This document shows, piece by piece, positions 1 through 64,000 of a DNA stretch of 64,000 nt. The DNA lies in the IMG/VR virus record IMGVR_UViG_3300034108_000145, positions 32,001-96,000 of that record; one strand, given 5' to 3'. The notes under the pieces are model-generated. The model ran no database searches, had not been told where the DNA came from, and saw nothing but the letters and a program-made list of their open reading frames with translations. Both the position numbers and the translations under genes were made by a program. The stretch is from a virus. Every line of letters begins with the position of its first letter. The first letter of the stretch is position 1.

Positions 1-508
1 AACAATCAACCACGTTGGCTGCACCAAACAGACCTTCTAGTTTCATTTTTAAATGACTATAGCCAAACTCAAATACATCTACGCCTTCTGCAGAAGTTAA
101 GTCAGGAACAGTCTTAGTGATTGTTTCCTCTACATCTTGCTCTTGCATTTCTGTACGAGTTCTTGTAACAGTAGTAGTTGTAGGATTACCTTCAGCATCT
201 GAAACGCCAGCCACTGTTTCTTCAAACTCTACTTGTACAGGAACCATACGTTGTACTGTGCGAGTTTCCTCTACTTGTTTAGTTAAAGCTACATATAAGC
301 TTTCACCAATTTGTTGGTTACGAGCTACACCGCTACCCATACCAGGATATGTTCCTCCTGCAGGAGCTGCATCAGCTTGAGATTGAAAAAGTTCAATTCT
401 GAAGTTAGCAGATCCATACTTAGAGATCTGATAATCAGCGATACGTACATATGCTTCAGAAGTAATACCTTTATCGGTTCCAATCTGAGCTGTAATCTTT
501 AGTGCCAT
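1..508 (-). CDS. Hypothetical tail-associated protein (not in ORF track; runs to window edge)
   Basis: Manual translation from ATG at 508: MALKITAQIGTDKGITSEAYVRIADYQISKYGSANFRIELF...GAANVVDC, open to base 2; preceded by GTATATTAT motif and a terminator. Confidence 0.8.
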   Translation of the reverse strand, partial: MALKITAQIGTDKGITSEAYVRIADYQISKYGSANFRIELFQSQADAAPAGGTYPGMGSGVARNQQIGESLYVALTKQVEETRTVQRMVPVQVEFEETVAGVSDAEGNPTTTTVTRTRTEMQEQDVEETITKTVPDLTSAEGVDVFEFGYSHLKMKLEGLFGAANVVDC

Positions 509-544
509 ATAAGTTTGTGTTTAAGTTTTAAGTAGTCTACAATA

Positions 545-552
545 TAATATAC
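545..552 (-). promoter_or_regulatory. Putative promoter core GTATATTA
   Basis: Same motif 19-53 nt upstream of minus-strand starts at 508, 21032, 27822 and 39078. Confidence 0.55.
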
Positions 553-572
553 ATTATTTTGGTGTAAATAAC

Positions 573-603
573 AAAAAAACCACCCCAATTAATGGAGTGG
601 TTT
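573..603 (-). terminator. Intrinsic terminator
   Basis: Minus strand AACCACTCC-ATTAATT-GGGGTGGTT followed by T-tract, downstream of ORF 630..1142. Confidence 0.7.
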
Positions 604-629
604 AGTATATATAGAGGAAAGCAGGGGGC

Positions 630-1142
630 TTAGTTCATCGGCACTACCTTAGTTTCTTCAACTTTAATAAGTTTAAAGAACGTTCCGTAGTTCTCAGAAG
701 TCTCAACCTTTTCAAAGTCTTCAAGCGTAAAAGCTTTGTACTCAAGTTCTTTTTCAGTCTGAAGCAAGTTGTTAAACTCAAGCTCAAAAGACTGGAACTC
801 AGGGTTGATAACCTTTTTGGTAAACCAGTTACCGTCTTTGTCTAGATCTTTTTTAGGTTGACCCTCTTCATCTAGTTCATCAATAACCATAGGGATAGAA
901 ATACCACCCTTGTCATCTTCCTTACCATACTTCTTGATAAGATCGTTCTTTAGTTCTTCTACAGCAGCTTTTTCAGCAGCCACTTTCTTACCTAGTTCTG
1001 TTAGCCAGTACTTAGTAACTAAAGATAGTTTTTCCTGGATAAGACCAGAAGCAATTTTTTCACCAGTTTGCTGGTTGGTTAAACCGTTAAGTTCTGCATC
1101 TAGATTGTAGAACTCAAACAACTTAAGAGAAATTTTTTCCAT
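630..1142 (-). CDS. Hypothetical acidic helical phage protein
   Basis: 170 aa ORF, composition like neighbours, TATCTTTG/GTATATTCG promoter-like sequence upstream (1171-1190). Confidence 0.8.
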   Translation of the reverse strand: MEKISLKLFEFYNLDAELNGLTNQQTGEKIASGLIQEKLSLVTKYWLTELGKKVAAEKAAVEELKNDLIKKYGKEDDKGGISIPMVIDELDEEGQPKKDLDKDGNWFTKKVINPEFQSFELEFNNLLQTEKELEYKAFTLEDFEKVETSENYGTFFKLIKVEETKVVPMN

Positions 1143-1245
1143 GTGTTTTTAAAATTTAGATTAATCTGTTACGAATATACAAAGATATGCAAGTAACATA
1201 CCAAAAAAGTTATTCACAGATGTTAATGCCTAAATGACAGAAAGT

Positions 1246-1404
1246 TTAAAAGTATTTAGGAGGTATAGTGGTTGTGTCTTCCGTAATAGGTGCTACATAA
1301 CGTATAGCATTATTATTTACACTACTAAATACTAAATATGTTAAAGCAGCTAGTACCACTACCTTTAAAATATTTTTAGCTAAGTTTAAGTTAATTGCAA
1401 TCAT
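1246..1404 (-). CDS. Small membrane protein (52 aa, not in ORF track)
   Basis: MIAINLNLAKNILKVVVLAALTYLVFSSVNNN...PPKYF*; one hydrophobic helix; fills the gap after the LamG gene. Confidence 0.55.
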   Translation of the reverse strand: MIAINLNLAKNILKVVVLAALTYLVFSSVNNNAIRYVAPITEDTTTIPPKYF

Positions 1405-1431
1405 GATAGTTTATTTTTTATTAAAGTTATA

Positions 1432-2277
1432 TTAGTTTGCTACGTCTTCACTATATATAGCGGATGCCTCTGCACCTGAAATTGCCCTAGAATACAGCCT
1501 TACTATGACTATATATCCTGTATAGAATTCAGCTATATTAGTTGCACCAGTTGCATTATACTGAGCACCGATAAGAAATAATCCAGGGGCTGCATAGTTC
1601 ATGGTTACAGATATAGCAGAAGAAGCTGCTAATGATCCATTTATGTATAATCTTGCTGTTGTACCATCATATGTTAATGTGGCATGTACATAAGTATTTA
1701 AAGAAAACTGATGAGCCACATCTACATAAGTAGTACCACCGCCTGAAATTCTACCGTACAGTGTTGTGCCATTTATCCATAGCTGATATCCCTGATAGGT
1801 TGTTGACCCGTTAAAGTTAGTACCAGCTAAAATCATAGGATAAGAAGACTCTGTAGCATAAAACCACACATTGAGTGTTACTCTGTTTTGGCTACTGATT
1901 CTGCTAAACTGATAGTTAGGAAAACTTACATATCTACCATACTGATAAGTACCATATGGGTTTGAACCCTGAAACTCAAATCCAGAACCTGTCCATATTG
2001 GATTAGATGCATACTTATTAGTAAGTGTTCCATTGTTTCCTTTACCGCTGATGTCATACCAAGTTGTACCACTTCCTGGGTAGGAACCTGATTCACTTGA
2101 TTTTAAAAACAAAAGAAAGTCAGGATCTGAAGCACTATATCCATAAAACTCACTCATAGCATCTGGCGTAGAGAAGCCAGCTAATGATGATAGTGTTCTA
2201 AGACTACCTGAACTACTGCCAAGTTCTGTTCTTATCTGTGAGATACTTATACTATTTCCTACTCCTGGTAAAGCCAT
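1432..2277 (-). CDS. LamG/concanavalin-A-like lectin domain tail protein
   Basis: SYPGSGTTWYDISG..NNGTL and YVHATLTYDGTTARLYING...LYSRAIS LamG-type motifs; N-terminal ISISQIRTELG segment typical of tail-tip adhesins. Confidence 0.8.
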   Translation of the reverse strand: MALPGVGNSISISQIRTELGSSSGSLRTLSSLAGFSTPDAMSEFYGYSASDPDFLLFLKSSESGSYPGSGTTWYDISGKGNNGTLTNKYASNPIWTGSGFEFQGSNPYGTYQYGRYVSFPNYQFSRISSQNRVTLNVWFYATESSYPMILAGTNFNGSTTYQGYQLWINGTTLYGRISGGGTTYVDVAHQFSLNTYVHATLTYDGTTARLYINGSLAASSAISVTMNYAAPGLFLIGAQYNATGATNIAEFYTGYIVIVRLYSRAISGAEASAIYSEDVAN

Positions 2278-2279
2278 TG

Positions 2280-5200
2280 TTATTTATTTTTTAGTTCTTT
2301 AATCTCGTTCTTTAACTCTTCTATCTGAGTCTGTTGTTCTTTCATACCCTCAACTAACAAAGCTACAAGTTTTTCATACTTAATAGTTTTATATGTTTCT
2401 GACATTTCTGCAACAAAGTTATTAGCCTCATCAGGATCATTACTAGGAGTATTTAGCTGTGTCTGATATTCAGTAATTAATAAAGGTTCAACAGCTTCTA
2501 CCTCCTGAGCTATAAGACCAATATCTCTAGTTCCGGCTCTATCTTTAACTTTATTTACTTCTTCGTCATTCCAGGTATAAGTTACACCTCTAAGTCTTTG
2601 AATTTTATCTAATGCACTATCAATAACAGTAACATCTTTCTTTAAACGTATATCAGAATAGTAAGCAATAACATCTCCTGTAGCATATACAGTACCTGTT
2701 ACAACAATACCATCACTAGCTGTTCTAAATTTCTCAGAACCATTGTTATATAAATATTGAGCAGCATTAACATAAGTAAGAATAGACCAGTTGTTTAACC
2801 AAAATCCACAAGGTCCTGCTGCACCATTAGTATGCATCATTAGCTGCATATCTCCATCAAATCTAAAACCGGAATAACCTCCTTGATTACCTCCTATATA
2901 CCAAGATCCATAACTAGAACCGTTGTTTGTAAGGTATTTTGATGTAGAAACGGAACTATAGTACGTTGGAGCATAAATGTTACCAGCATCAATTCTTCCA
3001 GGAATAACAACACCTCCATCTTGGTAAATAGTTAATCTATTTTGCCATCCACTTGTGTAGGTTTGAAATCTGTGACATACTATACCTTGAGAGCTTGTCC
3101 AATTACCAGAACGATAGGTAATACCAGTTGTAGTATCATCATAAGAGTTATAAATGTAGTTATACATACCACTATCTCCTGAAGAATATCTCCAGCCTAT
3201 AGTGTTATTATTAAACATTCTAATATCACGGGTATCAATAGCTCTATTATACGCTGGATTATTAGTCCAGTTTGCTGGAGCAGTTCTTGTTGATGTAGAT
3301 ACTGAAGCCCCATTTAAAATGCCAGCTGCATTACCTGCCTGAGTAAAGTATTTAACTCTAGCTCTAAAACCATTGCCAGAAGATACAACATGATATATAG
3401 GTAATCTAAAATTACTTCCACTCCATTCTAAATCTCCAATAAATATATTATCAGGAATAGAACCGTTAGCCTCTTGTACTTTACTATCTCCTGAGTACCA
3501 TTGTCCTCCATTAGGATTTGTTCCAAATGGAAGTATTTTTCTTAAAAGACCTGTTGCATTTTGGTTTGAATAGGTAGAGGTTACTTCAACTTCTAAATAT
3601 CCTGAGTTTTGAATATTACCAAAATCAATGTAAGCTACTATGTTAGCTACTCCGTGTGAGAAATAGCCTAAGTCAAATACTTTTTCTGCATAGCAATCTG
3701 AACCTACTGATAGAGTATTAGTATAAAGATTACTATATGAATTATATCCTGCATAGTTACCAGCATCTATTACATCATAGAAAGTTCCTCCACTTCTACG
3801 TTGTTTCCATACACCCTCTGCCCAACCATTACCTTGTGCATTAAGATATATATCTCCAGAAGTAATTATTCTATATCCACTATTATATGCTTGACCTACA
3901 CCAATATTATCATATTGAGCATATGCTAATCTTGAGTTACTATTAGGATCTAAGTAGTATGCAGGGTTATCTGAATCATAAAAAATTGGAGAACGCATAG
4001 AGCCAGCACTAAACATAACTCCTGTATTATGATCTACATATGCGGCAATCTTAGAACCATTATAATAACCACTCCATCCAGATGGCATCGCTATACCAAC
4101 ATTTTGACCCATGAATATGGTTTCTGCACCCACTGATGAATAACTACCACCAATATTTTGTCCAGACTGTGAACCTCTATTAAAATAAAAAATACCCCAA
4201 GCTTTAGAACTTTCTTTAAAGATCCAGTTATTGTTTTCAGAAGCATTAGATTCCATCATAACAGCTCCATCACTATTATTAATTAAAGCTCCTGTTGTAT
4301 AAATATTACCCCATCTATAACTACTAGTTCCTAAATCTCTAGCTCCATCTGAATATGGTGTTACAGGACCTCCATCAAAAGCATGTCTTCCTGCAGATAC
4401 ATAGTAATATGTACCATTAGAATTATTAAAGTTTTCAAAATATCCCCAACCATTATTATTATATGGACCTATTCCAATGTAATTTGTGCTAGATCCTGAT
4501 AATGTTATATATCCAGTAGCTATTGTAGATGCTATCTTGGTATTTGAACTTCCTAAATAAAGATCACCATATAACCATGTATTACCACCATCTGTTACTC
4601 TTACTCTATTTGTAGCAAGAGTTCTTATATAAAAATCATTATGCACACCTACTATTCTTGGAGCATTTGCCCATGTAGGTGTAGTATTATCAGCAATAAC
4701 TAAAGCAGCTCCTGTAGTGGTTGTTTGTATTGCAACAACATCTAAAGAAGTAGAACTATTAACATATAGTCTACCATTTGGTATAGATCCACTACCTATA
4801 GCCATTGAACTACTTGTAGTGTTACCTCTTCCAGTTACTGATGACAATGTATCAGTTTCACTATATGATGTTATATATCCGGGACCGTTACTTAACTGAT
4901 TTAAATTTGTAAGGTTTCCTTGATGCCATACAGCACTACTGCCTACAGAAATAGCTGATGCAGAAAGACCAGAAGATGTAAACGTAACTGAATTAGTTCC
5001 ATTAATATAAAAACGCATTAAGTTACTATCATCCCAAGCTCTAATATAAGTAGAGTTCCCATAATCATATGCTCCAAAAAATATAGATGCTCCATCTGAT
5101 AATCTAACATCACCTGAACCACCAATAACTAATGCTTCACCAGAACCATTAGATACACCATTATTTAAAACTAATTGCCCACCTTGATGTAAAATCATTC

Positions 5201-7952
5201 TAGATGCCCAAGCACTTCCATTATAAGACCACCATGTTAAACCATTACTAGCATTTAACTGAGTTAACATTTGTCTATCCTCAGCTACATTAGTCCATCT
5301 AAACCAAGGACCTACTGCTACACTATCAGAACCAGCTTTAGTAACACCTACTTCAACAAAAGTTGTTCTTGTTGAAGTACTAGCTCCACGAGCTGTTACA
5401 TTAGCAAGAGTAGAAGTTTCTGTATATCCTGTAATATATCCTGGACCGTTAATAAGCTGGTTCAAGTTAGTTAAGTTACCAGCGTGCCATATATTATTTC
5501 CTCCCCAAGTTAAAGCACCTGTACCAATTCTTCCTAATGTTACTGTATTATCAGATCCAAAAGATATATAAGCTCTATCACTATTTTGTATTCCTACTAT
5601 ACCTACTGTATTAGATACGTTAGTGTCACCAATCCAAGCATCATCACCAAGTTTTACGTTGTTACTACCACCATTATTTGTAGTGATGATTTGATTAAAT
5701 GTAGGACTAGCTGATGTAGCTACAGACTGACCAATTGATACGGTTACTGCTCCAGTATTAGAGTTTACTGATACACCTGTACCTGCATTTACAGAACTTA
5801 CAGCTCCACCTGGAACTGCTATTGTAAGAATGTTACCAGAAGAGTCAAATGCTAATACACCAGCTGCTGTTCCAGTAAAGGTAGATGATGTGGTATATTG
5901 AGGTAATATTAACTGTTTAGTAGATAAATTTAAAGACATGGCTACACCACTTGTAGCAGTGTTTGTTCCATATAAAAATCTTAATACATCATGCCATACA
6001 TCAATGTGTGCAGCATAAGTATAAGATGTAGCTTTATTTAATACTAACTGACCACCTTCATCTGCACTATGAGCTCCTAAAGCTAAACTTCCTTCAGTCC
6101 AAGCAGTAGCTCCATTTATAAGTAAGCTAGAAATACTAGCACCTCCACTAAATGTAACAGCTGTAGAAGTTGATGCTCCTCTAGAAGTAACGCTAGAAAG
6201 TGTGTCGGTTTCTGTATAACTTGTAATAAAAGCAGGAGCTCCTGTTATCTTACTCCAAGCCAAAGATGTAACCCAAGAAGGATTGCTATAAGATCCAGAA
6301 AGACTTACGTATGTTAAAGCTGCACTTGACTGACTTAAATATGTAGAAGAAGCATTAGTAATAGATAAGTATAGGCTAGCCGCAGATGATTGTGACAAGT
6401 AAGTACTTGCCGCATCTGTTTTATTGAGGTATATTGTATTAGCACTTGACTGGCTTAAGTATGTACTGGCAGCATCTGTTTTATTTAAGTAAATACTGTT
6501 AGCACTAGATTGACTTAGATAAGTACTTGATGCATTTGAAATAGTCAAATATGTACTAGCAGCACTAGATGCTGTAAGGTATCCTGCAGAAGCATGGTTT
6601 CCCCATGAATAAGCTGTGTTCCAATTAGATGAATTATCTGTTATGCTTGTTCCCCAAGCAGACCCTGTAGATACGGCAATCCCAGCTGATGGATATATCA
6701 TAGAAGTAATACTCCAAGATCTATCTGCTGATAAGTCATAACTAGTACCATTAATAGTTAATGTACGAGTAGTAGGTACACCACCTAATCCACTTAGTGT
6801 GTATACAGGAAGTGTTTGCCAGGTCTTATCACCTCTCCAATACTGAGCAGTAGTTCCTGCTGTAATAGCTGGTTCTTTAGTACCAATTAACGTAGTAATT
6901 GTTGTACTAAAGTTAGCATCATCTCCTAACGCAGCTGCTAACTCATTAAGAGTGTCAAGCGTACCTGGTGCACTATCTACCAAGTTAGAAATACTTGTAT
7001 CTACATATGTTTTTAAAGCATAGTTAGCTTTTTCAGACGTCCATACTGGATCAGTCTCTGTATATGATTGCAAGTATCTTGCGTCAGCTGCAGTTTTAGT
7101 ATAATAATTAACCTTCTCTGAAGTCCACACAGGATCTGTTTCTGTGTACGACTGCAAATATCTAGCATCCGCTTGTAACTTTGTGTAGTAGTTTATTTTT
7201 TCTGAAGTCCAGATAGGATCAGTTTCTGTAAAAGAAGTGAGATAACCGGCTAATGCATGATTACCCCAAGAGTAAGCACTGTTCCAGTTAGTAATGTTTG
7301 TAGTGGTGATAGCTTTAATATGACTAGCCACTGTAGGATCTGTTTCAGTAAAAGATGTTAAGTATCCTTCTACAGAATGATCTCCCCAACCAAAGGCTGT
7401 GTTCCAATTGGCTGAGTTATTAACTATACTAGTTCCCCATGATATTCCGTTAGATAATGGTATACCAGCAGATGGGTAAACCATTGAGTCTATACTAAAT
7501 ATTCTATTAGCAGATAGATCAGCTGTCTGCCCATTAATAGTAATAGTCCTTGTTACAGGTACATAGTTTCCTACAATACCAGATCCATACTGTGGTATAT
7601 TGATTATACCAGTAGTGCTATCATAAGTAGCCGGACCAGATGTATTAAATGTAGTAACACTTAAAGCTTTTCTAGCTCTACTATCTGTAAAGTATAAAGC
7701 CTGGCCTTCTGTAACTAAGTCTGTGTTATAATCCCCCTGGCGGGCTACTACAGCACCGGTTCTACCATATACAGAACTTACAAGATTACCACCACTCTGT
7801 GTGATAAGCTGTGCTATAGAAGCAGATGATATCCTACCTCCAGGCCCGGGTACAAGAACTTTATTCTGTGTACCAGTAGTAGCAGGTATAGAAGCTACAG
7901 ATACACCTGCAGGAAAATAAGCATTACCATAACTATCTACTTGATAAGACAT
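2280..7952 (-). CDS. Long tail fibre with C-terminal intramolecular chaperone (peptidase S74-like)
   Basis: 1890 aa G/S/T/N-rich; APGTLDTLNELAAALGDD fibre repeat; C-terminal YSDIRLKKD...GLIAQEVE...YEKLVALLVEGMKEQQ coiled coil. Confidence 0.88.
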   Translation of the reverse strand: MSYQVDSYGNAYFPAGVSVASIPATTGTQNKVLVPGPGGRISSASIAQLITQSGGNLVSSVYGRTGAVVARQGDYNTDLVTEGQALYFTDSRARKALSVTTFNTSGPATYDSTTGIINIPQYGSGIVGNYVPVTRTITINGQTADLSANRIFSIDSMVYPSAGIPLSNGISWGTSIVNNSANWNTAFGWGDHSVEGYLTSFTETDPTVASHIKAITTTNITNWNSAYSWGNHALAGYLTSFTETDPIWTSEKINYYTKLQADARYLQSYTETDPVWTSEKVNYYTKTAADARYLQSYTETDPVWTSEKANYALKTYVDTSISNLVDSAPGTLDTLNELAAALGDDANFSTTITTLIGTKEPAITAGTTAQYWRGDKTWQTLPVYTLSGLGGVPTTRTLTINGTSYDLSADRSWSITSMIYPSAGIAVSTGSAWGTSITDNSSNWNTAYSWGNHASAGYLTASSAASTYLTISNASSTYLSQSSANSIYLNKTDAASTYLSQSSANTIYLNKTDAASTYLSQSSAASLYLSITNASSTYLSQSSAALTYVSLSGSYSNPSWVTSLAWSKITGAPAFITSYTETDTLSSVTSRGASTSTAVTFSGGASISSLLINGATAWTEGSLALGAHSADEGGQLVLNKATSYTYAAHIDVWHDVLRFLYGTNTATSGVAMSLNLSTKQLILPQYTTSSTFTGTAAGVLAFDSSGNILTIAVPGGAVSSVNAGTGVSVNSNTGAVTVSIGQSVATSASPTFNQIITTNNGGSNNVKLGDDAWIGDTNVSNTVGIVGIQNSDRAYISFGSDNTVTLGRIGTGALTWGGNNIWHAGNLTNLNQLINGPGYITGYTETSTLANVTARGASTSTRTTFVEVGVTKAGSDSVAVGPWFRWTNVAEDRQMLTQLNASNGLTWWSYNGSAWASRMILHQGGQLVLNNGVSNGSGEALVIGGSGDVRLSDGASIFFGAYDYGNSTYIRAWDDSNLMRFYINGTNSVTFTSSGLSASAISVGSSAVWHQGNLTNLNQLSNGPGYITSYSETDTLSSVTGRGNTTSSSMAIGSGSIPNGRLYVNSSTSLDVVAIQTTTTGAALVIADNTTPTWANAPRIVGVHNDFYIRTLATNRVRVTDGGNTWLYGDLYLGSSNTKIASTIATGYITLSGSSTNYIGIGPYNNNGWGYFENFNNSNGTYYYVSAGRHAFDGGPVTPYSDGARDLGTSSYRWGNIYTTGALINNSDGAVMMESNASENNNWIFKESSKAWGIFYFNRGSQSGQNIGGSYSSVGAETIFMGQNVGIAMPSGWSGYYNGSKIAAYVDHNTGVMFSAGSMRSPIFYDSDNPAYYLDPNSNSRLAYAQYDNIGVGQAYNSGYRIITSGDIYLNAQGNGWAEGVWKQRRSGGTFYDVIDAGNYAGYNSYSNLYTNTLSVGSDCYAEKVFDLGYFSHGVANIVAYIDFGNIQNSGYLEVEVTSTYSNQNATGLLRKILPFGTNPNGGQWYSGDSKVQEANGSIPDNIFIGDLEWSGSNFRLPIYHVVSSGNGFRARVKYFTQAGNAAGILNGASVSTSTRTAPANWTNNPAYNRAIDTRDIRMFNNNTIGWRYSSGDSGMYNYIYNSYDDTTTGITYRSGNWTSSQGIVCHRFQTYTSGWQNRLTIYQDGGVVIPGRIDAGNIYAPTYYSSVSTSKYLTNNGSSYGSWYIGGNQGGYSGFRFDGDMQLMMHTNGAAGPCGFWLNNWSILTYVNAAQYLYNNGSEKFRTASDGIVVTGTVYATGDVIAYYSDIRLKKDVTVIDSALDKIQRLRGVTYTWNDEEVNKVKDRAGTRDIGLIAQEVEAVEPLLITEYQTQLNTPSNDPDEANNFVAEMSETYKTIKYEKLVALLVEGMKEQQTQIEELKNEIKELKNK
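6305..6580 (-). repeat. 10/20-aa periodic coding repeat (YLSQSSA.. / YLNKTDAAST) in tail fibre
   Basis: About 9 units with YL/YV every 10 residues; 60-bp DNA near-duplicates. Confidence 0.8.
7000..7360 (-). repeat. 28-aa coding repeats (YLQSYTETDPVWTSEKxNYYTK) in tail fibre
   Basis: Three to four copies visible in the translation. Confidence 0.8.
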
Positions 7953-10900
7953 TATCTAATTTGTTTTGTAGTTCTTCAATCTGTTTTTGTTGCTCTTTAA
8001 TAGCTTCAATAAGTACACCTACTATATTACCATATGAAACACCATATTCATCTACATCAGCAGCATATGTTACAACTTCTGGTAATACTTGATTAATTTC
8101 TTGAGCTATAACACCTGTTTGACGACCACGTTCTGGAGCATCTATTCTTGTATAAAATACTCCTCTTAATTTATTAACTTTTTCAAGAGCATTATCTATA
8201 GTAATAATATCTGTTTTCTTTCTAACATCTGAATATGCTACAACATCTCCTTCTGCATATAATGATCCTCCAATATAAGCTCTATATGAACTAGATGTAG
8301 TTGAAGTAGCTATAGCTGTACAGTTGTTTCCTAAGTGATGATACCAATACCATCTACCATTATTTTCTCTGTAAGCACCACCATTACCAGCACTATCAAA
8401 CATTAACATATTTACAGCACTATAATCGTCATATATACCACTATATCCAGATCTTGAACCAGCTATTCTCCACGTAGTATATGTAGAAGCATTATTTGGC
8501 ATCCAGTGAGCTCCGTTCCAAGAAGGTGCGTATAAACCATGCCATCCATTTAACTGAATCCAACTACTTGCTTGATAATATGAATTACCATTAAAACCCA
8601 AGAAATTAGAACGTCCAAAACCATCTAATTGAGCTGAGTTATTAACTGATTGAGAACCAATATTACCTGAGTGTATCATTTCTACCCAAGATCTAGGTAC
8701 ATCCCAAGCACTTCTCCAAAACCATCTGTTAACTGCCTCTTGTGCACAAGCCATTTGCCAACCATGGAATTTAGCACTGTCAGAATTATTATAATGGAAT
8801 GCTTGCATTCCAACGTAGTGACCAGAGGCACCAGGGCCGTTAGCAGGTGATGACCAGGTATCAAAAAATCCAGAACCCCAGTTAGAAGCAATTACATTTA
8901 AATCATATTGACCCCAACCCATTGCACCAGTTTGGTAAAGAGTTCCCTGTGCAGCTCTAGTAGCCCAAGGAGAGTTAACTTGTCTAGAATTTAAACTATG
9001 TCTATTAAGGGTAGATTCAGTAAATCTATAAAGATTAGATGTATCATTAGGGTCTAGGTAATAACCTGTATCTTGTTGATCATAGAAGATATTAGCTCTC
9101 ATAGAACCTATAACAATCATATCTCCACTAGGATTTATTCCACCAACAGTAGCACCAGCCTCTTCTGAATAAAAATGAAAAGATTGAGTACCTATTAGTT
9201 GTCCACTAGTTCTTTTACCTACATACCAACTGCTACCAGATCCACCAATATAACGAACCATTGCTTCATATCCGTTACCAGGATTAATGGTAAGATATTT
9301 GTGAGCAGATCCTGTTATGTTTATAGGAGTGTTATTTGCTCCTGGTATACCAACTGTATTAAAATTAACATCATCTGTGCTTCTAACATATTGGTTCATG
9401 TTAGCTGCATATGGATCTGTAGAATCATTTAATAGATACTTCCATCCTGACCACGCTCCAGTTTCGTATATTCCAGATCTAAACCCTAATCTTGTACCAC
9501 CATATGCTGGTCCGTAAGGAGTATATAACTGTAAAGTTCCACCTTGACTTCCTGTGTATGTTCTATTTGTAAGAACAGATCCATAACTTGGAAATCCTTC
9601 ACTAGCAGATACAAAAGATGTTTGAATACCTGCGTTATATCCTGAAGGTAAAGTTGAAGCAGACCATACATAGTTACTTAAAGTATTTAATAAGTTAGTG
9701 CTACTAGCATAACTTACAGACTGAGAACCTATATTACCAGAGTGAATAAAACTTCTTATTGTTCCGTTATCATAAAAAGTACCATTACCATATATATAAT
9801 ATGTACCCCCTACAACAGAGCCAATATATGTACCATAACTATTATTATACCCTAAAGCATCAGTCATTGATGCATGAGATATTATTGTTCCATTAGATAC
9901 TGCTGTAGTTATTTTACCAGCTATATTTAAAGATGTACCTGCATTAGGATCTAAGTAATATGTAGTATCGTTAGAGTCATAGAATATAGGAGCACGCATA
10001 GAACCCGTGTTCATCTCTAAGTACGCACTACCACTACTATTCTCAGATATCAACTGCATTGGAAAAGTAGACATATCGCCACTATGGTATAATCTACCCC
10101 ATTTAATTCTAGAACCTGGAGAGTCATGTTGGAATACCATCTGACCTACAATATTACTAGCTGATGAACCATGAGTAGCTGTAATTGCATGACCTTCACC
10201 ACCAGACCAACTGCCTTTTAAGTCAATGTCTCTATATGTTGTTGCACCTCCTACACCTTGAGAAATATTTAGTTGAGCAAATGTTTGGTTTGCATTAGTT
10301 CCCATTCTAACAACATTAAATAATGATGTCCCAGCAAAATCACCATAGTATGTAGTATCATTAGAATCGTAGAATATTGGTGCCCTAAAATCACCACTTG
10401 TTTGGTAAGTTCCTGTACCACCTGTTTTACTACTTAATCCATCAAAAGATAACCCTGTTATCCACCCACCATAGTTTCCTAATTGGTTTCTCACGTGTTG
10501 AAGAGAAGCCTTTCTTGACCAACCATCTCCATTTGAAGTAATAAAACTATTTACTGTTGAGTTTTCAGTTTCAGAAGTACTAAAGTTTATATGGTTAGCG
10601 TATATATATCCGTTAGCATCACGCTGAACCAATCGACTTCCTACAACGGCCGTATCCGCTCCAACATTAATTGTACCACTACTAGCTCCAGAACCTATTC
10701 TTAAACCTCCTCTAGCTTCAATAGGGCTCTCTACATATAAACCAGCTTGTTGTCCTAATCTAGGAAGGTACATACCATAGTCAGCAAAGTTTGCCACATT
10801 ATCAACAGACTCAGAACGTATAGTTAATCTTGCTCCTGATTTATAAATACCATTTGTTGTATCCGTAAAATAAAGTACACCACTTAATGTTCCGCCAGAA

Positions 10901-12870
10901 AGTGGTAAAGCATATGAAGCATAGTTACCAACATGTAATGCTAATGAACCATTAATATTTACATTACCACCAGATGATGTTAAGTTTAAATTTCTAGCTA
11001 CTATTTGTAAATCTCTATATCTTTCACCACCTCCGTGTCCGCCATAACTATCTATATAAGAACTATCCCCAGCATACTGAAAATATAATCTACCACCTGC
11101 CGCATTACCACCACCTAAACGAATAGCTTGACTTATAGAAGTGGTTCCATTTCCAACTCCTAAATCACCATTAACATTTATAGCACCCGTTGTACTAGAT
11201 CCACGTGAAGTAACAGAAGCTAATGTATCAGTTTCGGTGTATCCTGTTATCCAACCACCATAGTTTCCTAAATCATTTGTAAAAGATGATAATGCTGTAG
11301 GTCTTCCTGTAACACCAGTCCATGCAACGTTAGTAGCTGTTGCTGCATTACCTGAAATATTAACTTGTGGATTTCCAGCAGAATACACTCTATTTCCAGC
11401 ATCATATAAAGAACCTGCATATAATGCTTTACTTCCATTTACACCAGTTCCTATTCTTACTCCCACACCACCATAGTAAACAAGTTCTAGCCAATCATTT
11501 GTATTAATACTTTCCAATGTATCAACATATACAGTACTACCTGAAGAATAAGCATAGCCATTATTAAAATTAGTAGCTGTAGTTGCAGTAGCTGCATTTC
11601 CAGATATAGATCCAGAAGATGTAATATAACCAGAAGGGTTTGTACTATTATACGGTGTATAGCCTAAAGCATTAGTTACTTGAGTAGATGTGATACCTGT
11701 TAAATAGCCACCACTTGCGTGGTTACCCCATCCATATGCAGTATCCCAGTTAGACTTATTATAACCTGTAATAGCATTAGCTCCGTTAAAAAAGTTTTGG
11801 ATCTGTGCATCTGTATAAGCGTTTGTTATACCGTAGCCAGATATAGTTGTAGGTGTACTAGTAATCTTACCCCATCCTAAACTGGTAATCCAAGCAGGGT
11901 TAGCATAAGAACCAGATAGTGATACATAAGTTGATGCAGCACTAGACGTAGTTAAATATGTACTGTTATCATATGATACAGTGGTACCACTTACCTTTAC
12001 AAAGCCCGTACCATTAAGCTGAGCTTGTTTAGTACCAATAGATGTAGCTACAGTTGTGGCAAAATTAGGATCATCACCAAGAGCTGCCGCAAGTTCGTTG
12101 AGTGTATCAAGAGTTCCTGGAGCTGCGTCTACTAAATTAGAAATAGCTGTACCTACATACGTTTCTGTAGCATACCCAGTTAAAGCAGATGATGTGATAT
12201 ATCCAGCTCCGTTAGTAAGCTGGTTGTTGTTAGTAATAGTATTAACTACATTTAGGTTTCCTCCTACAATAGATAAACTGATCCCAGCACCTGCTGAAGC
12301 AGTTAGTACACCTGTATTAATAACGTTTAGGTTCTGATCAACTACTGAAAGACTGATGCCAGATCCGGCAGACGCTGTTAGTATACCAGTATTTATTACA
12401 TTAAGATTCTGATTAACAACGCTAAGGCTAATACCTAATCCAGCTGAGGCTGTTAATATACCTGTGTTTACAACATTTAAGTTTTGGTTTACAACACTTA
12501 AACTAATACCGGCTCCTGAACTAGCAGTAAGTATACCAGTATTAACAATGTTAAGGTTTTGATTAACTACACTTACAGATATACCTAAACCAGCACTAGC
12601 TGTCATTACACCTGTATCAATAGACCAAGCACGGTTAGAAGAAAGATCGTAAGAAGTTCCGTTGATAGTAATAGTTCTACTAGTAGGTGCATAAGCAGTT
12701 ACAGCACCACCTACAATAGATCTTACCCATGCAGTCGTTGGTACCTTTCCACTATTATCTTCACCAGTAGGAGCTATGCCTAAAGCAAGACTAGCCGGTA
12801 ATACCACATGACCGTCTGCATCATACTGAAATACATTAAGTATATGGGAGGTCTTCCTTTGTTTGTTCAT
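7933..12870 (-). CDS. Long tail fibre with C-terminal intramolecular chaperone (peptidase S74-like)
   Basis: 1645 aa; DTLNELAAALGDDPNF repeat; C-terminal YSDVRKKTD...GVIAQEI...YGNIVGVLIEAIKEQQ. Confidence 0.88.
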   Translation of the reverse strand: MNKQRKTSHILNVFQYDADGHVVLPASLALGIAPTGEDNSGKVPTTAWVRSIVGGAVTAYAPTSRTITINGTSYDLSSNRAWSIDTGVMTASAGLGISVSVVNQNLNIVNTGILTASSGAGISLSVVNQNLNVVNTGILTASAGLGISLSVVNQNLNVINTGILTASAGSGISLSVVDQNLNVINTGVLTASAGAGISLSIVGGNLNVVNTITNNNQLTNGAGYITSSALTGYATETYVGTAISNLVDAAPGTLDTLNELAAALGDDPNFATTVATSIGTKQAQLNGTGFVKVSGTTVSYDNSTYLTTSSAASTYVSLSGSYANPAWITSLGWGKITSTPTTISGYGITNAYTDAQIQNFFNGANAITGYNKSNWDTAYGWGNHASGGYLTGITSTQVTNALGYTPYNSTNPSGYITSSGSISGNAATATTATNFNNGYAYSSGSTVYVDTLESINTNDWLELVYYGGVGVRIGTGVNGSKALYAGSLYDAGNRVYSAGNPQVNISGNAATATNVAWTGVTGRPTALSSFTNDLGNYGGWITGYTETDTLASVTSRGSSTTGAINVNGDLGVGNGTTSISQAIRLGGGNAAGGRLYFQYAGDSSYIDSYGGHGGGERYRDLQIVARNLNLTSSGGNVNINGSLALHVGNYASYALPLSGGTLSGVLYFTDTTNGIYKSGARLTIRSESVDNVANFADYGMYLPRLGQQAGLYVESPIEARGGLRIGSGASSGTINVGADTAVVGSRLVQRDANGYIYANHINFSTSETENSTVNSFITSNGDGWSRKASLQHVRNQLGNYGGWITGLSFDGLSSKTGGTGTYQTSGDFRAPIFYDSNDTTYYGDFAGTSLFNVVRMGTNANQTFAQLNISQGVGGATTYRDIDLKGSWSGGEGHAITATHGSSASNIVGQMVFQHDSPGSRIKWGRLYHSGDMSTFPMQLISENSSGSAYLEMNTGSMRAPIFYDSNDTTYYLDPNAGTSLNIAGKITTAVSNGTIISHASMTDALGYNNSYGTYIGSVVGGTYYIYGNGTFYDNGTIRSFIHSGNIGSQSVSYASSTNLLNTLSNYVWSASTLPSGYNAGIQTSFVSASEGFPSYGSVLTNRTYTGSQGGTLQLYTPYGPAYGGTRLGFRSGIYETGAWSGWKYLLNDSTDPYAANMNQYVRSTDDVNFNTVGIPGANNTPINITGSAHKYLTINPGNGYEAMVRYIGGSGSSWYVGKRTSGQLIGTQSFHFYSEEAGATVGGINPSGDMIVIGSMRANIFYDQQDTGYYLDPNDTSNLYRFTESTLNRHSLNSRQVNSPWATRAAQGTLYQTGAMGWGQYDLNVIASNWGSGFFDTWSSPANGPGASGHYVGMQAFHYNNSDSAKFHGWQMACAQEAVNRWFWRSAWDVPRSWVEMIHSGNIGSQSVNNSAQLDGFGRSNFLGFNGNSYYQASSWIQLNGWHGLYAPSWNGAHWMPNNASTYTTWRIAGSRSGYSGIYDDYSAVNMLMFDSAGNGGAYRENNGRWYWYHHLGNNCTAIATSTTSSSYRAYIGGSLYAEGDVVAYSDVRKKTDIITIDNALEKVNKLRGVFYTRIDAPERGRQTGVIAQEINQVLPEVVTYAADVDEYGVSYGNIVGVLIEAIKEQQKQIEELQNKLDNVLSSR
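12241..12615 (-). repeat. Five tandem 75-bp (25-aa) repeats TGILTASAGxGISLSVVNQNLNVIN
   Basis: Units start at 12615, 12540, 12465, 12390 and 12315. Confidence 0.9.
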
Positions 12871-12879
12871 AACCTACTA

Positions 12880-15800
12880 TTATCTATTTATAAGTTGTTT
12901 TACTAAATCTTTAAGTTCTTCTATCTCACTCTTCTGAGATTCTATTTGTAACTGTTGTTCTTTGATAGCTTCGATAAAAAGACCAGCCATATTCCCATAG
13001 GACACGTTTAACATATCATCTTCCATACGAGTTACTAACTCTGGAGCTACAGTTTGTACCTCTTGAGCAATTACTCCAATCTTTTTACGCTTATCAGCAG
13101 TATCAGTACGGTTATAATAAACACCTCGTAAAGACAATGTTTTTTGTAAAGCGTTATCTACTGTTACAATGTTTTCTTTAACTCTTATATCAGAGTAAGC
13201 TGTTACATCTCCACGTACAGTAACATTATGGCTAGAATCTATTAGCATGCTTACTGTACCAGTATAGTTGGCATTTGCATAGAAATAATGATTAGTAGCT
13301 ATATAACTAAGTCCAGCCCAATCATTAAGGCTACCGGTGTGAGAACCGATAATAGCTCCTGTATTACCATTCCATTGCCCTATAACAACTCTATTATTAC
13401 TTGCATCTCCAAATGCAGCAGTTATCCACCCTGTTGCTGGTGTAGTCGTGCCAGAGTTATATTGTGTAAAATGATTTCTAGCATTTCCTGAATTACTTCC
13501 TAGTGCTCCCGAATTTGTTATTTGGCTAAAACTAACACTGTCAGATGTCCTGACATACTGATTCATGTTAGCTGCATACGGAGCATTGTCTGTTCTCAAT
13601 GATTGAGATGGATTAAAGTCAACTTGCTTTGCGGTTGTTGGCAGCCCAGAATTTGAAATAGACGTTACCCTATTCATCTGACGACCATCATAAGCAGTAT
13701 ATGCTTTTACTGTGTATCCATGCCAATAACCTTGACTAGGGAACCAGAAGCATAAGTTGCCATTATAGTTAATAGCTCTTAATCCTGATATATTACTACC
13801 GTTTGAATAGCTACCGATATTTATAATAGTATCTGCATAAATATAACCCTGTACTTGAATATCAATAGGCATACCGTTTCCATAAGCATTCCCTTTAATC
13901 TCGAGTACAAAAGGTTCACCATAAGTTACCTGATAATTAATGCTTGTTTGAATCAACGTGCCGTCAGGGAAATTACGACCACTCATGATGTAATCCATTG
14001 TTGAGTAGTTCGATTGATTTACTGCCTGAGAACCAATATTACCAGCATGTATAACAGCACTACCTGTGCTATTCCCGTTACCATTAACATATATATCGCC
14101 TCTTACAAATAAGTTATTAGACCCGTTAAGAGTCATTGAATAGTAACTATAACTACTATTATACCATCTAAACATTTCATTTGCATTACCTACAAAGTCA
14201 ATCCAATAGCTGTTAGCTTTGATATAGTGTGATGCAGTATCTCCTGTAAGGAATATAGTTGTACTATTACCACCAGCAGAAATGTCCATGTATAGGCTAC
14301 CATTTAATCTAAGGTTATTTAAAACACTCCCACTATTAGGGTCTAAATAATATGCTGTATTTTCTGAATCATAGAATATCGGAGCTCGAAATGACGAATT
14401 AGCAAATACGTTACCATCTGAATTTACGTTAAACAACACCACAGACCAAGCGTAGTCTACTACTTCAAATCTCCTATCAGTTGCTGAACCTCCTCCCAAT
14501 TGAACAGTCATTGTACCATTGTTTCTATCAGCTGCTCTTCCAATCCATGCTGCTCCAGAATTACTTGTTGAATTAGGGAATGTACCTAAAGTAATTCTTT
14601 CATTCATATTAAGTCTATATAAATTAGACGTGCTATTAGGGTCTACATAGTATGATGTATCATTAGAGTCGTAGAATATAGGAGCTCTAAAAGAAGAAGC
14701 AGCTTCAATATATGTAGGACCCCAACCAAGGTCTCTACCCATTAATATTCTATTAGTACTAGATCCTTGAAAAAAGAAAGCAGAGGCTACTCTATCCCCA
14801 CTATCATGTATAGCAAATTCCCATTGATCTGCACAGTTAGCAAGTATACCAGCAGTTACACTACTTGACCAAGACCCATTTGCAAAATTAAAGTTATAAC
14901 TTGTATGACCTAATATTAATTGACCAGTATAAGAAGGTTGATAGTAACTTCCTAAAACAAGATTATTCATTCTAGAAGTACTAGCAAAGTCTCCGTAATA
15001 TCCTGTATCATTAGAGTCGTAAAAAATAGGAGCCCTAAAGCTAGTAGGAGCAGCAACATAACCACCTTCTCCATAATAAATCTGCAACGCTCCGTATCCC
15101 CCACCACCAGCATTATTATGTGTTGTAAAATTATAAGCTAAACCATTAGCTCCTTGAACAGCTGACCAAGCACGAGACATGAATGTCATAGTACTATAGT
15201 CTGTATTAGTTACATTATTAAAATTAATTTGTGTACCATCAGCAGCATTTAAGTCAGTTGCTATACTAGCAACTGCAGCAGTTCCTGAAATATTAATACC
15301 CCACGTACCAGATGCACCTGAACCTGTTAAAGATGGTGAGTAAGAAGTATAGTTACCAGCATGAAGAATTTGATGTCCATTATTAGTAGTAGTACCATCA
15401 GCTGCTATTTTAAATCTTTCTCCTCCATTTGTATAGATACTAAAATATCCTCCAGTTATACTATTCCATAAATACAACTGATTAATAGAACTATCATAAA
15501 ATAATTGACCTCCAGTTGTACTTCCATCACTTTTAATTAAACTAATACCAGTTCTAATATTTAAAGAAACATTTGATGTAGCCCCTCTAGCAGCTACTGA
15601 TGCTAATGTATCAGTTTCAGTATAACCTGTTATCCAACCTCCATAATTACCAAGATCATTTGTAAACTGTGATAAAGCTGTAGGTCTGCTAGTAACATTA
15701 GTCCATGCTACAGAACCTGCACTACCTGTAACAGATATACCCCAACTACCACTTGCTCCTGTGCCTGTTTTGGTTGGTGCGTAATCATTATAATTAAGAG

Positions 15801-17922
15801 CAGAAAGCATTATAGTCCAAGGAGACCAGTTATCACAACAATCTCTTAAAGTTCTAAAGTACATTGTTGCACTTGGTGAATGCCAAGAAGCTGCCATTTC
15901 CATTCCTTTACCACCAAGAACATATTGAGCAGATATATCATAAGTAGTTGGAGCATTAGATCCTCCATAATAAGCACTGTATATAGCAAGTCCATTACTT
16001 ACTTTAGTAGTTCTATCTGTATTATAATTAGTTGCCCCAGTGAGTACAGCCCAATTAGATGATGTTACATATCCGCTAGGATTGGTAGCATCATAAGGAG
16101 TATATCCTAGAGCAGTAGTAACCATTGAGCTATTGATGCCCGTAATAAATGCTGGAGCACCTGTAATTTTAGACCATGCTAAAGCTGTAATCCAAGAAGG
16201 ATTAGAGTATGTACTAGTAGTATATACTAAGCTATCTGTAATACCGTATCCTGATATAGTAGTTGGTGTGCCAGTTATCTTAGACCATGCTACATCTGTT
16301 ATCTGAGCATTTGCTACAGAAGATAAAGTAGCCAAAGAACCTAGTCCTAAGTTTGTTCTACCATATCCTTGTTGTGTACTTGTTAATCCTTGTGTACCAA
16401 TATCTATTCTTAATCTATTACTAAGAGCAGTAGATACTGTTGTAGCAAAGTTAGGATCGTCTCCTAATGCTGCAGCTAACTCATCTAATGTATCTAGTAG
16501 ACCAGGAGCTCCTGATACTAGATTATTAATTTGAGTGGATACATATGACTGAGTTGCGTAAGAGTTAGCAGTTAAGTAAGTTCCTACACGTGTGTCTGTA
16601 TAATAAAGATTTGTACCTTCAGTAAGATTAGTTGTAGACTTAGCCGCAAAAGCTGTATCAAAACGTGCCTGAGTATAATATAAGTTTGTACCTTCTGTAA
16701 TGTTAGTTGTTGTAGCAGCAATCTTAGTCCATAGACCAGTTGATGCTACATACTTAATCATGTCGCCATCAGATGCATTCTTTACAGATAAATCATGCAA
16801 TTCATCTAGCTCAAAACCGTTCTGTACTTTTACAAAAATCTCACCGTTATTTTGTTGTACTCTTGTTACAACACCAATAAATACTAAGTGAGCTGGAGCA
16901 GTTGGTTTATTAAGTAAACCAAAGATTAAATTACCATCTGTACCTAACCATACAGGATCACCTGCGTTAGCCGTACTAGTATTTAATCCTGCTAGTAATC
17001 CTTCTGTTACAACAAAGCCTTGACCATTTATAGCTAAGTCTTGAGCAACAAGTCCTAATGTTTTACTAGAAGTTTGTTCAGAAGCATTAGATGCTTTAGA
17101 TACAATCATATTAGTACCATCCGCTGATGATACGTAAACTGCTTGACCTTTTGTTACAGCTACACCTGCTTTTACAATATGTTGTACTTGTGATGTATAG
17201 TTAGGAATCCAAGTTACATCATAGTTTGTTCCTGAAACTTTAGCTAAGATATCACCTGCCACTCCACCAGCAGGAACTAATCCCTGATAGTTAGGAATAT
17301 TAAATACTCCAGTGCTGCTGTTATATGTAGCAGCTCCTGATACACCAGTTGTGGTTAAAGTGATAGCTGCTCTTGCACGAGCATTTGTATAGTAAAGATT
17401 TACTACACCTTCTGGTAGCTGATCTGTTGTAGTTGCTGATCCTTCAAAAATAGCACTAGATACAATAATATCTACAATGTCTCCAGTAGCAGCCGGATCA
17501 TTGATTGTAAATGTTGTACCATTAGTAGCTGTAGTCTGATTAGGAGATAAGTAAACACCGTTTACAAATATATCCATAAGTCCAGGTGTATAACCACCTG
17601 TTACAGTAAATACTGTTTGTCCTTCTGTTACAACAAAAGTTTGAGTAGACTTAATAGATGCAGCACTTGCCCCAGTTACTGACAATACTCCTGTACCAGA
17701 GTTAATAGATAAACCACTACCTACTTTTATACCACCTAGTACACTAGCTGATGCTATAGGTAAACTATAGGGTTGAACGAAAGTTCTAACCCACGCTGTG
17801 GTAGCTAATTTTGTAGAATTATCATTAGCATCGGGGGTCTGACCAGTAGCAGTATTGTTAAGTGTAACTACACCATCTACTGTCAGACCAGCTTTAGCTA
17901 GTATGTCAGATAGAAATTTCAT
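12880..17922 (-). CDS. Long tail fibre with C-terminal intramolecular chaperone (peptidase S74-like)
   Basis: 1680 aa; EGTNLYYT repeats, LDTLDELAAALGDDPNF; C-terminal YSDIRVKEN...GVIAQEV...YGNMAGLFIEAIKEQQ. Confidence 0.88.
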   Translation of the reverse strand: MKFLSDILAKAGLTVDGVVTLNNTATGQTPDANDNSTKLATTAWVRTFVQPYSLPIASASVLGGIKVGSGLSINSGTGVLSVTGASAASIKSTQTFVVTEGQTVFTVTGGYTPGLMDIFVNGVYLSPNQTTATNGTTFTINDPAATGDIVDIIVSSAIFEGSATTTDQLPEGVVNLYYTNARARAAITLTTTGVSGAATYNSSTGVFNIPNYQGLVPAGGVAGDILAKVSGTNYDVTWIPNYTSQVQHIVKAGVAVTKGQAVYVSSADGTNMIVSKASNASEQTSSKTLGLVAQDLAINGQGFVVTEGLLAGLNTSTANAGDPVWLGTDGNLIFGLLNKPTAPAHLVFIGVVTRVQQNNGEIFVKVQNGFELDELHDLSVKNASDGDMIKYVASTGLWTKIAATTTNITEGTNLYYTQARFDTAFAAKSTTNLTEGTNLYYTDTRVGTYLTANSYATQSYVSTQINNLVSGAPGLLDTLDELAAALGDDPNFATTVSTALSNRLRIDIGTQGLTSTQQGYGRTNLGLGSLATLSSVANAQITDVAWSKITGTPTTISGYGITDSLVYTTSTYSNPSWITALAWSKITGAPAFITGINSSMVTTALGYTPYDATNPSGYVTSSNWAVLTGATNYNTDRTTKVSNGLAIYSAYYGGSNAPTTYDISAQYVLGGKGMEMAASWHSPSATMYFRTLRDCCDNWSPWTIMLSALNYNDYAPTKTGTGASGSWGISVTGSAGSVAWTNVTSRPTALSQFTNDLGNYGGWITGYTETDTLASVAARGATSNVSLNIRTGISLIKSDGSTTGGQLFYDSSINQLYLWNSITGGYFSIYTNGGERFKIAADGTTTNNGHQILHAGNYTSYSPSLTGSGASGTWGINISGTAAVASIATDLNAADGTQINFNNVTNTDYSTMTFMSRAWSAVQGANGLAYNFTTHNNAGGGGYGALQIYYGEGGYVAAPTSFRAPIFYDSNDTGYYGDFASTSRMNNLVLGSYYQPSYTGQLILGHTSYNFNFANGSWSSSVTAGILANCADQWEFAIHDSGDRVASAFFFQGSSTNRILMGRDLGWGPTYIEAASSFRAPIFYDSNDTSYYVDPNSTSNLYRLNMNERITLGTFPNSTSNSGAAWIGRAADRNNGTMTVQLGGGSATDRRFEVVDYAWSVVLFNVNSDGNVFANSSFRAPIFYDSENTAYYLDPNSGSVLNNLRLNGSLYMDISAGGNSTTIFLTGDTASHYIKANSYWIDFVGNANEMFRWYNSSYSYYSMTLNGSNNLFVRGDIYVNGNGNSTGSAVIHAGNIGSQAVNQSNYSTMDYIMSGRNFPDGTLIQTSINYQVTYGEPFVLEIKGNAYGNGMPIDIQVQGYIYADTIINIGSYSNGSNISGLRAINYNGNLCFWFPSQGYWHGYTVKAYTAYDGRQMNRVTSISNSGLPTTAKQVDFNPSQSLRTDNAPYAANMNQYVRTSDSVSFSQITNSGALGSNSGNARNHFTQYNSGTTTPATGWITAAFGDASNNRVVIGQWNGNTGAIIGSHTGSLNDWAGLSYIATNHYFYANANYTGTVSMLIDSSHNVTVRGDVTAYSDIRVKENIVTVDNALQKTLSLRGVYYNRTDTADKRKKIGVIAQEVQTVAPELVTRMEDDMLNVSYGNMAGLFIEAIKEQQLQIESQKSEIEELKDLVKQLINR

Positions 17923-17934
17923 TCAGATATGTTA

Positions 17935-19146
17935 TTATTTCTTGATGATTACACGATATGCATTAGCTGAAGGAGCTACGGCAAAACTTACAGTTACTGT
18001 GTTAGCATCTGTAATAACCACATCAGTGATTACTTCTTCTAAGGTTGTATTATCTTTAATCATCACGATTACATCAATAGTGTTTAGTCCATGTGTAACG
18101 GCATAAGAAGTGCCAGCTCCACCAATGTTTGCGGCATAACCACCAGTTCTGTTATCTAAATAGGTCTTTAATTTAAGAGGAGTAACAATACGTGTATCGT
18201 CTGTACCTGTTGTTAACTCAGCATCAGTTGCAATCTCTGCAATACCTGTACGAGTTTCTGTAGCTGTACGAGCAGATAAACTAGCAGGAGTTACTGCTTT
18301 ATTAGAATCTGTACCTGTTTGAGTTTCTGCGTTTGTAGCAAGAAATACTAAACCTAGTACAGTTGTTGTAGCTTGATCACGGTTAACTTCTAATTGAATC
18401 CAGTCAGCTGCTGAAGAAGTAGATGCATTATTAACTTTAGCAACAACTACGTCACCAACATTAAATGCTACACCACCTGTTGTTCCTGCTACAGATACAT
18501 ACCAGTAATCACCAGCTTTAGTGCCAGCAACTGGACTAGATCCTACAGGGAAAGAACCACTAGATGCATCCCATGCTCCTTCTAAATTACCTAGACTACC
18601 TACGTTAGCATCAATGTATGTTTTGATTGCTGTAGATGTAGCTAATGTAGAAGAACTAGAGTTAGCCATATCTGTGATAATGGTAACTTCTGCAGGATTA
18701 GCTGTAGCTCCAGATACGTTACCAATTACTGTTAGATTAGCAATCTGTTGTAACTTATCAAAAGTTACTGCATTAGCGTTAATCTTTACAGTGGTAACTG
18801 CAGAGTTAGCAAGTTTACCTGTAACGATACCTAAGTCTTTTACTCTTAGACTATCTGCATTAATTTCAATTGTAGCATTATCTACATTTACATCTAACGT
18901 GATTACATCACCATTAGCTGATGTAGAGGCTGTTAAACCGCTACCACCAAGAACATCTTGGATGTCTCCAGACATGTCAACCCATTGGGTTCCGTCCCAG
19001 AAGAACATTCTTAATACTGAAGGAGTAGTGTCAAAATAGATTTGACCAACTACTGGATTAGCCGGTGGACCAACTTTGTTGTGAACCGCTACGTTTAAAA
19101 TCTGGTTTTGTGTGAGGTCCAGATTGGTTAAAAACTTTTTAGACAT
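17935..19146 (-). CDS. Tail fibre/structural protein
   Basis: 403 aa; ATETRTGIAEIAT repeats, AVTTVKI repeats, C-terminal THGLNT..V...D..TVTVSF domain shared with the two upstream ORFs. Confidence 0.75.
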   Translation of the reverse strand: MSKKFLTNLDLTQNQILNVAVHNKVGPPANPVVGQIYFDTTPSVLRMFFWDGTQWVDMSGDIQDVLGGSGLTASTSANGDVITLDVNVDNATIEINADSLRVKDLGIVTGKLANSAVTTVKINANAVTFDKLQQIANLTVIGNVSGATANPAEVTIITDMANSSSSTLATSTAIKTYIDANVGSLGNLEGAWDASSGSFPVGSSPVAGTKAGDYWYVSVAGTTGGVAFNVGDVVVAKVNNASTSSAADWIQLEVNRDQATTTVLGLVFLATNAETQTGTDSNKAVTPASLSARTATETRTGIAEIATDAELTTGTDDTRIVTPLKLKTYLDNRTGGYAANIGGAGTSYAVTHGLNTIDVIVMIKDNTTLEEVITDVVITDANTVTVSFAVAPSANAYRVIIKK

Positions 19147-19164
19147 GGTATATATATTTTACAA

Positions 19165-19692
19165 TTAGTTCAAAAATGCTTTCCCACTAAATGGTGCAGA
19201 AAACTTTACTGTTAATGAATTAGAATTAATATACTCTACTTCTCCAATTACTTCTTCGTTACTAGAATCTACTACAGAAACAGATGGATATTTATTTAAG
19301 TTGTGTGTAATGCTCCACGTGGAACTTGACACGGTTTGGTTATGAATATGAGAAAACTTATAAGTATCTTGTATAGAAAGGTTATCTCTATATGTAAGAG
19401 TTATAGTTCTATTTTGTGTATCAGAAGTAACATCAATTGCTACTACTGTTTTATTAAAAGCCTCCTCAATCTCAGTAATCTGTTCTTGAGAAATAGCCAT
19501 CTGATCCCACTGATTACCATCCCAAGCGTATAGTAAATGTAATGTTGTATCATATACAATAATACCAGCATCACTAGAGTTATATCCAGAAGCTAAAGCA
19601 GTTCTTTCTACAGTAGTTACAGGTTGTAACTTAGTATTAAGAATCTGATTTTTGTTAAAATCATAATCTACGTATATCTTCTGTACTGCCAT
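19165..19692 (-). CDS. Structural protein with C-terminal WxIxHNLN beta-domain
   Basis: 175 aa; WSITHNLNKYPSVSVVD...VEY...TVKFSAPFSGKAFLN; N-terminus resembles that of 17935..19146. Confidence 0.7.
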   Translation of the reverse strand: MAVQKIYVDYDFNKNQILNTKLQPVTTVERTALASGYNSSDAGIIVYDTTLHLLYAWDGNQWDQMAISQEQITEIEEAFNKTVVAIDVTSDTQNRTITLTYRDNLSIQDTYKFSHIHNQTVSSSTWSITHNLNKYPSVSVVDSSNEEVIGEVEYINSNSLTVKFSAPFSGKAFLN

Positions 19693-20309
19693 TATGATAA
19701 GTATGCTTTACCTGCTACGGCTTGGTTAAATGTAATTTTAACAGTGTTGTTATCTACATACTCAATAACACCTTGTATGTCAACACCTAATAAATCTTCA
19801 GTAGTAACATTTGGTTTTAATCCCATACGGTGTACAATGTTCCATACAGTGGCAGGTGTTTGCTGCGTAAACTCAAATGAACTATTCTGATTAAAGTTAA
19901 TAGCCGGGTTCAAGTTAATTCTTGTTATACAACCTCCAGTGTTCACTTCAATAATATTGTTTGTACCATCTCCATAGTTATAACCTACACCAAATTGTGA
20001 AGGACCAGAAGGAATATTACTTCTAAGATAACCAGCTCCCCATAAATCTACACTTTGATCATATTGAACAGATGTGTCATTTCTATAACTTAGAGGCATC
20101 CATGTTGTATAATTAACATTAGCTTTACATAAAGCATCTTCATCAGCTGTAGACTGCCAATCAACAATCTGTTTTCTTATCCAAGCAAGATCTTCATCTA
20201 CACCAGATTTACAACTAGCAATACCATAACGCATCTGTCTGTAAATCTTGTTATAAGATTCAGCAAATTCTTTAAGGTATTTCTCTTTTTTAGGAAGCAG
20301 GGTTCTCAT
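19692..20309 (-). CDS. Structural protein with C-terminal WxIxH beta-domain
   Basis: 205 aa; WNIVHRMGLKPNV...IEYVDNNTVKITFNQAVAGKAYLS. Confidence 0.7.
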   Translation of the reverse strand: MRTLLPKKEKYLKEFAESYNKIYRQMRYGIASCKSGVDEDLAWIRKQIVDWQSTADEDALCKANVNYTTWMPLSYRNDTSVQYDQSVDLWGAGYLRSNIPSGPSQFGVGYNYGDGTNNIIEVNTGGCITRINLNPAINFNQNSSFEFTQQTPATVWNIVHRMGLKPNVTTEDLLGVDIQGVIEYVDNNTVKITFNQAVAGKAYLS

Positions 20310-20460
20310 TTGAATCAGATTTAGAAGCTCTTAAAGCTTCATCTTTAATTTGTTGTTCATAGATAGCAAGACAGTTACTACAAACTTTTTTACCATCTGA
20401 GGCAATTCTGTCTTGGCAACCACAAGTTATGGTGTTGCCACAATTTGTACAAGTTCTCAT
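20290..20460 (-). CDS. Small Cys-rich (Zn-binding) protein, 56 aa (not in ORF track)
   Basis: MRTCTNCGNTITCGCQDRIASDGKKVCSNC...; AAAAACCAACAT leader; overlaps the next start. Confidence 0.75.
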   Translation of the reverse strand: MRTCTNCGNTITCGCQDRIASDGKKVCSNCLAIYEQQIKDEALRASKSDSNENPAS

Positions 20461-20483
20461 ATATGTTGGTTTTTATGTATATA

Positions 20484-21032
20484 TTAACAAGCACACTCAG
20501 TAGCGTACTTATTAAGCTTTTTCTGAGCATACATCAAAAGGTTCATACCTGCCTCAGGCTCATGTCCATACTCCACTTTAGCTTTAGCAGCATCTATAAA
20601 ACTTTTAATTAATCTAAGTTCTTCTAACTTTTCTTTTATATCAGCAGCTGGTTCACAGGCTGACATCTCTAAATCAGAAAGCAAGTTAAAATATTTATTA
20701 GTTGTTTGTGTTGTCCGTAAATGATTATATTCAACAAATACGTTTGTATTTGGGGATACTGAATAGTTAATTACATAAATACCATCTGGAATAGGTTGAG
20801 AAGCCTCTGCACAAGAGGTTCTTTGAAGTCCTAAACTACATGCGTTTAGAACAATATTAAAGTGTGGGAGCACGTCAATAGCTACCGGTAAATTAAAACC
20901 AGGAGCAGTAATACGTAGTGTACTGCAATCAATTGTAAGATTTTCTGCATATGCACTAGTATCAAATAGACGTAATACCTTGATATTATTGGTATCAGGC
21001 AGCTCTAAACTTAGCTGATGTTTGCTTGCCAT
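20484..21032 (-). CDS. Putative structural protein
   Basis: 182 aa; IPDGIYVINYSV motif; in the virion operon behind a promoter motif. Confidence 0.7.
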   Translation of the reverse strand: MASKHQLSLELPDTNNIKVLRLFDTSAYAENLTIDCSTLRITAPGFNLPVAIDVLPHFNIVLNACSLGLQRTSCAEASQPIPDGIYVINYSVSPNTNVFVEYNHLRTTQTTNKYFNLLSDLEMSACEPAADIKEKLEELRLIKSFIDAAKAKVEYGHEPEAGMNLLMYAQKKLNKYATECAC

Positions 21033-21084
21033 TATGATAAACTTTAAATATTTATATAGATTGGAGAATACAAGTTCTCAATAA

Positions 21085-21092
21085 TAATATAC
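21085..21092 (-). promoter_or_regulatory. Putative promoter core GTATATTA
   Basis: Repeated motif, directly downstream of a terminator. Confidence 0.55.
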
Positions 21093-21112
21093 TAATTTTT
21101 TGGGACATGTCC

Positions 21113-21150
21113 AAAAAACAAAAAGGGAGGGACATGTGTCCTCTCCCTTA
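21113..21150 (-). terminator. Intrinsic terminator
   Basis: Minus strand AAGGGAGAGGAC-ACAT-GTCCCTCCCTT then TTGTTTTTT. Confidence 0.8.
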
Positions 21151-21173
21151 ATGTTTAGATATTCTTAATATCC

Positions 21174-22520
21174 TTATACAGTCTCTAGAGATACTGCATT
21201 ACCAGCCGCACTTGCACTAGCTGTAATGAAGTTAGTGATTGTAGTTGTTGCAGTACCAGCAGGTACGTGAACTACGATCAAATACTGATCATTATCAAAA
21301 GTACTAGTAGGGTTGTTAAAACGTGGAACGTTGTGTAAGATCAATACTTGATCATACAAACCGTTACGGTTAACAGTTGCCAAAGCTGGATCAGCTTCGA
21401 TCTCACGCATACGTAAATGCTCTACACGAGAACTATCAGGATATGCGTTTTGTAAGTAACGACCATCTAAGATCAACTCACGAAGTACAGTTTCACCTGA
21501 ACCTGAAGCTTGCTTAGGAGCTTGTGTTTCTGATACAGAAATACACTCTACTTTACAAGGCTCACCAGACTCGTCTACTACAGAAGCGTAGATAAACAAA
21601 GGCTCTAAATCATACTTGTCAGTAGGAGTGAAAGTACAGTTACCAAACTTAGTGTCTACATAAGCAGCAACGATGTCTAAATGAGAGTTTACAGATCCTA
21701 AGCTAGAAGTAGCAGGAGTGTAACCAGCAGTAGTTTGTGCACTAAAGATAGCTGCGTTACCATTAGTTGAGCTTACTGCATTTTGAGTAAGGGTAATTGT
21801 TGTATTACCAGAGCTAGCTGAATCAGCAGCACCAACTAATAAAACTAAGCTGTTAGGAGCTAAAGAAGCATGAACTACTTTTTCACCTACTTGGAACAAC
21901 GCTGCATCAGCATTTGCTACAGCAATAGTTGCTAAACCTACAGTAGGGTCAATAGCTACAGAAGCTGTAGTTTCTAACCATACTTTAGCTTGTACGAAAT
22001 CTTTTAACAAAGGAGCTTCGTTGATCTGATCAGCCCATTTCAAAAGAGCCACAGTGTGGTCAATTGCAGCTTTGTTTGCATCACAGCATCCTGTGTAAGC
22101 ATCCAATGTTTTGTACAATTGGTGGTTCAAGAAACGGAGAGCAGGAGAACCTTTAACGTCAAGACGTAGACGGATAGTGCTGTCACAAGCAAGACCTGCA
22201 CAAGCATTAGCTTCTACTTTAACGATTTGATTCTTAGCAGCATCAGAAGTTACTTTAATAACACGGCTGATGTACTTAGGGTTAATTACTTTAGACTTAA
22301 CAGACTCTTTGTAACCACCGTGAACAGGGCCAATTTTGTCAGTAGCAAAGTAACTACCTTGAGCCATAATAAATGGAGCGGCTTGAGCAGAAACTACTTG
22401 GAAAGTCTTGGCATCAAAGAAACCAATTTGACCAGCAGTTAAAGCATCAGTACCACCAGAGCTAGCAAGCGTAGTGCTAGCAGGCAAGAATGACTTGCGG
22501 AATGCATTAGGAAAATACAT
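21174..22520 (-). CDS. Putative auxiliary capsid / major structural protein
   Basis: 448 aa, highly expressed-type codon usage, C-terminal HNVPRFNNPTSTFDNDQY motif, 5' leader nearly identical to that of the MCP. Confidence 0.6.
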   Translation of the reverse strand: MYFPNAFRKSFLPASTTLASSGGTDALTAGQIGFFDAKTFQVVSAQAAPFIMAQGSYFATDKIGPVHGGYKESVKSKVINPKYISRVIKVTSDAAKNQIVKVEANACAGLACDSTIRLRLDVKGSPALRFLNHQLYKTLDAYTGCCDANKAAIDHTVALLKWADQINEAPLLKDFVQAKVWLETTASVAIDPTVGLATIAVANADAALFQVGEKVVHASLAPNSLVLLVGAADSASSGNTTITLTQNAVSSTNGNAAIFSAQTTAGYTPATSSLGSVNSHLDIVAAYVDTKFGNCTFTPTDKYDLEPLFIYASVVDESGEPCKVECISVSETQAPKQASGSGETVLRELILDGRYLQNAYPDSSRVEHLRMREIEADPALATVNRNGLYDQVLILHNVPRFNNPTSTFDNDQYLIVVHVPAGTATTTITNFITASASAAGNAVSLETV

Positions 22521-22561
22521 AGGGCTTTAATTTAAAGGGTTATAAATAAATAAATAAAAAT

Positions 22562-22975
22562 TTAACTTAAGAACATTAACTTATACTTGGTTGCAGAAAT
22601 CAAACTCTTCACCTCATCTAGTTGGTTTGTTACTTCTGAAAAGGTCATAATCTTTTGTAACTGCACCACTTCGTTATATAAGTCTTTCATGTGAGATATT
22701 GCTTCCTGTACAGACCCGCATTTATATGCAGGCACTACTGGAAAATCTAGAAGCTTCTCACGAGCTCCTTGATACTGTTCAGCTACAGCATCTACTAAAT
22801 CAGGCATTGCCTCATAAAACTCATTAAGAGCTTTGTGTGCTGAGTAAGAACCAGGTCCAGTTATTTTAAGATGCAACTGGTGCATACTTGTTGTAAGAGC
22901 TTGAGCGTGAGCCAACATTGCTGCTGTCTCTGTACAAGGTCCCATCGGTCCAGGTCTTTGTAATTTCTGTATCAT
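22562..22975 (-). CDS. Ferritin/Dps-like four-helix protein
   Basis: HQLHL..TGPGSYSAHKALNEFYE...DAVAEQYQG...NQLDEVKSLISATKYKL ferritin-like pattern. Confidence 0.7.
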   Translation of the reverse strand: MIQKLQRPGPMGPCTETAAMLAHAQALTTSMHQLHLKITGPGSYSAHKALNEFYEAMPDLVDAVAEQYQGAREKLLDFPVVPAYKCGSVQEAISHMKDLYNEVVQLQKIMTFSEVTNQLDEVKSLISATKYKLMFLS

Positions 22976-23676
22976 TAACTATTTCTTTGAGCGTTTTGTA
23001 CTTCTCTTTGATACTGATTCATAGACTCTATATCACCGGCTAAAATAGCTGCAGCTTCATCTGCTAAAATCTCACATATGTCTTCTTTAAGTTCACATGT
23101 TTGATCTGCTCTAAATGTAGCTCCTGTAGATATATTTGTACAACCTATAAACTGAACATCTCTTGGAAGTCTATAATATGTAAGCTTAATATCTTGAATA
23201 TCAAACTGATTGTTTGTATACAGCTTTAGTTTATCTGCAGCTATTGTACAAAAGGTTTCTGACCAGTCAAAGCTTGGAGACTTAAAGTTGTCAGCCAAAA
23301 GGATGTCAACGTTAGCTTCTTCAGCTTGATATATAGAAAGAGCTCTTTTAGGACAACAATCAGTTTTTGCGTTAGCACTAACTCTTACAAAGTGTAAAAA
23401 GTTTGCAGGAATGTTAGCTGACTCAATATACTTATCTTTTACTGTCCCCGCTAAAGGAACTTCTGTTAAAAGAACTTGTACATCATCAACAATTGTAACA
23501 CTCTGTTCTGCAGCCTCTTTTGACGGATTAAGAGCATGGAGACGTCTACGTACCCATTCTAACTGAGCTTTATTAAAAGCTTCTTGGATCATCCAACATT
23601 CAATGTTGTCATAATCAAAGCTAGCTAGTTTATTAAGCCTTTGTTTTATCTTAATTTGTAAGAGATTGTTATTCAT
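22975..23676 (-). CDS. Head-tail ring/adaptor protein (crAss-like)
   Basis: N-terminal helical FNKAQLEWV segment and C-terminal YYRLP...CEL..ICEILADEAA; position downstream of MCP. Confidence 0.6.
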   Translation of the reverse strand: MNNNLLQIKIKQRLNKLASFDYDNIECWMIQEAFNKAQLEWVRRRLHALNPSKEAAEQSVTIVDDVQVLLTEVPLAGTVKDKYIESANIPANFLHFVRVSANAKTDCCPKRALSIYQAEEANVDILLADNFKSPSFDWSETFCTIAADKLKLYTNNQFDIQDIKLTYYRLPRDVQFIGCTNISTGATFRADQTCELKEDICEILADEAAAILAGDIESMNQYQREVQNAQRNS

Positions 23677-23684
23677 ATACTATT

Positions 23685-24701
23685 TTACTGCATCCAGTAC
23701 TTTTCAACTTTTTTAGTTAAGTCTATTAAAATCTCCTCGTTCAAAGGATTTTTTAAATATTCTACTACATCTGAAGGAGTTCTACCTAACATAGTAGTTG
23801 TTTGCATATGATAGATAAAGCCGTCTGATTTTGGAGCAATGAACTTAAAGTAGTTACTATCTTTTACAATAGATCTAATCTTTAATGTTTCCATATCTAG
23901 ATTAGCTGCATCTAAAAATCTCTGAGCGGTTTTACGCTTATCTTTTTCTACCAAGTCTCCGTTAATGTATTTATCCATGTTGTCATAGATAACGTCATTA
24001 GGTGTAGACTTTTTATATTGAGCACTATTTGCATCTAAAACTTTAGCTACATATAAGAGCTTGTTTTGGTTTTTATCAAATAGTTTCTGAAGTTCTGCAA
24101 GAGCTTTGTTACGAAGCTTCTTAACTTCAGTTTGTATAGAAGCAGTTTCTTCTAGCTTATCTAAATAAAACTTAGGAGGTACTGGCATTCTACGAGCGTC
24201 ATCAAGACTCTTTGCAACAATACTAAAACCACCTGCATCTATAGCGTATAATCTGATTAAATCATATGGATCTTTATCAGGTTCTAAGTACAAAGGTTCA
24301 TTACCGCATCTAATCTTAATCTTATCCCAGAAGTCGTTATTATCTGGTTTAAGAAGTTTAACCTTATTCCAAAACTGATCATCTGTTGGATCAATCACAT
24401 TGGAAGCTAATTCTTTTTCTAGTTGAGCTACTACAGCACGGATTTGTTTAATCTTAGCTTCTTGCTCTTCTAAAGGAAGATCTTTAATGTCTGGAGAAAA
24501 CTCATTTAGACCAGTTAAGTATCTTTTGATACCGTTGATTTCTAAACAAGCAATTGGTTCCTCGTGGAACGCTCCATCAAAAAGACTTAATCCGTATTTC
24601 TGTAATCCCATGTTATCCACTAAAGGATCAAAGAATGGACGGATTGCAATGCTTGAACGTTTGTTCTGTGGATACTTCTCCACAATAGTTACACTACTCA
24701 T
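23685..24701 (-). CDS. Conserved-type hypothetical protein following MCP
   Basis: 338 aa ORF; C-terminal LGRTPSDVVEYLKNPLNEEI. Confidence 0.7.
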   Translation of the reverse strand: MSSVTIVEKYPQNKRSSIAIRPFFDPLVDNMGLQKYGLSLFDGAFHEEPIACLEINGIKRYLTGLNEFSPDIKDLPLEEQEAKIKQIRAVVAQLEKELASNVIDPTDDQFWNKVKLLKPDNNDFWDKIKIRCGNEPLYLEPDKDPYDLIRLYAIDAGGFSIVAKSLDDARRMPVPPKFYLDKLEETASIQTEVKKLRNKALAELQKLFDKNQNKLLYVAKVLDANSAQYKKSTPNDVIYDNMDKYINGDLVEKDKRKTAQRFLDAANLDMETLKIRSIVKDSNYFKFIAPKSDGFIYHMQTTTMLGRTPSDVVEYLKNPLNEEILIDLTKKVEKYWMQ

Positions 24702-24760
24702 GTTTTGGTTTGTTTGGTTTTTATTATAACTGGTTACAAATGTAACCTTTTATATTTAGA

Positions 24761-24892
24761 ACCTATTAGGAGTTGCGAGCTCCCCATGTGATCATTCATG
24801 GTACGCATACAATAGGTGGCCTGAGGATACTATCCGCAGGGTGGTGTGAGTGTATCATTTGGCAGGGGATTTTAACCCCCTGCCTCAGATAC
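24761..24892 (-). ncRNA. Structured RNA element in MCP 3' UTR
   Basis: Three domains: GTATC/GGCAGGGG..CCCCTGCC/GATAC; CCTG-GGATA..TATCC-CAGG; ACCTATT..[CCATG/CATGG][GGAG/CTCC]..AATAGGT. Confidence 0.55.
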
Positions 24893-24898
24893 TATTTT

Positions 24899-26518
24899 TT
24901 AGAATGATCCACCAGTTACAGGGTTTCTCATAACAATCTTCAATACTTTCGTAGGATCTTTAACCCAGATAGCAGGCATTGTTTGAGTCATGAACACACG
25001 GTAGCCGTTGAAGTTTCCAGAAGACTGGAAGCCTTGAGTACGACCCATGTAATCCATAGTACCGTTTTGATAGAACCACTTCAATTGATTATCCCAAGAT
25101 AACTTCAACAAGAAGATGTTGTCGTTAGTGTTCTCAGTGATATCAAAGATGATGAAATTATAAGAACTTAATGGGAAACCATCAATGATTGGGTTCTCAA
25201 TGTCATTAGTGTGGATGTTATCAAACGCTGGGTTCAATACAAACTTAACGTTAGCCAAGAACGGAATAACGTATTGAGTGTAAGCAAAACCAAAGTTTAG
25301 ATCCATACCTTTGCCAGTGATAGCACCAACTTCAGAAGCATTGATTACTAAGCCAGAGTTAATAGCCTCACGCTTAATAGCTTCATTAACAAGTTTCATA
25401 CCACCAAGACCTGTTTGTACAACTAAGCTACGCTTAGGATCTGGTCCTTGGAACTCAACTTTACCATTGAAGAAGTTGAAGATCTCAGACTTGAATAGAT
25501 CCAAGTTGAAACTACCTTTGTTGTAAATACGCTTGTAAGAGTTATCTAACTGCTTCCAAAGACCAACTGATAGACGAATATCATCTGGACCATCTTGCTT
25601 AACTTTACCACCTTGACCCCACATAAGGTAAGTTTCGATGTCGTTAGCAATCTTACTCAAATGAGCTGCTTCCATAGTAGTTAAGAATGTACGAGTTAAC
25701 TGACCAGATTGGTAAGCTTTCTTTACATAATCTTTACCCATTTTAGAAGCCATGTCTTCTAAGTTAGAAATAGAAGGATCTACGCTCTTGTCAAAGTTTC
25801 TCCAAAGCTCAACTACAGGAACTGTACCATCAGCTTTTAAACCACCTTTCATCATTAAGTCAGCACGAGAGCTAACAGAATAGTGAACGTGAGCTTCAGC
25901 ACCACCTACATAGTTGTAGAATTCACGGAAACCTGCACTGATGTTACCGATATCAGAGAAACGCTCACCGTATTCACCACGAGCAGAACCTTTACGGAAC
26001 ACCTTAGTACCAACTTTTAAGTACTTGTTATCCAAGAACTTAGCGTTGTCATTGTTTACAAGCTGAACTGTGTAAATGAAACCGTCACCAGCTGGGATGA
26101 TATCGTCAGCAGTGATGTACATTTCAACACCGTTGTATTTGTCATAAGTGATGATATCACCATGTCCAAAAGAACGCTTGTTTACTTTAATTTTGAAACT
26201 CTGTCCGTCAATGCCTTTTGTAGCATTAGCGGATTCTACATCTTCTGTAATGTAAGGTAGATCCTGAGTTACTGGGATCTGCCATTTGTACTCACCACGT
26301 GCGTTATCTACAGAGATAACGTTCTTTCCTCCAAAGCTAGACATCTGGTACAAAGGCATTTCTACCTTTTGAGCCATTGCCCATAAATCTACAGGACCTA
26401 AATCAGTAGGTTCTGCACTCTTAAGAAGGTTTGAAAGGTGGTAGGAGTCTACGTGTGAGCTAGTTGCATAGCTGGTATCTCGTAGAAATATACCATTGTT
26501 CAAAACTGGAGTTGCCAT
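24899..26518 (-). CDS. Major capsid protein (crAss-like)
   Basis: 539 aa, strongly biased codon usage, located after portal and scaffold; YLMWGQGG..GLWKQL and IWVKDPTK motifs. Confidence 0.8.
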   Translation of the reverse strand: MATPVLNNGIFLRDTSYATSSHVDSYHLSNLLKSAEPTDLGPVDLWAMAQKVEMPLYQMSSFGGKNVISVDNARGEYKWQIPVTQDLPYITEDVESANATKGIDGQSFKIKVNKRSFGHGDIITYDKYNGVEMYITADDIIPAGDGFIYTVQLVNNDNAKFLDNKYLKVGTKVFRKGSARGEYGERFSDIGNISAGFREFYNYVGGAEAHVHYSVSSRADLMMKGGLKADGTVPVVELWRNFDKSVDPSISNLEDMASKMGKDYVKKAYQSGQLTRTFLTTMEAAHLSKIANDIETYLMWGQGGKVKQDGPDDIRLSVGLWKQLDNSYKRIYNKGSFNLDLFKSEIFNFFNGKVEFQGPDPKRSLVVQTGLGGMKLVNEAIKREAINSGLVINASEVGAITGKGMDLNFGFAYTQYVIPFLANVKFVLNPAFDNIHTNDIENPIIDGFPLSSYNFIIFDITENTNDNIFLLKLSWDNQLKWFYQNGTMDYMGRTQGFQSSGNFNGYRVFMTQTMPAIWVKDPTKVLKIVMRNPVTGGSF

Positions 26519-26550
26519 AAGGCTTTAAAATTTAAGGGTTAATAAATTAT

Positions 26551-27822
26551 TTAACGTTTAAAAATATTTTGAGGTCTAGATATTTTTCTAGATCTAGTCT
26601 CTTCTTCTTCTTGGAATGTACTAACGTTCTTACGAGACTGTTCAGTCTTAAGTTGTCGTACTGTTTGTTCTACTGCTTGGTTCTTTCCTTGCTTAGTAAG
26701 GCTTGAGCGATACTCATCAGGGTTAGAAAGTAACCAAAGAGCTTCAGCAATCAATGGGTAGTTAGGTTCTACAAACTGATACTTCTCTAAAAGATGACCC
26801 AACAAGTTTGTTGGACGTCCACTGATAGATGGGTATTGAGGCTGAACCAACCCACTATATAACTGAGCTTGAGTCTTTTTATCTAGCTTAAGACCATTAA
26901 TCTCAGCTGGACGAAGAGCTTCAAATACATTTTGCATGTAAGCTTGGGCAGCTTGTTCTTGCTGTTCCTTTCTAGCTTCTTGTTCTGCAATTGTAGCTTG
27001 AACAAACTCTTCTTGCATTTGGTCTAACTTTGGTTTAAACTGTTTAGCTTTCTTTTCTAAAGCTCCAATTTCTCTCCAAGTAGAAACTTCTTCTTCAATT
27101 TCATCTGCTGTACCAAAACCAGTGGCTTGTAAATAAGATCTTACAATACCTTCTTGGTCATTTTCATCAGTAGGGTCCATTTCACGAACTTGTTCTACCT
27201 GAGCCAAAGCTTGGAAAAGACCTTTAAGATCTTGTCCGCCATCTGCTACATACTTAGCTGCATATTGCAACTCGTCTGGTAAAGACTCAAAGAACTCTTG
27301 AGGAGTCTTAGCTGCTACTTCTTGTTTTAAGTTATCCAAGTTAGCTTGCCACAACTCTTCAACATCTTTCTCTCCTAATGTACCTAAGTAATCATCAAGA
27401 GATTGTTTTGTTTCATCATAGTCATCAAAGGCAAACATTTCCTTTGACTCAATGCGTTTTTTAAGAAACTCTACTAATCCAGACTTTTCTGTTTTAGGAC
27501 GTCCTCCTTTTGCTTTAGAATCAGATGTGTCATCATCATCTAAATCTTTAAGAAGATCATCAGTTTCTTCTTTTGTTACAGGTTTTGTTCCACGTGGAAC
27601 ATCACCATCTTTATCATCTGTTTCATCATCAGACGAATTATCATCGTCATCTAAGAAACTAAAATCTTGAGCTTTTTGACTAAAAATGTTAGGTTTAACA
27701 TCCTTCTTGTCTTCTGTGCTAGGAGTAACAATGCTATCTGCACCGGGAGCTCCTAACCAACTGTCAATGTCAAGATCAACTTGCTGTACACTAGTTTGTA
27801 CATTGGTTTGATTATCAGTCAT
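26551..27822 (-). CDS. Putative scaffolding protein
   Basis: Very acidic, coiled-coil 423 aa protein between portal and MCP. Confidence 0.65.
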   Translation of the reverse strand: MTDNQTNVQTSVQQVDLDIDSWLGAPGADSIVTPSTEDKKDVKPNIFSQKAQDFSFLDDDDNSSDDETDDKDGDVPRGTKPVTKEETDDLLKDLDDDDTSDSKAKGGRPKTEKSGLVEFLKKRIESKEMFAFDDYDETKQSLDDYLGTLGEKDVEELWQANLDNLKQEVAAKTPQEFFESLPDELQYAAKYVADGGQDLKGLFQALAQVEQVREMDPTDENDQEGIVRSYLQATGFGTADEIEEEVSTWREIGALEKKAKQFKPKLDQMQEEFVQATIAEQEARKEQQEQAAQAYMQNVFEALRPAEINGLKLDKKTQAQLYSGLVQPQYPSISGRPTNLLGHLLEKYQFVEPNYPLIAEALWLLSNPDEYRSSLTKQGKNQAVEQTVRQLKTEQSRKNVSTFQEEEETRSRKISRPQNIFKR

Positions 27823-27855
27823 AAATGTTTGGTTTTTTGTGTATCTCTACATAAA

Positions 27856-27863
27856 TAATATAC
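27856..27863 (-). promoter_or_regulatory. Putative promoter core GTATATTA
   Basis: Repeated motif upstream of the scaffold/MCP genes. Confidence 0.55.
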
Positions 27864-27908
27864 AACTTTAAATTTTAAAAATTTACTTTACCTAAAAAAA
27901 ATATACCT

Positions 27909-27932
27909 AAGGTATGGATAATAGAGCTATAA
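27909..27932 (-). promoter_or_regulatory. Repeated intergenic motif TTATAGCTCTATTATCCRTAC
   Basis: Near-identical copy at 47673 (+) and a variant at 39983-40001 (-). Confidence 0.6.
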
Positions 27933-30686
27933 TTATTTAGCTTTCTTCCCAGAATCGTACTTATTCTTATTTTCTTTAGCAATCTGAAGTTGTTTATCAG
28001 CTATTTGTTTCTGTGTTTGTAACTTTTCACGATCTATGCTAAGCTTCTGATCTGTCTGTAGTTTTTTATTCATCTCAGACTCACGCTTAAGATTCATCTG
28101 ATCTTGATAGCGTTGCTCACCACGAATCTTTTCTAAAGCATCTTGATAATCAGACTGTTCGTTCTGGTTAATATCTACACCTGCACCATATCCAGCTGCT
28201 CTAATCTCAGCTACAGTAAGCTGAGTTTGTCTATCCAGATCAGCTTGTTCGGTTCTAAACTGTAGATCCATTTGTTTCTGACGTTCTTGAGACTCAAGCA
28301 TTTCTTGTTGCATCTGCTGCTGTTGTTGCATTTCAGCTTCTTTCTGAGCTTGTACTTTTTCTTCAGCATTCTTAAGAACACCTGTAAGTTCAGCAATAGA
28401 CTCAGACTTGATAACATTACCAAGATCGTAGATAGATGCACCAGTAGTATTGTTATTGATAGCCAATTGTTTAAGTTGCTCCATTACAGAACGAGCATTA
28501 GTCTTTGTTGTACAGAAGATATTTAAATCTCTCATAAGAAGCTCTGTACCGTTCATTTCAAAATGAACTTTTTCATCCTTAGATGTAATATATTGAAGAC
28601 GTACACTAGGCTTTTTAGAATGATAATACTGAGCAAGATCTGTTCTAAGCTGATGTACGCGAGGCATTAAGTTATCTGAGTGCTGAATAAAATACTGCTC
28701 TGTCTGTGCATAAGAAGCGTTCATAGCTTGTTCTACACCAGTGGCAGTTTGTTGTTGAGCAATAGCCTGACCCATACGTTGTGGGTTAAGACCAATAGTT
28801 TCAAAAGCTTGGTTCTTAAAGTGACCTGCTAATTGAATACGAGATAACAAACGGTTAGTTTGTTCTAGGTTTAACACCTGATAATGTTGGAAGTTAAGAG
28901 CATTCTCAGTGTTAGTTATGCTTGTATCAAGCGGTAACATCTGGAAGTTCTTCATAGCCACATAGGCTTTAGCCAGATTATTTTTACCCCAGTCTTCTCC
29001 CATAGAGTGACGTGGCAAAGAGTTCTGGTCTAGCATGATCACCGTGCCGAGCTCATCTACTAAAATGTCTGCGATCTGGTTATTCACAATATTATAGCCT
29101 ATTTGGTAGGGCTTCATTAGATCAACCAATGAAGTACTCCTAGTATTTCTATCTCCAAATACACAACCTTCCACTGGAAGTTTACACCCATAAAGTGTAG
29201 CATCCCCTTTGAATTGGAAAGGAAGACGTCCTGGTTTACCACCATTAAGTCCTAAGTAGATTGGGTTAATGCCACCTGGGTTATTATGTCCCCAGAATGC
29301 CGGACGGTTAGGTCCAATCTTAATACCACCCCAAGTCTCGTTAATCCAAATCCAATCTATATGTTCACCAAAGATTAAGTTATCTTTAGTCTTTTGTTTA
29401 TACAATGCAGTGTTATACTGAGGCTTATCAGACACTTTAAATGATTCAGTTACAATGTCTTGTAAGATTTCTCCTTCTTCTGTAATCTTAGTTAAGTGCC
29501 CCACTTTACGTTGAGACTTCCAATAAATCTGAGATACACGTAGTAAGTGACTCTTACCAAAGTCAATAGTATCTTCTGAATCTGATAAGATCCATTCTAC
29601 AATGTCACCTGTACCAAACTTTGTATCGTATACAGATGTAAATTGTCTGTATGCAAGAGATGGCATCTGAGTATTCCACTCATGACTTCTTGTAGGATCA
29701 TAGTATGTACCGTCATTTTGGTATCCTTGTACAGCATAGCCGGCAGATCTTACAGGATAGATAGCTTCTAAAGCTTCCATTTGTTCCTGGTTCATCATCC
29801 AACCAAACTTATCAATAACGTCTGATACAGACATCATATCCATTTTACCTACCCAGTTACCCTGAGAGATATAACGTACATCTGGAGATTTATGGTAGAA
29901 TGTAAGAAGTGGATTCCACAACTCTAACTCATAGTCATCTTCCATCATGTTAAAATGCCAGAACTCACGATCTGTAATTAACATATCGCGAAATGCACGT
30001 TCTTCTAACTCTTGAAGTTTAAACCTTTCTTCATCTACTGACATCTGGTGGGTAGCCCACTCTTCAATCATAGATCTGTAATCTTTACGGAAAAAGCTTT
30101 CAATCTCAGGAAGTTTCTTTAAGTTATCTGGAGAAGTCTGCTCTTGAACTTGTTTCTGAACTTCTTCATCTTCAAGATCTAAGCCCTGATTCATAATCTC
30201 CATCATCATCTTTTGCTGAGCATCCTGTAAAAGGACATCCTCAAGCATTTTACGCTTCTCTTCTAAAAGCTCATTGTAAGAAATATCATCTACAGCCTTA
30301 AACATAATACGTGAGCTTCTTTTAGAAAACTCATTACATAATACGTTTACAACGTTAGGGATAATAGGATAGAACTTAAGCTCTAATGCAGATTGATCTT
30401 CTTTAGTTAACTGATCAATAAGATCAGCCATTTCGTTATCTTCTTCAACGATATAATCTGTTTTGTCAATAATACCCTTAGCAAGCTTGTAGTTCTTCAT
30501 AAGCCTACGAGCATTGCGTCTAAGCTGCTTCATACCTTGCCACTCAAGCCAGTCTAGATTCCAGGCTCTCCACTCATCATCTTTCTCTTTCTCGGGTAAA
30601 AATTGAATAGGCTGGGTAAGAGTACCCATCTTGTTATACTCCGCCTTTTTCCCGGCCTTCAGATCCATTGCTGAATATATCTGCAT
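27933..30686 (-). CDS. Portal protein (crAss-like)
   Basis: 917 aa downstream of TerL; SLVDLMKPYQIGYNIVNNQI segment, Q-rich C-terminal coiled coil. Confidence 0.82.
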   Translation of the reverse strand: MQIYSAMDLKAGKKAEYNKMGTLTQPIQFLPEKEKDDEWRAWNLDWLEWQGMKQLRRNARRLMKNYKLAKGIIDKTDYIVEEDNEMADLIDQLTKEDQSALELKFYPIIPNVVNVLCNEFSKRSSRIMFKAVDDISYNELLEEKRKMLEDVLLQDAQQKMMMEIMNQGLDLEDEEVQKQVQEQTSPDNLKKLPEIESFFRKDYRSMIEEWATHQMSVDEERFKLQELEERAFRDMLITDREFWHFNMMEDDYELELWNPLLTFYHKSPDVRYISQGNWVGKMDMMSVSDVIDKFGWMMNQEQMEALEAIYPVRSAGYAVQGYQNDGTYYDPTRSHEWNTQMPSLAYRQFTSVYDTKFGTGDIVEWILSDSEDTIDFGKSHLLRVSQIYWKSQRKVGHLTKITEEGEILQDIVTESFKVSDKPQYNTALYKQKTKDNLIFGEHIDWIWINETWGGIKIGPNRPAFWGHNNPGGINPIYLGLNGGKPGRLPFQFKGDATLYGCKLPVEGCVFGDRNTRSTSLVDLMKPYQIGYNIVNNQIADILVDELGTVIMLDQNSLPRHSMGEDWGKNNLAKAYVAMKNFQMLPLDTSITNTENALNFQHYQVLNLEQTNRLLSRIQLAGHFKNQAFETIGLNPQRMGQAIAQQQTATGVEQAMNASYAQTEQYFIQHSDNLMPRVHQLRTDLAQYYHSKKPSVRLQYITSKDEKVHFEMNGTELLMRDLNIFCTTKTNARSVMEQLKQLAINNNTTGASIYDLGNVIKSESIAELTGVLKNAEEKVQAQKEAEMQQQQQMQQEMLESQERQKQMDLQFRTEQADLDRQTQLTVAEIRAAGYGAGVDINQNEQSDYQDALEKIRGEQRYQDQMNLKRESEMNKKLQTDQKLSIDREKLQTQKQIADKQLQIAKENKNKYDSGKKAK

Positions 30687-30691
30687 GATAT

Positions 30692-30970
30692 TTAGTTATT
30701 TAGGTTTGCTGAATCATCAGCAATTGTATTAGTAATAGTTCCACCAGTAGTTGATATAAATGATGGCATATATGGTGCAGTGGAAGTACTCCATATACCC
30801 GATGACGGATAAACAGGAAAACTACTACTTCCATTGGTAGTTCCAAAAGTTAATGTGGGTTTTTCTTCTTCCTTTAAAAGCAGCAAAGCTTCCTCTAGGG
30901 TGAGGGAGCTTTCTTTAATCAACCTAGAAAGAACTGTTACTTTTTGGGCATGTAAGTCTAGAGTTTCCAT
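30692..30970 (-). CDS. Hypothetical protein
   Basis: 92 aa ORF filling the TerL-portal gap; LTLEEALLLLKE motif. Confidence 0.65.
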   Translation of the reverse strand: METLDLHAQKVTVLSRLIKESSLTLEEALLLLKEEEKPTLTFGTTNGSSSFPVYPSSGIWSTSTAPYMPSFISTTGGTITNTIADDSANLNN

Positions 30971-30973
30971 ATT

Positions 30974-33181
30974 TTATCTCATATTTTTAAAAGGACTACG
31001 TGGCGGTCTCATATTTGTACCGTCACTACCCCTAGAATTACCCAGATGTCTAAAGGGGCTCCAATTTAATTTACTAAATTTCTGGGAGTTATCCAAGTTT
31101 TCTTTTGTAACTTCTACACGTTTAGAGAAGCCACGGTTAGATTGTTGCACCTTTGCAAAGGCTATAAGAGCACAAAAGGCTACCAATCTATCCACGTTTA
31201 GTCCATCTCTGTAAGCTTGCATCTCTCGTAAAAGCATAATGTCAGGGATTCTTTCAATACCGTATATGGTTTTTACAATATCCCCGTTTTCTTTTGTCTC
31301 ATGATCTAGCTCTTCTTTTGTATACTCAATACCGTAAGATAGGATGTTACCCTTAAAAAGCGTACCTACGTTCTTCCAGCCATATTCTTGGAATACGTTA
31401 CGGTTGGCACCAATGTCTTTTAAGAATAAGATCATGTCTTTAGGTACTAAGTAACGTTGCTTACGTTTAGAAATCATGTATTGTATAAACAAAGCTACGT
31501 TATTCTCCACTATTGTCCAGGCGTTGTACCACTCTATAAGTATTTCTAAACGCTCATGGGTTTTAGTAAGATCGTCAAAACGACCACACCAAGATGCCAC
31601 TATACCATCCCGTTCAATACTACTTTCTACCACTCCTCCACCAGAGTCTTTTATTACTTCTACAGGATTCTTGTATATGTATATAGAACATAGGGATTCC
31701 GATGTAGTAGTTTTACCTTCACCTACTGGATCCACAGAAGCATAGTATGTGCCAAACTGAGGATCTTTACAAGGTCTTTCGTAAATACAGATGACACCTT
31801 CTTTATCTTCTGTCTTTTTAGATATAGGAAACTCCATAATAGGAATCTTCCTAGACGGTTTGTCTATGATTTTACCTTCTGCGTTTCTAGAAAGTTCTAA
31901 GTATTCTACAGGATATTCTTTATCTTGAATACGCTGCATTTGTTTAGCCACAAGATGCGGAGGGAACACACTCACCTTACGTGTAGCAAAAGCCTCTTCT
32001 AGGGTCCTAGGATGCTGTGAAATCGTAAGCTGGTAAGCTCCTGGATCAAGATCCTTCTTCATCTTCTCAAACTCTTTATCTAGGGCTTCTAAGGCTTCTT
32101 TTACTAAAGAGTTACCATACTGATCAATATAAGGAGGCATTGACCATTGTTCAGGTATAAACAACCCTGTAATACCTGTTGTACCATCTTTATCTACAAG
32201 ATTAGATTCTATTCCATAGAACCCGTTTTCTTCTGGATGGTATACATACTCTTTCATGGGTTCACACTGATCGAGATCACCCACTGATCCTGCTGCAATA
32301 AACTGACCTGTAATAATATGACCAGACTTAAGGGCTGGTTTCATGAATCCATAAGTGTCATTCATCTTAGGTGCGATACCTGCTTCCTCGTGAAAGAAGT
32401 ATGTTACAGGTCCACCGACACCATGTGTAGGATCTTTCTCAAAAGAGTATAAGTTAATTGTACTTTTTAATCCTCTATATGTATCACGATTATTTACTCT
32501 CACTTTAATCTGCTGGTTCCACGCCCCCACCTTATCAGGTTCTGCCGGTCTATACCATGCAGTGTGTTCATTTAAGAAGTTACGATATTCATTAAGAAAC
32601 TTCCATGATCCTTTCTCATTAATGTAGTCTTTAAGACTAGCTCCAATTTTAAGAATAGATCCTTCTTCAAATACCCATTGGTTAATTAACTTAGCCATGT
32701 GAAAATAAGAAGATGCTATCTGACGTTTCTTTAGAATGATAGCGTGCCGCCAATGCAGTTCAGCAAGATGCTCATATAAAGCCATGTGATATTGTGCATC
32801 TCTCACCTTAGCAAAGTCAAACCTCTTTTCTTCTTTATCGTAAATAGGTAAAAAGTTTAACCACATGTAGTAGTCTCTGCTTATATACCATGTACCGTTT
32901 TCACTTTTTATAATAACTCCTTTACGACACTTGTTCTTTTGGTCGTCCCAATATGTTATAAAGTCTTTACTTTTTACTGGAGCAGCACAGTAATACCCTT
33001 GCTTTTGAAACTTACGAGCTTCTGCATTAAAGATTAAACTAGTCTCATCAAAGTTATACTCACCTGGTTCTTTGAATATAGATAGTAAAAAATCTCTAAA
33101 CTCTTCTCTACTATAAAAAGTGGAGACGGTCCAATGATCAACATCGTAAGTAGGTACTTCTATAAATATGTTAGCTTCCAA
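30974..33181 (-). CDS. Terminase large subunit
   Basis: ILKKRQIASSY Walker A-type, FFHEEAG Walker B, YYASVDPVG RNase H-like nuclease, IVENN, NVDRLVAF. Confidence 0.9.
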   Translation of the reverse strand: MEANIFIEVPTYDVDHWTVSTFYSREEFRDFLLSIFKEPGEYNFDETSLIFNAEARKFQKQGYYCAAPVKSKDFITYWDDQKNKCRKGVIIKSENGTWYISRDYYMWLNFLPIYDKEEKRFDFAKVRDAQYHMALYEHLAELHWRHAIILKKRQIASSYFHMAKLINQWVFEEGSILKIGASLKDYINEKGSWKFLNEYRNFLNEHTAWYRPAEPDKVGAWNQQIKVRVNNRDTYRGLKSTINLYSFEKDPTHGVGGPVTYFFHEEAGIAPKMNDTYGFMKPALKSGHIITGQFIAAGSVGDLDQCEPMKEYVYHPEENGFYGIESNLVDKDGTTGITGLFIPEQWSMPPYIDQYGNSLVKEALEALDKEFEKMKKDLDPGAYQLTISQHPRTLEEAFATRKVSVFPPHLVAKQMQRIQDKEYPVEYLELSRNAEGKIIDKPSRKIPIMEFPISKKTEDKEGVICIYERPCKDPQFGTYYASVDPVGEGKTTTSESLCSIYIYKNPVEVIKDSGGGVVESSIERDGIVASWCGRFDDLTKTHERLEILIEWYNAWTIVENNVALFIQYMISKRKQRYLVPKDMILFLKDIGANRNVFQEYGWKNVGTLFKGNILSYGIEYTKEELDHETKENGDIVKTIYGIERIPDIMLLREMQAYRDGLNVDRLVAFCALIAFAKVQQSNRGFSKRVEVTKENLDNSQKFSKLNWSPFRHLGNSRGSDGTNMRPPRSPFKNMR

Positions 33182-33460
33182 TTATTTAGTTGAGGTTATT
33201 TTATGAATCTCGTTAATATCACCCTTTGATCTATGCAATAAGTACAATAACGTAGTAATGTCTTTACTACGCAATACACCTTCTAGTTGAGAATCATCCC
33301 AATACTTATTATACAATTCTCGTGGTACAGCACACCATAAACTAGTGTACGGATTAAAATGAAATACCCAGTCGTGCATGTAATATTCTCCATCTGATGA
33401 TTGAGTTACAGGTGCAAACTCTTTAATGTTTTCATAATCTGTGTAAACTTCTTGTTTCAT
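33182..33460 (-). CDS. Hypothetical protein
   Basis: 92 aa; DWVFHFNPYTSLWCAVPR; abuts the TerL start. Confidence 0.7.
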   Translation of the reverse strand: MKQEVYTDYENIKEFAPVTQSSDGEYYMHDWVFHFNPYTSLWCAVPRELYNKYWDDSQLEGVLRSKDITTLLYLLHRSKGDINEIHKITSTK

Positions 33461-33481
33461 AGTTTTATGTTTTAATATTTT

Positions 33482-33592
33482 TTAGGAAAGCAGAAGATGG
33501 GTGCGTGGACATCTGCTTTTACGACTGGCATTTCTAACCGATCACGTACTGCCCTTTCTACAGTTAAAAGTACGCTATTCCAATCAACCTAA
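33482..33592 (-). ncRNA. Compact structured RNA (multi-stem junction)
   Basis: Closing TTAGG/CCTAA, CGTACT/AGTACG, AAAGCAGA/TCTGCTTT stems; GC-richer than flanks. Confidence 0.55.
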
Positions 33593-33597
33593 TAAGT

Positions 33598-34305
33598 TTA
33601 TAGTTCAGATAATAATAGCATTTCTTTATCCCATGCTCCTAAAATCTGCCAGTAAAATCCAAATGGACTTTGTACTAATAAAATAGGATCTCTTTTCTCA
33701 TATGCTTTACGGAATTTATCAGGTTCAGCAATCACATAGAATACAGGTTTTTTCTTACACAGTTTCATCATCTGTTCTGTATACTTTTGCATTACTGCTA
33801 TAGCATCATCTGGAAACTCTGGTACAAATAAATCAGAAGTATTCATTTGTAAATCATACTTCTCTAACAATATACCAATCTTCTCATCTGTAGTATTCTG
33901 AAATCCGTTAAAAAAGTTTTGACAGCTTCCCCACTTTTTTCTATTTTCTAGTCTTTCTATAAGAGCACTTACTTCTCTTTTAGAATAATACTGTGTAATT
34001 AATTCTTCTTTAATTTTTAACACAGCAATTTTATCATCTATATTAGCAAGAGTCCATGGTGTAGGGACAGTTTCTAACTGATCTAATACATCAATAGGTT
34101 TAATAGCAATTTTATTACTTTCAGGTAAAGTAGCACCTTCTGCTACTGAACTCATTGTTATATAAGTGTTGCCGGTGTTACCTCCTCTATAAGCAGAAGC
34201 ATAGTTTTTAAAATCAAATAAAAAGTTATCATCTAATCCATCAGATACTCTTATAGCTTCAAACTTGTCTTTCTTTTTAAAAATACTTAATAGTTTTTTT
34301 ATCAT
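33598..34305 (-). CDS. Hypothetical protein (likely start MIKK at 34305)
   Basis: C-terminal DPILLVQSPFGFYWQILGAWDKE; AAAACCAAACAAA leader before ATG 34305; the longer track start overlaps the tRNA-like gene. Confidence 0.75.
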   Translation of the reverse strand: MIKKLLSIFKKKDKFEAIRVSDGLDDNFLFDFKNYASAYRGGNTGNTYITMSSVAEGATLPESNKIAIKPIDVLDQLETVPTPWTLANIDDKIAVLKIKEELITQYYSKREVSALIERLENRKKWGSCQNFFNGFQNTTDEKIGILLEKYDLQMNTSDLFVPEFPDDAIAVMQKYTEQMMKLCKKKPVFYVIAEPDKFRKAYEKRDPILLVQSPFGFYWQILGAWDKEMLLLSEL

Positions 34306-34325
34306 TTTGTTTGGTTTTAAATTAG

Positions 34326-34495
34326 CTGTAGAGGGTGGACTCGAACCACCAAGGTGAGATTCAATTGATAACACAACGCTTGCAAGCTGGTGGTCTACCC
34401 CATATTATCAATCTATTTCTGCATCACCGCCCACGAGACAGGTGGGTACGTTTGCCAGGGTCATAACAGAGACAACCCAATTTCGTCACTCTACA
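34326..34495 (-). tRNA. Giant non-canonical tRNA-like RNA (GTC anticodon, ~79 nt variable arm, D-loop insertion)
   Basis: Acceptor TGTAGAG/CTCTACA+G; D-stem ACG..CGT; anticodon arm CCCAC-CTGTCTC-GTGGG; T-arm GGTGG-TTCGAGT-CCACC; 170 nt; no encoded CCA. Confidence 0.75.
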
Positions 34496-34501
34496 ATTTT
34501 A

Positions 34502-35014
34502 CTACTGATCATATGCCAATCTCTGGCCACCTCTTACAGAAGACTGTTGCTCTTCTTGTAAGTCTCTATACACACCTTTAAAACTTTGTCTTACAGAATC
34601 AAATCTTTCAGCAATACGTAATAGTGCTGTAGCAGAACCGTCACGTCCTGACGTAGGTTTTTCTGTAGCCATAAACGTTGCCATGTTATCTAATGCAATC
34701 TTGATACCCTGATATGCTCTATACGTAGGAGTCTCATACATTTTCTGGCACACTTTAAGTGCACCTCTTATAGATTCATCCTCTCCTGAGAAATCACCAT
34801 CCACCTCTGCTAGAATAAGTTCTTCCTTATCTTGCTCTGGTACATCAAAAAACGGATTAAGATCTGGGTTAGGACATGTCATATAAAACAGATATGCATA
34901 CACCTTTACAGCTTCTTCACCATACTCATCCATAATTCTTTTTAAAGAATTTAGGGTGTAACAATGTTCACTAGGAACTACTTGTCCATTCTGTATATCA
35001 AATAATCTTATCAT
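34502..35014 (-). CDS. Putative terminase small subunit
   Basis: 170 aa helical protein upstream of TerL ending in VRGGQRLAYDQ; assignment by position and size only. Confidence 0.5.
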   Translation of the reverse strand: MIRLFDIQNGQVVPSEHCYTLNSLKRIMDEYGEEAVKVYAYLFYMTCPNPDLNPFFDVPEQDKEELILAEVDGDFSGEDESIRGALKVCQKMYETPTYRAYQGIKIALDNMATFMATEKPTSGRDGSATALLRIAERFDSVRQSFKGVYRDLQEEQQSSVRGGQRLAYDQ

Positions 35015-35205
35015 ACTCTTCCAAATGTTATATTTTTTCTAACCTTAATATCTTTGTGTGTAAACTGCCAAAGCTCTGATGTCTCATCTATTATTACAGT
35101 GTACACAGTGTCTGTTTCATGACCATAGTCTGTAACCAACCAAATCACTCCATTACCTTTAGGAGTGGTAACTTCCACTCTATTAGTTGGTTCATACATT
35201 ATCAT
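35011..35205 (-). CDS. Hypothetical small beta protein
   Basis: 64 aa; overlaps both neighbours; VTTPKGNG..LVTDYGHE. Confidence 0.7.
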   Translation of the reverse strand: MIMYEPTNRVEVTTPKGNGVIWLVTDYGHETDTVYTVIIDETSELWQFTHKDIKVRKNITFGRV

Positions 35206-35866
35206 AACTTACAAGAGCTTTATCGTCTCTTTCACAAAGACTTTTATACAATTGTTTATCTTCACTCCATTCTGATCCTGTCCACCATTCAAAACCATAG
35301 AAGTCTGATTTGTACATACAGCATTTCTCATAACCTCCTAATATATAAACATGTGTACAGTCTAACATTTTTGCCACCTCACATTCATACATCTGTGCCA
35401 CTTTTCCTAAGGAAAGTTTTGGCGTCTCATAGTTCCATACAAATTGTGTTGCACAGAAGGCGTCATCATACTTTTCTACAGCTGAGTAACCAATTACTTT
35501 TCCAAACTGACTATAAGAAATAATATTGCCGGTAAACAACTGTTCCCATGTAATCGTGCGTTCAAAACCGTGGTGTTTACAATATGCTTCATAGAGTTCT
35601 CTGTATATAGGTTTATCTTCAAACTTCTCATACATAAAATCAACATGCCTAGACAATCTTTTAGTAGTCTCGTGAGGTTTGTATTTTGAAAGATCTATGC
35701 GTACAGATCTTAAATTATACCAAGCTCCGTCCCAGGGTATCCACCCTTTTTCAAAAGCTTCTGATGCACTCTCACCCTCTTCTAAAATACCATGCGGCTC
35801 TGAGTAAATAAAGTCTTGATCACTCACTTTACCAAAACCATTAATGTGATCAAACACTACTTTCAT
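35192..35866 (-). CDS. Aminoacyl-tRNA-protein transferase-like (ATE1/Bpt family)
   Basis: AFEKGW..LRSVRIDL N-terminal part, ELYEAYC, and C-terminal KLSLGKVAQMYECEVAKMLDCTHVYILGGYEKCCMYKSDF matching the ATE_C pattern (SLG...EI..A...G..YVYLGY....M.YK..F). Confidence 0.7.
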   Translation of the reverse strand: MKVVFDHINGFGKVSDQDFIYSEPHGILEEGESASEAFEKGWIPWDGAWYNLRSVRIDLSKYKPHETTKRLSRHVDFMYEKFEDKPIYRELYEAYCKHHGFERTITWEQLFTGNIISYSQFGKVIGYSAVEKYDDAFCATQFVWNYETPKLSLGKVAQMYECEVAKMLDCTHVYILGGYEKCCMYKSDFYGFEWWTGSEWSEDKQLYKSLCERDDKALVSYDNV

Positions 35867-36699
35867 TAATGCTTAGCTTTTAATTTATCTCTGTTATCTT
35901 CTAACCAATGTAATAAACTAATCACCTCAGACTTCATATATGGAATACTGTATTGAACAATGTCTTTCACTATAGGATTGCCACTAGTATCTAAAGCTGT
36001 AATAGGATTACCAAACTTATCTGTACCTACGGTTTCAAATAGAATATGATGAAGCACTAATGTACCTGGTTTAAGTCTTGGGTTGTGCTTTAAAATAATA
36101 TACATGTACATACTAAGTTGTAATGTATAGTGGTTTAAATTACAATCATCCAAATGAGCTACAGGAGCAGCCATTCTATCTACCTTTCCTTCCCAGTTGG
36201 TATAACCCTCAGACTTAATTTCTTTATTAGTCTTGTAGTCTGTAATATGCACTTCTCCGTTAATCACTTCTACAAGATCTGACTGACCACATAAGCCAGC
36301 AGATTTTAAATATACCATGTGCTCTGGATAGACACCGTTAGTAAGCTTTTGTAAAGGAGCTTGTTTAATACCGTCTGTTTCTACAGGCTTAAACACTGGT
36401 ACGACATGACCATGACGTTCCATTGTTGTAAGCTCGCATATATCTTTTTCTCTGCAGTTGTGATACCATGTTCCAAGATCTGTTGCACGTTTAGCTTCTG
36501 CTGCCCATGCATCTTTAATTTCTTCAGGTGTCATACCATACCATTTAGACTTCTTTGATTTAGAAGACTTAGCAGCAATAACATCTGATTCAAATGGTTT
36601 CTTGAAGTTAGAAATAAAACTTGTTACAGATATCCAATCTGTAAGGTCTGTTGCATCTACACTTCTATACTTGTGATTCTGTGGTGTGAAAACTATCAT
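35866..36699 (-). CDS. PD-(D/E)XK exonuclease
   Basis: ISVTSFI, LGTWYH, PEHMVY..GLCGQSDL..ITDYKT, YTLQLSMY motifs. Confidence 0.85.
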   Translation of the reverse strand: MIVFTPQNHKYRSVDATDLTDWISVTSFISNFKKPFESDVIAAKSSKSKKSKWYGMTPEEIKDAWAAEAKRATDLGTWYHNCREKDICELTTMERHGHVVPVFKPVETDGIKQAPLQKLTNGVYPEHMVYLKSAGLCGQSDLVEVINGEVHITDYKTNKEIKSEGYTNWEGKVDRMAAPVAHLDDCNLNHYTLQLSMYMYIILKHNPRLKPGTLVLHHILFETVGTDKFGNPITALDTSGNPIVKDIVQYSIPYMKSEVISLLHWLEDNRDKLKAKH

Positions 36700-37025
36700 A
36701 GTCCTAATTTTTCGTTTAACTTATCTTCTTCCTCTTGTGTCAACTCTGCTTTCCAATGCCCTTTAGGACATTCTGAACTTAAACTTCTAGTCTTAAATCC
36801 AAGACTGCATCCGCACCCTCCTAGTTTTTCATTACAACAAGGAGCTGTTCCTGCCACCATACATCCATCTCCTTGCACATCTAGAAGTGCACACTTGTAA
36901 CAAATCTGCATTCTCTGTTGTGCAATTTCTTCTACGTCTTCTTTTTTAAATATGGAGTTGGTTATACCTTCTATAATCTGACCCTTACTCTTCCATACCT
37001 TTATTATGTTTTCTCTTAGACTCAT
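36696..37025 (-). CDS. Cys-rich Zn-binding protein
   Basis: RMQICYKC...CGCSLGFKTRSLSSECPKGHW. Confidence 0.7.
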   Translation of the reverse strand: MSLRENIIKVWKSKGQIIEGITNSIFKKEDVEEIAQQRMQICYKCALLDVQGDGCMVAGTAPCCNEKLGGCGCSLGFKTRSLSSECPKGHWKAELTQEEEDKLNEKLGL

Positions 37026-37383
37026 GTGTTTTGTGTAGTTTAATAAAGTCAGCTCTTTGTTTCTCTTCAGTCATTATAGCTTTTAAAGCTTTAAGGTCAA
37101 ACAATGTTTCTGCTGTTTTAAATCTAGCAGTCATTTGCTGTAGACCCTTTTGTCTGTTGTTCTCTTCAAACTTTTCAAGCATCTCTATCTTATCATCTAT
37201 CTTCCAATGCTTTGTTACAAAATCTCCAAGATTTGTAATATGCACTCTGGAATGCTTTAATGAAGATAGACTTTTCCTCACCTCTCTCCAATAGAAGCCT
37301 ATAATATTATTTATAGTTTCTTCTGAGAGGTTGGTTTCTTTTGCCACCTGTGGGATAAGATCTTTAGCTTTCCGTGGATGCAA
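36985..37383 (-). CDS. HU/IHF-like DNA-binding protein
   Basis: LIPQVAKETNLSEETINNII...VHITNLGDF HU-type pattern. Confidence 0.6.
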   Translation of the reverse strand: MHPRKAKDLIPQVAKETNLSEETINNIIGFYWREVRKSLSSLKHSRVHITNLGDFVTKHWKIDDKIEMLEKFEENNRQKGLQQMTARFKTAETLFDLKALKAIMTEEKQRADFIKLHKTHESKRKHNKGMEE

Positions 37384-37735
37384 TGCTTAAGAATTTAAAG
37401 TCCAACAAAATATTACCTCTAGAGTGTACTTTTAGCTCTGGGTTAATAAATATCTTTTTCTTGTTCTTTCCTTCTTTTTTAATCAAGCCTTTCTTTTCAG
37501 ACTTAGTTAAACAGTTGCGTACAGATTGTGTACTAGAAAAGATTTGTTTATCATGTGCTTTATTACAAAAACTTGTAAGTTCTTGATCTCCTTCTAAAGC
37601 TAAGAGAGTAAGACAATTTAGATCAGCTTCACTCACTTGTATGTTATATAAATAACAATGGGTTAAGATCTGATATTTAACTATTTGCCAGGCACTCATC
37701 CGCACTCTCTTATCTACTTGGTTTACTAATGCCAT
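37364..37735 (-). CDS. Putative winged-helix DNA-binding protein
   Basis: SVRNCLTKSEKKGLIKK...IFINP recognition helix and wing. Confidence 0.5.
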   Translation of the reverse strand: MALVNQVDKRVRMSAWQIVKYQILTHCYLYNIQVSEADLNCLTLLALEGDQELTSFCNKAHDKQIFSSTQSVRNCLTKSEKKGLIKKEGKNKKKIFINPELKVHSRGNILLDFKFLSIASTES

Positions 37736-38181
37736 TATAATTCTATTTTAAAACTCATATAATCTTCACCTGTGTTGCTCCAGTTTTTATATAGAAGCAC
37801 CGAGGCAGCACCCATACTTTTAAAGATGTGCCACGATGCTCCTATTCTAGCTTCTCCTATTAGATGGGTGTAGTCCATTTCTTGAGCCCAATCTATTACA
37901 TGCTGTATAAGCTGATAGCCTATGCCCTTTCCTCTATAAGAAGGAACGACAGTGAAACTATCTATATGTAATATGTTATCACTCTGCCATGTTACAATAG
38001 CTTCTGCTATTAAACCATTCTTCCCATCTCTCATCCATATTCCTTGACAGTTTTCATTTTGTGTGAGCATAAAGATTTTATACTTATCGTCCCAACGTAA
38101 TTGTTTAGGATGCTCACGCTCAAAAGGTAAACATTCTTTATAATCTTTTAACTTATAAAGAACGGAATATTCAGAGGTCAT
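37735..38181 (-). CDS. GNAT family N-acetyltransferase
   Basis: LHIDSFTVVPSYRGKGIGYQLI acetyl-CoA motif A; ASWHIFKSMG motif B. Confidence 0.85.
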   Translation of the reverse strand: MTSEYSVLYKLKDYKECLPFEREHPKQLRWDDKYKIFMLTQNENCQGIWMRDGKNGLIAEAIVTWQSDNILHIDSFTVVPSYRGKGIGYQLIQHVIDWAQEMDYTHLIGEARIGASWHIFKSMGAASVLLYKNWSNTGEDYMSFKIEL

Positions 38182-38182
38182 T

Positions 38183-38551
38183 CTATTTCTTTTTTAACTT
38201 TTTAGGAGCTTCTTCCTGTACAGGAACATCATTAGGAATAATAATATCATCTCCAACTTCTACACCTGCTTCTACCAACTCAGGATTATTATCTAAATCT
38301 TCCTGTGTGATTTTATGCGGGGTGCCTTCTGGAGCTCCTTGGTATGCATTAGCATCAGGACGAGGATTAGTCATTTGACCAATAAAGCTTAAAGCTTTTA
38401 GTTCCTCAGCTCTAGCTGTAGCTAAACCTGTGTTGATTTGTTGAAGCTCAAGTTGCAGCTTCTTTACATCAATCTGTTCTTGTAAAAACTCCATCACTTG
38501 TTCTTTTGTGGGAGCCTTAGCTTCTTCGTTTACATTTGTTTGTTCTGACAT
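38183..38551 (-). CDS. Hypothetical protein
   Basis: 122 aa coiled coil plus ITQEDLDNNPELVEAGVEVGD motif; AAAAAACCAAATC leader. Confidence 0.75.
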   Translation of the reverse strand: MSEQTNVNEEAKAPTKEQVMEFLQEQIDVKKLQLELQQINTGLATARAEELKALSFIGQMTNPRPDANAYQGAPEGTPHKITQEDLDNNPELVEAGVEVGDDIIIPNDVPVQEEAPKKLKKK

Positions 38552-38572
38552 GATTTGGTTTTTTTAATTGGT

Positions 38573-38866
38573 TTATAATTCTACATCCTTCTTTACCTCT
38601 GGATCTGTATTGTGGTAAAGCTGAAATATATTTAAAAATTCTTCATAGGGTGTATCAATAATATACGTATCCCCGGGCTCTGTAAAAATAGTGGTGCAGC
38701 CATTAACTAATGCATCCTCTTCATCAGAAGTGAGCTTGCATGCTATCACTATATCTATATGGAAAGCAAAGGGCATCCATCTACCCCTATCTTCTAAACC
38801 CATTAACTCTATCTTATCCACATCTATGGTGTGGCAATGTATATTACATGTATGTATCATAAGCAT
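38573..38866 (-). CDS. Hypothetical protein
   Basis: 97 aa, translationally coupled to the upstream ORF. Confidence 0.65.
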   Translation of the reverse strand: MLMIHTCNIHCHTIDVDKIELMGLEDRGRWMPFAFHIDIVIACKLTSDEEDALVNGCTTIFTEPGDTYIIDTPYEEFLNIFQLYHNTDPEVKKDVEL

Positions 38867-39078
38867 TATTGTCTTTTACGTGAAACGTGATATTCATTAT
38901 AATTAATAAACTTGCTTCTATTGCTACCCTTTACAAGTTGGTAACCTAAGACTCTCTCTGCAACTCCATCCCTGACGTCTATAACAGGAATATTAATTGG
39001 GTTGCCGTACTTATCCGATGTCTGGATGTAATGACTTAATGCTGACTCTTCAGACGTAACGATTTTATCTGTTGACAT
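38866..39078 (-). CDS. Hypothetical protein, first gene of the left arm
   Basis: 70 aa with AAACCAAACAAT leader and a promoter motif upstream. Confidence 0.65.
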   Translation of the reverse strand: MSTDKIVTSEESALSHYIQTSDKYGNPINIPVIDVRDGVAERVLGYQLVKGSNRSKFINYNEYHVSRKRQ

Positions 39079-39096
39079 ATTGTTTGGTTTACATTA

Positions 39097-39104
39097 TAAT
39101 ATAC
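39097..39104 (-). promoter_or_regulatory. Putative promoter core GTATATTA at the strand switch
   Basis: Repeated motif at the divergence point of the two arms. Confidence 0.55.
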
Positions 39105-39342
39105 TTAAAAAGTTTAAACTTAACAAATTTAATATTATATAATTCTTAATGCAATAGTAAGTTATCCCCCCGTTGTTAATATCTACTATGCAACCCCCTA
39201 GGGTTTCCTATACAGACTTACTATGTTAGAGGATGAGATGGGGTATTAGTTTTTTGACCCCGACTCAATCTTGGCGTTGCGGGTACCCCGGTACTTTGCA
39301 ACAGCAGTTCTTCTTTTTTTATAAACTCTAAAATCATTAAAA

Positions 39343-39630
39343 ATGGGAAAGATTAAAGTAACAGTCAGCAAATGTTCTACACAAGCTTCAAAGAACGGTA
39401 ACTTCATCCACACTCTTAAAACAGAGGGTAAGGAAGTGAACGTGCTCGGTCAAAGTAAAGTAAGTGGTCAACTCACATACTTCATAGCTTTAAGTAAGCC
39501 TACGAAGGTGGGTACAGTAGACGAGCTTGATATGGACCAGTTCCGTATCGAAGAGCGTCCTTACGAAGTGGTTAACCAAACTACGGGCGAGATGGAGAAG
39601 ATTATGTTGAAGTGGCTACACGTTAAATAA
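39343..39630 (+). CDS. Hypothetical protein, first gene of the right arm
   Basis: 95 aa; TAAAATCATTAAAA leader; followed by a strong terminator. Confidence 0.75.
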   Translation: MGKIKVTVSKCSTQASKNGNFIHTLKTEGKEVNVLGQSKVSGQLTYFIALSKPTKVGTVDELDMDQFRIEERPYEVVNQTTGEMEKIMLKWLHVK

Positions 39631-39635
39631 CGTGC

Positions 39636-39672
39636 AAGGCATACGAGGGAAAACTCTCGTATGCCTTTTTTT
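39636..39672 (+). terminator. Intrinsic terminator
   Basis: AAGGCATACGAG-GGAAAACT-CTCGTATGCCTT then T-tract. Confidence 0.85.
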
Positions 39673-39749
39673 ACCTCTTTTTAGTTTATCAGTTTATATC
39701 AGTTCAGTTTATCCTAGTATCATCATATCAACCTTTAACCCACTAAAAA

Positions 39750-39842
39750 ATGATTGGACTTATTCTGACTGACGGAACAATCACTATGGTCTCTTCTATG
39801 ATAGAAGCTGCCACAGTGGCTGCGAGTATACGCCAAGCGTAG
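39750..39842 (+). CDS. Possible 30-aa peptide
   Basis: MIGLILTDGTITMVSSMIEAATVAASIRQA*, A-rich leader. Confidence 0.35.
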   Translation: MIGLILTDGTITMVSSMIEAATVAASIRQA

Positions 39843-40035
39843 CTCACGTCCACGGTTCTACGTTATCCGTGTCAAATAAAACGTTGATTTTCAAACAGTT
39901 ACGTGTGTATCTGTTAGTGGTAGTAACACCTACCTACTATCTTTCATCCAACTCTTAGAGCCAAATAACTGACCTAGTCAGACGGATAAGATAGCTATAA
40001 CTCTTTGTATTCATTCACTCCTTAAATATTGTCTT

Positions 40036-40254
40036 ATGAAATCAGTAGTATTAATCAGCATCTACATCATTTCTTTCATCTCTTTCTTCTTTCTTATATC
40101 TTCTATTGGTTTACTATGGTGTACGCCATCAGAAGTTTATCAAGATAAGAACTGGTTTATGATATACTCTCTGTTCTTTGGTTGGTGGTTAGCCATCTTC
40201 CCAACACGTGAGTATTATATCAAACACAGCCAAGAGTTTGACAAGATATTTTAA
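40036..40254 (+). CDS. Small membrane protein (2 TM)
   Basis: 72 aa with two hydrophobic helices. Confidence 0.65.
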   Translation: MKSVVLISIYIISFISFFFLISSIGLLWCTPSEVYQDKNWFMIYSLFFGWWLAIFPTREYYIKHSQEFDKIF

Positions 40255-40374
40255 ACAGCTCATATTTGAACCCTTTAACATAGTAGTATATAGTATATTA
40301 TATCTACTATGTTAAGGAGAGCTCACTGGTGAGCTGTTAAGAACTTATTTCATCACCGTTTAAATCATTTCAGT

Positions 40375-40539
40375 ATGCGTATATATGTTATCATCTTCAA
40401 GCATAACAACCAGTTAGCTGATAACTTCTTCTTCTCTTCATTTGAAGAGGCATGGGAGTTTAAAAAGACTAGGATAGCAGAGGGTTATTGTCTTAATCCT
40501 ATATCCATGTATGATGTTACATGTTTATCTGCTGCGTAA
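40375..40539 (+). CDS. Hypothetical 54-aa protein (not in ORF track)
   Basis: MRIYVIIFKHNNQLADNFFFSSFEEAWEFKK...; TAAATCATT leader. Confidence 0.55.
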   Translation: MRIYVIIFKHNNQLADNFFFSSFEEAWEFKKTRIAEGYCLNPISMYDVTCLSAA

Positions 40540-40802
40540 TGTTTAATCTAGGTTGTTGGTGTATTCCTTGGAAACCAACCAGCGTTAGTCAGTATGTCCT
40601 GTATTTACAATCTGACACCATGAAACCCAAACGATATTCCCTGCAAAGGGTTACTGGAATTGTAGGCCAACCAGTGTAATATAAAACCAACCTTCTGATG
40701 ACACCAAAGTGTTAGCCCTAGAAGCGGGGCTTAGTAGAGATATAATGCGAAGTGAAACTCTACTATGTTTTCCATTACACACAAACCCTAAAATCATTCA
40801 AT

Positions 40803-41108
40803 ATGAGAAAGTCAGAACTATACGCTAGATATGATATGTTTAATCAAGACATAGAAGAGATTGACATGTCAGAGTTTCACGACCACTTTGTTCAAGAGAA
40901 TAAAGAGTTTATTTCTTTTATAGATCAGGATAGTACAAACATTACAACTATCAGACTAGACGGTTGTAAGTATATGAAGTATGCTTCACACTGGAATGTT
41001 GGCTGGCAAGGCGACATAGATGGTGATGTATTCTATTGTAAGATAAAAACTATGACTGAGAAAGAGACAGAAGAATTGAGACAGTTACTTACGTCAGATG
41101 CATTTTAA
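40803..41108 (+). CDS. Hypothetical protein (likely start MRKS at 40803)
   Basis: TAAAATCATTCAAT leader before ATG. Confidence 0.65.
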   Translation: MRKSELYARYDMFNQDIEEIDMSEFHDHFVQENKEFISFIDQDSTNITTIRLDGCKYMKYASHWNVGWQGDIDGDVFYCKIKTMTEKETEELRQLLTSDAF

Positions 41109-41164
41109 CAAGATTTAGTGGTGAACTGGGCCTGTTGTGGGTCTGGTTCACCTTAAAATATTCT

Positions 41165-41865
41165 CCTTTGGAGACTCGGCCGCTTATGGTCGTTAGGATA
41201 AACCTGGTGACAGGTATATAAGGTGTGCGTAAACAAGCGTATCATCTACAGCTTTGTGCTGGCCATGTAAGCAAGCAAGCAACGATTGCAATGGGGAAAT
41301 CTCTGAGCAATTACAGTGTTAGCATACACTGTTGAGTGGGAAACCACAATAGGACAACTTGTAGAATATATGTGAGAGCTCTTTACCAAGAGAGCAATTG
41401 CGTTATTCAGTGAGCAATAGGTGCGGTAACAGCATCTGTTTTTCACCGTAGACTGGTAATCTACACTGGGGCGTTGTAGTACGCATTCCTCAAAAGGGAG
41501 TGAGCTGCAATCTAATGGCACGTCCTGGATTATGCTATTGTAAAAATTAATCTAATTAATTTAACGAAAGTCTGTTAGTTCTCTAGGTCAAAGTACCTTA
41601 TCTGTATGAAATATGACAGCACAGCCAGTACCGTAAGGAAAACTGTGAGATGGCAAGAGTATATCTAAGTAGCTGCAGGGATGTAGCTAAGGATCATCCA
41701 ATCCACTTGGTAGAAATTAATATCTATGTAGTCTAGAGAGAGATCCCTCAGGAGTGAGGCAAAACACTGGTACTATCATCTACAATGGAGTAATCTATTG
41801 TGTGTATAAGCGGGGGTAACCCTGTGAAAACGGTGATACACTAAAGGTCAACACTCAGCCTATTA
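41165..41865 (+). ncRNA. Large ornate non-coding RNA, GOLLD/ROOL-like (boundaries approximate)
   Basis: ~700 nt without a credible ORF, raised GC, many short hairpins with GNRA loops, long-range complementarities, immediately followed by a tRNA. Confidence 0.65.
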
Positions 41866-41869
41866 GTAT

Positions 41870-41939
41870 AATCAGGTAGCTTAATGTAAAGCATCTAACG
41901 ATTAATTAGAAGACGTGGGTTCGAGTCCCATCCTGGTTA
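41870..41939 (+). tRNA. tRNA-like gene with aberrant anticodon loop (CG-ATT-AA; nominally Asn-ATT)
   Basis: AATCAGG/CCTGGTT acceptor, GCTT/AAGC D-arm, TCTAA/TTAGA anticodon stem, GTGGG-TTCGAGT-CCCAT T-arm; followed by CAA. Confidence 0.7.
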
Positions 41940-41940
41940 C

Positions 41941-42058
41941 AAAACCGGCATTGTTAACTGTTTTATGAGATTGGTGTTACTCATCTAGAAATCCTCCCTA
42001 TAGAAGTGTCTGCAGCACCATATGTATAATTGGATTTAAACATTAACAATGCGGTTTT
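41941..42058 (+). ncRNA. Structured RNA closed by a long stem
   Basis: AAAACCG-GCATTGTTAA-CTGTTT ... AAACA-TTAACAATGC-GGTTTT with internal hairpins ATGAG/CTCAT and AAATCC/GGATTT. Confidence 0.45.
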
Positions 42059-42102
42059 ACCTTTTAAACTATTTACACATCACTTAAAAAAATTAATCCA
42101 TC

Positions 42103-42264
42103 ATGGAAAAAACTTTAATTAGAGGAAAAAGATTCCATCTAAAATTCATCAAGAACACAGTATTATTTGGCATTAGCTATGATAAGCCAGACTTATTCAT
42201 AGCTTTCCTATTCTTTGTAGCAGAAATAACCTTCTCTAAAAGAAGAGGACCAAGAACCTTTTAA
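42103..42264 (+). CDS. Hypothetical 53-aa protein (not in ORF track)
   Basis: MEKTLIRGKRFHLKFIKNTVLFGISYDKPDLFIAFLFFVAEITF...; followed by a terminator. Confidence 0.5.
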   Translation: MEKTLIRGKRFHLKFIKNTVLFGISYDKPDLFIAFLFFVAEITFSKRRGPRTF

Positions 42265-42285
42265 GATTTTCATAAGGCAAGCAAA

Positions 42286-42322
42286 AAGCTCCTGCGTTTC
42301 TACGTGGGGGCTCTATTTTTTA
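42286..42322 (+). terminator. Intrinsic terminator
   Basis: AGCTCCTGCG-TTTCTA-CGTGGGGGCT then T-tract. Confidence 0.6.
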
Positions 42323-42341
42323 ATCCCTTAAATCAATCACA

Positions 42342-42452
42342 TTGAAAAAGTTATTAATCATTAGCATTATTACTATGCTAGGAACAAGTTGTGCAGTTTA
42401 TAACCCACAGCATCCACCTAAATACTATCGTTGTACGGTAGTAGTAAGATAA
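42342..42452 (+). CDS. Small lipoprotein, 36 aa (TTG start; not in ORF track)
   Basis: MKKLLIISIITMLGTSC-AVYNPQHPPKYYRCTVVVR*: signal peptide II with lipobox; TAAATCAATC leader. Confidence 0.55.
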   Translation: MKKLLIISIITMLGTSCAVYNPQHPPKYYRCTVVVR

Positions 42453-42478
42453 TTTTCCACCCACAAAATTCATTTAAC

Positions 42479-42997
42479 ATGAAACAGTTTAAACTAACTA
42501 ATCCATTCACTTGTGAAGATATCCAAGTGACTGTGAACATACGTCATTATAACAATGGACGTCCGGCAATTGAGTTATTAGAAATGGATCCAGATTATGG
42601 TCCTACACCTTACATGACTGCAAGTGTAAACTTACCAGATGTATTACTTCAACCTAATGAAGTTTTAATCAAGGATTACTCTGAGAATGAGGGCATTACA
42701 AACTTTTTACATAAACATAATATAGTTACACCAACTAATAATTGGGTTAGAAGCGGTTATGTAGAAGTACAAGTGTGTGTTCTTAATCCTGAATCAGAGT
42801 GGGGTATTACACCTGAGGTTTATTCATTAGATGAAGAACCTGAATACTTTGTAAAAGAGAATAATATTATGGATCCTATACCAGAAGAAATTAATATAGA
42901 AACTGGTAAATGTTTATGGACAATTAACGGGTATAAAATCTGGGCTGATGATTATAAACAAGCCACAGAACTATTACCTATGATAGAATCATTCTAA
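42479..42997 (+). CDS. Hypothetical protein (likely start MKQF at 42479)
   Basis: YNNGRPAIEL..PYMTASVNLPD..EVLIKDYSENEG domain. Confidence 0.75.
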   Translation: MKQFKLTNPFTCEDIQVTVNIRHYNNGRPAIELLEMDPDYGPTPYMTASVNLPDVLLQPNEVLIKDYSENEGITNFLHKHNIVTPTNNWVRSGYVEVQVCVLNPESEWGITPEVYSLDEEPEYFVKENNIMDPIPEEINIETGKCLWTINGYKIWADDYKQATELLPMIESF

Positions 42998-43007
42998 ATA
43001 ACAACTT

Positions 43008-43238
43008 ATGAAAGGTATAAACAAATTTGCAGTGGCTATAATAGCTGTTCTTCTATTATGTATAGCTGTCTCTTACTATAATGTATTAAAGCATTATAAA
43101 TTACAACAGGTTGCTTATGATCTACCTGAGGAATTTAACACTGAGACTATATCACGTGATAGAACTAAACCAACAGAAATGATGGTGGTGTATGATACAC
43201 TTACAAACACCTACGTTTTTGAATTTATGGACAATTAA
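43008..43238 (+). CDS. Membrane-anchored hypothetical protein
   Basis: N-terminal hydrophobic helix. Confidence 0.65.
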   Translation: MKGINKFAVAIIAVLLLCIAVSYYNVLKHYKLQQVAYDLPEEFNTETISRDRTKPTEMMVVYDTLTNTYVFEFMDN

Positions 43239-43247
43239 AACTAGTAC

Positions 43248-43457
43248 ATGAAAAAGTTATTAGAAATATTATTTAACGTTAAGCCTGCTGTTACAGTGGG
43301 CTTAACTTACATCTCTCGTAGAGAGCCAATGATAGTAACACCAGAGTTTCAACAATGGTGTACCCAGTTAAATGTATCGGTATTAGCAGACAAACGTTCT
43401 ATTAATATACCTGTACTTATGGGTGATAATATTAAGTATGTTACATTACATACTTAA
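43248..43457 (+). CDS. Hypothetical protein
   Basis: 69 aa ORF in operon. Confidence 0.6.
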   Translation: MKKLLEILFNVKPAVTVGLTYISRREPMIVTPEFQQWCTQLNVSVLADKRSINIPVLMGDNIKYVTLHT

Positions 43458-43677
43458 AAGACGGTGAAGCTAGCAGGAGCTAGTAGGGCACGCTCATGCT
43501 CAAATCTTGAAAACAGGTCTGATCAACCGTGAGCTGCTACAGATGATATGGCTGTCGTGACGGGGGCTTACGAAAAATAATTACTGCTTTGATTAACTTC
43601 ATGTTAGTCAGTATGTTTTAGTAGTATATACAATACCGACACTAGCAGCTGAGCTGTCTAGAATTAGGAAACACCAA

Positions 43678-43710
43678 TCATAATCAGTACGTTAAGCTGA
43701 TTATTTTTTT
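43678..43710 (+). terminator. Intrinsic terminator
   Basis: ATAATCAG-TACGTTAAG-CTGATTAT then T-tract. Confidence 0.55.
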
Positions 43711-43739
43711 AATTAATTAACTATTAAATATAAATAACT

Positions 43740-44351
43740 ATGTCTTTTAAAGATAGAAATTTTAACCATGATGAAGATAACTTTCATCTGGCATTAGGTG
43801 TCAGTGATGAGACCAAGAACATTTGTAGAGAACGTATATTCTTTGCAATATTTAGTAACTCTTTACAAGCAGATGAGTTATTTGATGATGTAGATGATAT
43901 TCCAAAAGAGTTTCGTACAGTTACAGGTGATCTACAAAGATTACTTTCTATGATTACTAATCCTGTAGAGTATGAATACACTTTGTTAACTTTCATGATG
44001 TACCAGCGTATGGCCAAAGAAGTATATTCTGTGTACAGAAATACCAATGTGGAAAATGCAGAGTCACGTGAAGAGAGAATTAAGATGGAAATCATCAGGA
44101 GTATTATGAAGCTTAAAGAATTAAAAGATCGTGAAGAATCTGGTTTAGAAGCTGATGAGGATGATGTAGAAGTATTTACAAAAGAGAGCATCATGCAGCG
44201 TATAGGTTTGGTTAAGAAGAGTGGTTATAATTTTGATAAGTATTTATTACTTGTTAGAAACGATAACAACACTACATCTTCTAAACAAAAGGGTTCAGAT
44301 TTTGATATCAATGATCTTTTATCAGGATTATTTTCTAAGGATGATGAATAA
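43740..44351 (+). CDS. Hypothetical acidic protein
   Basis: 203 aa ORF followed by terminator 44364-44396. Confidence 0.75.
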   Translation: MSFKDRNFNHDEDNFHLALGVSDETKNICRERIFFAIFSNSLQADELFDDVDDIPKEFRTVTGDLQRLLSMITNPVEYEYTLLTFMMYQRMAKEVYSVYRNTNVENAESREERIKMEIIRSIMKLKELKDREESGLEADEDDVEVFTKESIMQRIGLVKKSGYNFDKYLLLVRNDNNTTSSKQKGSDFDINDLLSGLFSKDDE

Positions 44352-44363
44352 GGGTTGGTAAAT

Positions 44364-44396
44364 AAGAGAGTCTATATTTTAGGCTCTCTTTTTTTT
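44364..44396 (+). terminator. Intrinsic terminator
   Basis: AAGAGAGTCTA-TATTT-TAGGCTCTCTT then T-tract. Confidence 0.7.
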
Positions 44397-44417
44397 ATTA
44401 CTTACAATCAAATCACT

Positions 44418-44705
44418 ATGGCAGTTAGTAACTATAGATTAAAAGGTGGGTTTGGGCAGGTATCTAATGCAGTGATGAGAGACCCTAAAATCTCTATTAG
44501 AGACAAAGGTTTTTATTCTTACCTATGTACATACGCTAATAGTTCTACAAATGAACTGATTCTTAGTGTGAGTAGAATGACTGCGGAATTAGAAACTACA
44601 GAATCCACTATTAAGCGTTGTATTGATTCCCTCAAAAGTAAAGGTGTTATAGAAAGAGTGTATATGGGAAAAGGTAGAACATGGAAGACAATCATATTAA
44701 AATAA
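44418..44705 (+). CDS. Helix-turn-helix protein (replication-initiator N-terminal type)
   Basis: FGQVSNAVMRDPKISIRDKGFYSYL...SVSRMTAELETTESTIKRCIDSLKSKGVI; likely start ATG 44418. Confidence 0.75.
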   Translation: MAVSNYRLKGGFGQVSNAVMRDPKISIRDKGFYSYLCTYANSSTNELILSVSRMTAELETTESTIKRCIDSLKSKGVIERVYMGKGRTWKTIILK

Positions 44706-45094
44706 AGTCCTTAAGGCAAGTGGGACACGTGCACATATATTAGATGTACATACATGCAAATATATGATTAAGTCCTTGTCTCCACGCCAGTCATTGACTG
44801 ATTATTATAGATCCGAGTAAGTCAACGCTCTTCGAGCCGCATCGGCCTGTAATAATAGTCTTTAAAAAAGTCTGATCTCAGGAGCTACATAGCGTATTAA
44901 CCATAATTACCAGGACAAGTGTGAAGCGAACAGTTTCCTTACTCAGTAGTACGACATGATGATAGAGCTCCGTCAAACGAACAGTAAACATAACTTATTA
45001 GCCGTGACCAAGGACAGCGTAGACCCATAAGAACTATGGAACCCTGAGATAGACTTTTAAACCAACATCAGTTTATTCCTTAACAAAATAATAT

Positions 45095-45829
45095 ATGAAA
45101 GATTCAAAAAAAATTGGAAACATCTTCCAAACAAGTAATTATTCTCAGTTCAAGACAAGAGCTGACAATAGACCAATTAACCAAGCCAACGTACAAAAGT
45201 TGGTTAAAAGCTTTGAAGTAATGGGTCAGAAAATCCCAATCAAAGTAGATTCTAAAATGCACGTATTAGATGGTCAACACCGTTTAAAAGCATGTGCACA
45301 CCTAAAGATTCCTGTAATATTCATCGTAGATGATGAATCAATGTCTACATCAGAAATAGCTCAGCTACAAGCTACAGCTACTAAATGGAACTATGCAGAC
45401 TATGCACAAAGTTTCTCTACTGATGAGAATTTAGCAGATTATAGATTATACAGAACATTCTGTAGTACTTATTCAGAATTTCCACATAGTACAGCTATTC
45501 TTATGTTGGGTAACCAACGTGCAGCTGGTGGTAATGCACATGATGTCTTTATATCAGGTAGATTTAAAGTTAAAAGCTACAACAAAGCTAAAGAAGTTGC
45601 TGAAACTTTAAGAAGAATGTCTGTCTATTACAAAAACTACAACCGTAAAGGTTTTGTATCATCAGTTATTGTAATGATGAATCACAAAGATTTTAACGTA
45701 GATAGATTGTTTAGAAAGCTACCAAAGCGTTGTAAAGAGCTCCATGACTTCAGTAAAACTGAAGATTATTTGGATACACTACAAGATATATACAATTGGA
45801 AAGAGACTAAGAAAGTATATTTCCATTAA
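45095..45829 (+). CDS. ParB/Srx-like nuclease-domain protein
   Basis: NRPIN..NVQKL..PIKVD..VLDGQHRLKAC ParB N-terminal motif. Confidence 0.8.
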   Translation: MKDSKKIGNIFQTSNYSQFKTRADNRPINQANVQKLVKSFEVMGQKIPIKVDSKMHVLDGQHRLKACAHLKIPVIFIVDDESMSTSEIAQLQATATKWNYADYAQSFSTDENLADYRLYRTFCSTYSEFPHSTAILMLGNQRAAGGNAHDVFISGRFKVKSYNKAKEVAETLRRMSVYYKNYNRKGFVSSVIVMMNHKDFNVDRLFRKLPKRCKELHDFSKTEDYLDTLQDIYNWKETKKVYFH

Positions 45830-46107
45830 GAGATTACTAGATTGAAGCCAGCACATAATAAAACCGAGTGCGTGATCATGTCCCATGTAACTTGTTATGT
45901 GGAGCCGTTATAAAGCCGGACATCTAGGAGCAGTTAACGAAAAAATACCACGTCTGGAAGCTACATGTATATATCCGGGTAGCAGAAGCAGAATAAACAA
46001 ACGGTAAATTTTTCCAGGTCTGAAACCGTATGAGTAGTTAATGAACTAGTAAAGGTGGTGAAGCTTGACATTGGTCTTCACCACCTCTTACTTTTAAATC
46101 AAACATT

Positions 46108-46383
46108 ATGGATAAGCATATGTTATTACTCTGTAGCTGTTATAGCTCAGAACATCAAATGATTATACACCTAGATGAAGGTGGAGATTTGTTTCCTCCA
46201 GAAGCATTTGTTCATGTACATTTAGTAAGACGATCCTTTTGGTACCGTCTTGTATATGGAATTAAATACATATTTGGATATAAATCTAAATATGGAGCAT
46301 GGGATGAATTTATATTAGATAAAACTCATGCAAACTCACTTAGAGAAATAGCTAAACACTTAGATGATGAAACAGTATACTAA
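46108..46383 (+). CDS. Hypothetical protein
   Basis: CSCYSSEH and FWYRL..GIKYIFGY motif. Confidence 0.7.
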   Translation: MDKHMLLLCSCYSSEHQMIIHLDEGGDLFPPEAFVHVHLVRRSFWYRLVYGIKYIFGYKSKYGAWDEFILDKTHANSLREIAKHLDDETVY

Positions 46384-46930
46384 ACTGCCTATACCTGCTG
46401 ATACAGCATGGGATACCAACAGAAAACCTAAATGGTTACGTGTTGTAAATTGGCGTATAAAAGAATTTTTTAGATCAGTTAGCAACGTGATACGTTGGTT
46501 ACCAATCATCTGGAAAGACAGAGATTGGGATGACTATTATATTACTAAACTCTTACAGAAGAAGATAGAATTTCAAAGAGAGTATTTAGTTAAAGCTAAT
46601 AGACACGAGCATGTAGATAGAGATAACTATTGGATGACAGTAGTTCTTAATCTTTTAGAGCGTAAGCATAACCAGTACTATCAAATGGAGAAGTTTAAAT
46701 ATGTAGTTATGGGTGATGAAGTCTTTTCTGACTATAAATCAGACACCTTAGAAGAATACATTAAGAAATATCCTAGTGCTGAAAGAGCTGCTAGAAAGAA
46801 ATACTCTACATACTCTCACTTTAATGATAAAGATGCATTAGCACACTTTATGTGTTTTGTACGTCAACAGAAAGCTGATGACTTAATATTTGAGATTCTT
46901 AAAAGACATTCTGCCGAGTGGTGGGATTAA
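46364..46930 (+). CDS. Hypothetical phage protein
   Basis: WLPIIWKDRDWD and C-terminal WWD. Confidence 0.75.
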   Translation: MMKQYTKLPIPADTAWDTNRKPKWLRVVNWRIKEFFRSVSNVIRWLPIIWKDRDWDDYYITKLLQKKIEFQREYLVKANRHEHVDRDNYWMTVVLNLLERKHNQYYQMEKFKYVVMGDEVFSDYKSDTLEEYIKKYPSAERAARKKYSTYSHFNDKDALAHFMCFVRQQKADDLIFEILKRHSAEWWD

Positions 46931-46940
46931 ATAAAACTAT

Positions 46941-47486
46941 ATGACACAAGAACAGTTTATAGAAATCAAGGAAGACTACATCCAAAATATGAAAGATATG
47001 TTATTAGAAACTGGTAACATACAACCAATGGTAACTGTTATTGGTGACCATTTAGAAGAAAACAAGCCTGCTCTTGTGCACATACCTCTTCCTGGAAAGA
47101 TAGCTAACTCAGACCACGGCAAACAGATGTTTGTAGATGAAATGATACCAGAAATATCTAAAGAGATTAGAAAGAAGTTTGAGATAAAAGCAATAGCTTG
47201 GGCATCAGAAGCTTGGATGCGTGAAGGGTTAAAAGAAAACTATGACCCAATAGTAGATGATTACAAGAAATTACCTATTAAGAAAGAAATCTTAATTATT
47301 AGCGTAGATACAGGAGTTGAAACAGAAAACTTTGTATACGAGATAATAAGAATGGCTGTATCACCTGAAGGTGACTTAGTAGAAACTATTGAACTTGTAG
47401 AATTACCTGAGTTAAGTAAGAAATTTGATGAAAATAGTGGTAGATTTGGTAACTTGTATACAAAGTTTACCAAGAGTATTAATTAG
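46941..47486 (+). CDS. Hypothetical protein
   Basis: 181 aa; SEAWM motif. Confidence 0.75.
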   Translation: MTQEQFIEIKEDYIQNMKDMLLETGNIQPMVTVIGDHLEENKPALVHIPLPGKIANSDHGKQMFVDEMIPEISKEIRKKFEIKAIAWASEAWMREGLKENYDPIVDDYKKLPIKKEILIISVDTGVETENFVYEIIRMAVSPEGDLVETIELVELPELSKKFDENSGRFGNLYTKFTKSIN

Positions 47487-47494
47487 TTTAAATT

Positions 47495-47671
47495 ATGTAT
47501 ATGTTAAAATGGATTAACAAGATTTTTCCTCACTTGAAAGTGAAAGAGCTAGAAGCCGAGAATCAAGAACTTAAAGAAAAGCTTGTGGAGCGGCAGGAAA
47601 CTATCAACAAAACAAATGCATACTGGAAGAAAAAACTATATCAAAGTAATAAAAAACCTAAAGAGTCTTAA
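47495..47671 (+). CDS. Small coiled-coil protein, 58 aa (not in ORF track)
   Basis: MYMLKWINKIFPHLKVKELEAENQELKEKLVERQETINKTNAYWKKK... Confidence 0.6.
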   Translation: MYMLKWINKIFPHLKVKELEAENQELKEKLVERQETINKTNAYWKKKLYQSNKKPKES

Positions 47672-47672
47672 G

Positions 47673-47695
47673 TTATAGCTCTATTATCCGTACTT
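47673..47695 (+). promoter_or_regulatory. Repeated intergenic motif TTATAGCTCTATTATCCRTAC
   Basis: Matches 27909-27932 on the opposite strand. Confidence 0.6.
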
Positions 47696-47758
47696 TATAA
47701 TATAGTTCTTTGCAATATAATATCAATGGTTTAGCTTTATACAGCTAACTATAGTAAT

Positions 47759-48022
47759 ATGTTGTACCAATTGCCTAACGGAAGAGTTATAGAGATTAGT
47801 ACAGAACAATACTTTGAGATGTCGGATGAAGAGTTAGAATACTTGATAGCATATAACTATGGTGACACACTAGAAGATCCATGGTTTGGATCTGTTATAA
47901 CAAGTAAATCTATTCCTCAACCAGATGAGACTCCAGAAGTATTACCTGATCTAACAGATATACCTCAAATAGATAAATTAACTGATTTAGATATAGATTA
48001 TAACTATTCTGAAGATGATTAA
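47759..48022 (+). CDS. Hypothetical acidic protein
   Basis: MLYQLPNGRVIEISTEQY; followed by terminator 48046-48087. Confidence 0.75.
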   Translation: MLYQLPNGRVIEISTEQYFEMSDEELEYLIAYNYGDTLEDPWFGSVITSKSIPQPDETPEVLPDLTDIPQIDKLTDLDIDYNYSEDD

Positions 48023-48045
48023 ATAATTTATTTTAAATAATTTAT

Positions 48046-48087
48046 ACCCCCAGTATCACCTTAACCGGTGTGCTGGGGGTTTTTTTT
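48046..48087 (+). terminator. Intrinsic terminator
   Basis: ACCCCCAGTA-TCACC..GGTG-TGCTGGGGGT then T-tract. Confidence 0.75.
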
Positions 48088-48111
48088 ACAAATTACTAAA
48101 ACAATAAATAT

Positions 48112-48594
48112 ATGACTAAAGTCGTAGTAACAGCTGACCAACTCGGAAATGTAGTTGGCGTATCAGCAAACAATCCTGAATATGGATATGTAAGAGTAGA
48201 ACAAACAACTACTCAAATTAATGATCAAGGATGGCTAAGACCATCTAAGCGTTCAGCATTAATCAAGGGTCTTGTAAAAGATCTTATAGAAGCTGGATTT
48301 AAACAAGGTAAGGAATTACCAGGTAAGATTGTAGTGGTAGAATCTTTGACACCGTTCAACCAGGATAATCCTGATCGTGATTTAAAGGTGGCAGGTACTA
48401 CAGGTGTAATCTGTACTATTGATGATCAACCTATTTATCGTCAAGCATTTTATACAACTAATGAGAACAGTTATGACCAATTGATCACTCACAATAATAC
48501 AGAGGAGATCAAAGAAGTTATAGCTGCACAACGTGCAATGACTAGTGGCTTACAAAGCTTAACGTCTCGCAAAGCTGCAGAAGCAAACTTATAA
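48112..48594 (+). CDS. Hypothetical beta-rich protein (possible ssDNA-binding)
   Basis: 160 aa, beta-rich, flanked by its own terminators; function is a guess. Confidence 0.6.
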   Translation: MTKVVVTADQLGNVVGVSANNPEYGYVRVEQTTTQINDQGWLRPSKRSALIKGLVKDLIEAGFKQGKELPGKIVVVESLTPFNQDNPDRDLKVAGTTGVICTIDDQPIYRQAFYTTNENSYDQLITHNNTEEIKEVIAAQRAMTSGLQSLTSRKAAEANL

Positions 48595-48597
48595 ATT

Positions 48598-48628
48598 AAG
48601 GGCCCAGTGTAAAAGCTGGGCCTTTTAT
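48598..48628 (+). terminator. Intrinsic terminator
   Basis: AAGGGCCCAG-TGTAAAAG-CTGGGCCTTTT. Confidence 0.75.
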
Positions 48629-48654
48629 ATTTACCCACCACAAAAAGCAGATTC

Positions 48655-49176
48655 ATGTCACACAATCCAAACAAAGCCATTTCGGCTAACTCTAAAGGTA
48701 TAGTTATATCTTTTAGAGATGCAAACAAGCATAAGTTTATAGCTTACGAATCTCCCGTAGTTAAATCTATTCAGATTAACGGTACAGCTAAATACCAAAA
48801 GCTTGAAAGACCTGTATTCAACAAACCTCAGCAAAAGTTATATGCTGAAGTTATATATGGTCTAAATGTATATACTCCTATACAACTAAAAGAACTTTCT
48901 AAAGAAAGACGGATTGAAATTTTAGAACGTTATAATAAAGCACAAGATGTACTTAATGAATGGAAGAAACAGATTGTTGACCATAAGATTAATACACTCT
49001 TAACTATATTATTTCCAAACTCAATTATGGCTAAGAAAATGTGTGAGATTCCTACCTATGATCGTCATCATAAGGATACACACACGTTTAAAGAGCTAGG
49101 ATTAACAAAACACAAAATAGCTAACAAACTTATAGAAGTTGGCGTTTTACCAAACAATTTTTTTAACTTAACTTAG
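48655..49176 (+). CDS. Hypothetical protein
   Basis: 173 aa ORF. Confidence 0.7.
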   Translation: MSHNPNKAISANSKGIVISFRDANKHKFIAYESPVVKSIQINGTAKYQKLERPVFNKPQQKLYAEVIYGLNVYTPIQLKELSKERRIEILERYNKAQDVLNEWKKQIVDHKINTLLTILFPNSIMAKKMCEIPTYDRHHKDTHTFKELGLTKHKIANKLIEVGVLPNNFFNLT

Positions 49177-49182
49177 TAGATT

Positions 49183-49413
49183 ATGCAATGTACTTTTGTA
49201 ATTAATGGTGCAGCACAGTTAGTGTTGGTACCAGAAAATGAATTAGACAAACTCCTTTTAGATAAGGTGTTGGATGGCGGTAGCTATATTGAAGCTGAAA
49301 GAATCAGCCAACCTATTAGTATTTTAGGTAAACCTGTAACAGACAGTGTTATATTAAAAAGAAAAGTTCATTCATCTCAAACTAGTAAAGATGGGGATAC
49401 AAGCGAAACTTAA
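49183..49413 (+). CDS. Hypothetical protein
   Basis: 76 aa ORF overlapping the next gene. Confidence 0.65.
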   Translation: MQCTFVINGAAQLVLVPENELDKLLLDKVLDGGSYIEAERISQPISILGKPVTDSVILKRKVHSSQTSKDGDTSET

Positions 49414-49777
49414 GATGTGTGCCGGCTGTAACGAGCCTAAACACATATGGAAGTCTCACGGTAAAGATAAATACTGTAAAGACTGCTGGTACAATATTGA
49501 GAAGCCAAAGTCTATAGCTCCTATGTCTAAAAAGATGAAGGAAACTGTAGATCAGTATTCTAAAATACGTACTGCATACCTTATAGTAAATACTTTATGT
49601 AAAGCTAAACTAGCTGGTTGTACAGCAAATGCAACAGAAGTACATCATAAAGCAGGTAGAGGTAAGAACCATCTACGTATTGCTACATGGTTACCTGTGT
49701 GCAGAAACTGTCATACATGGATAGAACTCCATCCTAATGAAGCAAAAGAACTTGGATTATCAGAAAACCGATTATAA
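49391..49777 (+). CDS. Zn-finger / HNH-type nuclease
   Basis: CAGC...CKDC plus CKAKLAGC..EVHHKAGRG..WLPVCRNCHTWIE. Confidence 0.7.
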   Translation: MGIQAKLKMCAGCNEPKHIWKSHGKDKYCKDCWYNIEKPKSIAPMSKKMKETVDQYSKIRTAYLIVNTLCKAKLAGCTANATEVHHKAGRGKNHLRIATWLPVCRNCHTWIELHPNEAKELGLSENRL

Positions 49778-49778
49778 T

Positions 49779-50060
49779 ATGGAAAACAATTGGCAAGAAA
49801 TAAGGGACAATTACAGAACAGCTGTAGTCCACTTTGCAAACAGATACAACGAACAAGTATCTGAACACATTATAGATGTAATGATATCTGTAATGATGAC
49901 TAGAGATAATGTTTTACAAGGCGGTAGCTTTGTACAAGCAGTAGTTGCTAACAACTTAAAAGAAACTGTCAGTAGAGCTGACAATGAATGTGGTAAGCAC
50001 ATAAGACTCATTACACTATGTTGTAGTTTCTGTTATGTAGAATCAGAGATGTATGTCTAA
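49779..50060 (+). CDS. Hypothetical protein (likely start MENN at 49779)
   Basis: GGSFVQAVVANNL..SRAD motif. Confidence 0.65.
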   Translation: MENNWQEIRDNYRTAVVHFANRYNEQVSEHIIDVMISVMMTRDNVLQGGSFVQAVVANNLKETVSRADNECGKHIRLITLCCSFCYVESEMYV

Positions 50061-51150
50061 AAGAGAAGAGATCCAACAAGAAGCTCTTGATATAGCTACA
50101 AAACACGAAAGGTGTGGACTAGCTATATCAATGGGTGTTGGTAAAACCTTAATAGGTTTGAAGTATATAGATCACTTTCAGAAAATCTATAAAGATAGAC
50201 TGAAAGTATTAGTCGTAGCACCTAAACTATCTATATTTGATAGTTGGGTAGACGATGCTTCCAAGTTTAATATATCATTAGAAGGTGTAGAGTTTACTAC
50301 TTACTTATCCTTAAGCAAAAAAGATCCTAAAGAGTATGATGTTCTAGTGCTTGATGAGTGTCACAGCTTATTAAACACGCATGCTCCATTCTTTAACTTT
50401 TATAAAGGTAGAATATTAGGATTAACTGGTACTCCTCCTAGACATACAAATAGTGAAAAAGGTATATTAGTACATGTTTATTGTCCGATAGTATTCAAGT
50501 ATATTACAGATGACGCTATAGATGATGACATCTTAAATGACTATAGAATTATAGTACATAAGATGCCGCTTTCTGTAGATAACGTTATGCCTGTAAAGCT
50601 TAAAGACAAAGAGTTTTTTACATCAGAACGTAAAAACTATGAGTATTGGACAAAAAGACTAATGGAAGCTCAGTCTAAAAAGCAAGAGCAGATTGCTTCT
50701 GTAATGAGAATGCGTACACTAATGGATTTTAAGACAAAAGAAAAGTATGCTAAGTATCTACTCAATGAGATAGAAGACAAGTGTATAGTATTTTGTAACA
50801 CGCAAGTACAAGCTGATAGAATTTGTAAAAGTTCATACCACTCAAGCAATCCTGATGCAGAAGAAAATCTTCTAAAATTCAAGAATGATGAGATTGATCA
50901 ACTGTCTTGTGTACTACAATTAAATGAGGGTATCAACATACCTAATCTTAGAGCAGGTATCATTATGCATGCTTACGGTAATGAGCGTAAAAGCAACCAA
51001 CGTATTGGTAGACTTTTAAGACTTAATCCAGATGACACAGCTATTATACATATACTGTGTTATAAAGGAACCGTAGATGAAAAGTGGGTTAATGAAGCAT
51101 TAAAAGATCTTGACTCTACTAAAATAACATTTCATGACGTAGAATCTTAA
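50053..51150 (+). CDS. Superfamily 2 DExH helicase
   Basis: MGVGKT, LDECH, GLTGTP, LNEGINIP, QRIGRLLR. Confidence 0.92.
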   Translation: MSKREEIQQEALDIATKHERCGLAISMGVGKTLIGLKYIDHFQKIYKDRLKVLVVAPKLSIFDSWVDDASKFNISLEGVEFTTYLSLSKKDPKEYDVLVLDECHSLLNTHAPFFNFYKGRILGLTGTPPRHTNSEKGILVHVYCPIVFKYITDDAIDDDILNDYRIIVHKMPLSVDNVMPVKLKDKEFFTSERKNYEYWTKRLMEAQSKKQEQIASVMRMRTLMDFKTKEKYAKYLLNEIEDKCIVFCNTQVQADRICKSSYHSSNPDAEENLLKFKNDEIDQLSCVLQLNEGINIPNLRAGIIMHAYGNERKSNQRIGRLLRLNPDDTAIIHILCYKGTVDEKWVNEALKDLDSTKITFHDVES

Positions 51151-51154
51151 AATT

Positions 51155-51550
51155 ATGAGTATTCACTTTACAGGTAAGTATATAAAGAAAGATGGTAAGT
51201 TAGAGTTTTCTAGCTTAGCACAAGCTAAACAGTTTGAAGTGTTTACTGGTCACATTCCTAACGGTCAAATTGTAGAAGTGTTCTATGAAATGACACACGA
51301 TGACGGTACACTACCACAATTAGCTAAGCTACATGTTGTAATAAAACAACTAGCTATGCATATTGGTGAGACTGTAGAGAATATGAAAATATTAGTTAAA
51401 GACCGAGCTGGATTATGTATTGCACGTAATGTAGCAGGTAAAGAATATTTTCTAGCTAAAAGTTTTGCAGATTGTTCTAGGGAAGAACTATCATTAGCTA
51501 TACAAGCATCTATAGAGATTGGAGAAGATATTGGTTTTATTGTTAACTAA
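51155..51550 (+). CDS. Hypothetical protein (NinB-like)
   Basis: QLAKLHVVIKQLA..GETVENMK...KSFADCSREEL pattern. Confidence 0.5.
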   Translation: MSIHFTGKYIKKDGKLEFSSLAQAKQFEVFTGHIPNGQIVEVFYEMTHDDGTLPQLAKLHVVIKQLAMHIGETVENMKILVKDRAGLCIARNVAGKEYFLAKSFADCSREELSLAIQASIEIGEDIGFIVN

Positions 51551-51833
51551 CCTCATCAATATCATCTACATCTTTTTCATATGTCTGTCCTGACGCAATA
51601 GCTTGTTGCTCAATAGATCTAAGTAACGTATTGACAATTAAAAGATTTTCCATCCACGGTTCTGGAAGCTCTTCAAGAGTAACATCTTGTATGAGTTTTT
51701 TAAATTCTTCAATCTCTTCATCTGTTCTATCAGAGATGAGTTGAACCATAACCTTTTGAACTCTTTTAAGAAATGCTGAGCCTATACTAATAGTAACTAC
51801 AGCATCATTTTTAATCATCGTGATTTTAGACAT
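51543..51833 (-). CDS. Hypothetical protein on the opposite strand (likely start MSKI at 51833)
   Basis: 96 aa ORF filling the gap; own TATATTTG (-7 type) element at 51854-51861. Confidence 0.65.
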   Translation of the reverse strand: MSKITMIKNDAVVTISIGSAFLKRVQKVMVQLISDRTDEEIEEFKKLIQDVTLEELPEPWMENLLIVNTLLRSIEQQAIASGQTYEKDVDDIDEVS

Positions 51834-51869
51834 AACTTGAGGGGTTTGAACTTCAAATATACAATAAAT

Positions 51870-52586
51870 ATGGAACAAACTATAAACTTAGCAGAAATTA
51901 AAGAAAAACTTATAGAAAAGCTTAAACCATCTGGTTGGGCTAACAAACTTAAAGGTTTTATACAAAGCTCAGACTTTGATAAAATATTAGAAACTCTTTA
52001 TAATGAAAGAGAAGCTGGTAAAAGATTTACTCCTCCTTTAAAGCAAGTATTCAGAGCCTTTGAAGAGTGTCCAGAAAAAGATCTTAAGGTAATTATTGTT
52101 GGACAAGATCCTTATCCTATGATGGGTGTAGCAGATGGCTTAGCTTTTAGCTGTAGCATCACACAGAAGCCACAACCTAGTTTAAGAAACATGTTTGAAG
52201 CTATAGAACAGACTGTGTATCAAGAGTTTCCAACTTATCAGGATCCAAACCTAGCTAGATGGGCTAATCAAGGAGTATTATTACTAAACACAGCATTAAC
52301 ATGTCAGATAGATAAAATAGGAAGTCATCACCATATATGGAATGAGTTTGTTATGTACCTATTTGATATGCTAAACTTTACAAACTCAGGTTTGATATTT
52401 GTACTACTAGGAGCTAAAGCTCAAGAACTAGAGTCAATCATTGGACCTAATCATTATATTCTTAAAGCTTCACATCCTGCATCAGCAGCCTATACTAAAA
52501 CTACATGGGACTGTAACAATGTGTTTGTAAGAGTAAATGAAATCATAGAAGCTAATAACGGCAAACCGTATACAATTAATTGGTAA
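51870..52586 (+). CDS. ung: Uracil-DNA glycosylase, family 1
   Basis: GQDPYP, ADGLAFS, QPSLRN, WANQGVLLLNTALT, SHPAS; likely start ATG 51870. Confidence 0.93.
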   Translation: MEQTINLAEIKEKLIEKLKPSGWANKLKGFIQSSDFDKILETLYNEREAGKRFTPPLKQVFRAFEECPEKDLKVIIVGQDPYPMMGVADGLAFSCSITQKPQPSLRNMFEAIEQTVYQEFPTYQDPNLARWANQGVLLLNTALTCQIDKIGSHHHIWNEFVMYLFDMLNFTNSGLIFVLLGAKAQELESIIGPNHYILKASHPASAAYTKTTWDCNNVFVRVNEIIEANNGKPYTINW

Positions 52587-52606
52587 ACATTCAAAAACAA
52601 CATAAC

Positions 52607-53011
52607 ATGGCTATTCAAAAAGAAGAAGTATCTATTGATGTACAAGACATTATAGATTTATTACACAGTGGTTACACTTGGTATAAAAAGGATGACTTGG
52701 GCTACGGCTCCATCCAAGAGAAATATAATGCATTAGATATGCATATTAAAGTTATTCAGAAACATCCTGAATTACAGAACGTAGATACAATTGCAAGAGT
52801 TTTTGTAATAACTAATAACAAATCAAATGCTACCCTTAGAGAAACCACCAGTACCGTTGGAAAACCATCTTTTACTGAGACTTTGGAACAAGTATCAGGA
52901 AGAACTGATAATAGATCCAATATCAGCGAGGCAGTACCTGCAAATGATGGAGATAGTTTCACAAACGTACCAGAAAACTCAGAAGAACTCTCAGCATTTG
53001 CAAACTTATAG
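52607..53011 (+). CDS. Hypothetical protein (likely start MAIQ at 52607)
   Basis: Leader shared with the next gene. Confidence 0.65.
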   Translation: MAIQKEEVSIDVQDIIDLLHSGYTWYKKDDLGYGSIQEKYNALDMHIKVIQKHPELQNVDTIARVFVITNNKSNATLRETTSTVGKPSFTETLEQVSGRTDNRSNISEAVPANDGDSFTNVPENSEELSAFANL

Positions 53012-53036
53012 TAATCAACCTACAAAACAACATAAC

Positions 53037-54167
53037 ATGTCAAAAGTAAAATCTATAACAAAAAGAACAACACAGGAAATTCGTACTATTGAAACTTCTC
53101 TTATAAACAAAGAAGAGGTATTTAAAATGCTAGCGTTAGCAGAATCTACAGGACTACCATGTCTTCTAGTAGGTGAACCAGGTGTTGCTAAAACAAAAAC
53201 CGTATTAGACTATGCCAAAGCATGGCTTAACAAAGACGGTAAAATGACAGCTCAAGATTTTGCTAATAAGATTTACATCTTAGAAACAGATGAGGGTACT
53301 AAAGCATCAGAAATTAAGGGTATGCCTGACTTAGGTAAATTATTTACTGACAACGTGTATGATCTTAATACACCAATTGCAGATGCAGAGATTGTTATCA
53401 TTAACGAGGTAGATAAAGCTTCTTCAGCTATACGTAACGCTATGTTAGGTGTAATGAACGAGAAGTTCTTATTTAACGGTAAGCACAAGATTCCATGTAA
53501 GTGGAAGCTATTCATTGCTACCTGTAACGAAATTCCTAAAGAAGAGGCAGACTCTCCATTCTGGGATCGTTTCATGTTAAAGATGACGGTTAACCGTGTA
53601 TCTGCAGGTGAGTTAGTTAAGTATTATACTAAAGGAGCAAGAGACTACCGTGAGAAGTTTAACATCGGTATTCCTACTAATCAAGAGATTAACTCTTTAG
53701 AAGTACCAGTTAACAAACTAGAAAAGTATCTAGAAGTGGGTTACCAGCACAGTTCAGATCGTACATTAACTTTTGTACCGAAACTAACTAAAGCTGTATC
53801 TTACATCTGGGATATTAGTCTAGACAAAGCTCTTGTAAAGACAGCACAAATTATGATTGGTCAATCTGCAGGTTCTGAATTACAGAACAAGCTAATGAGC
53901 CCTGAAGTAAAAGCAGTGATGTCTAAAGTAGAAATGCTTCACAGCTATAACAGCAACGAACAACTTGAGTTAGCTGTAGCTGAAATTGAGAGCTTGGTTA
54001 ATACTTATACTTCAAGAGGTATTATGGACGAAACACAAGTAGAAGAGATTGAGCTATCAATGCAATATATCATTCAAAACCACCCTGCTCGTAAAGACTA
54101 TCAAACTTCAGAAGAGTTTGACAATATGATGGCAGAGGCTGTGGTTGAAGCTTCAGCTCCTTACTAA
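53037..54167 (+). CDS. MoxR/RavA-like AAA+ ATPase
   Basis: GEPGVAKT Walker A, IINEVDKA Walker B, ATCNE sensor I, FWDRF arginine finger; likely start ATG 53037. Confidence 0.85.
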   Translation: MSKVKSITKRTTQEIRTIETSLINKEEVFKMLALAESTGLPCLLVGEPGVAKTKTVLDYAKAWLNKDGKMTAQDFANKIYILETDEGTKASEIKGMPDLGKLFTDNVYDLNTPIADAEIVIINEVDKASSAIRNAMLGVMNEKFLFNGKHKIPCKWKLFIATCNEIPKEEADSPFWDRFMLKMTVNRVSAGELVKYYTKGARDYREKFNIGIPTNQEINSLEVPVNKLEKYLEVGYQHSSDRTLTFVPKLTKAVSYIWDISLDKALVKTAQIMIGQSAGSELQNKLMSPEVKAVMSKVEMLHSYNSNEQLELAVAEIESLVNTYTSRGIMDETQVEEIELSMQYIIQNHPARKDYQTSEEFDNMMAEAVVEASAPY

Positions 54168-54271
54168 GTAGAGGTCCACAAAATAATGTAACCTTCGGAG
54201 AATTACAGATGGCCTTTTATGGTCATCTGTATCTCTTAAGGATCTCATAAATAAAATAAAAGAAGGTAATA

Positions 54272-55798
54272 ATGTCAACAGGAAAACAATATAAGAATGT
54301 ATATACCATTCTTGAAAAAGTAAAGAAAGGTGAGATACAATCTCATTATAATAATGAAGACGGAGGTCTATTTAGCAAGCTAAACTTCTATAAAAAATCT
54401 GATATGATTAAACCTTACATTCACTATATTGATGAACGTAAGATACAGAATATCATAGAGTCTCAATTAAAAGTTTACGGTACCAATATTAGAAAAATAC
54501 AAGATGAATATAATAATTTTTCTAAGACTGCTGCTTTTGCTAAAATACCAGACGATAAAAAACCAGACTTCAACAGTTTTGCACAAAAAGTTAATGAAAA
54601 CTATAACAAGTTTCCATCACATCTTAAGTATGATGTATTTAAGATGTACTATAACAAGATGGAAAAGTTAGAGTTTGAAGAACGTGATGAAAAAAACTAT
54701 ACTAAGTATAAATTTTTAGAGAAAGCTAATAATCCTGTGGGTAAGATTATGACCGAGAATGCAAATTTAAAGTCTAGTGTATTTACCCGTAACATGATGA
54801 TGTACTATCTACTACAAATGACTCAAATGGAGTATGTAGACCCAGATGCTCATCAGAGTGTACAAAACGGATTGAACGGCTCTTCTGATTTTGACAACGA
54901 TGGTGTAGATAAAGCTTTAGACAAACTGTTTAATAGTCAAACATCAAAGAACATGTTAGATAGAATGATGAAAGATGCACAAGAAACATGTAAAATGATG
55001 GATGACAATCTTGACCAAGATGTACAAGATCGTATGTTCCAAGAAGCTAATACAAACTCTGGCGGTGAAGAAGCTGGTAAACTTAGTCCTAATTACATGA
55101 GACAAATAGAGTCTCGTTTAGCTAGAATCAAACTATCAACAGGGTCATTAAAAGAAAAGATCAAAAAGCTTCTTGATAAATCATCTTCTTATTTCTCTTC
55201 TAAAAAGATTGTAAAGTATGATGATTTATTTAACGCAGATGACGTATCAGGACTTGAAGACTATGTATTCTTACACCCAAGGTTACGCAAGATTTTTGCT
55301 GAAGACCTTATGGTTAAAGAAACAAAGTCTGTAGGTAAAGTAGATGTGTATGTAGACGTATCAGGATCTATGAGCTCAAGCTGTGGTGTAAGAGATGTGA
55401 ACGATGATACTATTAGCAAGATAGACTTTTCTAAAGCTTTAATAGCTAAGCTAAAAGAAATGGATATGCTCAACAACATATATCTATTTGACACCCGTCT
55501 TAAAAAATCAAAGACAGACTTAATAAGTATTTCTATGATTGATTGTAACGGTGGTACAACTATTGATGTGGCTATTAATTCTATAGAAAAGAATGATATG
55601 AACGCGTTAGTTATCACTGATGCAGAAGACAGATGTCGTGTGTATTCAGATAAAGCTTTCTTTATAGGTGTAGAAGGATCTAACTTCAGACACTTTGATA
55701 GTGAGATTATAGAAAAGTACTCACAACGTAATCAAGTTGTCGTATTTAATGGCACTAAGATTAGTAAAGTAAATAAAGACGGTTATGTTATAAGTTGA
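54272..55798 (+). CDS. VWA (MIDAS) domain protein, partner of the AAA+ ATPase
   Basis: DVSGSMS, GGTTID, VITDAED MIDAS motifs. Confidence 0.85.
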   Translation: MSTGKQYKNVYTILEKVKKGEIQSHYNNEDGGLFSKLNFYKKSDMIKPYIHYIDERKIQNIIESQLKVYGTNIRKIQDEYNNFSKTAAFAKIPDDKKPDFNSFAQKVNENYNKFPSHLKYDVFKMYYNKMEKLEFEERDEKNYTKYKFLEKANNPVGKIMTENANLKSSVFTRNMMMYYLLQMTQMEYVDPDAHQSVQNGLNGSSDFDNDGVDKALDKLFNSQTSKNMLDRMMKDAQETCKMMDDNLDQDVQDRMFQEANTNSGGEEAGKLSPNYMRQIESRLARIKLSTGSLKEKIKKLLDKSSSYFSSKKIVKYDDLFNADDVSGLEDYVFLHPRLRKIFAEDLMVKETKSVGKVDVYVDVSGSMSSSCGVRDVNDDTISKIDFSKALIAKLKEMDMLNNIYLFDTRLKKSKTDLISISMIDCNGGTTIDVAINSIEKNDMNALVITDAEDRCRVYSDKAFFIGVEGSNFRHFDSEIIEKYSQRNQVVVFNGTKISKVNKDGYVIS

Positions 55799-57146
55799 TT
55801 TTTGAACCAACTACCCCAAAAAACAGCATAGGTATCTCAGGATTAGTAGAAATACTAGTCTTGAGACCCATGTTGAATTTAAATCTTTTAGTAATAGAAT
55901 AGTCAACACCAAAGCCTGTCAGTATACCTACATCATTAGATTCAGTGAATGTACCTTCTTTAGTAAGATAAACTAAAGGACTACCTGATAAGTATATATC
56001 AGGAGATATAGACAATCGTTTAGTTAAAGTAAACGGTTTAGTATAAAACAATAGAATAGAACTAGTCAAACTAAATTGACTAGCTGCTTCTGCTGCAGGA
56101 TCAGGTTGATAAGCCGCCTCAGCAAAGCTTAAAGTGTAATTGACACCAGTTACACCCCATTTACCAAGAGGTTTAATATACGCATAAGTTGCAAAACCAA
56201 ACTTAGTACCAAATGCGTATGCTACTGTAGCACCAAAGTTAGATATACCTTGAAGTTTACCTTCATCAAAATGCATAGCTGTATATCTACCACTAAGAGC
56301 AAACTGTTGAAGGTTGCTCCACACCATACCGGTTAGTCCCCAGGAAGATTGTCCAGTCATAGAAGACTGAGATATCCCACCGGTCATAATAACACTGAAA
56401 CTATTATCTAGACTTTGCCCACCAGTAAAGTCAGAGTTAAATAATATAGGATTTACTTTAGCAGGGCCCTTGGCGGCACTCTTAGATTTAGATCCACCAC
56501 TAGATTTTGATTCTGATTTAGATTCTGATTTAGACTCAGAACTAGATTCTGAGCTACTAGATGATTCAGAACTACTAGATTCAGAACTAGATGAACTCTC
56601 CCCGCTGCTAGATGAGCTGCTGCTGCTAGATTCCGAGCTCGATCCTTGAGAATTGCTTGAACTACTAGCAGAGCTGCTAGCAGAAGATGAAGCTGAACTT
56701 GCTGCAGAAGAACTTGCAGATGATGCTGCACTACTAGAAGCAGAAGAAGCCGCAGAACTAGCGGCTGATGACGCTGCACTAGCGGCAGCTGAAGATGCGG
56801 CTGTAGAAGCAGCTGCTGAAGCGGCAGCACTTACTGCAGCAGATACAGCACCGGCTGTAATCTGAGTGCTAGTAACTGAAGCTTGAGCCACAGAACATGG
56901 AGATAACTTTCTATAATCTTCATATACTTGATTAAGCCATGAATTAAATGCACCACTGCGGACATCAGCTGCAGTGAAAACACGAGACTTATTATAAAAA
57001 ACAATAGTAGTACTACCAGTGATAGGGATAATAAACGTAGAAACAACTTTAGTACAAGGATCAATGAATGTTTGAACAAGAGTTTGAGACAACGCATAGA
57101 ACGGTAGTATTAATACTACAATGAATAAAAATATAAACTTTTTCAT
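55788..57146 (-). CDS. Secreted/outer-membrane protein with Ser/Ala low-complexity linker and putative C-terminal beta-barrel
   Basis: Signal peptide (..YALS-QT), ~130 aa SSAAS/SSSE tract, amphipathic beta strands ending GSKINL. Confidence 0.7.
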   Translation of the reverse strand: MKKFIFLFIVVLILPFYALSQTLVQTFIDPCTKVVSTFIIPITGSTTIVFYNKSRVFTAADVRSGAFNSWLNQVYEDYRKLSPCSVAQASVTSTQITAGAVSAAVSAAASAAASTAASSAAASAASSAASSAASSASSSAASSASSSAASSASSSASSSASSSSNSQGSSSESSSSSSSSSGESSSSSESSSSESSSSSESSSESKSESKSESKSSGGSKSKSAAKGPAKVNPILFNSDFTGGQSLDNSFSVIMTGGISQSSMTGQSSWGLTGMVWSNLQQFALSGRYTAMHFDEGKLQGISNFGATVAYAFGTKFGFATYAYIKPLGKWGVTGVNYTLSFAEAAYQPDPAAEAASQFSLTSSILLFYTKPFTLTKRLSISPDIYLSGSPLVYLTKEGTFTESNDVGILTGFGVDYSITKRFKFNMGLKTSISTNPEIPMLFFGVVGSKINL

Positions 57147-57877
57147 TATTTAGTGAAGATTCCTTTCTTCACCATTCTATCTAAGATCCTAGCACAAGCT
57201 ATATCTAAAGCTTTTTTAGTAGCAATAGATATGGTTGATTGATTAAACTTAACAGGGTCTAAAGAAGCATCTGATAAACCTGAAGTTTCTTTTGTACTCT
57301 TAGCTTCCCCTAATCCAGAACCAGATATAATGGTCCCCGTCTCGGCATCAGTAAATCTTACTTGCAAACCGATACGAGTAACCATTAACTGTTTCGTGTC
57401 CCCCTTTATATATACAGATTCGTCTTCTGATATAGAGTAATCATAGCATTCTATAGTAACAAAGTACTTAGCTAAATTAATCTTACCACGACCATCTAGT
57501 TTATTCTCAGAGATACCAGCTTGGGAAGCCTGAAACTGCTTCACCATACGGTTTTTGATCTCTGTTTTATCCTCTGTAAATTTAAATCTATTTAAGTTTT
57601 CAAGGTATTCCATAGAGATATTAGCTACGCCAAGACCCACACGCTTCTCTTTAAGCTCAGGGTATTGTTCGTACATATCATCTGATATACCACACTTCAG
57701 GATTTGTATAGGAACCTGAGGCCCTTCATAATCTAAGAACTGACTGATGTCTATAGCTTTCTCAAAAGAAGCTTTATAGTTTTCAGTAGTAGTCTTAGCT
57801 ATTTGTGAAAAGCCAGCATGAACCAAAAGGAACATGCTAGCTAAAAACATAACAACAAATATTATTTTCTTTCTCAT
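57146..57877 (-). CDS. CsgG-family-like envelope protein
   Basis: Signal peptide; GLGVANISMEYLENLNRF, AKYFVTIECYDYS, RIGLQVRFTDAETGTIISGSG pattern of the CsgG/TolB-N fold. Confidence 0.7.
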   Translation of the reverse strand: MRKKIIFVVMFLASMFLLVHAGFSQIAKTTTENYKASFEKAIDISQFLDYEGPQVPIQILKCGISDDMYEQYPELKEKRVGLGVANISMEYLENLNRFKFTEDKTEIKNRMVKQFQASQAGISENKLDGRGKINLAKYFVTIECYDYSISEDESVYIKGDTKQLMVTRIGLQVRFTDAETGTIISGSGLGEAKSTKETSGLSDASLDPVKFNQSTISIATKKALDIACARILDRMVKKGIFTK

Positions 57878-58095
57878 ACTTTAAGTTTATTGGAGTATCT
57901 GGAAAGTAGCCAATACAACAGCCAGAACACCCCGGACAAGCAATAGAATATGATATCGGTAGCCCAAAAGCTCCCAGTAGCGTTTAAGAGCGTCTTGAAT
58001 AAAAGATCGTATCCCAAAGGCAGGAAGAACATGGCCAGCATTAAACTGATATCTTTGAGAGAGTTTACTCTCCTTAGTCTGTTTCTTTTGTTCAT
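57874..58095 (-). CDS. Small 2-TM membrane protein
   Basis: LAMFFLPLGYD..FWATDIIFYCLSGVFW. Confidence 0.7.
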   Translation of the reverse strand: MNKRNRLRRVNSLKDISLMLAMFFLPLGYDLLFKTLLNATGSFWATDIIFYCLSGVFWLLYWLLSRYSNKLKV

Positions 58096-58119
58096 CAGGA
58101 TCCATGGGAGTTAATTAAG

Positions 58120-58749
58120 TTAAACAATATCTTTTATCTTGCCACACTTAAGACATTCTTCATCTCCGTCTCCATCAACGTCACCCCAAACGTGCTCACA
58201 CTGACGATGTGCAAAGTATTCATCAATCTTACCATCACCATCAAAGTCTAGACCATCCATTACACCGTCTCCATCCTCATCAATTTCTACACCTTTTTTA
58301 GCTGGTGCAGCAACTGGAGCTTCAGACTTTACTTCTTCTTTAACCTCTTCTTTAGAAGCTTGTGATTGAGCATTAGCTCTATCAGCAGCAGCTAAGAAAG
58401 CAGGATCTACTAATGGTGTATAGTTTTTAGGAGAATCTTTCATGTCATTAGTATTAGACATTGAAACTCCGTCTTCTTCATCCATCTTCTGTACAAGCAT
58501 CTTATCCTTGTCTGTATCAGAGAACCAGTAATCAATAATCTTACCATAAGAGCCAATGAAAGCTCCCAACAATAATAATAATAATTCTTTCCATTCACCT
58601 TGGATTGCTGTACCATAAGTAATAGCGGTAAAGATACCAGCTATAATAAGCATAAAAGATCCAAGTACTAACGCTGTAATAAACCAGCGTCTCATCATCA
58701 TAGAGCTAAGTAGTTCTTTAAAACCACTAGGTTGTGTGTTGTTTTCCAT
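58120..58749 (-). CDS. 2-TM membrane protein with DxDGDG repeats and a C-terminal Cys/His motif
   Basis: Two TM helices; DEDGDG, DFDGDG, DVDGDG; CEHVW..CLKC. Confidence 0.75.
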   Translation of the reverse strand: MENNTQPSGFKELLSSMMMRRWFITALVLGSFMLIIAGIFTAITYGTAIQGEWKELLLLLLGAFIGSYGKIIDYWFSDTDKDKMLVQKMDEEDGVSMSNTNDMKDSPKNYTPLVDPAFLAAADRANAQSQASKEEVKEEVKSEAPVAAPAKKGVEIDEDGDGVMDGLDFDGDGKIDEYFAHRQCEHVWGDVDGDGDEECLKCGKIKDIV

Positions 58750-58768
58750 ATAAATGTTTATTAATTAA

Positions 58769-59086
58769 TTACCACTTTGGAGCTTCTTCCTTAAACTCAT
58801 CACCTTCTTTCTTTTTAACTTTAGCAGCAGGTTGAGCTGGCTGAGCTGCAGGTTTTTCAATTACTCTTTCAATTACTTTAGTACCTCCACCAGCTTGTTG
58901 AGCTTGTTGGTTAGAGTTAGTAATATTAATTACAGGGGCTGGAGCTGGAGCAGGAGCTGCTTCTTTATCTCCACCACCTAATAGTGTACTTAACCATACA
59001 CCACCGGCTGTAACAACAGTACCTAATACACCTACTACAGTCTTTTTAAGACTTGACCAGGTTCCTTCTTGTGTTTCTTCTGACAT
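58769..59086 (-). CDS. Membrane-anchored Pro/Ala-rich protein
   Basis: One TM followed by APAPAP linker. Confidence 0.7.
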   Translation of the reverse strand: MSEETQEGTWSSLKKTVVGVLGTVVTAGGVWLSTLLGGGDKEAAPAPAPAPVINITNSNQQAQQAGGGTKVIERVIEKPAAQPAQPAAKVKKKEGDEFKEEAPKW

Positions 59087-59092
59087 GATATT

Positions 59093-59470
59093 CTATTTTA
59101 TAATTATTGGATGTTTTACTTCTTTACCGTTTATATCTATAAAGATAAAATCATAATCTTGTTTATTCAAACTAGATAGATCATATACTTTTTTAGTTAC
59201 TTCTTCTGTAGCAGTGAAGCCTTCTTTCTTTACAGGATCTTCTTTACCAAAAGGTACTACCTGTACAGAATATTTAGCTCCCACTGTAGTTGCAAACTCA
59301 GCTGTAACTACGTTACCTACTTGAGTGATTGACTTAATAGCAGTAGCTTCTGACTTTACCCCCATATTAATAGGCTCTGGAGCTGGAATGTCTATCTTAG
59401 TACAAGCATACACTATAAGAGTTGCTACAAGAATAAGATAGATAGCTAATAGTTTATTTGTTTCTTTCAT
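59093..59470 (-). CDS. Lipoprotein with Ig-like C-terminal domain
   Basis: LIVYAC lipobox; C-terminal YDLSSLNKQDY..IDINGKEVKHPIIIK. Confidence 0.7.
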   Translation of the reverse strand: MKETNKLLAIYLILVATLIVYACTKIDIPAPEPINMGVKSEATAIKSITQVGNVVTAEFATTVGAKYSVQVVPFGKEDPVKKEGFTATEEVTKKVYDLSSLNKQDYDFIFIDINGKEVKHPIIIK

Positions 59471-59471
59471 C

Positions 59472-61604
59472 TTAGAAATTATTATAACCGGTTAACTTAA
59501 TTTGTGTAGAGTTAAGATTAATTCCTAACTGATTTCCTTTTGCATCTGCAGCATCCATAAGCGGACTAACTTTTACAGATGTAACAATATCAACACCTTG
59601 ACCAATTGTACTAAACTTAAGTTTAAAAGGAACTTTAACTCCAGTAATAACTTCAGAGTTATTCTTATCTAGAGCACCAAACTTAACACGTCCATCTTTA
59701 GAACTAGCAAACACATACCAAGTATTTGGTACAGTAGCTAATAGCTCTTCAAACTTAATCTTAGCAGGATCAAAGGTAAACTCAAACTGAAGACCAGAAA
59801 CACTAGATGATTTAGTATCTACGCTTACTGGAATTTCAATAGTATTAGAAGTTACAGTGAGGTTATTAAGATTTACATCAATTGAGCTAATATCAGCTGT
59901 AGAATTTAAAGAAGTTCCTGTAGCCTGAGTCTGCATAGATTGTGTTTGGAATGCAGAATTAGTAGCTAAACTATTAACAGCATTAGTTTGCACAGTAGCT
60001 GTACCGGCAGAACTTGTAACAACTTGAGAAGAATGAGATCTATTTACATCACCCCATAAAAGATACTTAAGATCTAAAATAGCATTAGTACCAAGCGTAC
60101 CTGTTGTAAAGTAAGTCTTAGGGTATGTAATGTTTTTCCAGTTAGCTGCAGTAATTGTTCCCCAAGAACGGTTAACATCTGCATCAAATGAAAACTCAGC
60201 TCTTAAACCGTAATCAACATTCTGATTATTAATATTACGTATAGAGCTTACATATAATGAACTACCGTCTTTAGCTTTAATTAAACTAGATGGTACAGTA
60301 TATAACGCCCATGTAGCATCTTCAGATACATATTCAACTGGTCCAGTGTATATGTCAAACAATTGAACACTTTTAATAGTGTTTGGAGCTACACCAGCAG
60401 GAAATTCTCTCATATCAATACGTAAACTACTAGATGAAGAACCAGGTGTTACATAACCCCATTCTACTTGACCAGCAATAGTCATAACATCTGATGCTTT
60501 CCATGTTGGAAGACTCATATGACCACCACTTCCAACAGTATAACCAGTAGGAAGCATAAATAAAGTATCTATACCAGCTACTTGTGCTAGCAATTGTGGT
60601 AGATCACCACCATCAATCGTCTTATTACGATTAATATCTGCAGCATATAATGATTGGCCAGTTTTAATACTTTGACCTCTTGAACCGTCCAGACCCATAG
60701 ATGAGAATTCACCTTGAGCTGTAGTAAAATCAGATATAGTGATTGCATTACCATAGATAGTATACAACTTGTCCATCTCATGCATTACACTAACTTCATA
60801 CACCTTATTAGCAGCTAAAGAGTTTTGATTAATATCAACTTCTCCTGTAGATGTAATAGGAAATAGCACTCCTGTATTAGTAAGAGTGTCTCTAAAAGAT
60901 ACTTTTAAATTTGATAAGCTATACAAGTTAGAATTTACATCCACTTTAGCTGTTACATACTTACCAAAGTTCTGGTTCATAACTACTGCTGTAGATAATG
61001 GAGTTTCCATTACAGTATTATCATATTGGCCAGCATCGTTCCAACCAGCTACAAAGTTTAGTTTAATAGGATTAAATGTATATGCAGTAGATGCAGCTTT
61101 AAGTCTAAATCTTATTCTAATAAAATCACTGTACCCGCTATAAGGCATAGCTGAGTTAGTAGCCCAAGATAATGTAGTTCTTAAAATAGCATACGGATTA
61201 TTAGCAGCATAGTTATACTGAGCATACTGATAATTAGTAGTACCGTTAGTAGTAGTATTACTACTAGATCCAGATGTTACAGGTACAAAATTATATCCTG
61301 GGTAATTATACCAAGATAAACTAATAGTAGACTGTTGTGGCAAAATACCACCGTTACCTCCAGTACCAGTGTGATCTACAGATACTATTTCAAAGTTATC
61401 TCTATCATACTGTACATCAAATAACAACTGACGTGTAGTGTTATTGTTCATACCATTACCATAAATGATATAATCAAAAACATCTCCTCTGTTAAGAGAA
61501 GACCCTCCTACAAATGTAGCAGCTTTAAACTTTTGCTGACCATAAGAAAGTGTCACAATAAAAGTAAAAAGTGTCACAAAAAGTGTCGTAATAATATTCT
61601 TCAT
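59472..61604 (-). CDS. Secreted cohesin/dockerin-like multi-domain protein
   Basis: Signal peptide; N- and C-terminal cohesin-like beta sandwiches (LLFDVQYD; IEIPVSVD..VSGLQFEFTFDPAKIKF); ADINRNKTIDGGD and GDVN dockerin-like Ca loops. Confidence 0.65.
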   Translation of the reverse strand: MKNIITTLFVTLFTFIVTLSYGQQKFKAATFVGGSSLNRGDVFDYIIYGNGMNNNTTRQLLFDVQYDRDNFEIVSVDHTGTGGNGGILPQQSTISLSWYNYPGYNFVPVTSGSSSNTTTNGTTNYQYAQYNYAANNPYAILRTTLSWATNSAMPYSGYSDFIRIRFRLKAASTAYTFNPIKLNFVAGWNDAGQYDNTVMETPLSTAVVMNQNFGKYVTAKVDVNSNLYSLSNLKVSFRDTLTNTGVLFPITSTGEVDINQNSLAANKVYEVSVMHEMDKLYTIYGNAITISDFTTAQGEFSSMGLDGSRGQSIKTGQSLYAADINRNKTIDGGDLPQLLAQVAGIDTLFMLPTGYTVGSGGHMSLPTWKASDVMTIAGQVEWGYVTPGSSSSSLRIDMREFPAGVAPNTIKSVQLFDIYTGPVEYVSEDATWALYTVPSSLIKAKDGSSLYVSSIRNINNQNVDYGLRAEFSFDADVNRSWGTITAANWKNITYPKTYFTTGTLGTNAILDLKYLLWGDVNRSHSSQVVTSSAGTATVQTNAVNSLATNSAFQTQSMQTQATGTSLNSTADISSIDVNLNNLTVTSNTIEIPVSVDTKSSSVSGLQFEFTFDPAKIKFEELLATVPNTWYVFASSKDGRVKFGALDKNNSEVITGVKVPFKLKFSTIGQGVDIVTSVKVSPLMDAADAKGNQLGINLNSTQIKLTGYNNF

Positions 61605-62260
61605 TATAATAGTTTATTTACCAATGAAACAGAAGCCTTCTTTAAAGCAGAACTTAAATTTTGTTGGTTAAACTTACCTCCTTCATCTACAAGAAGAGCA
61701 GACATGCTCACCTCGTCAGCTGATTCTTCTACCATTGCTTTCTTCTCAACCTTACCATCTTTGTATAAATAGCCTTTAAGTCTAATAACAACGGACTCTT
61801 TATTGTTGTGTAACACTGAAAAACTAGACTGTGTTTTTAATACATCTAGATATACAATTTCTGCAGTAATTTTAAGATTAGAAGTCTTATCTAGTTCATA
61901 ATCTTTCTCTTGAACTACCTCTTCTAAAATATTCTTTAGCCCAAACTCTAAATTGCGGTTACCGGCTAAAGACCCTACAACAACTTTATTACTTACAGAA
62001 GATATATCTATCTTCTTAGGTTCTTCATACCAGATATTATCTGGATTATTCTTAAAAGTACCATCAAACTTCCAACTGAACCAGTTAGAAATTGCTAAAG
62101 TCTTATCTTCTTGCCCAGAAAAGTGCAAGTAGAGCATATAACCTTGAATGGTTAATGCAAATATCATCCATAGTCCAACAAAGACTATGAATATTTTAAC
62201 TAACAGTTCTGAAAGTTTCTGAAAAAACTTTTGACTGTAACTAATAACGAGTGCTCTCAT
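61604..62260 (-). CDS. Membrane-anchored CsgG/TolB-N-like protein (possible paralog of 57146..57877)
   Basis: TM anchor; LEFGLKNILEE and FNQQNLSSALKKA resemble VGLGVANISME and FNQSTISIATKKA. Confidence 0.55.
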   Translation of the reverse strand: MRALVISYSQKFFQKLSELLVKIFIVFVGLWMIFALTIQGYMLYLHFSGQEDKTLAISNWFSWKFDGTFKNNPDNIWYEEPKKIDISSVSNKVVVGSLAGNRNLEFGLKNILEEVVQEKDYELDKTSNLKITAEIVYLDVLKTQSSFSVLHNNKESVVIRLKGYLYKDGKVEKKAMVEESADEVSMSALLVDEGGKFNQQNLSSALKKASVSLVNKLL

Positions 62261-62293
62261 AACTCTATATATTTTTTAGAGAGCTAAGTATTT

Positions 62294-62419
62294 CTACTTC
62301 CCCTGCCCTCTGTATTTTTTAACATGCTTATCTTTAGGACCATCACTTTTACGTGATCTTCCTCCCTTTCTTTTACCAAAGGTGACCTTTCTAGATTCAC
62401 CAGCTTTAGGTTTAGCCAT
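62294..62419 (-). CDS. Small basic peptide ending KKYRGQGK (41 aa; not in ORF track)
   Basis: MAKPKAGESRKVTFGKRKGGRSRKSDGPKDKHVKKYRGQGK*; AAACCAAT leader. Confidence 0.7.
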   Translation of the reverse strand: MAKPKAGESRKVTFGKRKGGRSRKSDGPKDKHVKKYRGQGK

Positions 62420-62431
62420 AACTATTGGTTT

Positions 62432-63031
62432 TTATGCAAGTAATGCGTGATATTCTTTAAAGTGTTTGATACGATCAGCTAAACCAATAGTACCACCGTT
62501 TACACGCTTGGTAATTTTGGTTACTACTTCTGTAGAAGAGCCAGTATCAGCAATAAGATTTAAACCGTTCTTTTTCCAGAACCAAGCTGCAGACGCTAAC
62601 GCATGTTTAGTAGATACTAAATCAGGATTAGCAAGGATATCATCAGGTACAGCTAAGTCAAAAGCAGTATAGTTTTGCTTACCCGTCAATTGGATATAGC
62701 CTCTTCCACGGAACTTGAACCCCTCTCCTGATGCTTCAGGACCATTACCCATTCTATTACCGTATACACGGTTAGCAATCTTTTCCGGTTTACGAGCATA
62801 AGCATCAGCTAACGCTTGTGTAGGAAAGTATTTCTTAAAAATACCCATCAAACCTTTAGCTGAGTAGTTAAGGTTTTCTTGAGTAAGTCTGAATCCACCT
62901 GATTCATGACCACACTGTGCTAAAAAATGTGCAAGACGCAGTGGTGTATTAACACCAAATGCATCCATGACACCTGGGATCTGTGCAATTACAGTATCCG
63001 GAACGTGCCCCCTAAGCTTTTCTAAATTCAT
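62432..63031 (-). CDS. Endolysin, glycoside hydrolase family 19
   Basis: AHFLAQCGHESGG, ENLNYS, FRGRGYIQLTGKQNY, SAAWFW, ITKRVNGG. Confidence 0.92.
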   Translation of the reverse strand: MNLEKLRGHVPDTVIAQIPGVMDAFGVNTPLRLAHFLAQCGHESGGFRLTQENLNYSAKGLMGIFKKYFPTQALADAYARKPEKIANRVYGNRMGNGPEASGEGFKFRGRGYIQLTGKQNYTAFDLAVPDDILANPDLVSTKHALASAAWFWKKNGLNLIADTGSSTEVVTKITKRVNGGTIGLADRIKHFKEYHALLA

Positions 63032-63045
63032 ATGTATAGTGTTTA

Positions 63046-63177
63046 TTACTTCTTCTTCTTACCTGTAGCTTTAGGAGCTACTTTCTTAACTTCTTTTACT
63101 ACTTCAGCAGCAACTACAGCCTTCTGTATCTTGCTACCAAATAAGAACTTCTTTACTAATTCAATAATCTTTTTCAT
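63046..63177 (-). CDS. Small Lys-rich peptide (43 aa; not in ORF track)
   Basis: MKKIIELVKKFLFGSKIQKAVVAAEVVKEVKKVAPKATGKKKK*. Confidence 0.6.
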   Translation of the reverse strand: MKKIIELVKKFLFGSKIQKAVVAAEVVKEVKKVAPKATGKKKK

Positions 63178-63178
63178 A

Positions 63179-63805
63179 CTATTTATTTTTTTTACCAATC
63201 TTCCAGTACGTCTGGAATCCATAAGAAATGTTACCGTTTATATCAGATCCGGCTTTAAGTCCGTAAATCTTATCTGATTTAGTTTTTAGAATAAGCCCTG
63301 CTTCTGCAGAGTTAATTCCTAAGGTTTGAGTTGTACCAATGCCACCACCTACATACAATTGTGTTTTAGCAGGAGCTTGGTTAGTAATTGTCACAGTTTT
63401 AGTGACAAATGGGATCTTGTAGTTATACTTCCAAGATCTCCCTGTAAGTTTATTCTCTCTAATAGTATCAGTAACCATAACATAGCCTAGTGTATCTAAT
63501 TTTACACTGTCTACATAAATAGCTAACGCAGTATACATCTTAACAAGATTGTCAAACTGTATCTTTAGAGCAGCATAATTAGTATCAGCTAAGTATTCTG
63601 TCTTACCTTCTATAAACAAGCTATCATGAATAATCTTAGCCGGCAAAGGCTTAGAATAAATCAAGCTATCGTGTACAGACCAAGTAGTGTCATGCACTAC
63701 AAGCGTATCAGATTTTGGACGGTCCCCTCCTCCAACACACCCTTTATTCTGTAAAAGAACAAAGACTACTAACAAGCCTATAATAAAGATGTATATCTTA
63801 TTCAT
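63179..63805 (-). CDS. Membrane-anchored lysis-associated protein (spanin-like position)
   Basis: Start MNKIY at 63805 overlapping the holin-like stop; TM anchor, DTL/DTT/DSL repeats, beta-rich C-terminus ending YWKI. Confidence 0.55.
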   Translation of the reverse strand: MNKIYIFIIGLLVVFVLLQNKGCVGGGDRPKSDTLVVHDTTWSVHDSLIYSKPLPAKIIHDSLFIEGKTEYLADTNYAALKIQFDNLVKMYTALAIYVDSVKLDTLGYVMVTDTIRENKLTGRSWKYNYKIPFVTKTVTITNQAPAKTQLYVGGGIGTTQTLGINSAEAGLILKTKSDKIYGLKAGSDINGNISYGFQTYWKIGKKNK

Positions 63806-64000
63806 CGGTTTTCTTTTTAAATGAGAACTTATCACCTGTATCACCAATCAAGGCTGCTATACAGATATACATAACAGATTCTACTAAAGCATCTGATGGT
63901 TTAATATCACCATGAGAGAAGCTATTAGCAGTTAATGTTACACACAGAAACAATGCACACATAAAACCTACCACTGGTTTAATAGAGGTAGATCCACGCT
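63798..64000 (-). CDS. Putative holin (5' truncated by window)
   Basis: ..RGSTSIKPVVGFMCALFLCVTLTAN..LVESVMYICIAALIGDTGDKFSFKKKTDE*: two TM helices and a charged tail, upstream of the endolysin. Confidence 0.55.
   Translation of the reverse strand, partial: RGSTSIKPVVGFMCALFLCVTLTANSFSHGDIKPSDALVESVMYICIAALIGDTGDKFSFKKKTDE

Follow-up and report, generated by a model that had tools for sequence, protein, structure and literature searches.

A tRNA-Asp-shaped RNA gene with two extra folded arms in a lake phage, and its uncatalogued relatives in Bacteroidota

The window analysed here is a stretch of 64,000 nucleotides from the genome of a lake phage, and on its minus strand, at 34326-34495, lies a 170-nt RNA gene with the shape of a tRNA-Asp and two extra folded arms. 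Such a molecule raises the question of whether the additional arms are real and, if so, what a tRNA body of this kind would do. An earlier note on this DNA had read the locus as a tRNA-like RNA outside ordinary decoding, perhaps a mimic, a decoy (for instance against anticodon nucleases) or a mis-charged tRNA.

Position, fold and conservation of the RNA

The gene is present in a single copy in the phage genome (129,765 bp), within a late operon in which it is located 6 nt past one ORF and 20 nt ahead of the next, so that excision from a longer transcript, as for a tRNA, would be required. The flanking ORFs showed no match to any Pfam or PHROG family above cut-off. A 160-nt contig of a relative spans 34356-34420, in a run guessed to be RNA, an observation without bearing on transcription.

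The RNA extends from position 1 to the discriminator G73 (at 34326), and CCA is not encoded, the next base being C. In the 7-bp acceptor stem, the 5' strand UGUAGAG (34489-34495) is paired with the 3' strand (34495-34489 with 34333-34327; 3' strand plus G73, 34326-34333). The D arm (34448-34486) consists of a 3-bp stem (34486-34484 with 34450-34448) and a D loop with G18 G19, into which a 21-nt hairpin with a 7-bp stem and the loop CUCUGUU is inserted (34458-34478). The anticodon arm (34430-34446) has a 5-bp stem and the loop CUGUCUC (34441-34435), in which U33 is followed by the anticodon GUC (G34 U35 C36, 34439-34437), U37 and C38. The variable region (34351-34429, 79 nt) is branched: beyond an outer stem of 5 bp (GGUGA/UCACC) come an internal loop, a stem of 12 bp and, at the end, two small hairpins. 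The conserved motif GGGGUAGACCACC (about 34390-34402) lies at its tip, as does a small GCU/AGC hairpin. The T arm (34334-34350; GGUGG / UUCGAGU / CCACC) closes the cloverleaf with a 5-bp stem.

The minimum free energy fold calculated without constraints (-50 kcal/mol) was the same cloverleaf that the earlier note had drawn, with its 7-bp acceptor, its 5-bp anticodon and T stems and the UUCGAGU loop. The other features described there were also recovered, namely the 21-nt D-loop hairpin, which repeats the hexamer UGUCUC of the anticodon loop, the branched variable arm of about 79 nt, and a class II body bearing the anticodon of Asp, pyrimidines at 37 and 38 (U, C) and G73. The pair U1:A72 had been overlooked. 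The acceptor/T branch is 7/5, distinct from the branches of tRNA-Sec and allo-tRNAs (8/5, 9/4, 8/4, 9/3).

Folding energy did not separate the RNA from chance, as 35 of 200 shuffles were equally stable (z = -0.95), and it is the comparative evidence that sets the structure above it. When 20 distinct close homologues (type A) were compared, 99.3% of 1056 cells were paired and all helices were supported, versus 36-52% of cells for slid controls in the same test, and 18 of the 53 pairs had changed on both sides, a value matched by none of 500 shuffles. Both extra arms carried such compensatory changes in these homologues, with three covarying pairs in the D-loop hairpin and nine (3 + 6) in the two long helices of the variable arm, so the earlier drawing of these arms withstood the covariation check. 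In 21 diverse phage homologues, the core cloverleaf was paired in 100% of 420 cells, with compensatory changes in 12 of its 20 pairs, including 2 of 3 in the D stem, 3 of 5 in the T stem and acceptor pairs 5-7, while U1:A72, G2:C71, U3:A70 and A4:U69 were each invariant (21/21). This comparison of sequences shows 34326-34495 (minus strand) to be a genuine, selected RNA gene in which both extra arms are kept as helices.

Two other pairing schemes were considered and rejected. In one, the motif GACCACC would pair with the T stem or the outer variable-arm stem, but it is unchanged where those stems vary. The other, a shifted anticodon register giving a purine at position 37, was dismissed since covariation in the 5-bp anticodon stem follows the standard register.

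That standard scanners would miss the RNA had been anticipated in the earlier note, and ARAGORN with default settings indeed made no call at 34326-34495. At the locus no Rfam family was matched, RF00005 included, either at gathering scores or at E <= 10; at gathering scores none was found in the whole window and 10 bacterial loci, and the tmRNA, YrlA/Y-RNA-like and viral tRNA-like models of Rfam gave no match. An intron-containing tRNA was also rejected, as the intron mode of ARAGORN returned nothing at default settings and Rfam placed no intron family at the locus; in relaxed intron mode ARAGORN produced a poor tRNA-Thr model whose D stem has 2 bp and whose 'intron' of 86 nt engulfs the true anticodon arm. 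Relatives do not fit an intron either, as the length of their arm varies continuously. A very relaxed ARAGORN run on the whole phage genome yielded 317 calls, which amounts to noise. Searches of public phage records with the region (megablast and blastn) found nothing, and no description of the family was found in the largely open-access papers searched. The RNA belongs to a large, uncatalogued family, absent from Rfam and from the literature searched.

Relatives in phages and in Bacteroidota chromosomes

With a covariance model (R1), the RNA was detected in 47 of 80 related terminase-linked phage loci, where it lies upstream of the terminase gene; the weak matches of the model, at 25-27 bits, were tRNA-Leu genes. 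The variable region measured 15-102 nt among the phage loci and 15-141 nt over the whole family, and the minimal phage forms, of 85-96 nt, were named tRNA-Asp(gtc) by ARAGORN. As judged from the copies compared, the variable arm is a modular expansion site. The D-loop hairpin was seen only in the type A phage lineage, where relatives have the loop CUCAG(U)U or CUCAGC, and was absent from other phage types and from the bacterial samples. The motif GGGGUWGACCAC, of which GGGGUAGACCACC is the window version, recurred in type B phages and in bacterial copies; the minimal phage forms and many of the bacterial copies lack it. In some relatives the RNA is located within phage tRNA clusters with tRNA-Cys, Met and Leu. 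No GatB, class IIb or class IIa synthetase domain was found in five near-complete phage genomes, suggesting that the phage relies on host enzymes.

A degenerate pattern of the 5' half matched at least 120 stretches in viral contigs and at least 120 in genome contigs (the 3' end could not be parsed in 29 of 139 matches). Among the genome matches listed, 80 titles were Bacteroidota in all cases but one, which was unclassified, and the genera included Pedobacter, Algoriphagus, Cyclobacterium, Spirosoma and Belliella. R1 gave 114 matches in 80 bacterial loci; a strict parser failed on 29 of 112 bacterial copies, mostly from Pedobacter, with one U.U in the anticodon stem. When membership was set at 53 bits or more and a length above 100 nt, since many matches of 38-47 bits and 82-87 nt are ordinary class II tRNAs, true members were present in 16 of 151 sampled Bacteroidota genomes.

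The bacterial locus is conserved and of the housekeeping type, with genes for an AsnC-like regulator, SufB and an acyl-CoA ligase. The regulator gene was divergent and about 150 nt upstream of the RNA in 80 of 120 pattern-found loci (among the matches listed), and likewise in 10 of 16 model-found loci; its best NCBIfam match was AsnC (157 bits, versus 52 for Lrp). The phage copy has no AsnC-like neighbour gene. One bacterial genome (G011) has a full set of 41 ordinary tRNAs beside the family RNA, including a single canonical tRNA-Asp of 76 nt with the loop CUGUCAC and G1:C72, and the family RNA is therefore an extra molecule there. Two copies with a Glu anticodon (loop CUUUCUC) share a locus in another genome (G145), and one bacterial copy has the loop CUGUUUC (anticodon GUU).

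Identity elements and the anticodon loop

The window copy shows all the features by which the family is defined: an acceptor starting with UGU, U1:A72, G2:C71, U8 G9, a 3-bp D stem, the anticodon loop NNGUCYC and G73. GUC, C38 and G73 never varied among the phage copies, and of 82 parsed distinct bacterial copies all had G2:C71, U3:A70 and G73, and 81 had U1:A72. According to PMC9976931, G73, G34, U35, C36 and C38 are the strong determinants for Asp, and G1:C72, strictly conserved in bacterial tRNA-Asp, helps E. coli AspRS to position the acceptor end and is the antideterminant against the amidotransferase. The determinant of the latter is U1-A72 (PMC4206432, PMC9976931).

With bacterial tRNA-Asp(GUC) (RF00005) the window RNA shares the 7/5/5 cloverleaf, the canonical T loop (UUCRANY), G34, U35, C36, C38, G73 and G2:C71. 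It differs in having U1:A72 instead of G1:C72, U37 instead of a purine, a D-loop hairpin, and a class II body with a 79-nt variable region instead of the class I loop of 4-5 nt; position 33 is, moreover, variable in the family. The window RNA also has the U1:A72 and G73 of the tRNA-Asn used in the indirect pathway (through GatCAB and a non-discriminating AspRS), and like that tRNA it would carry Asp, with transamidation as a proposed step. Its anticodon is GUC instead of GUU, for which reason it could be charged by a discriminating AspRS, and it is no class I decoder. The body is closest to class II tRNAs, especially tRNA-Leu, in its 3-bp D stem, 11-nt D loop with GG and long variable arm, although the arm exceeds theirs in length several-fold and is branched and modular, and the anticodon and G73 are those of Asp. 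LeuRS and bacterial TyrRS need A73, and the RNA has GUC and G73 in place of a Ser, Leu or Tyr anticodon and A73. The family thus presents, to judge from its nucleotides, the AspRS recognition set on a class II (tRNA-Leu-like) body, together with the U1:A72 mark of GatCAB. This pair is its most telling contrast with the canonical tRNA-Asp of the host type, which has G1:C72.

The anticodon loop departs from that of decoding tRNAs. Of 40 distinct phage copies, 39 had a pyrimidine at position 37, and 8 had a base other than U at position 33, where all four bases occurred; the window copy has U33. In contrast, U33 and a purine at 37 were found in 64 of 64 control tRNAs (23 other distinct tRNAs from the same phage loci and the 41 of G011). 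The suspicion that the RNA is no ordinary decoder was therefore well placed, as a role in decoding appears unlikely.

A proposed aminoacyl carrier and its alternatives

We give an even chance to the reading that the AspRS of the host charges the RNA with Asp and that the molecule would act as an aminoacyl carrier away from the ribosome, not as a decoder; charging may be weaker with U1:A72, as G1-C72 aids positioning by AspRS. The further step, that the Asp would then be amidated to Asn by the GatCAB of the host, is proposed because U1:A72 stands where the canonical tRNA-Asp has G1:C72, and is offered more tentatively. In the proposed mechanism, AspRS would load the family RNA with aspartate and GatCAB would convert Asp to Asn or, in the rare variants with the UUC anticodon, Glu to Gln. 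The RNA would thereby serve the synthesis of amino-acid amides as a cofactor withheld from translation, a capacity that the phage copy would boost in infection. The expanded copies carried by Bacteroidota phages of lakes and the sea would then be an RNA auxiliary metabolic gene. As for the two extra arms, they may block use by the ribosome or EF-Tu or may offer proteins a place to bind, the lineage-specific D-loop hairpin and the modular giant arm recruiting or excluding particular proteins.

In its bacterial form, this mechanism would make the RNA a cofactor for Asn (or Gln) synthesis under the AsnC-like regulator, charged by a discriminating AspRS or GluRS and amidated by GatCAB, a proposal that we regard as possible but doubtful. 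The Glu-anticodon copies of G145 and the AsnC-like neighbour suggest the link to Asn and Gln, Asp and Glu both being substrates of GatCAB. GatB was found in 16/16 RNA-positive genomes versus 126/151 of those sampled overall (chance probability about 0.055), an AsnB-type match above cut-off in 14/16 versus 84/151, and AsnA in 0/16 versus 4/151. None of these profiles speaks specifically for the asparagine reading, and the presence of AsnB in 14 of 16 indicates that the RNA is no substitute for asparagine synthetase, contrary to the idea of a sole route to Asn. An AsnC-like gene was not found within 3 kb of asnA in any of the four AsnA-carrying genomes, so that the notion that the RNA sits where asnA sits has no support inside Bacteroidota.

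A different view would keep the RNA in translation as an odd but working tRNA-Asp, for instance a replacement insensitive to host nucleases that deplete tRNA-Asp, the insensitivity coming from the altered anticodon loop (N33, U37) and the bulky arms. The conserved GUC, the perfect cloverleaf, the U33 of the window copy, the clusters shared with tRNA-Cys, Met and Leu in relatives and the share of Asp codons (6% in the long phage ORFs) are all consistent with it, and large arms alone are no bar to decoding, as engineered tRNAs with an aptamer at the tip of the variable arm still translate (PMC7590224). We nevertheless consider it rather unlikely, given the pyrimidine 37 and the free position 33 against the loops of the other tRNAs of the same phage loci, which lack such changes. 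The same RNA, with U37 and U1:A72, is moreover chromosomal, at a conserved housekeeping locus and beside a canonical tRNA-Asp, and an origin in a phage arms race explains such copies poorly. The same homologues weaken the earlier proposal of a phage-specific decoy against anticodon nucleases, for which an origin in counter-defence now looks unlikely. If decoding is set aside, the RNA might still be an uncharged mimic of tRNA shape or a regulatory RNA, binding AspRS, the AsnC-like regulator or some other protein so as to titrate it or to signal to it. The variable arm and GGGGUWGACCAC would then provide the binding surface, and the phage copy would serve as a sponge or decoy. A motif conserved in sequence within a hypervariable arm in phage and bacterial copies, the divergent pairing with a regulator gene and an anticodon loop that looks unfit for decoding would all suit such a role, which we judge unlikely, since the invariance of the first four acceptor pairs and the discriminator argues for recognition of the acceptor end, as in charging, and the absence of the motif from minimal phage forms and many bacterial copies indicates that it is not essential to the core function of the family.

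Charging by another enzyme was also weighed. Mis-charging by SerRS, in line with the earlier note, is possible as far as the long arm and G73 go, both of which SerRS recognises (PMC7609411). Asp codons would then be mistranslated as Ser, or Ser would be donated elsewhere. SerRS does not read the anticodon, so that the strict conservation of GUC, C38 and G2:C71 would have no explanation, and a conserved mistranslation would be costly. SerRS is also sensitive to the shape of the arm, charging being lost when one bulge is present in its stem (PMC7590224), whereas arms in the family range over 15-141 nt in length and differ in architecture, with bulges and internal loops. We therefore hold Ser charging to be improbable. 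Even less probable, in our view, is that the RNA would be the dedicated substrate of an aminoacyl-tRNA-protein transferase of the Ate1/Bpt type encoded about 700 nt upstream, in a two-gene phage system. The 224-aa ORF in question (35192-35866, minus strand) matched Pfam ATE_C at 27.8 bits (cut-off 25, E 4.2e-6) and the NCBIfam arginyltransferase models weakly (21-24 bits, with cut-offs of 170-252); it is on the same strand and in the same operon as the RNA, and the pairing is repeated in one other locus (L104). However, the transferase gene was missing from four RNA-carrying genomes (G001, G002, G005 and G007; 92-100% complete) while the controls G000 and G006 were positive, the RNA was present in 3 of 7 terminase loci with the gene, not above the 47/80 overall, and no such gene was among the conserved bacterial neighbour clusters. 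As an obligate partner the gene was rejected, since the two do not travel together.

The charged carrier, which we prefer to these alternatives, has a conceptual precedent in the staphylococci, where a non-proteinogenic tRNA-Gly serves cell-wall synthesis, an extra isoacceptor being charged by the normal synthetase and bypassing the ribosome. The family studied here differs in amino acid, architecture and phylum. Class II shapes with non-Leu/Ser anticodons are also found in nev-tRNAs (PMC3333845) and allo-tRNAs (PMC5389517), but, in the available text of these sources, the former are nematode-only, the latter have 8/4 or 9/3 acceptor/T branches instead of 7/5, and neither is described with a pyrimidine at 37 or U1:A72, with arms of 80-140 nt or with a hairpin in the D loop. 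Phages also encode tRNAs that are insensitive to nucleases (van den Berg et al. 2023, PMC10264068) and that differ from the host isoacceptor in the anticodon loop, although they are otherwise ordinary decoders, whereas the peculiarities described here are common to chromosomal bacterial copies.

If the RNA is charged yet kept off the ribosome, the family would show that nature has, on a wide scale, made a tRNA body into a carrier for metabolism or signalling, in a major bacterial phylum whose phages have repeatedly copied it, and this would explain loci that annotation pipelines leave empty. It would also make the role of GatCAB in Bacteroidota that already have direct charging routes a question testable by biochemistry. 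The family may also be useful in tRNA engineering, since it offers a scaffold from nature whose variable arm accommodates inserts of 15-141 nt and whose D loop can take up a hairpin as well.

Fold and covariation of the RNA in phages

The unconstrained minimum-free-energy fold of window positions 34495-34326 (minus strand), read together with the sequence, reproduced the cloverleaf that the earlier note had proposed for this tRNA-shaped RNA of 170 nt. It consists of a 7-bp acceptor stem, U8 G9 followed by a 3-bp D stem, a 21-nt hairpin within the D loop (34478-34458), a 5-bp anticodon stem with the loop CUGUCUC, a variable region of 79 nt (34429-34351) in which an outer stem of 5 bp is followed by an internal loop, a stem of 12 bp and a pair of small hairpins at the tip, and a 5-bp T stem with the loop UUCGAGU, followed by G73. 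As its folding energy alone was unremarkable (z = -0.95), the case for the RNA rests on the comparison of homologues. The earlier note had suggested that standard scanners could miss it, and they did: with default settings, ARAGORN called just one tRNA across the 129,765-bp genome, window included, a tRNA-Asn(att) at 41870-41940 also reported by Rfam, and Rfam gave no match at 34326-34495 even at E ≤ 10. The tRNA at 41870-41940 (plus strand), the only one called by the scanners in this phage, is itself odd: its anticodon is AUU (Asn), position 33 is a G (loop CGAUUAA), the acceptor stem has A1:U72 and a U.G pair, and the discriminator is A.

The source virus record (IMG/VR) is rated 100% complete, with a G+C content of 34-38%, and lake-water metagenome runs contain DNA from this phage and from relatives. 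The RNA sits inside a minus-strand operon, starting 6 nt behind the stop codon that closes a 170-aa ORF and ending 20 nt short of the ATG of a 235-aa ORF, with a PD-(D/E)XK exonuclease gene upstream; downstream there are an ORF of 92 aa and the genes for the large terminase subunit and the portal. Placed there, it must be excised from a longer transcript, like clustered tRNAs. The same operon includes a GNAT-family acetyltransferase ORF (37735-38181, minus strand; Pfam Acetyltransf_1, E 6.4e-12).

Homologues were sought in 80 related loci obtained via the terminase gene and in 24 more stretches obtained with an exact 25-mer from the RNA 3′ end, by nhmmer and then by R1, a covariance model of the family built in this analysis. 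In 47 of the 80 loci R1 placed the RNA upstream of the terminase, and of the 52 loci with at least 2.5 kb of upstream sequence, 35 had it; six additional weak matches were tRNA-Leu genes and not family members. In phage relatives the RNA gene adjoins tRNA-Cys, tRNA-Met or tRNA-Leu genes. Variable regions span 15 to 102 nt among the 40 distinct phage sequences, and the shortest forms (85-96 nt) are called tRNA-Asp(gtc) by ARAGORN.

The D-loop hairpin is restricted to type A, the form of the window's copy with this hairpin and a 79-nt arm, which is a single lineage with 20 distinct sequences. In this set 99.3% of 1056 cells were paired, against 36-52% in slid controls, and changes on both sides were seen in 18 of 53 pairs, a count reached by none of 500 shuffles. 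Compensatory changes in the extra arms, whose absence would have spoken against the structure proposed earlier, were found in both insertions, with three covarying pairs in the D-loop hairpin and three and six in the two long helices of the variable arm. The hairpin stem is GGGUU/GACCC, UGGCU/AGCCA or AAGUAU/AUACUU depending on the phage, and its loop remains CUCAG-like. In a diverse set of 21 phage sequences, 100% of the 420 cells in the canonical stems, four in number, were paired and 12 of 20 pairs were compensatory. Both insertions are therefore kept as helices; the covariation shows a functional RNA whose insertions must fold independently, but not a separate job for each arm.

The alignments give the arm a layout of outer stem, internal loop, second stem and a tip of interchangeable hairpins. 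The internal loop sequence is typical of the lineage, being AGAAAUAG / UUGAAUC in type A, CUGAUAAAG / CCUAAAG in type B, another phage form of the family, and GGAUAAAC / GCUAAC in bacterial copies. One module of the tip, GGGGUWGACCAC(C), has kept its sequence in types A and B and in many bacterial copies, and it is missing from the minimal phage forms. As an alternative pairing partner of the T stem or the outer stem, this module was rejected, as it covaried with neither. An AU-rich, near-perfect long hairpin (~30-36 nt) occupies the arm tip of three phage copies (L072 5554-5717, L075 3219-3389 and L076 5567-5714), and in the last of these the hairpin is present and the GGGUUGACCAC module absent, which suggests that hairpin modules are exchanged in and out of the arm. 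When a 110-nt form (L028 4690-4799) was compared with a 95-nt form (L009 154-248), the end of the insertion was seen to repeat the preceding UAAAG, so that it looks like either an insertion-site duplication or an internal loop of symmetric shape.

Bacterial homologues and their neighbourhood

A degenerate pattern of the RNA 5′ half matched at least 120 stretches in bacterial contigs, taken as one genome per species, and at least 120 in viral contigs. Among the 80 bacterial matches listed by title, all were from Bacteroidota save one unclassified bin, with carriers in Cyclobacteriaceae, Cytophagaceae/Spirosoma, Aquirufa, Ohtaekwangia, Marivirga, Pedobacter, Arcticibacter, Saprospiraceae, Chitinophagaceae and Cryomorphaceae. 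R1 identified 114 copies of 107-175 nt in 80 bacterial loci, where two or three paralogues often lie in tandem, and true members in 16 of 151 evenly sampled Bacteroidota genomes; Rfam had no match in 10 bacterial loci of the family. In many bacteria a short paralogue (~108-125 nt) is paired in tandem with a long one (~140-160 nt), for example at L140 5234-5561 and other Pedobacter loci, and the long Pedobacter copies have U4:A69 in place of A4:U69.

In the 82 parsed distinct bacterial copies, U1:A72 was present in 81, and G2:C71, U3:A70, G73 and U8 G9 in all. Their anticodon loops were CUGUCUC (63), CGGUCUC (11), CUGUCCC (4), UUGUCUC (3) and CCGUCUC (1); 29 further copies outside this set were mostly Pedobacter ones that combine the loop UUGUCUC with a single U.U in the stem, alongside single oddities, among them the loops CUGUUUC (Asn-type GUU) and CGAUCUC (AUC). 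One carrier, a Cytophagales chromosome of 3.65 Mb, has a set of 41 ordinary tRNAs for all amino acids, with one canonical tRNA-Asp of 76 nt (loop CUGUCAC, G1:C72). Therefore, the long-armed RNA is an additional molecule and not the Asp decoder of the cell.

A divergent gene for a 156-aa Lrp/AsnC-family regulator lies ~150 nt from the RNA gene in 80 of 120 loci found by the pattern (out of at least 120) and in 10 of the 16 found by the model. Its best NCBIfam match was AsnC, at 157 bits and thus below the equivalog cut-off of 227, versus 52 bits for Lrp. Further frequent neighbours are SufB, a SufC-like ATPase and an acyl-CoA ligase; the bacterial locus is a housekeeping neighbourhood and not a defence island. 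In one genome (G145), two tandem copies (L383 / L399, C1:3852069-3852399) with the loop CUUUCUC, a Glu anticodon instead of GUC, occupy the same AsnC-like/SufB/acyl-CoA-ligase locus.

Identity marks and alternative readings

Invariant in the phage copies are U1:A72, G2:C71, U3:A70, A4:U69, G73, G34 U35 C36 and C38. Of the 40 distinct phage sequences, 38 have U at position 37, one has C and one has A, and eight have a base other than U at position 33, with G, A and C all occurring. By comparison, 23 other distinct tRNAs of the same phage loci and 41 of the carrier bacterium had U33 and a purine at 37 in 64/64 cases, so the odd loop is specific to the family and does not reflect laxity in phage tRNAs at large. 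According to PMC9976931, G73, G34, U35, C36 and C38 are strong aspartate determinants, bacterial tRNA-Asp strictly conserves G1-C72 and G2-C71, U1-A72 is the determinant for amidotransferase action on Asp-tRNA-Asn, and G1-C72 is an amidation antideterminant in tRNA-Asp. The family thus unites the AspRS set with the amidotransferase mark: it shares G2:C71 with bacterial tRNA-Asp but has U1:A72 where the latter has G1-C72.

On the favoured reading, the RNA would be charged with Asp and used off the ribosome. It is possible instead that the phage copy is a nuclease-insensitive replacement tRNA-Asp (PMC10264068), although this would leave chromosomal bacterial copies with the same peculiar loop unexplained. 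The long arm and G73 would agree with charging by SerRS (PMC7609411), but the conserved anticodon would then have no explanation; for an uncharged mimic, the same holds for the invariant acceptor end.

A distant Ate1/Bpt-like aminoacyl-tRNA-protein transferase is encoded ~700 nt upstream of the RNA by a 224-aa ORF (35192-35866, minus strand; Pfam ATE_C 27.8 bits, cut-off 25), which reached only 21-24 bits with NCBIfam arginyltransferase models. Most related phages lack the gene, which was found in nine of 104 loci and in genome G006, and the RNA was present in three of seven terminase loci with the gene versus 47/80 overall. As four RNA-bearing relatives, 92-100% complete, were without the gene and positive controls matched, it was discarded as a conserved partner. 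GatB and class IIb or class IIa synthetase domains were not found in five near-complete phage genomes of the clade, four of which carry the RNA, which must then work with host enzymes.

The asparagine proposal and the meaning of the family

With Asp as the charged residue, GatCAB would amidate it to Asn on the RNA, in a tRNA-dependent Asn synthesis. In favour are U1:A72, the AsnC-like neighbour gene, the correspondence of the Asp and Glu anticodons to the two GatCAB substrates, and GatB in 16/16 RNA-positive genomes. Other results are neutral or speak against it. GatB was present in 126/151 sampled genomes overall (chance of 16/16 ~0.055). AsnA was rare, being detected in 4/151, none of them RNA-positive, and an AsnC-like gene lay within 3 kb of asnA in 0/4 of these. 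AsnB-type genes above cut-off were found in 14/16 RNA-positive genomes versus 84/151 overall, and hence the RNA is no substitute for a missing synthetase. Some Bacteroidetes, according to PMC4206432, encode AsnRS, GlnRS and GatCAB without Asn synthetase.

No description of the family was found in Rfam 15 or in the main texts of the literature open to full-text search. The contributions here are the type A lineage with its covarying D-loop hairpin, the internal control for positions 33 and 37, and the negatives for a transferase link, for GatB, AsnA and AsnB as discriminators and for asnA-asnC adjacency in the phylum. In view of the mixed profile results, amidation by GatCAB is considered rather doubtful, and for the broader proposal of an Asp-charged carrier acting off the ribosome the chances appear about even.

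What the first reader, a model, noticed from the sequence alone, without database searches (positions are those of the whole stretch)
41165..41865. ~700-nt ornate ncRNA (GOLLD/ROOL class or new) in a crAss-like phage
Seen: no credible ORF and dense hairpins, many with GNRA-type loops (ACCTG-GTGA-CAGGT, GTGG-GAAA-CCAC, CC-GTAA-GG, ACAATGGA-GTAA-TCTATTGT, GCGGG-GGTAA-CCCTGT, CATTCCT-CAAA-AGGGAGTG). Long-range pairings include GTTGAGTG (41331) with CACTCAGC (41852) and TCACCGT (~41443) with ACGGTGA (~41830). A tRNA begins a few nt downstream. Known: GOLLD and ROOL RNAs are large (roughly 600-800 nt) phage-associated RNAs of unknown function often next to tRNAs. Inference: this is a member or a new relative.
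Basis: partly seen in the sequence, partly recalled or inferred. Interest (0 to 1): 0.78.

Follow-up and report, generated by a model that had tools for sequence, protein, structure and literature searches.

The report
Compact divergent GOLLD RNA in phage
The gene-free stretch encodes a shortened, divergent copy of GOLLD, a known giant phage RNA that builds hollow RNA-only cages; it is real and expressed in lake and estuary samples, but it is a known kind of RNA.

Summary
Window 41176-41861 (+) encodes a 686-nt structured RNA. It belongs to the known GOLLD family (Rfam RF02032), not to ROOL and not to a new class.

- **Family match:** the model matches over its full length (81 bits, E 4e-21) but below Rfam's cut-off of 150.
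- **Structure:** a 184-pair structure is 92.9% paired across 9 homologs, against 36-44% for slid partners. 106 pairs show compensatory change.
- **5' half:** it is homologous to the 5' domain of canonical GOLLDs but about 100 nt shorter.
- **Expression:** metatranscriptome contigs from 4 studies cover only 41173-41915 and none of the flanking genes.
- **Context:** a tRNA-like gene follows 8 nt downstream, as in canonical GOLLD loci.
- **Host phage:** a 130-kb virus with a crAss-like portal and giant virion protein.
all six hairpins hold. The two long-range pairings are not supported.

The most unusual feature is a pair of hairpins that correspond by position to the cage-joining loops. They stand in swapped order, and their loops are GGGA and CAUCCA. 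These are complementary to each other but not to themselves.

This scan reached a similar reading before on other DNA (e1-5941616).

Verdict: a real, expressed, compact variant of a known RNA family, of modest interest.

The parts
41176..41861 (+). Whole GOLLD-family RNA (686 nt)
   Evidence: Conservation among homologs starts at 41176/41177 and stops at 41861. A 184-pair structure is 92.9% paired across 9 sequences. RNA-library contigs cover 41173-41915 only.
41176..41465 (+). 5' domain (about 290 nt, 13 helices)
   Evidence: RNAalifold predicts 82 pairs, 51 of them with compensatory change, in 9 sequences. An HMM of this domain finds the region upstream of canonical GOLLD 3' domains in 8 of 14 (E 2.7e-8 to 1.6e-4). 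The canonical domain is about 390 nt.
41336..41347 (+). Hairpin with invariant GAAA loop inside the conserved TTGAG...CAATAGG block
   Evidence: 100% paired, 3 of 4 pairs covary (helix 10). It aligns with a GGAA-loop hairpin of canonical GOLLDs. It is a possible counterpart of L11a (GAAA) described in PMC12286853 (passages read); that mapping is inferred.
41466..41861 (+). 3' domain, matched by Rfam GOLLD model
   Evidence: RF02032 scores 81 bits, E 4e-21, model 1-416 of 416. Mapped on 14 sequences, 84 Rfam pairs are 81.3% paired against 39-45% when slid. 59 pairs show double change and 0 of 500 shuffles reach this.
41512..41518 (+). 5' strand of the 7-bp helix that closes the linker (pairs with 41572-41578)
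   Evidence: 98.4% paired, 5 of 7 pairs with double change (helix 16). 7 of 7 pairs form in 13 of 15 sequences, including 7 canonical GOLLDs, and 6 of 7 in the other two. The helix is not part of the nested Rfam consensus.
41529..41571 (+). A/U-rich variable linker
   Evidence: Poorly conserved and A/U-rich. It aligns to the unpaired A/U-rich stretch of the Rfam model. The equivalent linker of env-38 is disordered and points into the cage (PMC12286853).
41572..41578 (+). 3' strand of the linker-closing helix
   Evidence: See 41512-41518.
41670..41689 (+). Hairpin h1, 8 bp, loop GGGA (41678-41681)
   Evidence: 90.1% paired, 5 of 8 pairs with double change (helix 23). Relatives outside the subclade carry GGCA here.
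41691..41704 (+). Hairpin h2, 4 bp, loop CAUCCA (41695-41700)
   Evidence: 100% paired, 3 of 4 pairs covary (helix 24). Relatives outside the subclade carry C-GCAA-G type loops here.
41846..41860 (+). Terminal hairpin with 9-nt loop CAACACUCA (counterpart of the last Rfam hairpin)
   Evidence: 3 invariant pairs (helix 29). It aligns to model positions 402-416.
41870..41940 (+). tRNA-like gene 8 nt downstream, probably co-transcribed
   Evidence: Rfam tRNA 57.6 bits. ARAGORN calls Asn with anticodon ATT. One RNA-library contig runs from 41244 to 41915, across the junction. It is the only tRNA match in the 129,765-bp genome.

Best explanation
Window 41176-41861 (+) is the gene for a compact (686-nt), divergent member of the GOLLD family of large phage non-coding RNAs.

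Shown here:
- It is non-coding and folds into about 29 helices in two domains.
- Both domains are homologous to those of canonical GOLLD RNAs.
- It is present at 100% identity in environmental RNA libraries in which its flanking genes are not assembled.
- It is followed 8 nt downstream by a tRNA-like gene, the usual GOLLD arrangement.

Inferred:
- It is made together with the tRNA-like RNA, and RNase P cleavage at the tRNA 5' end releases its 3' end.
- Like GOLLD env-38 (cryo-EM, 14 copies, D7 symmetry), it assembles with copies of itself into a hollow RNA cage. The 5' domains would form the caps, the 3' domains the ring, and the A/U-rich linker would point inwards.
- It acts during lytic growth, probably on the translation or tRNA side. 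What the cage does is not known for any GOLLD.
For: **Family match.** RF02032 matches 41466-41861 at 81 bits, E 4e-21, model 1-416 of 416 (same).

**Relatives score along a continuum.**
- 11 hits from 87.4 to 132 bits were found in 94 viral records (6 of 49, 5 of 45).
- 17 of 20 loci fetched with the family's 3'-end motif score 159-323 bits.

**Structure.**
- The Rfam structure mapped on 14 sequences is 81.3% paired, against 39-45% when slid. 59 of 84 pairs show double change and 0 of 500 shuffles reach this.
- The full curated structure on 9 sequences has 184 pairs and is 92.9% paired, against 36-44% when slid. 106 pairs show double change and 0 of 500 shuffles reach this.
- The linker-closing helix is shared with 7 of 7 canonical GOLLDs examined.

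**5' domain.** Its HMM hits the region upstream of 8 of 14 canonical 3' domains.

**tRNA context.** tRNAs lie 7-18 nt downstream of 7 canonical GOLLDs among the 20 loci scanned (L241, L251, L269, L275, L278, L285, L296).

**Expression.**
- 23 RNA-labelled runs from 14 studies hold 12-40% of the words of 40700-42300.
- Contigs of 4 runs from 4 studies have 0 mismatches and cover 41173-41915 only. The flanks 40700-41172 and 41942-42300 are empty.

**Strand and coding.** z -5.94 against -0.48. The antisense ORF is broken in 8 of 8 homologs.

**Cage.** Cage formation and the domain roles come from PMC12286853 (passages read).
Against: - The score is below Rfam's gathering cut-off (81 against 150). 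None of the 11 related viral hits reaches it either.
- L043, L208, L215 and L218 are clear homologs by nhmmer, but their records gave no RF02032 match at E 1e-3. That tool's first-look filter may be the cause.
- The RNA is about 100-150 nt shorter than the family norm, and the loss lies in the domain that forms the cage cap.
- The two hairpins that correspond by position to the cage-joining loops have non-palindromic loops. The env-38 interface cannot be assumed.
- The contigs are assemblies. They cannot give true RNA ends or the strand, and RNA libraries can hold DNA. The empty flanks argue against DNA.
- tRNA adjacency is not conserved in this clade. None of the 13 other loci scanned has a tRNA next to the RNA.
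Confidence: 0.9

Rival explanations
1. It is a GOLLD descendant whose quaternary structure has changed. With a cap domain about 100 nt shorter and cage-joining loops that pair with each other (GGGA with UCC) instead of with themselves, it would form a cage of another size or a differently joined assembly. This refines the best explanation and does not contradict it.
For: - The 5' domain is about 290 nt against about 390 nt, with two deletions.
- The order of the two hairpins is reversed relative to canonical GOLLDs.
- All 15 rows with a GGGA loop in the first hairpin have UCC or UCU in the loop of the second. None of the 38 other rows has GGGA. I labelled the loops by hand, and one row (mL444) is ambiguous for the second loop.
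- On a 53-row tree built without these columns, the joint state needs 3 changes.
- An earlier follow-up in this scan reached a like reading on another genome (e1-5941616).
Against: - Well supported branches force only 2 changes, and the sign test gives p 0.5.
- On the 19-row tree, a single origin is not rejected (AU p 0.078).
- GGGA also fits the GNRA tetraloop pattern.
- CAUCCA keeps an AU dinucleotide, like the CAUAA loops of some canonical copies. Other readings are therefore open.
- My mapping of these hairpins to L21a/L21b of the solved structure rests on position alone.
Confidence: 0.3
2. It is a new class of large RNA, or a ROOL relative, that only resembles GOLLD by chance or convergence.
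For: It scores below Rfam's GOLLD cut-off. Some clade members are not found by the model at all.
Against: - E 4e-21 over the whole model.
- Helix-by-helix covariation on the Rfam structure.
- Sequence-level homology of the 5' domain, which the Rfam model does not cover.
- The shared linker-closing helix.
- No ROOL match at E up to 10.
Confidence: 0.03
3. It is not a stand-alone RNA gene. It would be a long structured leader or processing scaffold of the downstream tRNA-like RNA, or a protein-coding region on the opposite strand.
For: One RNA-library contig bridges the RNA and the tRNA. The window has a 91-aa antisense ORF.
Against: - 13 homologous loci lack an adjacent tRNA yet keep the RNA.
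- The antisense ORF is broken in 8 of 8 homologs.
- The minus strand does not fold better than shuffles.
Confidence: 0.03

Closest known systems
GOLLD RNA (Rfam RF02032; canonical lake and marine phage copies; env-38 solved by cryo-EM, PMC12286853)
   Same: - Two-domain build.
- 3'-domain helices and terminal hairpin.
- A/U-rich linker closed by a covarying 7-bp helix.
- Homologous start of the 5' domain, including a GNRA-capped hairpin in the TTGAG...CAATAG block.
- Phage-encoded, with a tRNA a few nt downstream.
   Different: - 686 nt against 800 or more.
- The 5' domain is about 100 nt shorter.
- 81 bits against 159-323 bits for canonical copies.
- The two hairpins in the junction that holds the cage-joining loops stand in reversed order. 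Here they carry GGGA and CAUCCA instead of GGCA and C-GCAA-G.
- The P22-region hairpin is placed differently. The Rfam mapping is only 53.6% paired, while the local alternative is 95.2% paired (helix 25).
- The downstream tRNA is not the tRNA-Met seen after 4 canonical copies.
Related GOLLD copies from viral contigs L220, L217/L228, L009/L211 and L222
   Same: They share the 3'-end motif and the hairpin order. L220 also shares the compact 5' domain.
   Different: They score higher on RF02032 (91.8-132 bits). Except for L222, they keep GGCA and GCAA-type loops. L009, L211, L217 and L222 have longer, partly different 5' domains.
ROOL RNA
   Same: A large ornate phage-associated RNA, often near tRNAs, that forms an RNA-only cage (PMC12286853, passages read).
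   Different: No match to the Rfam ROOL model at E up to 10. The paper describes ROOL's sequence and fold as distinct from GOLLD.

Membership tests
GOLLD (RF02032) | Statistically significant match to the family covariance model over its full length | tested here: met
   81 bits, E 4e-21, model positions 1-416 of 416. 1.1e-22 against the whole genome.
GOLLD (RF02032) | Score at or above Rfam's gathering cut-off of 150 bits. This is a curators' annotation threshold, not a structural feature. | tested here: not met
   81 bits. The 11 related viral hits score 87.4-132 bits. Canonical copies score 159-323 bits. I still file it as a divergent member, because homology is shown independently for both domains.
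GOLLD (RF02032) | Conserved 3'-domain helices kept by compensatory change | tested here: met
   84 mapped pairs are 81.3% paired against 39-45% when slid. 59 show double change and 0 of 500 shuffles reach this. Weak spots are the P22 mapping (53.6%) and the two small hairpins, which the model aligns as an insertion plus a deletion.
GOLLD (RF02032) | Variable A/U-rich linker after the first 3'-domain hairpin, enclosed by a covarying long-range pairing | tested here: met
   Linker 41529-41571. The helix 41512-18 with 41572-78 forms 7 of 7 pairs in 13 of 15 sequences, including 7 canonical ones.
GOLLD (RF02032) | Less conserved 5' domain upstream of the 3' domain, homologous among members | tested here: met
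   nhmmer with this clade's 5'-domain HMM hits 8 of 14 canonical upstream regions, E 2.7e-8 to 1.6e-4, HMM positions 2-250. Alignment. Here the domain is about 290 nt against about 390 nt.
GOLLD (RF02032) | Encoded by phages or prophages, often beside tRNAs | tested here: met
   The record is a 129,765-bp virus record and the tRNA lies 8 nt downstream. The same spacing of 7-18 nt is seen after 7 canonical copies.
GOLLD (RF02032) | Length of about 800 nt or more (typical, per PMC12286853) | tested here: not met
   686 nt by conservation and by RNA contigs.
GOLLD (RF02032) | Self-complementary loops that join the two half-shells (L21a, L21b in env-38) | tested here: inconclusive
   The hairpins at the corresponding position carry GGGA and CAUCCA, which are complementary to each other and not to themselves. 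The mapping to L21a/L21b is by position only.
GOLLD (RF02032) | Homo-oligomeric RNA-only cage (14-mer in env-38) | not testable with these tools
   No RNA 3D or assembly tool was available. This needs mass photometry or cryo-EM.
ROOL | Match to the Rfam ROOL covariance model | tested here: not met
   ROOL is absent from the list of all matches with E up to 10 over 41000-42150.

The most novel reading that the evidence does not exclude
This subclade of GOLLD has rewired its cage. The two loops that in env-38 each pair with their own copy across the equator have become a complementary pair (GGGA with UCC), so the half-shells would be joined by crossed, unlike contacts. Together with a cap domain shortened by about 100 nt, this would give a natural cage of different size or geometry. 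The joint loop change seems to have arisen two or three times.
Probability: 0.3. Interest if true: 0.6.

Novelty: new variant of a known kind. Interest (0 to 1): 0.4.

Why it matters
GOLLD is one of very few natural RNAs known to build a closed cage without protein, and its function is unknown. This copy adds four things.

- **Annotation gap.** Routine Rfam annotation misses a whole freshwater and estuarine clade. No member here reaches the cut-off, so the family is wider than the databases show.
- **New phage group.** The family extends to phages with crAss-like head and virion genes. I found no paper in the searchable library that holds both 'GOLLD RNA' and 'crAss-like'.
- **A smaller natural version.** It is about 15% shorter than env-38's 833 nt and is expressed in nature. 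That could be a handier object for structural and assembly work.
- **A natural experiment.** The paired change of the two loops bears on how RNA cages are held together.

None of this overturns what is known. The class, its fold and its tRNA neighbourhood are already described.

Tried and rejected
**Searches that found nothing**
- blastn of the stretch against 50,697 phage records gave no match.
- A first pattern for relatives was too A/T-rich.
No host was inferred, and this says nothing about prophages.
- The conserved leader seen upstream of the RNA in other loci is not a repeated motif in the window: 2 matches at 3 mismatches against 1.96 expected.
- The sigma-70 and terminator scan gave nothing above chance at the RNA's 5' end. 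The promoter is unknown.

**Readings rejected or left open**
- Coding on the antisense strand: rejected.
- RNAalifold's own long-range pairs between the start and end of the 3' domain had no compensatory change, so I dropped them.
- The tRNA after the RNA is not a close relative of the tRNA-Met genes after canonical GOLLDs.
- One origin of the GGGA+UCC state is not rejected (AU p 0.078).

**Not seen or not searched**
- Supplementary files of PMC12286853, including its GOLLD alignments and contact tables, were not seen. They may already hold compact or loop-swapped variants.
- I read passages of that paper only.
- L047, L206 and L225 were not held, so they were not searched.

Full report
**What is there**

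The window is bases 32001-96000 of a 129,765-bp virus record that CheckV rates complete. Between an ORF that ends at 41108 and a tRNA at 41870 lies a stretch with no credible ORF. Folded as RNA, 41110-41869 gives z -5.94 on the + strand, with 0 of 20 shuffles as stable. The minus strand gives z -0.48, with 6 of 20 as stable. G+C is about 0.40-0.43 here, against roughly 0.30-0.35 in most of the downstream stretches.

**Family**

At Rfam's gathering thresholds the whole window yields only the tRNA. With permissive thresholds on 41000-42150, the GOLLD model RF02032 matches 41466-41861 end to end. The match covers model positions 1-416 of 416 at 81 bits, E 4e-21, against a cut-off of 150. Apart from the tRNA, nothing else is convincing. 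ROOL, OLE, HEARO, RNase P and the intron models do not appear at E up to 10.

**Relatives**

The ORF downstream (42431-42997) brought in 78 related viral loci. Three routes then found relatives of the RNA:
- RF02032 found sub-threshold matches (87.4-132 bits) in 6 of 49 records and in 5 of 45 further records.
- blastn and nhmmer found clear homologs that RF02032 did not report at E 1e-3: L043/L045, L208, L215 and L218.
- A pattern from the 3' end gave 25 stretches, 14 of them with nhmmer hits.

Together with the window this gives 14 distinct sequences. Their identity to the window ranges from about 47% to 90%. A scan of metagenome contigs with the 17-nt 3' end gave 109 stretches, 50 of them with nhmmer hits and 40 distinct.

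Conservation begins at 41176/41177 and stops abruptly at 41861 in every alignment.

**Structure**

I mapped the Rfam consensus structure through the alignment onto a MAFFT alignment of 14 3' domains.
- 84 pairs are 81.3% paired, against 39-45% when partners are slid by 1-3 columns.
- 59 pairs show change on both sides.
- 0 of 500 shuffles reach the observed values.

The 5' domain of the 9 sequences that align well folds into 82 pairs, 51 of them with compensatory change.

I then built a curated full-length structure from four sources. These were the 5'-domain RNAalifold pairs, the Rfam-mapped 3' pairs, three local hairpins that fit this clade better than the Rfam mapping, and one pseudoknot-type helix.
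- It has 184 pairs in 29 helices.
- It is 92.9% paired, against 36-44% when slid.
- 106 pairs show double change, and 0 of 500 shuffles reach this.

Part of this structure was derived from these same sequences, which favours it somewhat. The Rfam-derived part was not.

The extra helix (41512-18 with 41572-78) closes the A/U-rich linker. All 7 pairs form in 13 of 15 sequences, including 7 canonical GOLLDs, with many different letters.

**Comparison with canonical GOLLD**

I fetched 63 viral stretches with the 3'-end motif of the Rfam consensus. Of 20 scanned, 17 hold GOLLD above the cut-off, at 159-323 bits.
- Seven have a tRNA 7-18 nt downstream.
- Three have a tRNA inside the linker.
- Several have a tmRNA gene nearby.

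An HMM of this clade's 5' domain hits the region upstream of 8 of 14 canonical 3' domains, at E 2.7e-8 to 1.6e-4. The alignment shows the same opening hairpin, the same GNRA-capped hairpins and the same TTGAG-hairpin-CAATAG block. The canonical domain is about 390 nt and carries two segments that are missing here. Both domains are therefore homologous, and this RNA is a shortened GOLLD.

**Expression**

Twenty-three RNA-labelled runs from 14 studies (freshwater, estuary, river) hold 12-40% of the sampled words of 40700-42300. The RNA makes up 43% of that stretch.

I laid contigs from four runs of four studies. All have 0 mismatches.

| Run | Cover |
|---|---|
| X1 | 41175-41859, in three pieces |
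| X2 | 41244-41915 |
| X3 | 41179-41795 |
| X4 | 41173-41770, flanked by adapter-like loose ends |

Nothing lies on 40700-41172 or 41942-42300. Contigs cannot fix RNA ends. Still, three studies start within 6 nt of the conservation boundary, and the flanking genes are absent. That fits a stable, abundant RNA and argues against DNA carry-over. The X2 contig crosses into the tRNA, which fits co-transcription.

**Mechanism**

The shown facts are those above. From PMC12286853 (passages read):
- GOLLD env-38 (833 nt) forms a 14-mer cage with D7 symmetry.
- The 5' domains form the caps and the 3' domains form the ring.
- The linker is disordered inside the cage.
- Two self-pairing kissing loops (L21a, L21b) and one A-minor contact join the half-shells.

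By homology I infer a similar self-assembly here. I also infer that the 3' end is released by RNase P cutting at the tRNA 5' end.

**What differs**

*Length.* The RNA is 686 nt, and the loss lies in the cap domain.

*Hairpin order and loops.* In the junction that by position holds L21a and L21b, canonical copies have a C-GCAA-G (or CAUAA) hairpin followed by a GGCA hairpin. The whole clade around the window has them in the opposite order. The window's subclade has GGGA and CAUCCA instead.
- GGGA and UCC are complementary to each other, and neither loop is self-complementary in the way GGCA is.
- All 15 rows with GGGA have UCC or UCU in the second loop. None of the 38 others has GGGA. I labelled these by hand, and one row is ambiguous.
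- On a 53-row tree built without these columns, the joint state needs 3 changes, of which supported branches force 2. The sign test cannot reach significance (p 0.5).
- On a 19-row tree, a single origin is not rejected (AU p 0.078).
- GGGA also fits the GNRA pattern, so a swap of roles between the two hairpins is an alternative reading.

I wrote this idea down. At I learned that an earlier follow-up in this scan had proposed the same kind of re-coding for a 977-nt GOLLD in another crAss-like phage (e1-5941616). That repeat is not independent evidence.

**The phage**

- The portal is 33.6% identical to that of Leptolyngbya phage Lbo-JY46, an unclassified Caudoviricetes. It is 22-24% identical to portals of crAss-like phages.
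- The three giant ORFs in the window are tail fibres.
- Beyond the window lies a 3387-aa protein with Dda-like helicase and DprA-like parts. Its core matched 114 phage records. Their organism names are mostly crAssphage or crAss-type uncultured phages and Bacteroides, Flavobacterium and Cellulophaga phages. The best match is 29% identity at E 3e-49.

'crAss-like' is therefore fair at a distance.

**Verdict**

The object is a known kind of RNA in a compact, divergent form. Interest is modest. The loop re-pairing and the short cap are the parts worth an experiment.

Noticed in passing
window 41870-41940: The tRNA-like gene has an odd anticodon loop. By the Rfam alignment the loop reads C-G-A-U-U-A-A, so G stands where U33 is expected and the anticodon is AUU (ARAGORN: Asn, att). 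It is the only tRNA match in the 129,765-bp genome. It may be a processing handle or cargo rather than a decoding tRNA.
   Followed up: partly
L012:590-655 and the same place upstream of the RNA in L010, L208, L215, L218, L220, L009/L211, L217, L222: A conserved leader of about 65 nt, with a hairpin whose stem differs between loci, sits just upstream of the RNA's first hairpin in these loci. The window and L002/L003 have different upstream sequence. It is not repeated in the window. It could be a promoter region or an extra 5' element.
   Followed up: partly
window 41120-41152: A strong 33-nt hairpin follows the upstream ORF and is conserved in L002/L003, differing from the window only in the loop. 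It is not covered by the RNA-library contigs. It is probably the upstream gene's terminator and not part of the RNA.
   Followed up: partly
window 41443-41449 against 41775-41780 and 41830-41837: A 5'-domain segment resembles the 5' strand of helix 41775-80/41832-37, and it can pair with the same 3' strand in 5 of 9 sequences, by my reading of the aligned rows (one search gives 75.9% paired, 3 pairs with change on both sides). This may be a competing or alternative pairing, or a coincidence.
   Followed up: partly
L267, L296, L241, L275, L285, L278, L269; L218:5368-5857: tmRNA genes lie within 1-2 kb of canonical GOLLD genes in seven viral contigs. One member of the window's clade (L218) has a tRNA-Ile followed directly by a tmRNA, about 3.3 kb from its GOLLD.
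   Followed up: no
L295:2644-2718 (inside GOLLD 2321-2781) and L295:1291-1368: A canonical GOLLD carries, inside its linker, a tRNA that ARAGORN calls Pyl with anticodon CTA, which reads the amber codon. A second such tRNA lies 1 kb away.
   Followed up: no
L527:8352-18515 (-), that is G000:C1:118351-128514: A 3387-aa ORF joins a core like the virion proteins of crAss-like phages with a DprA-like part and a Dda-like helicase.
   Followed up: partly
G004, G006 (records of L005, L007): Two records rated at least 92% complete (131 kb and 120 kb), whose homolog of ORF 42431-42997 is 52-53% identical, gave no RF02032 match at E 1e-3 and no blastn match in the loci held. The RNA seems to be an accessory gene in this phage group.
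   Followed up: partly
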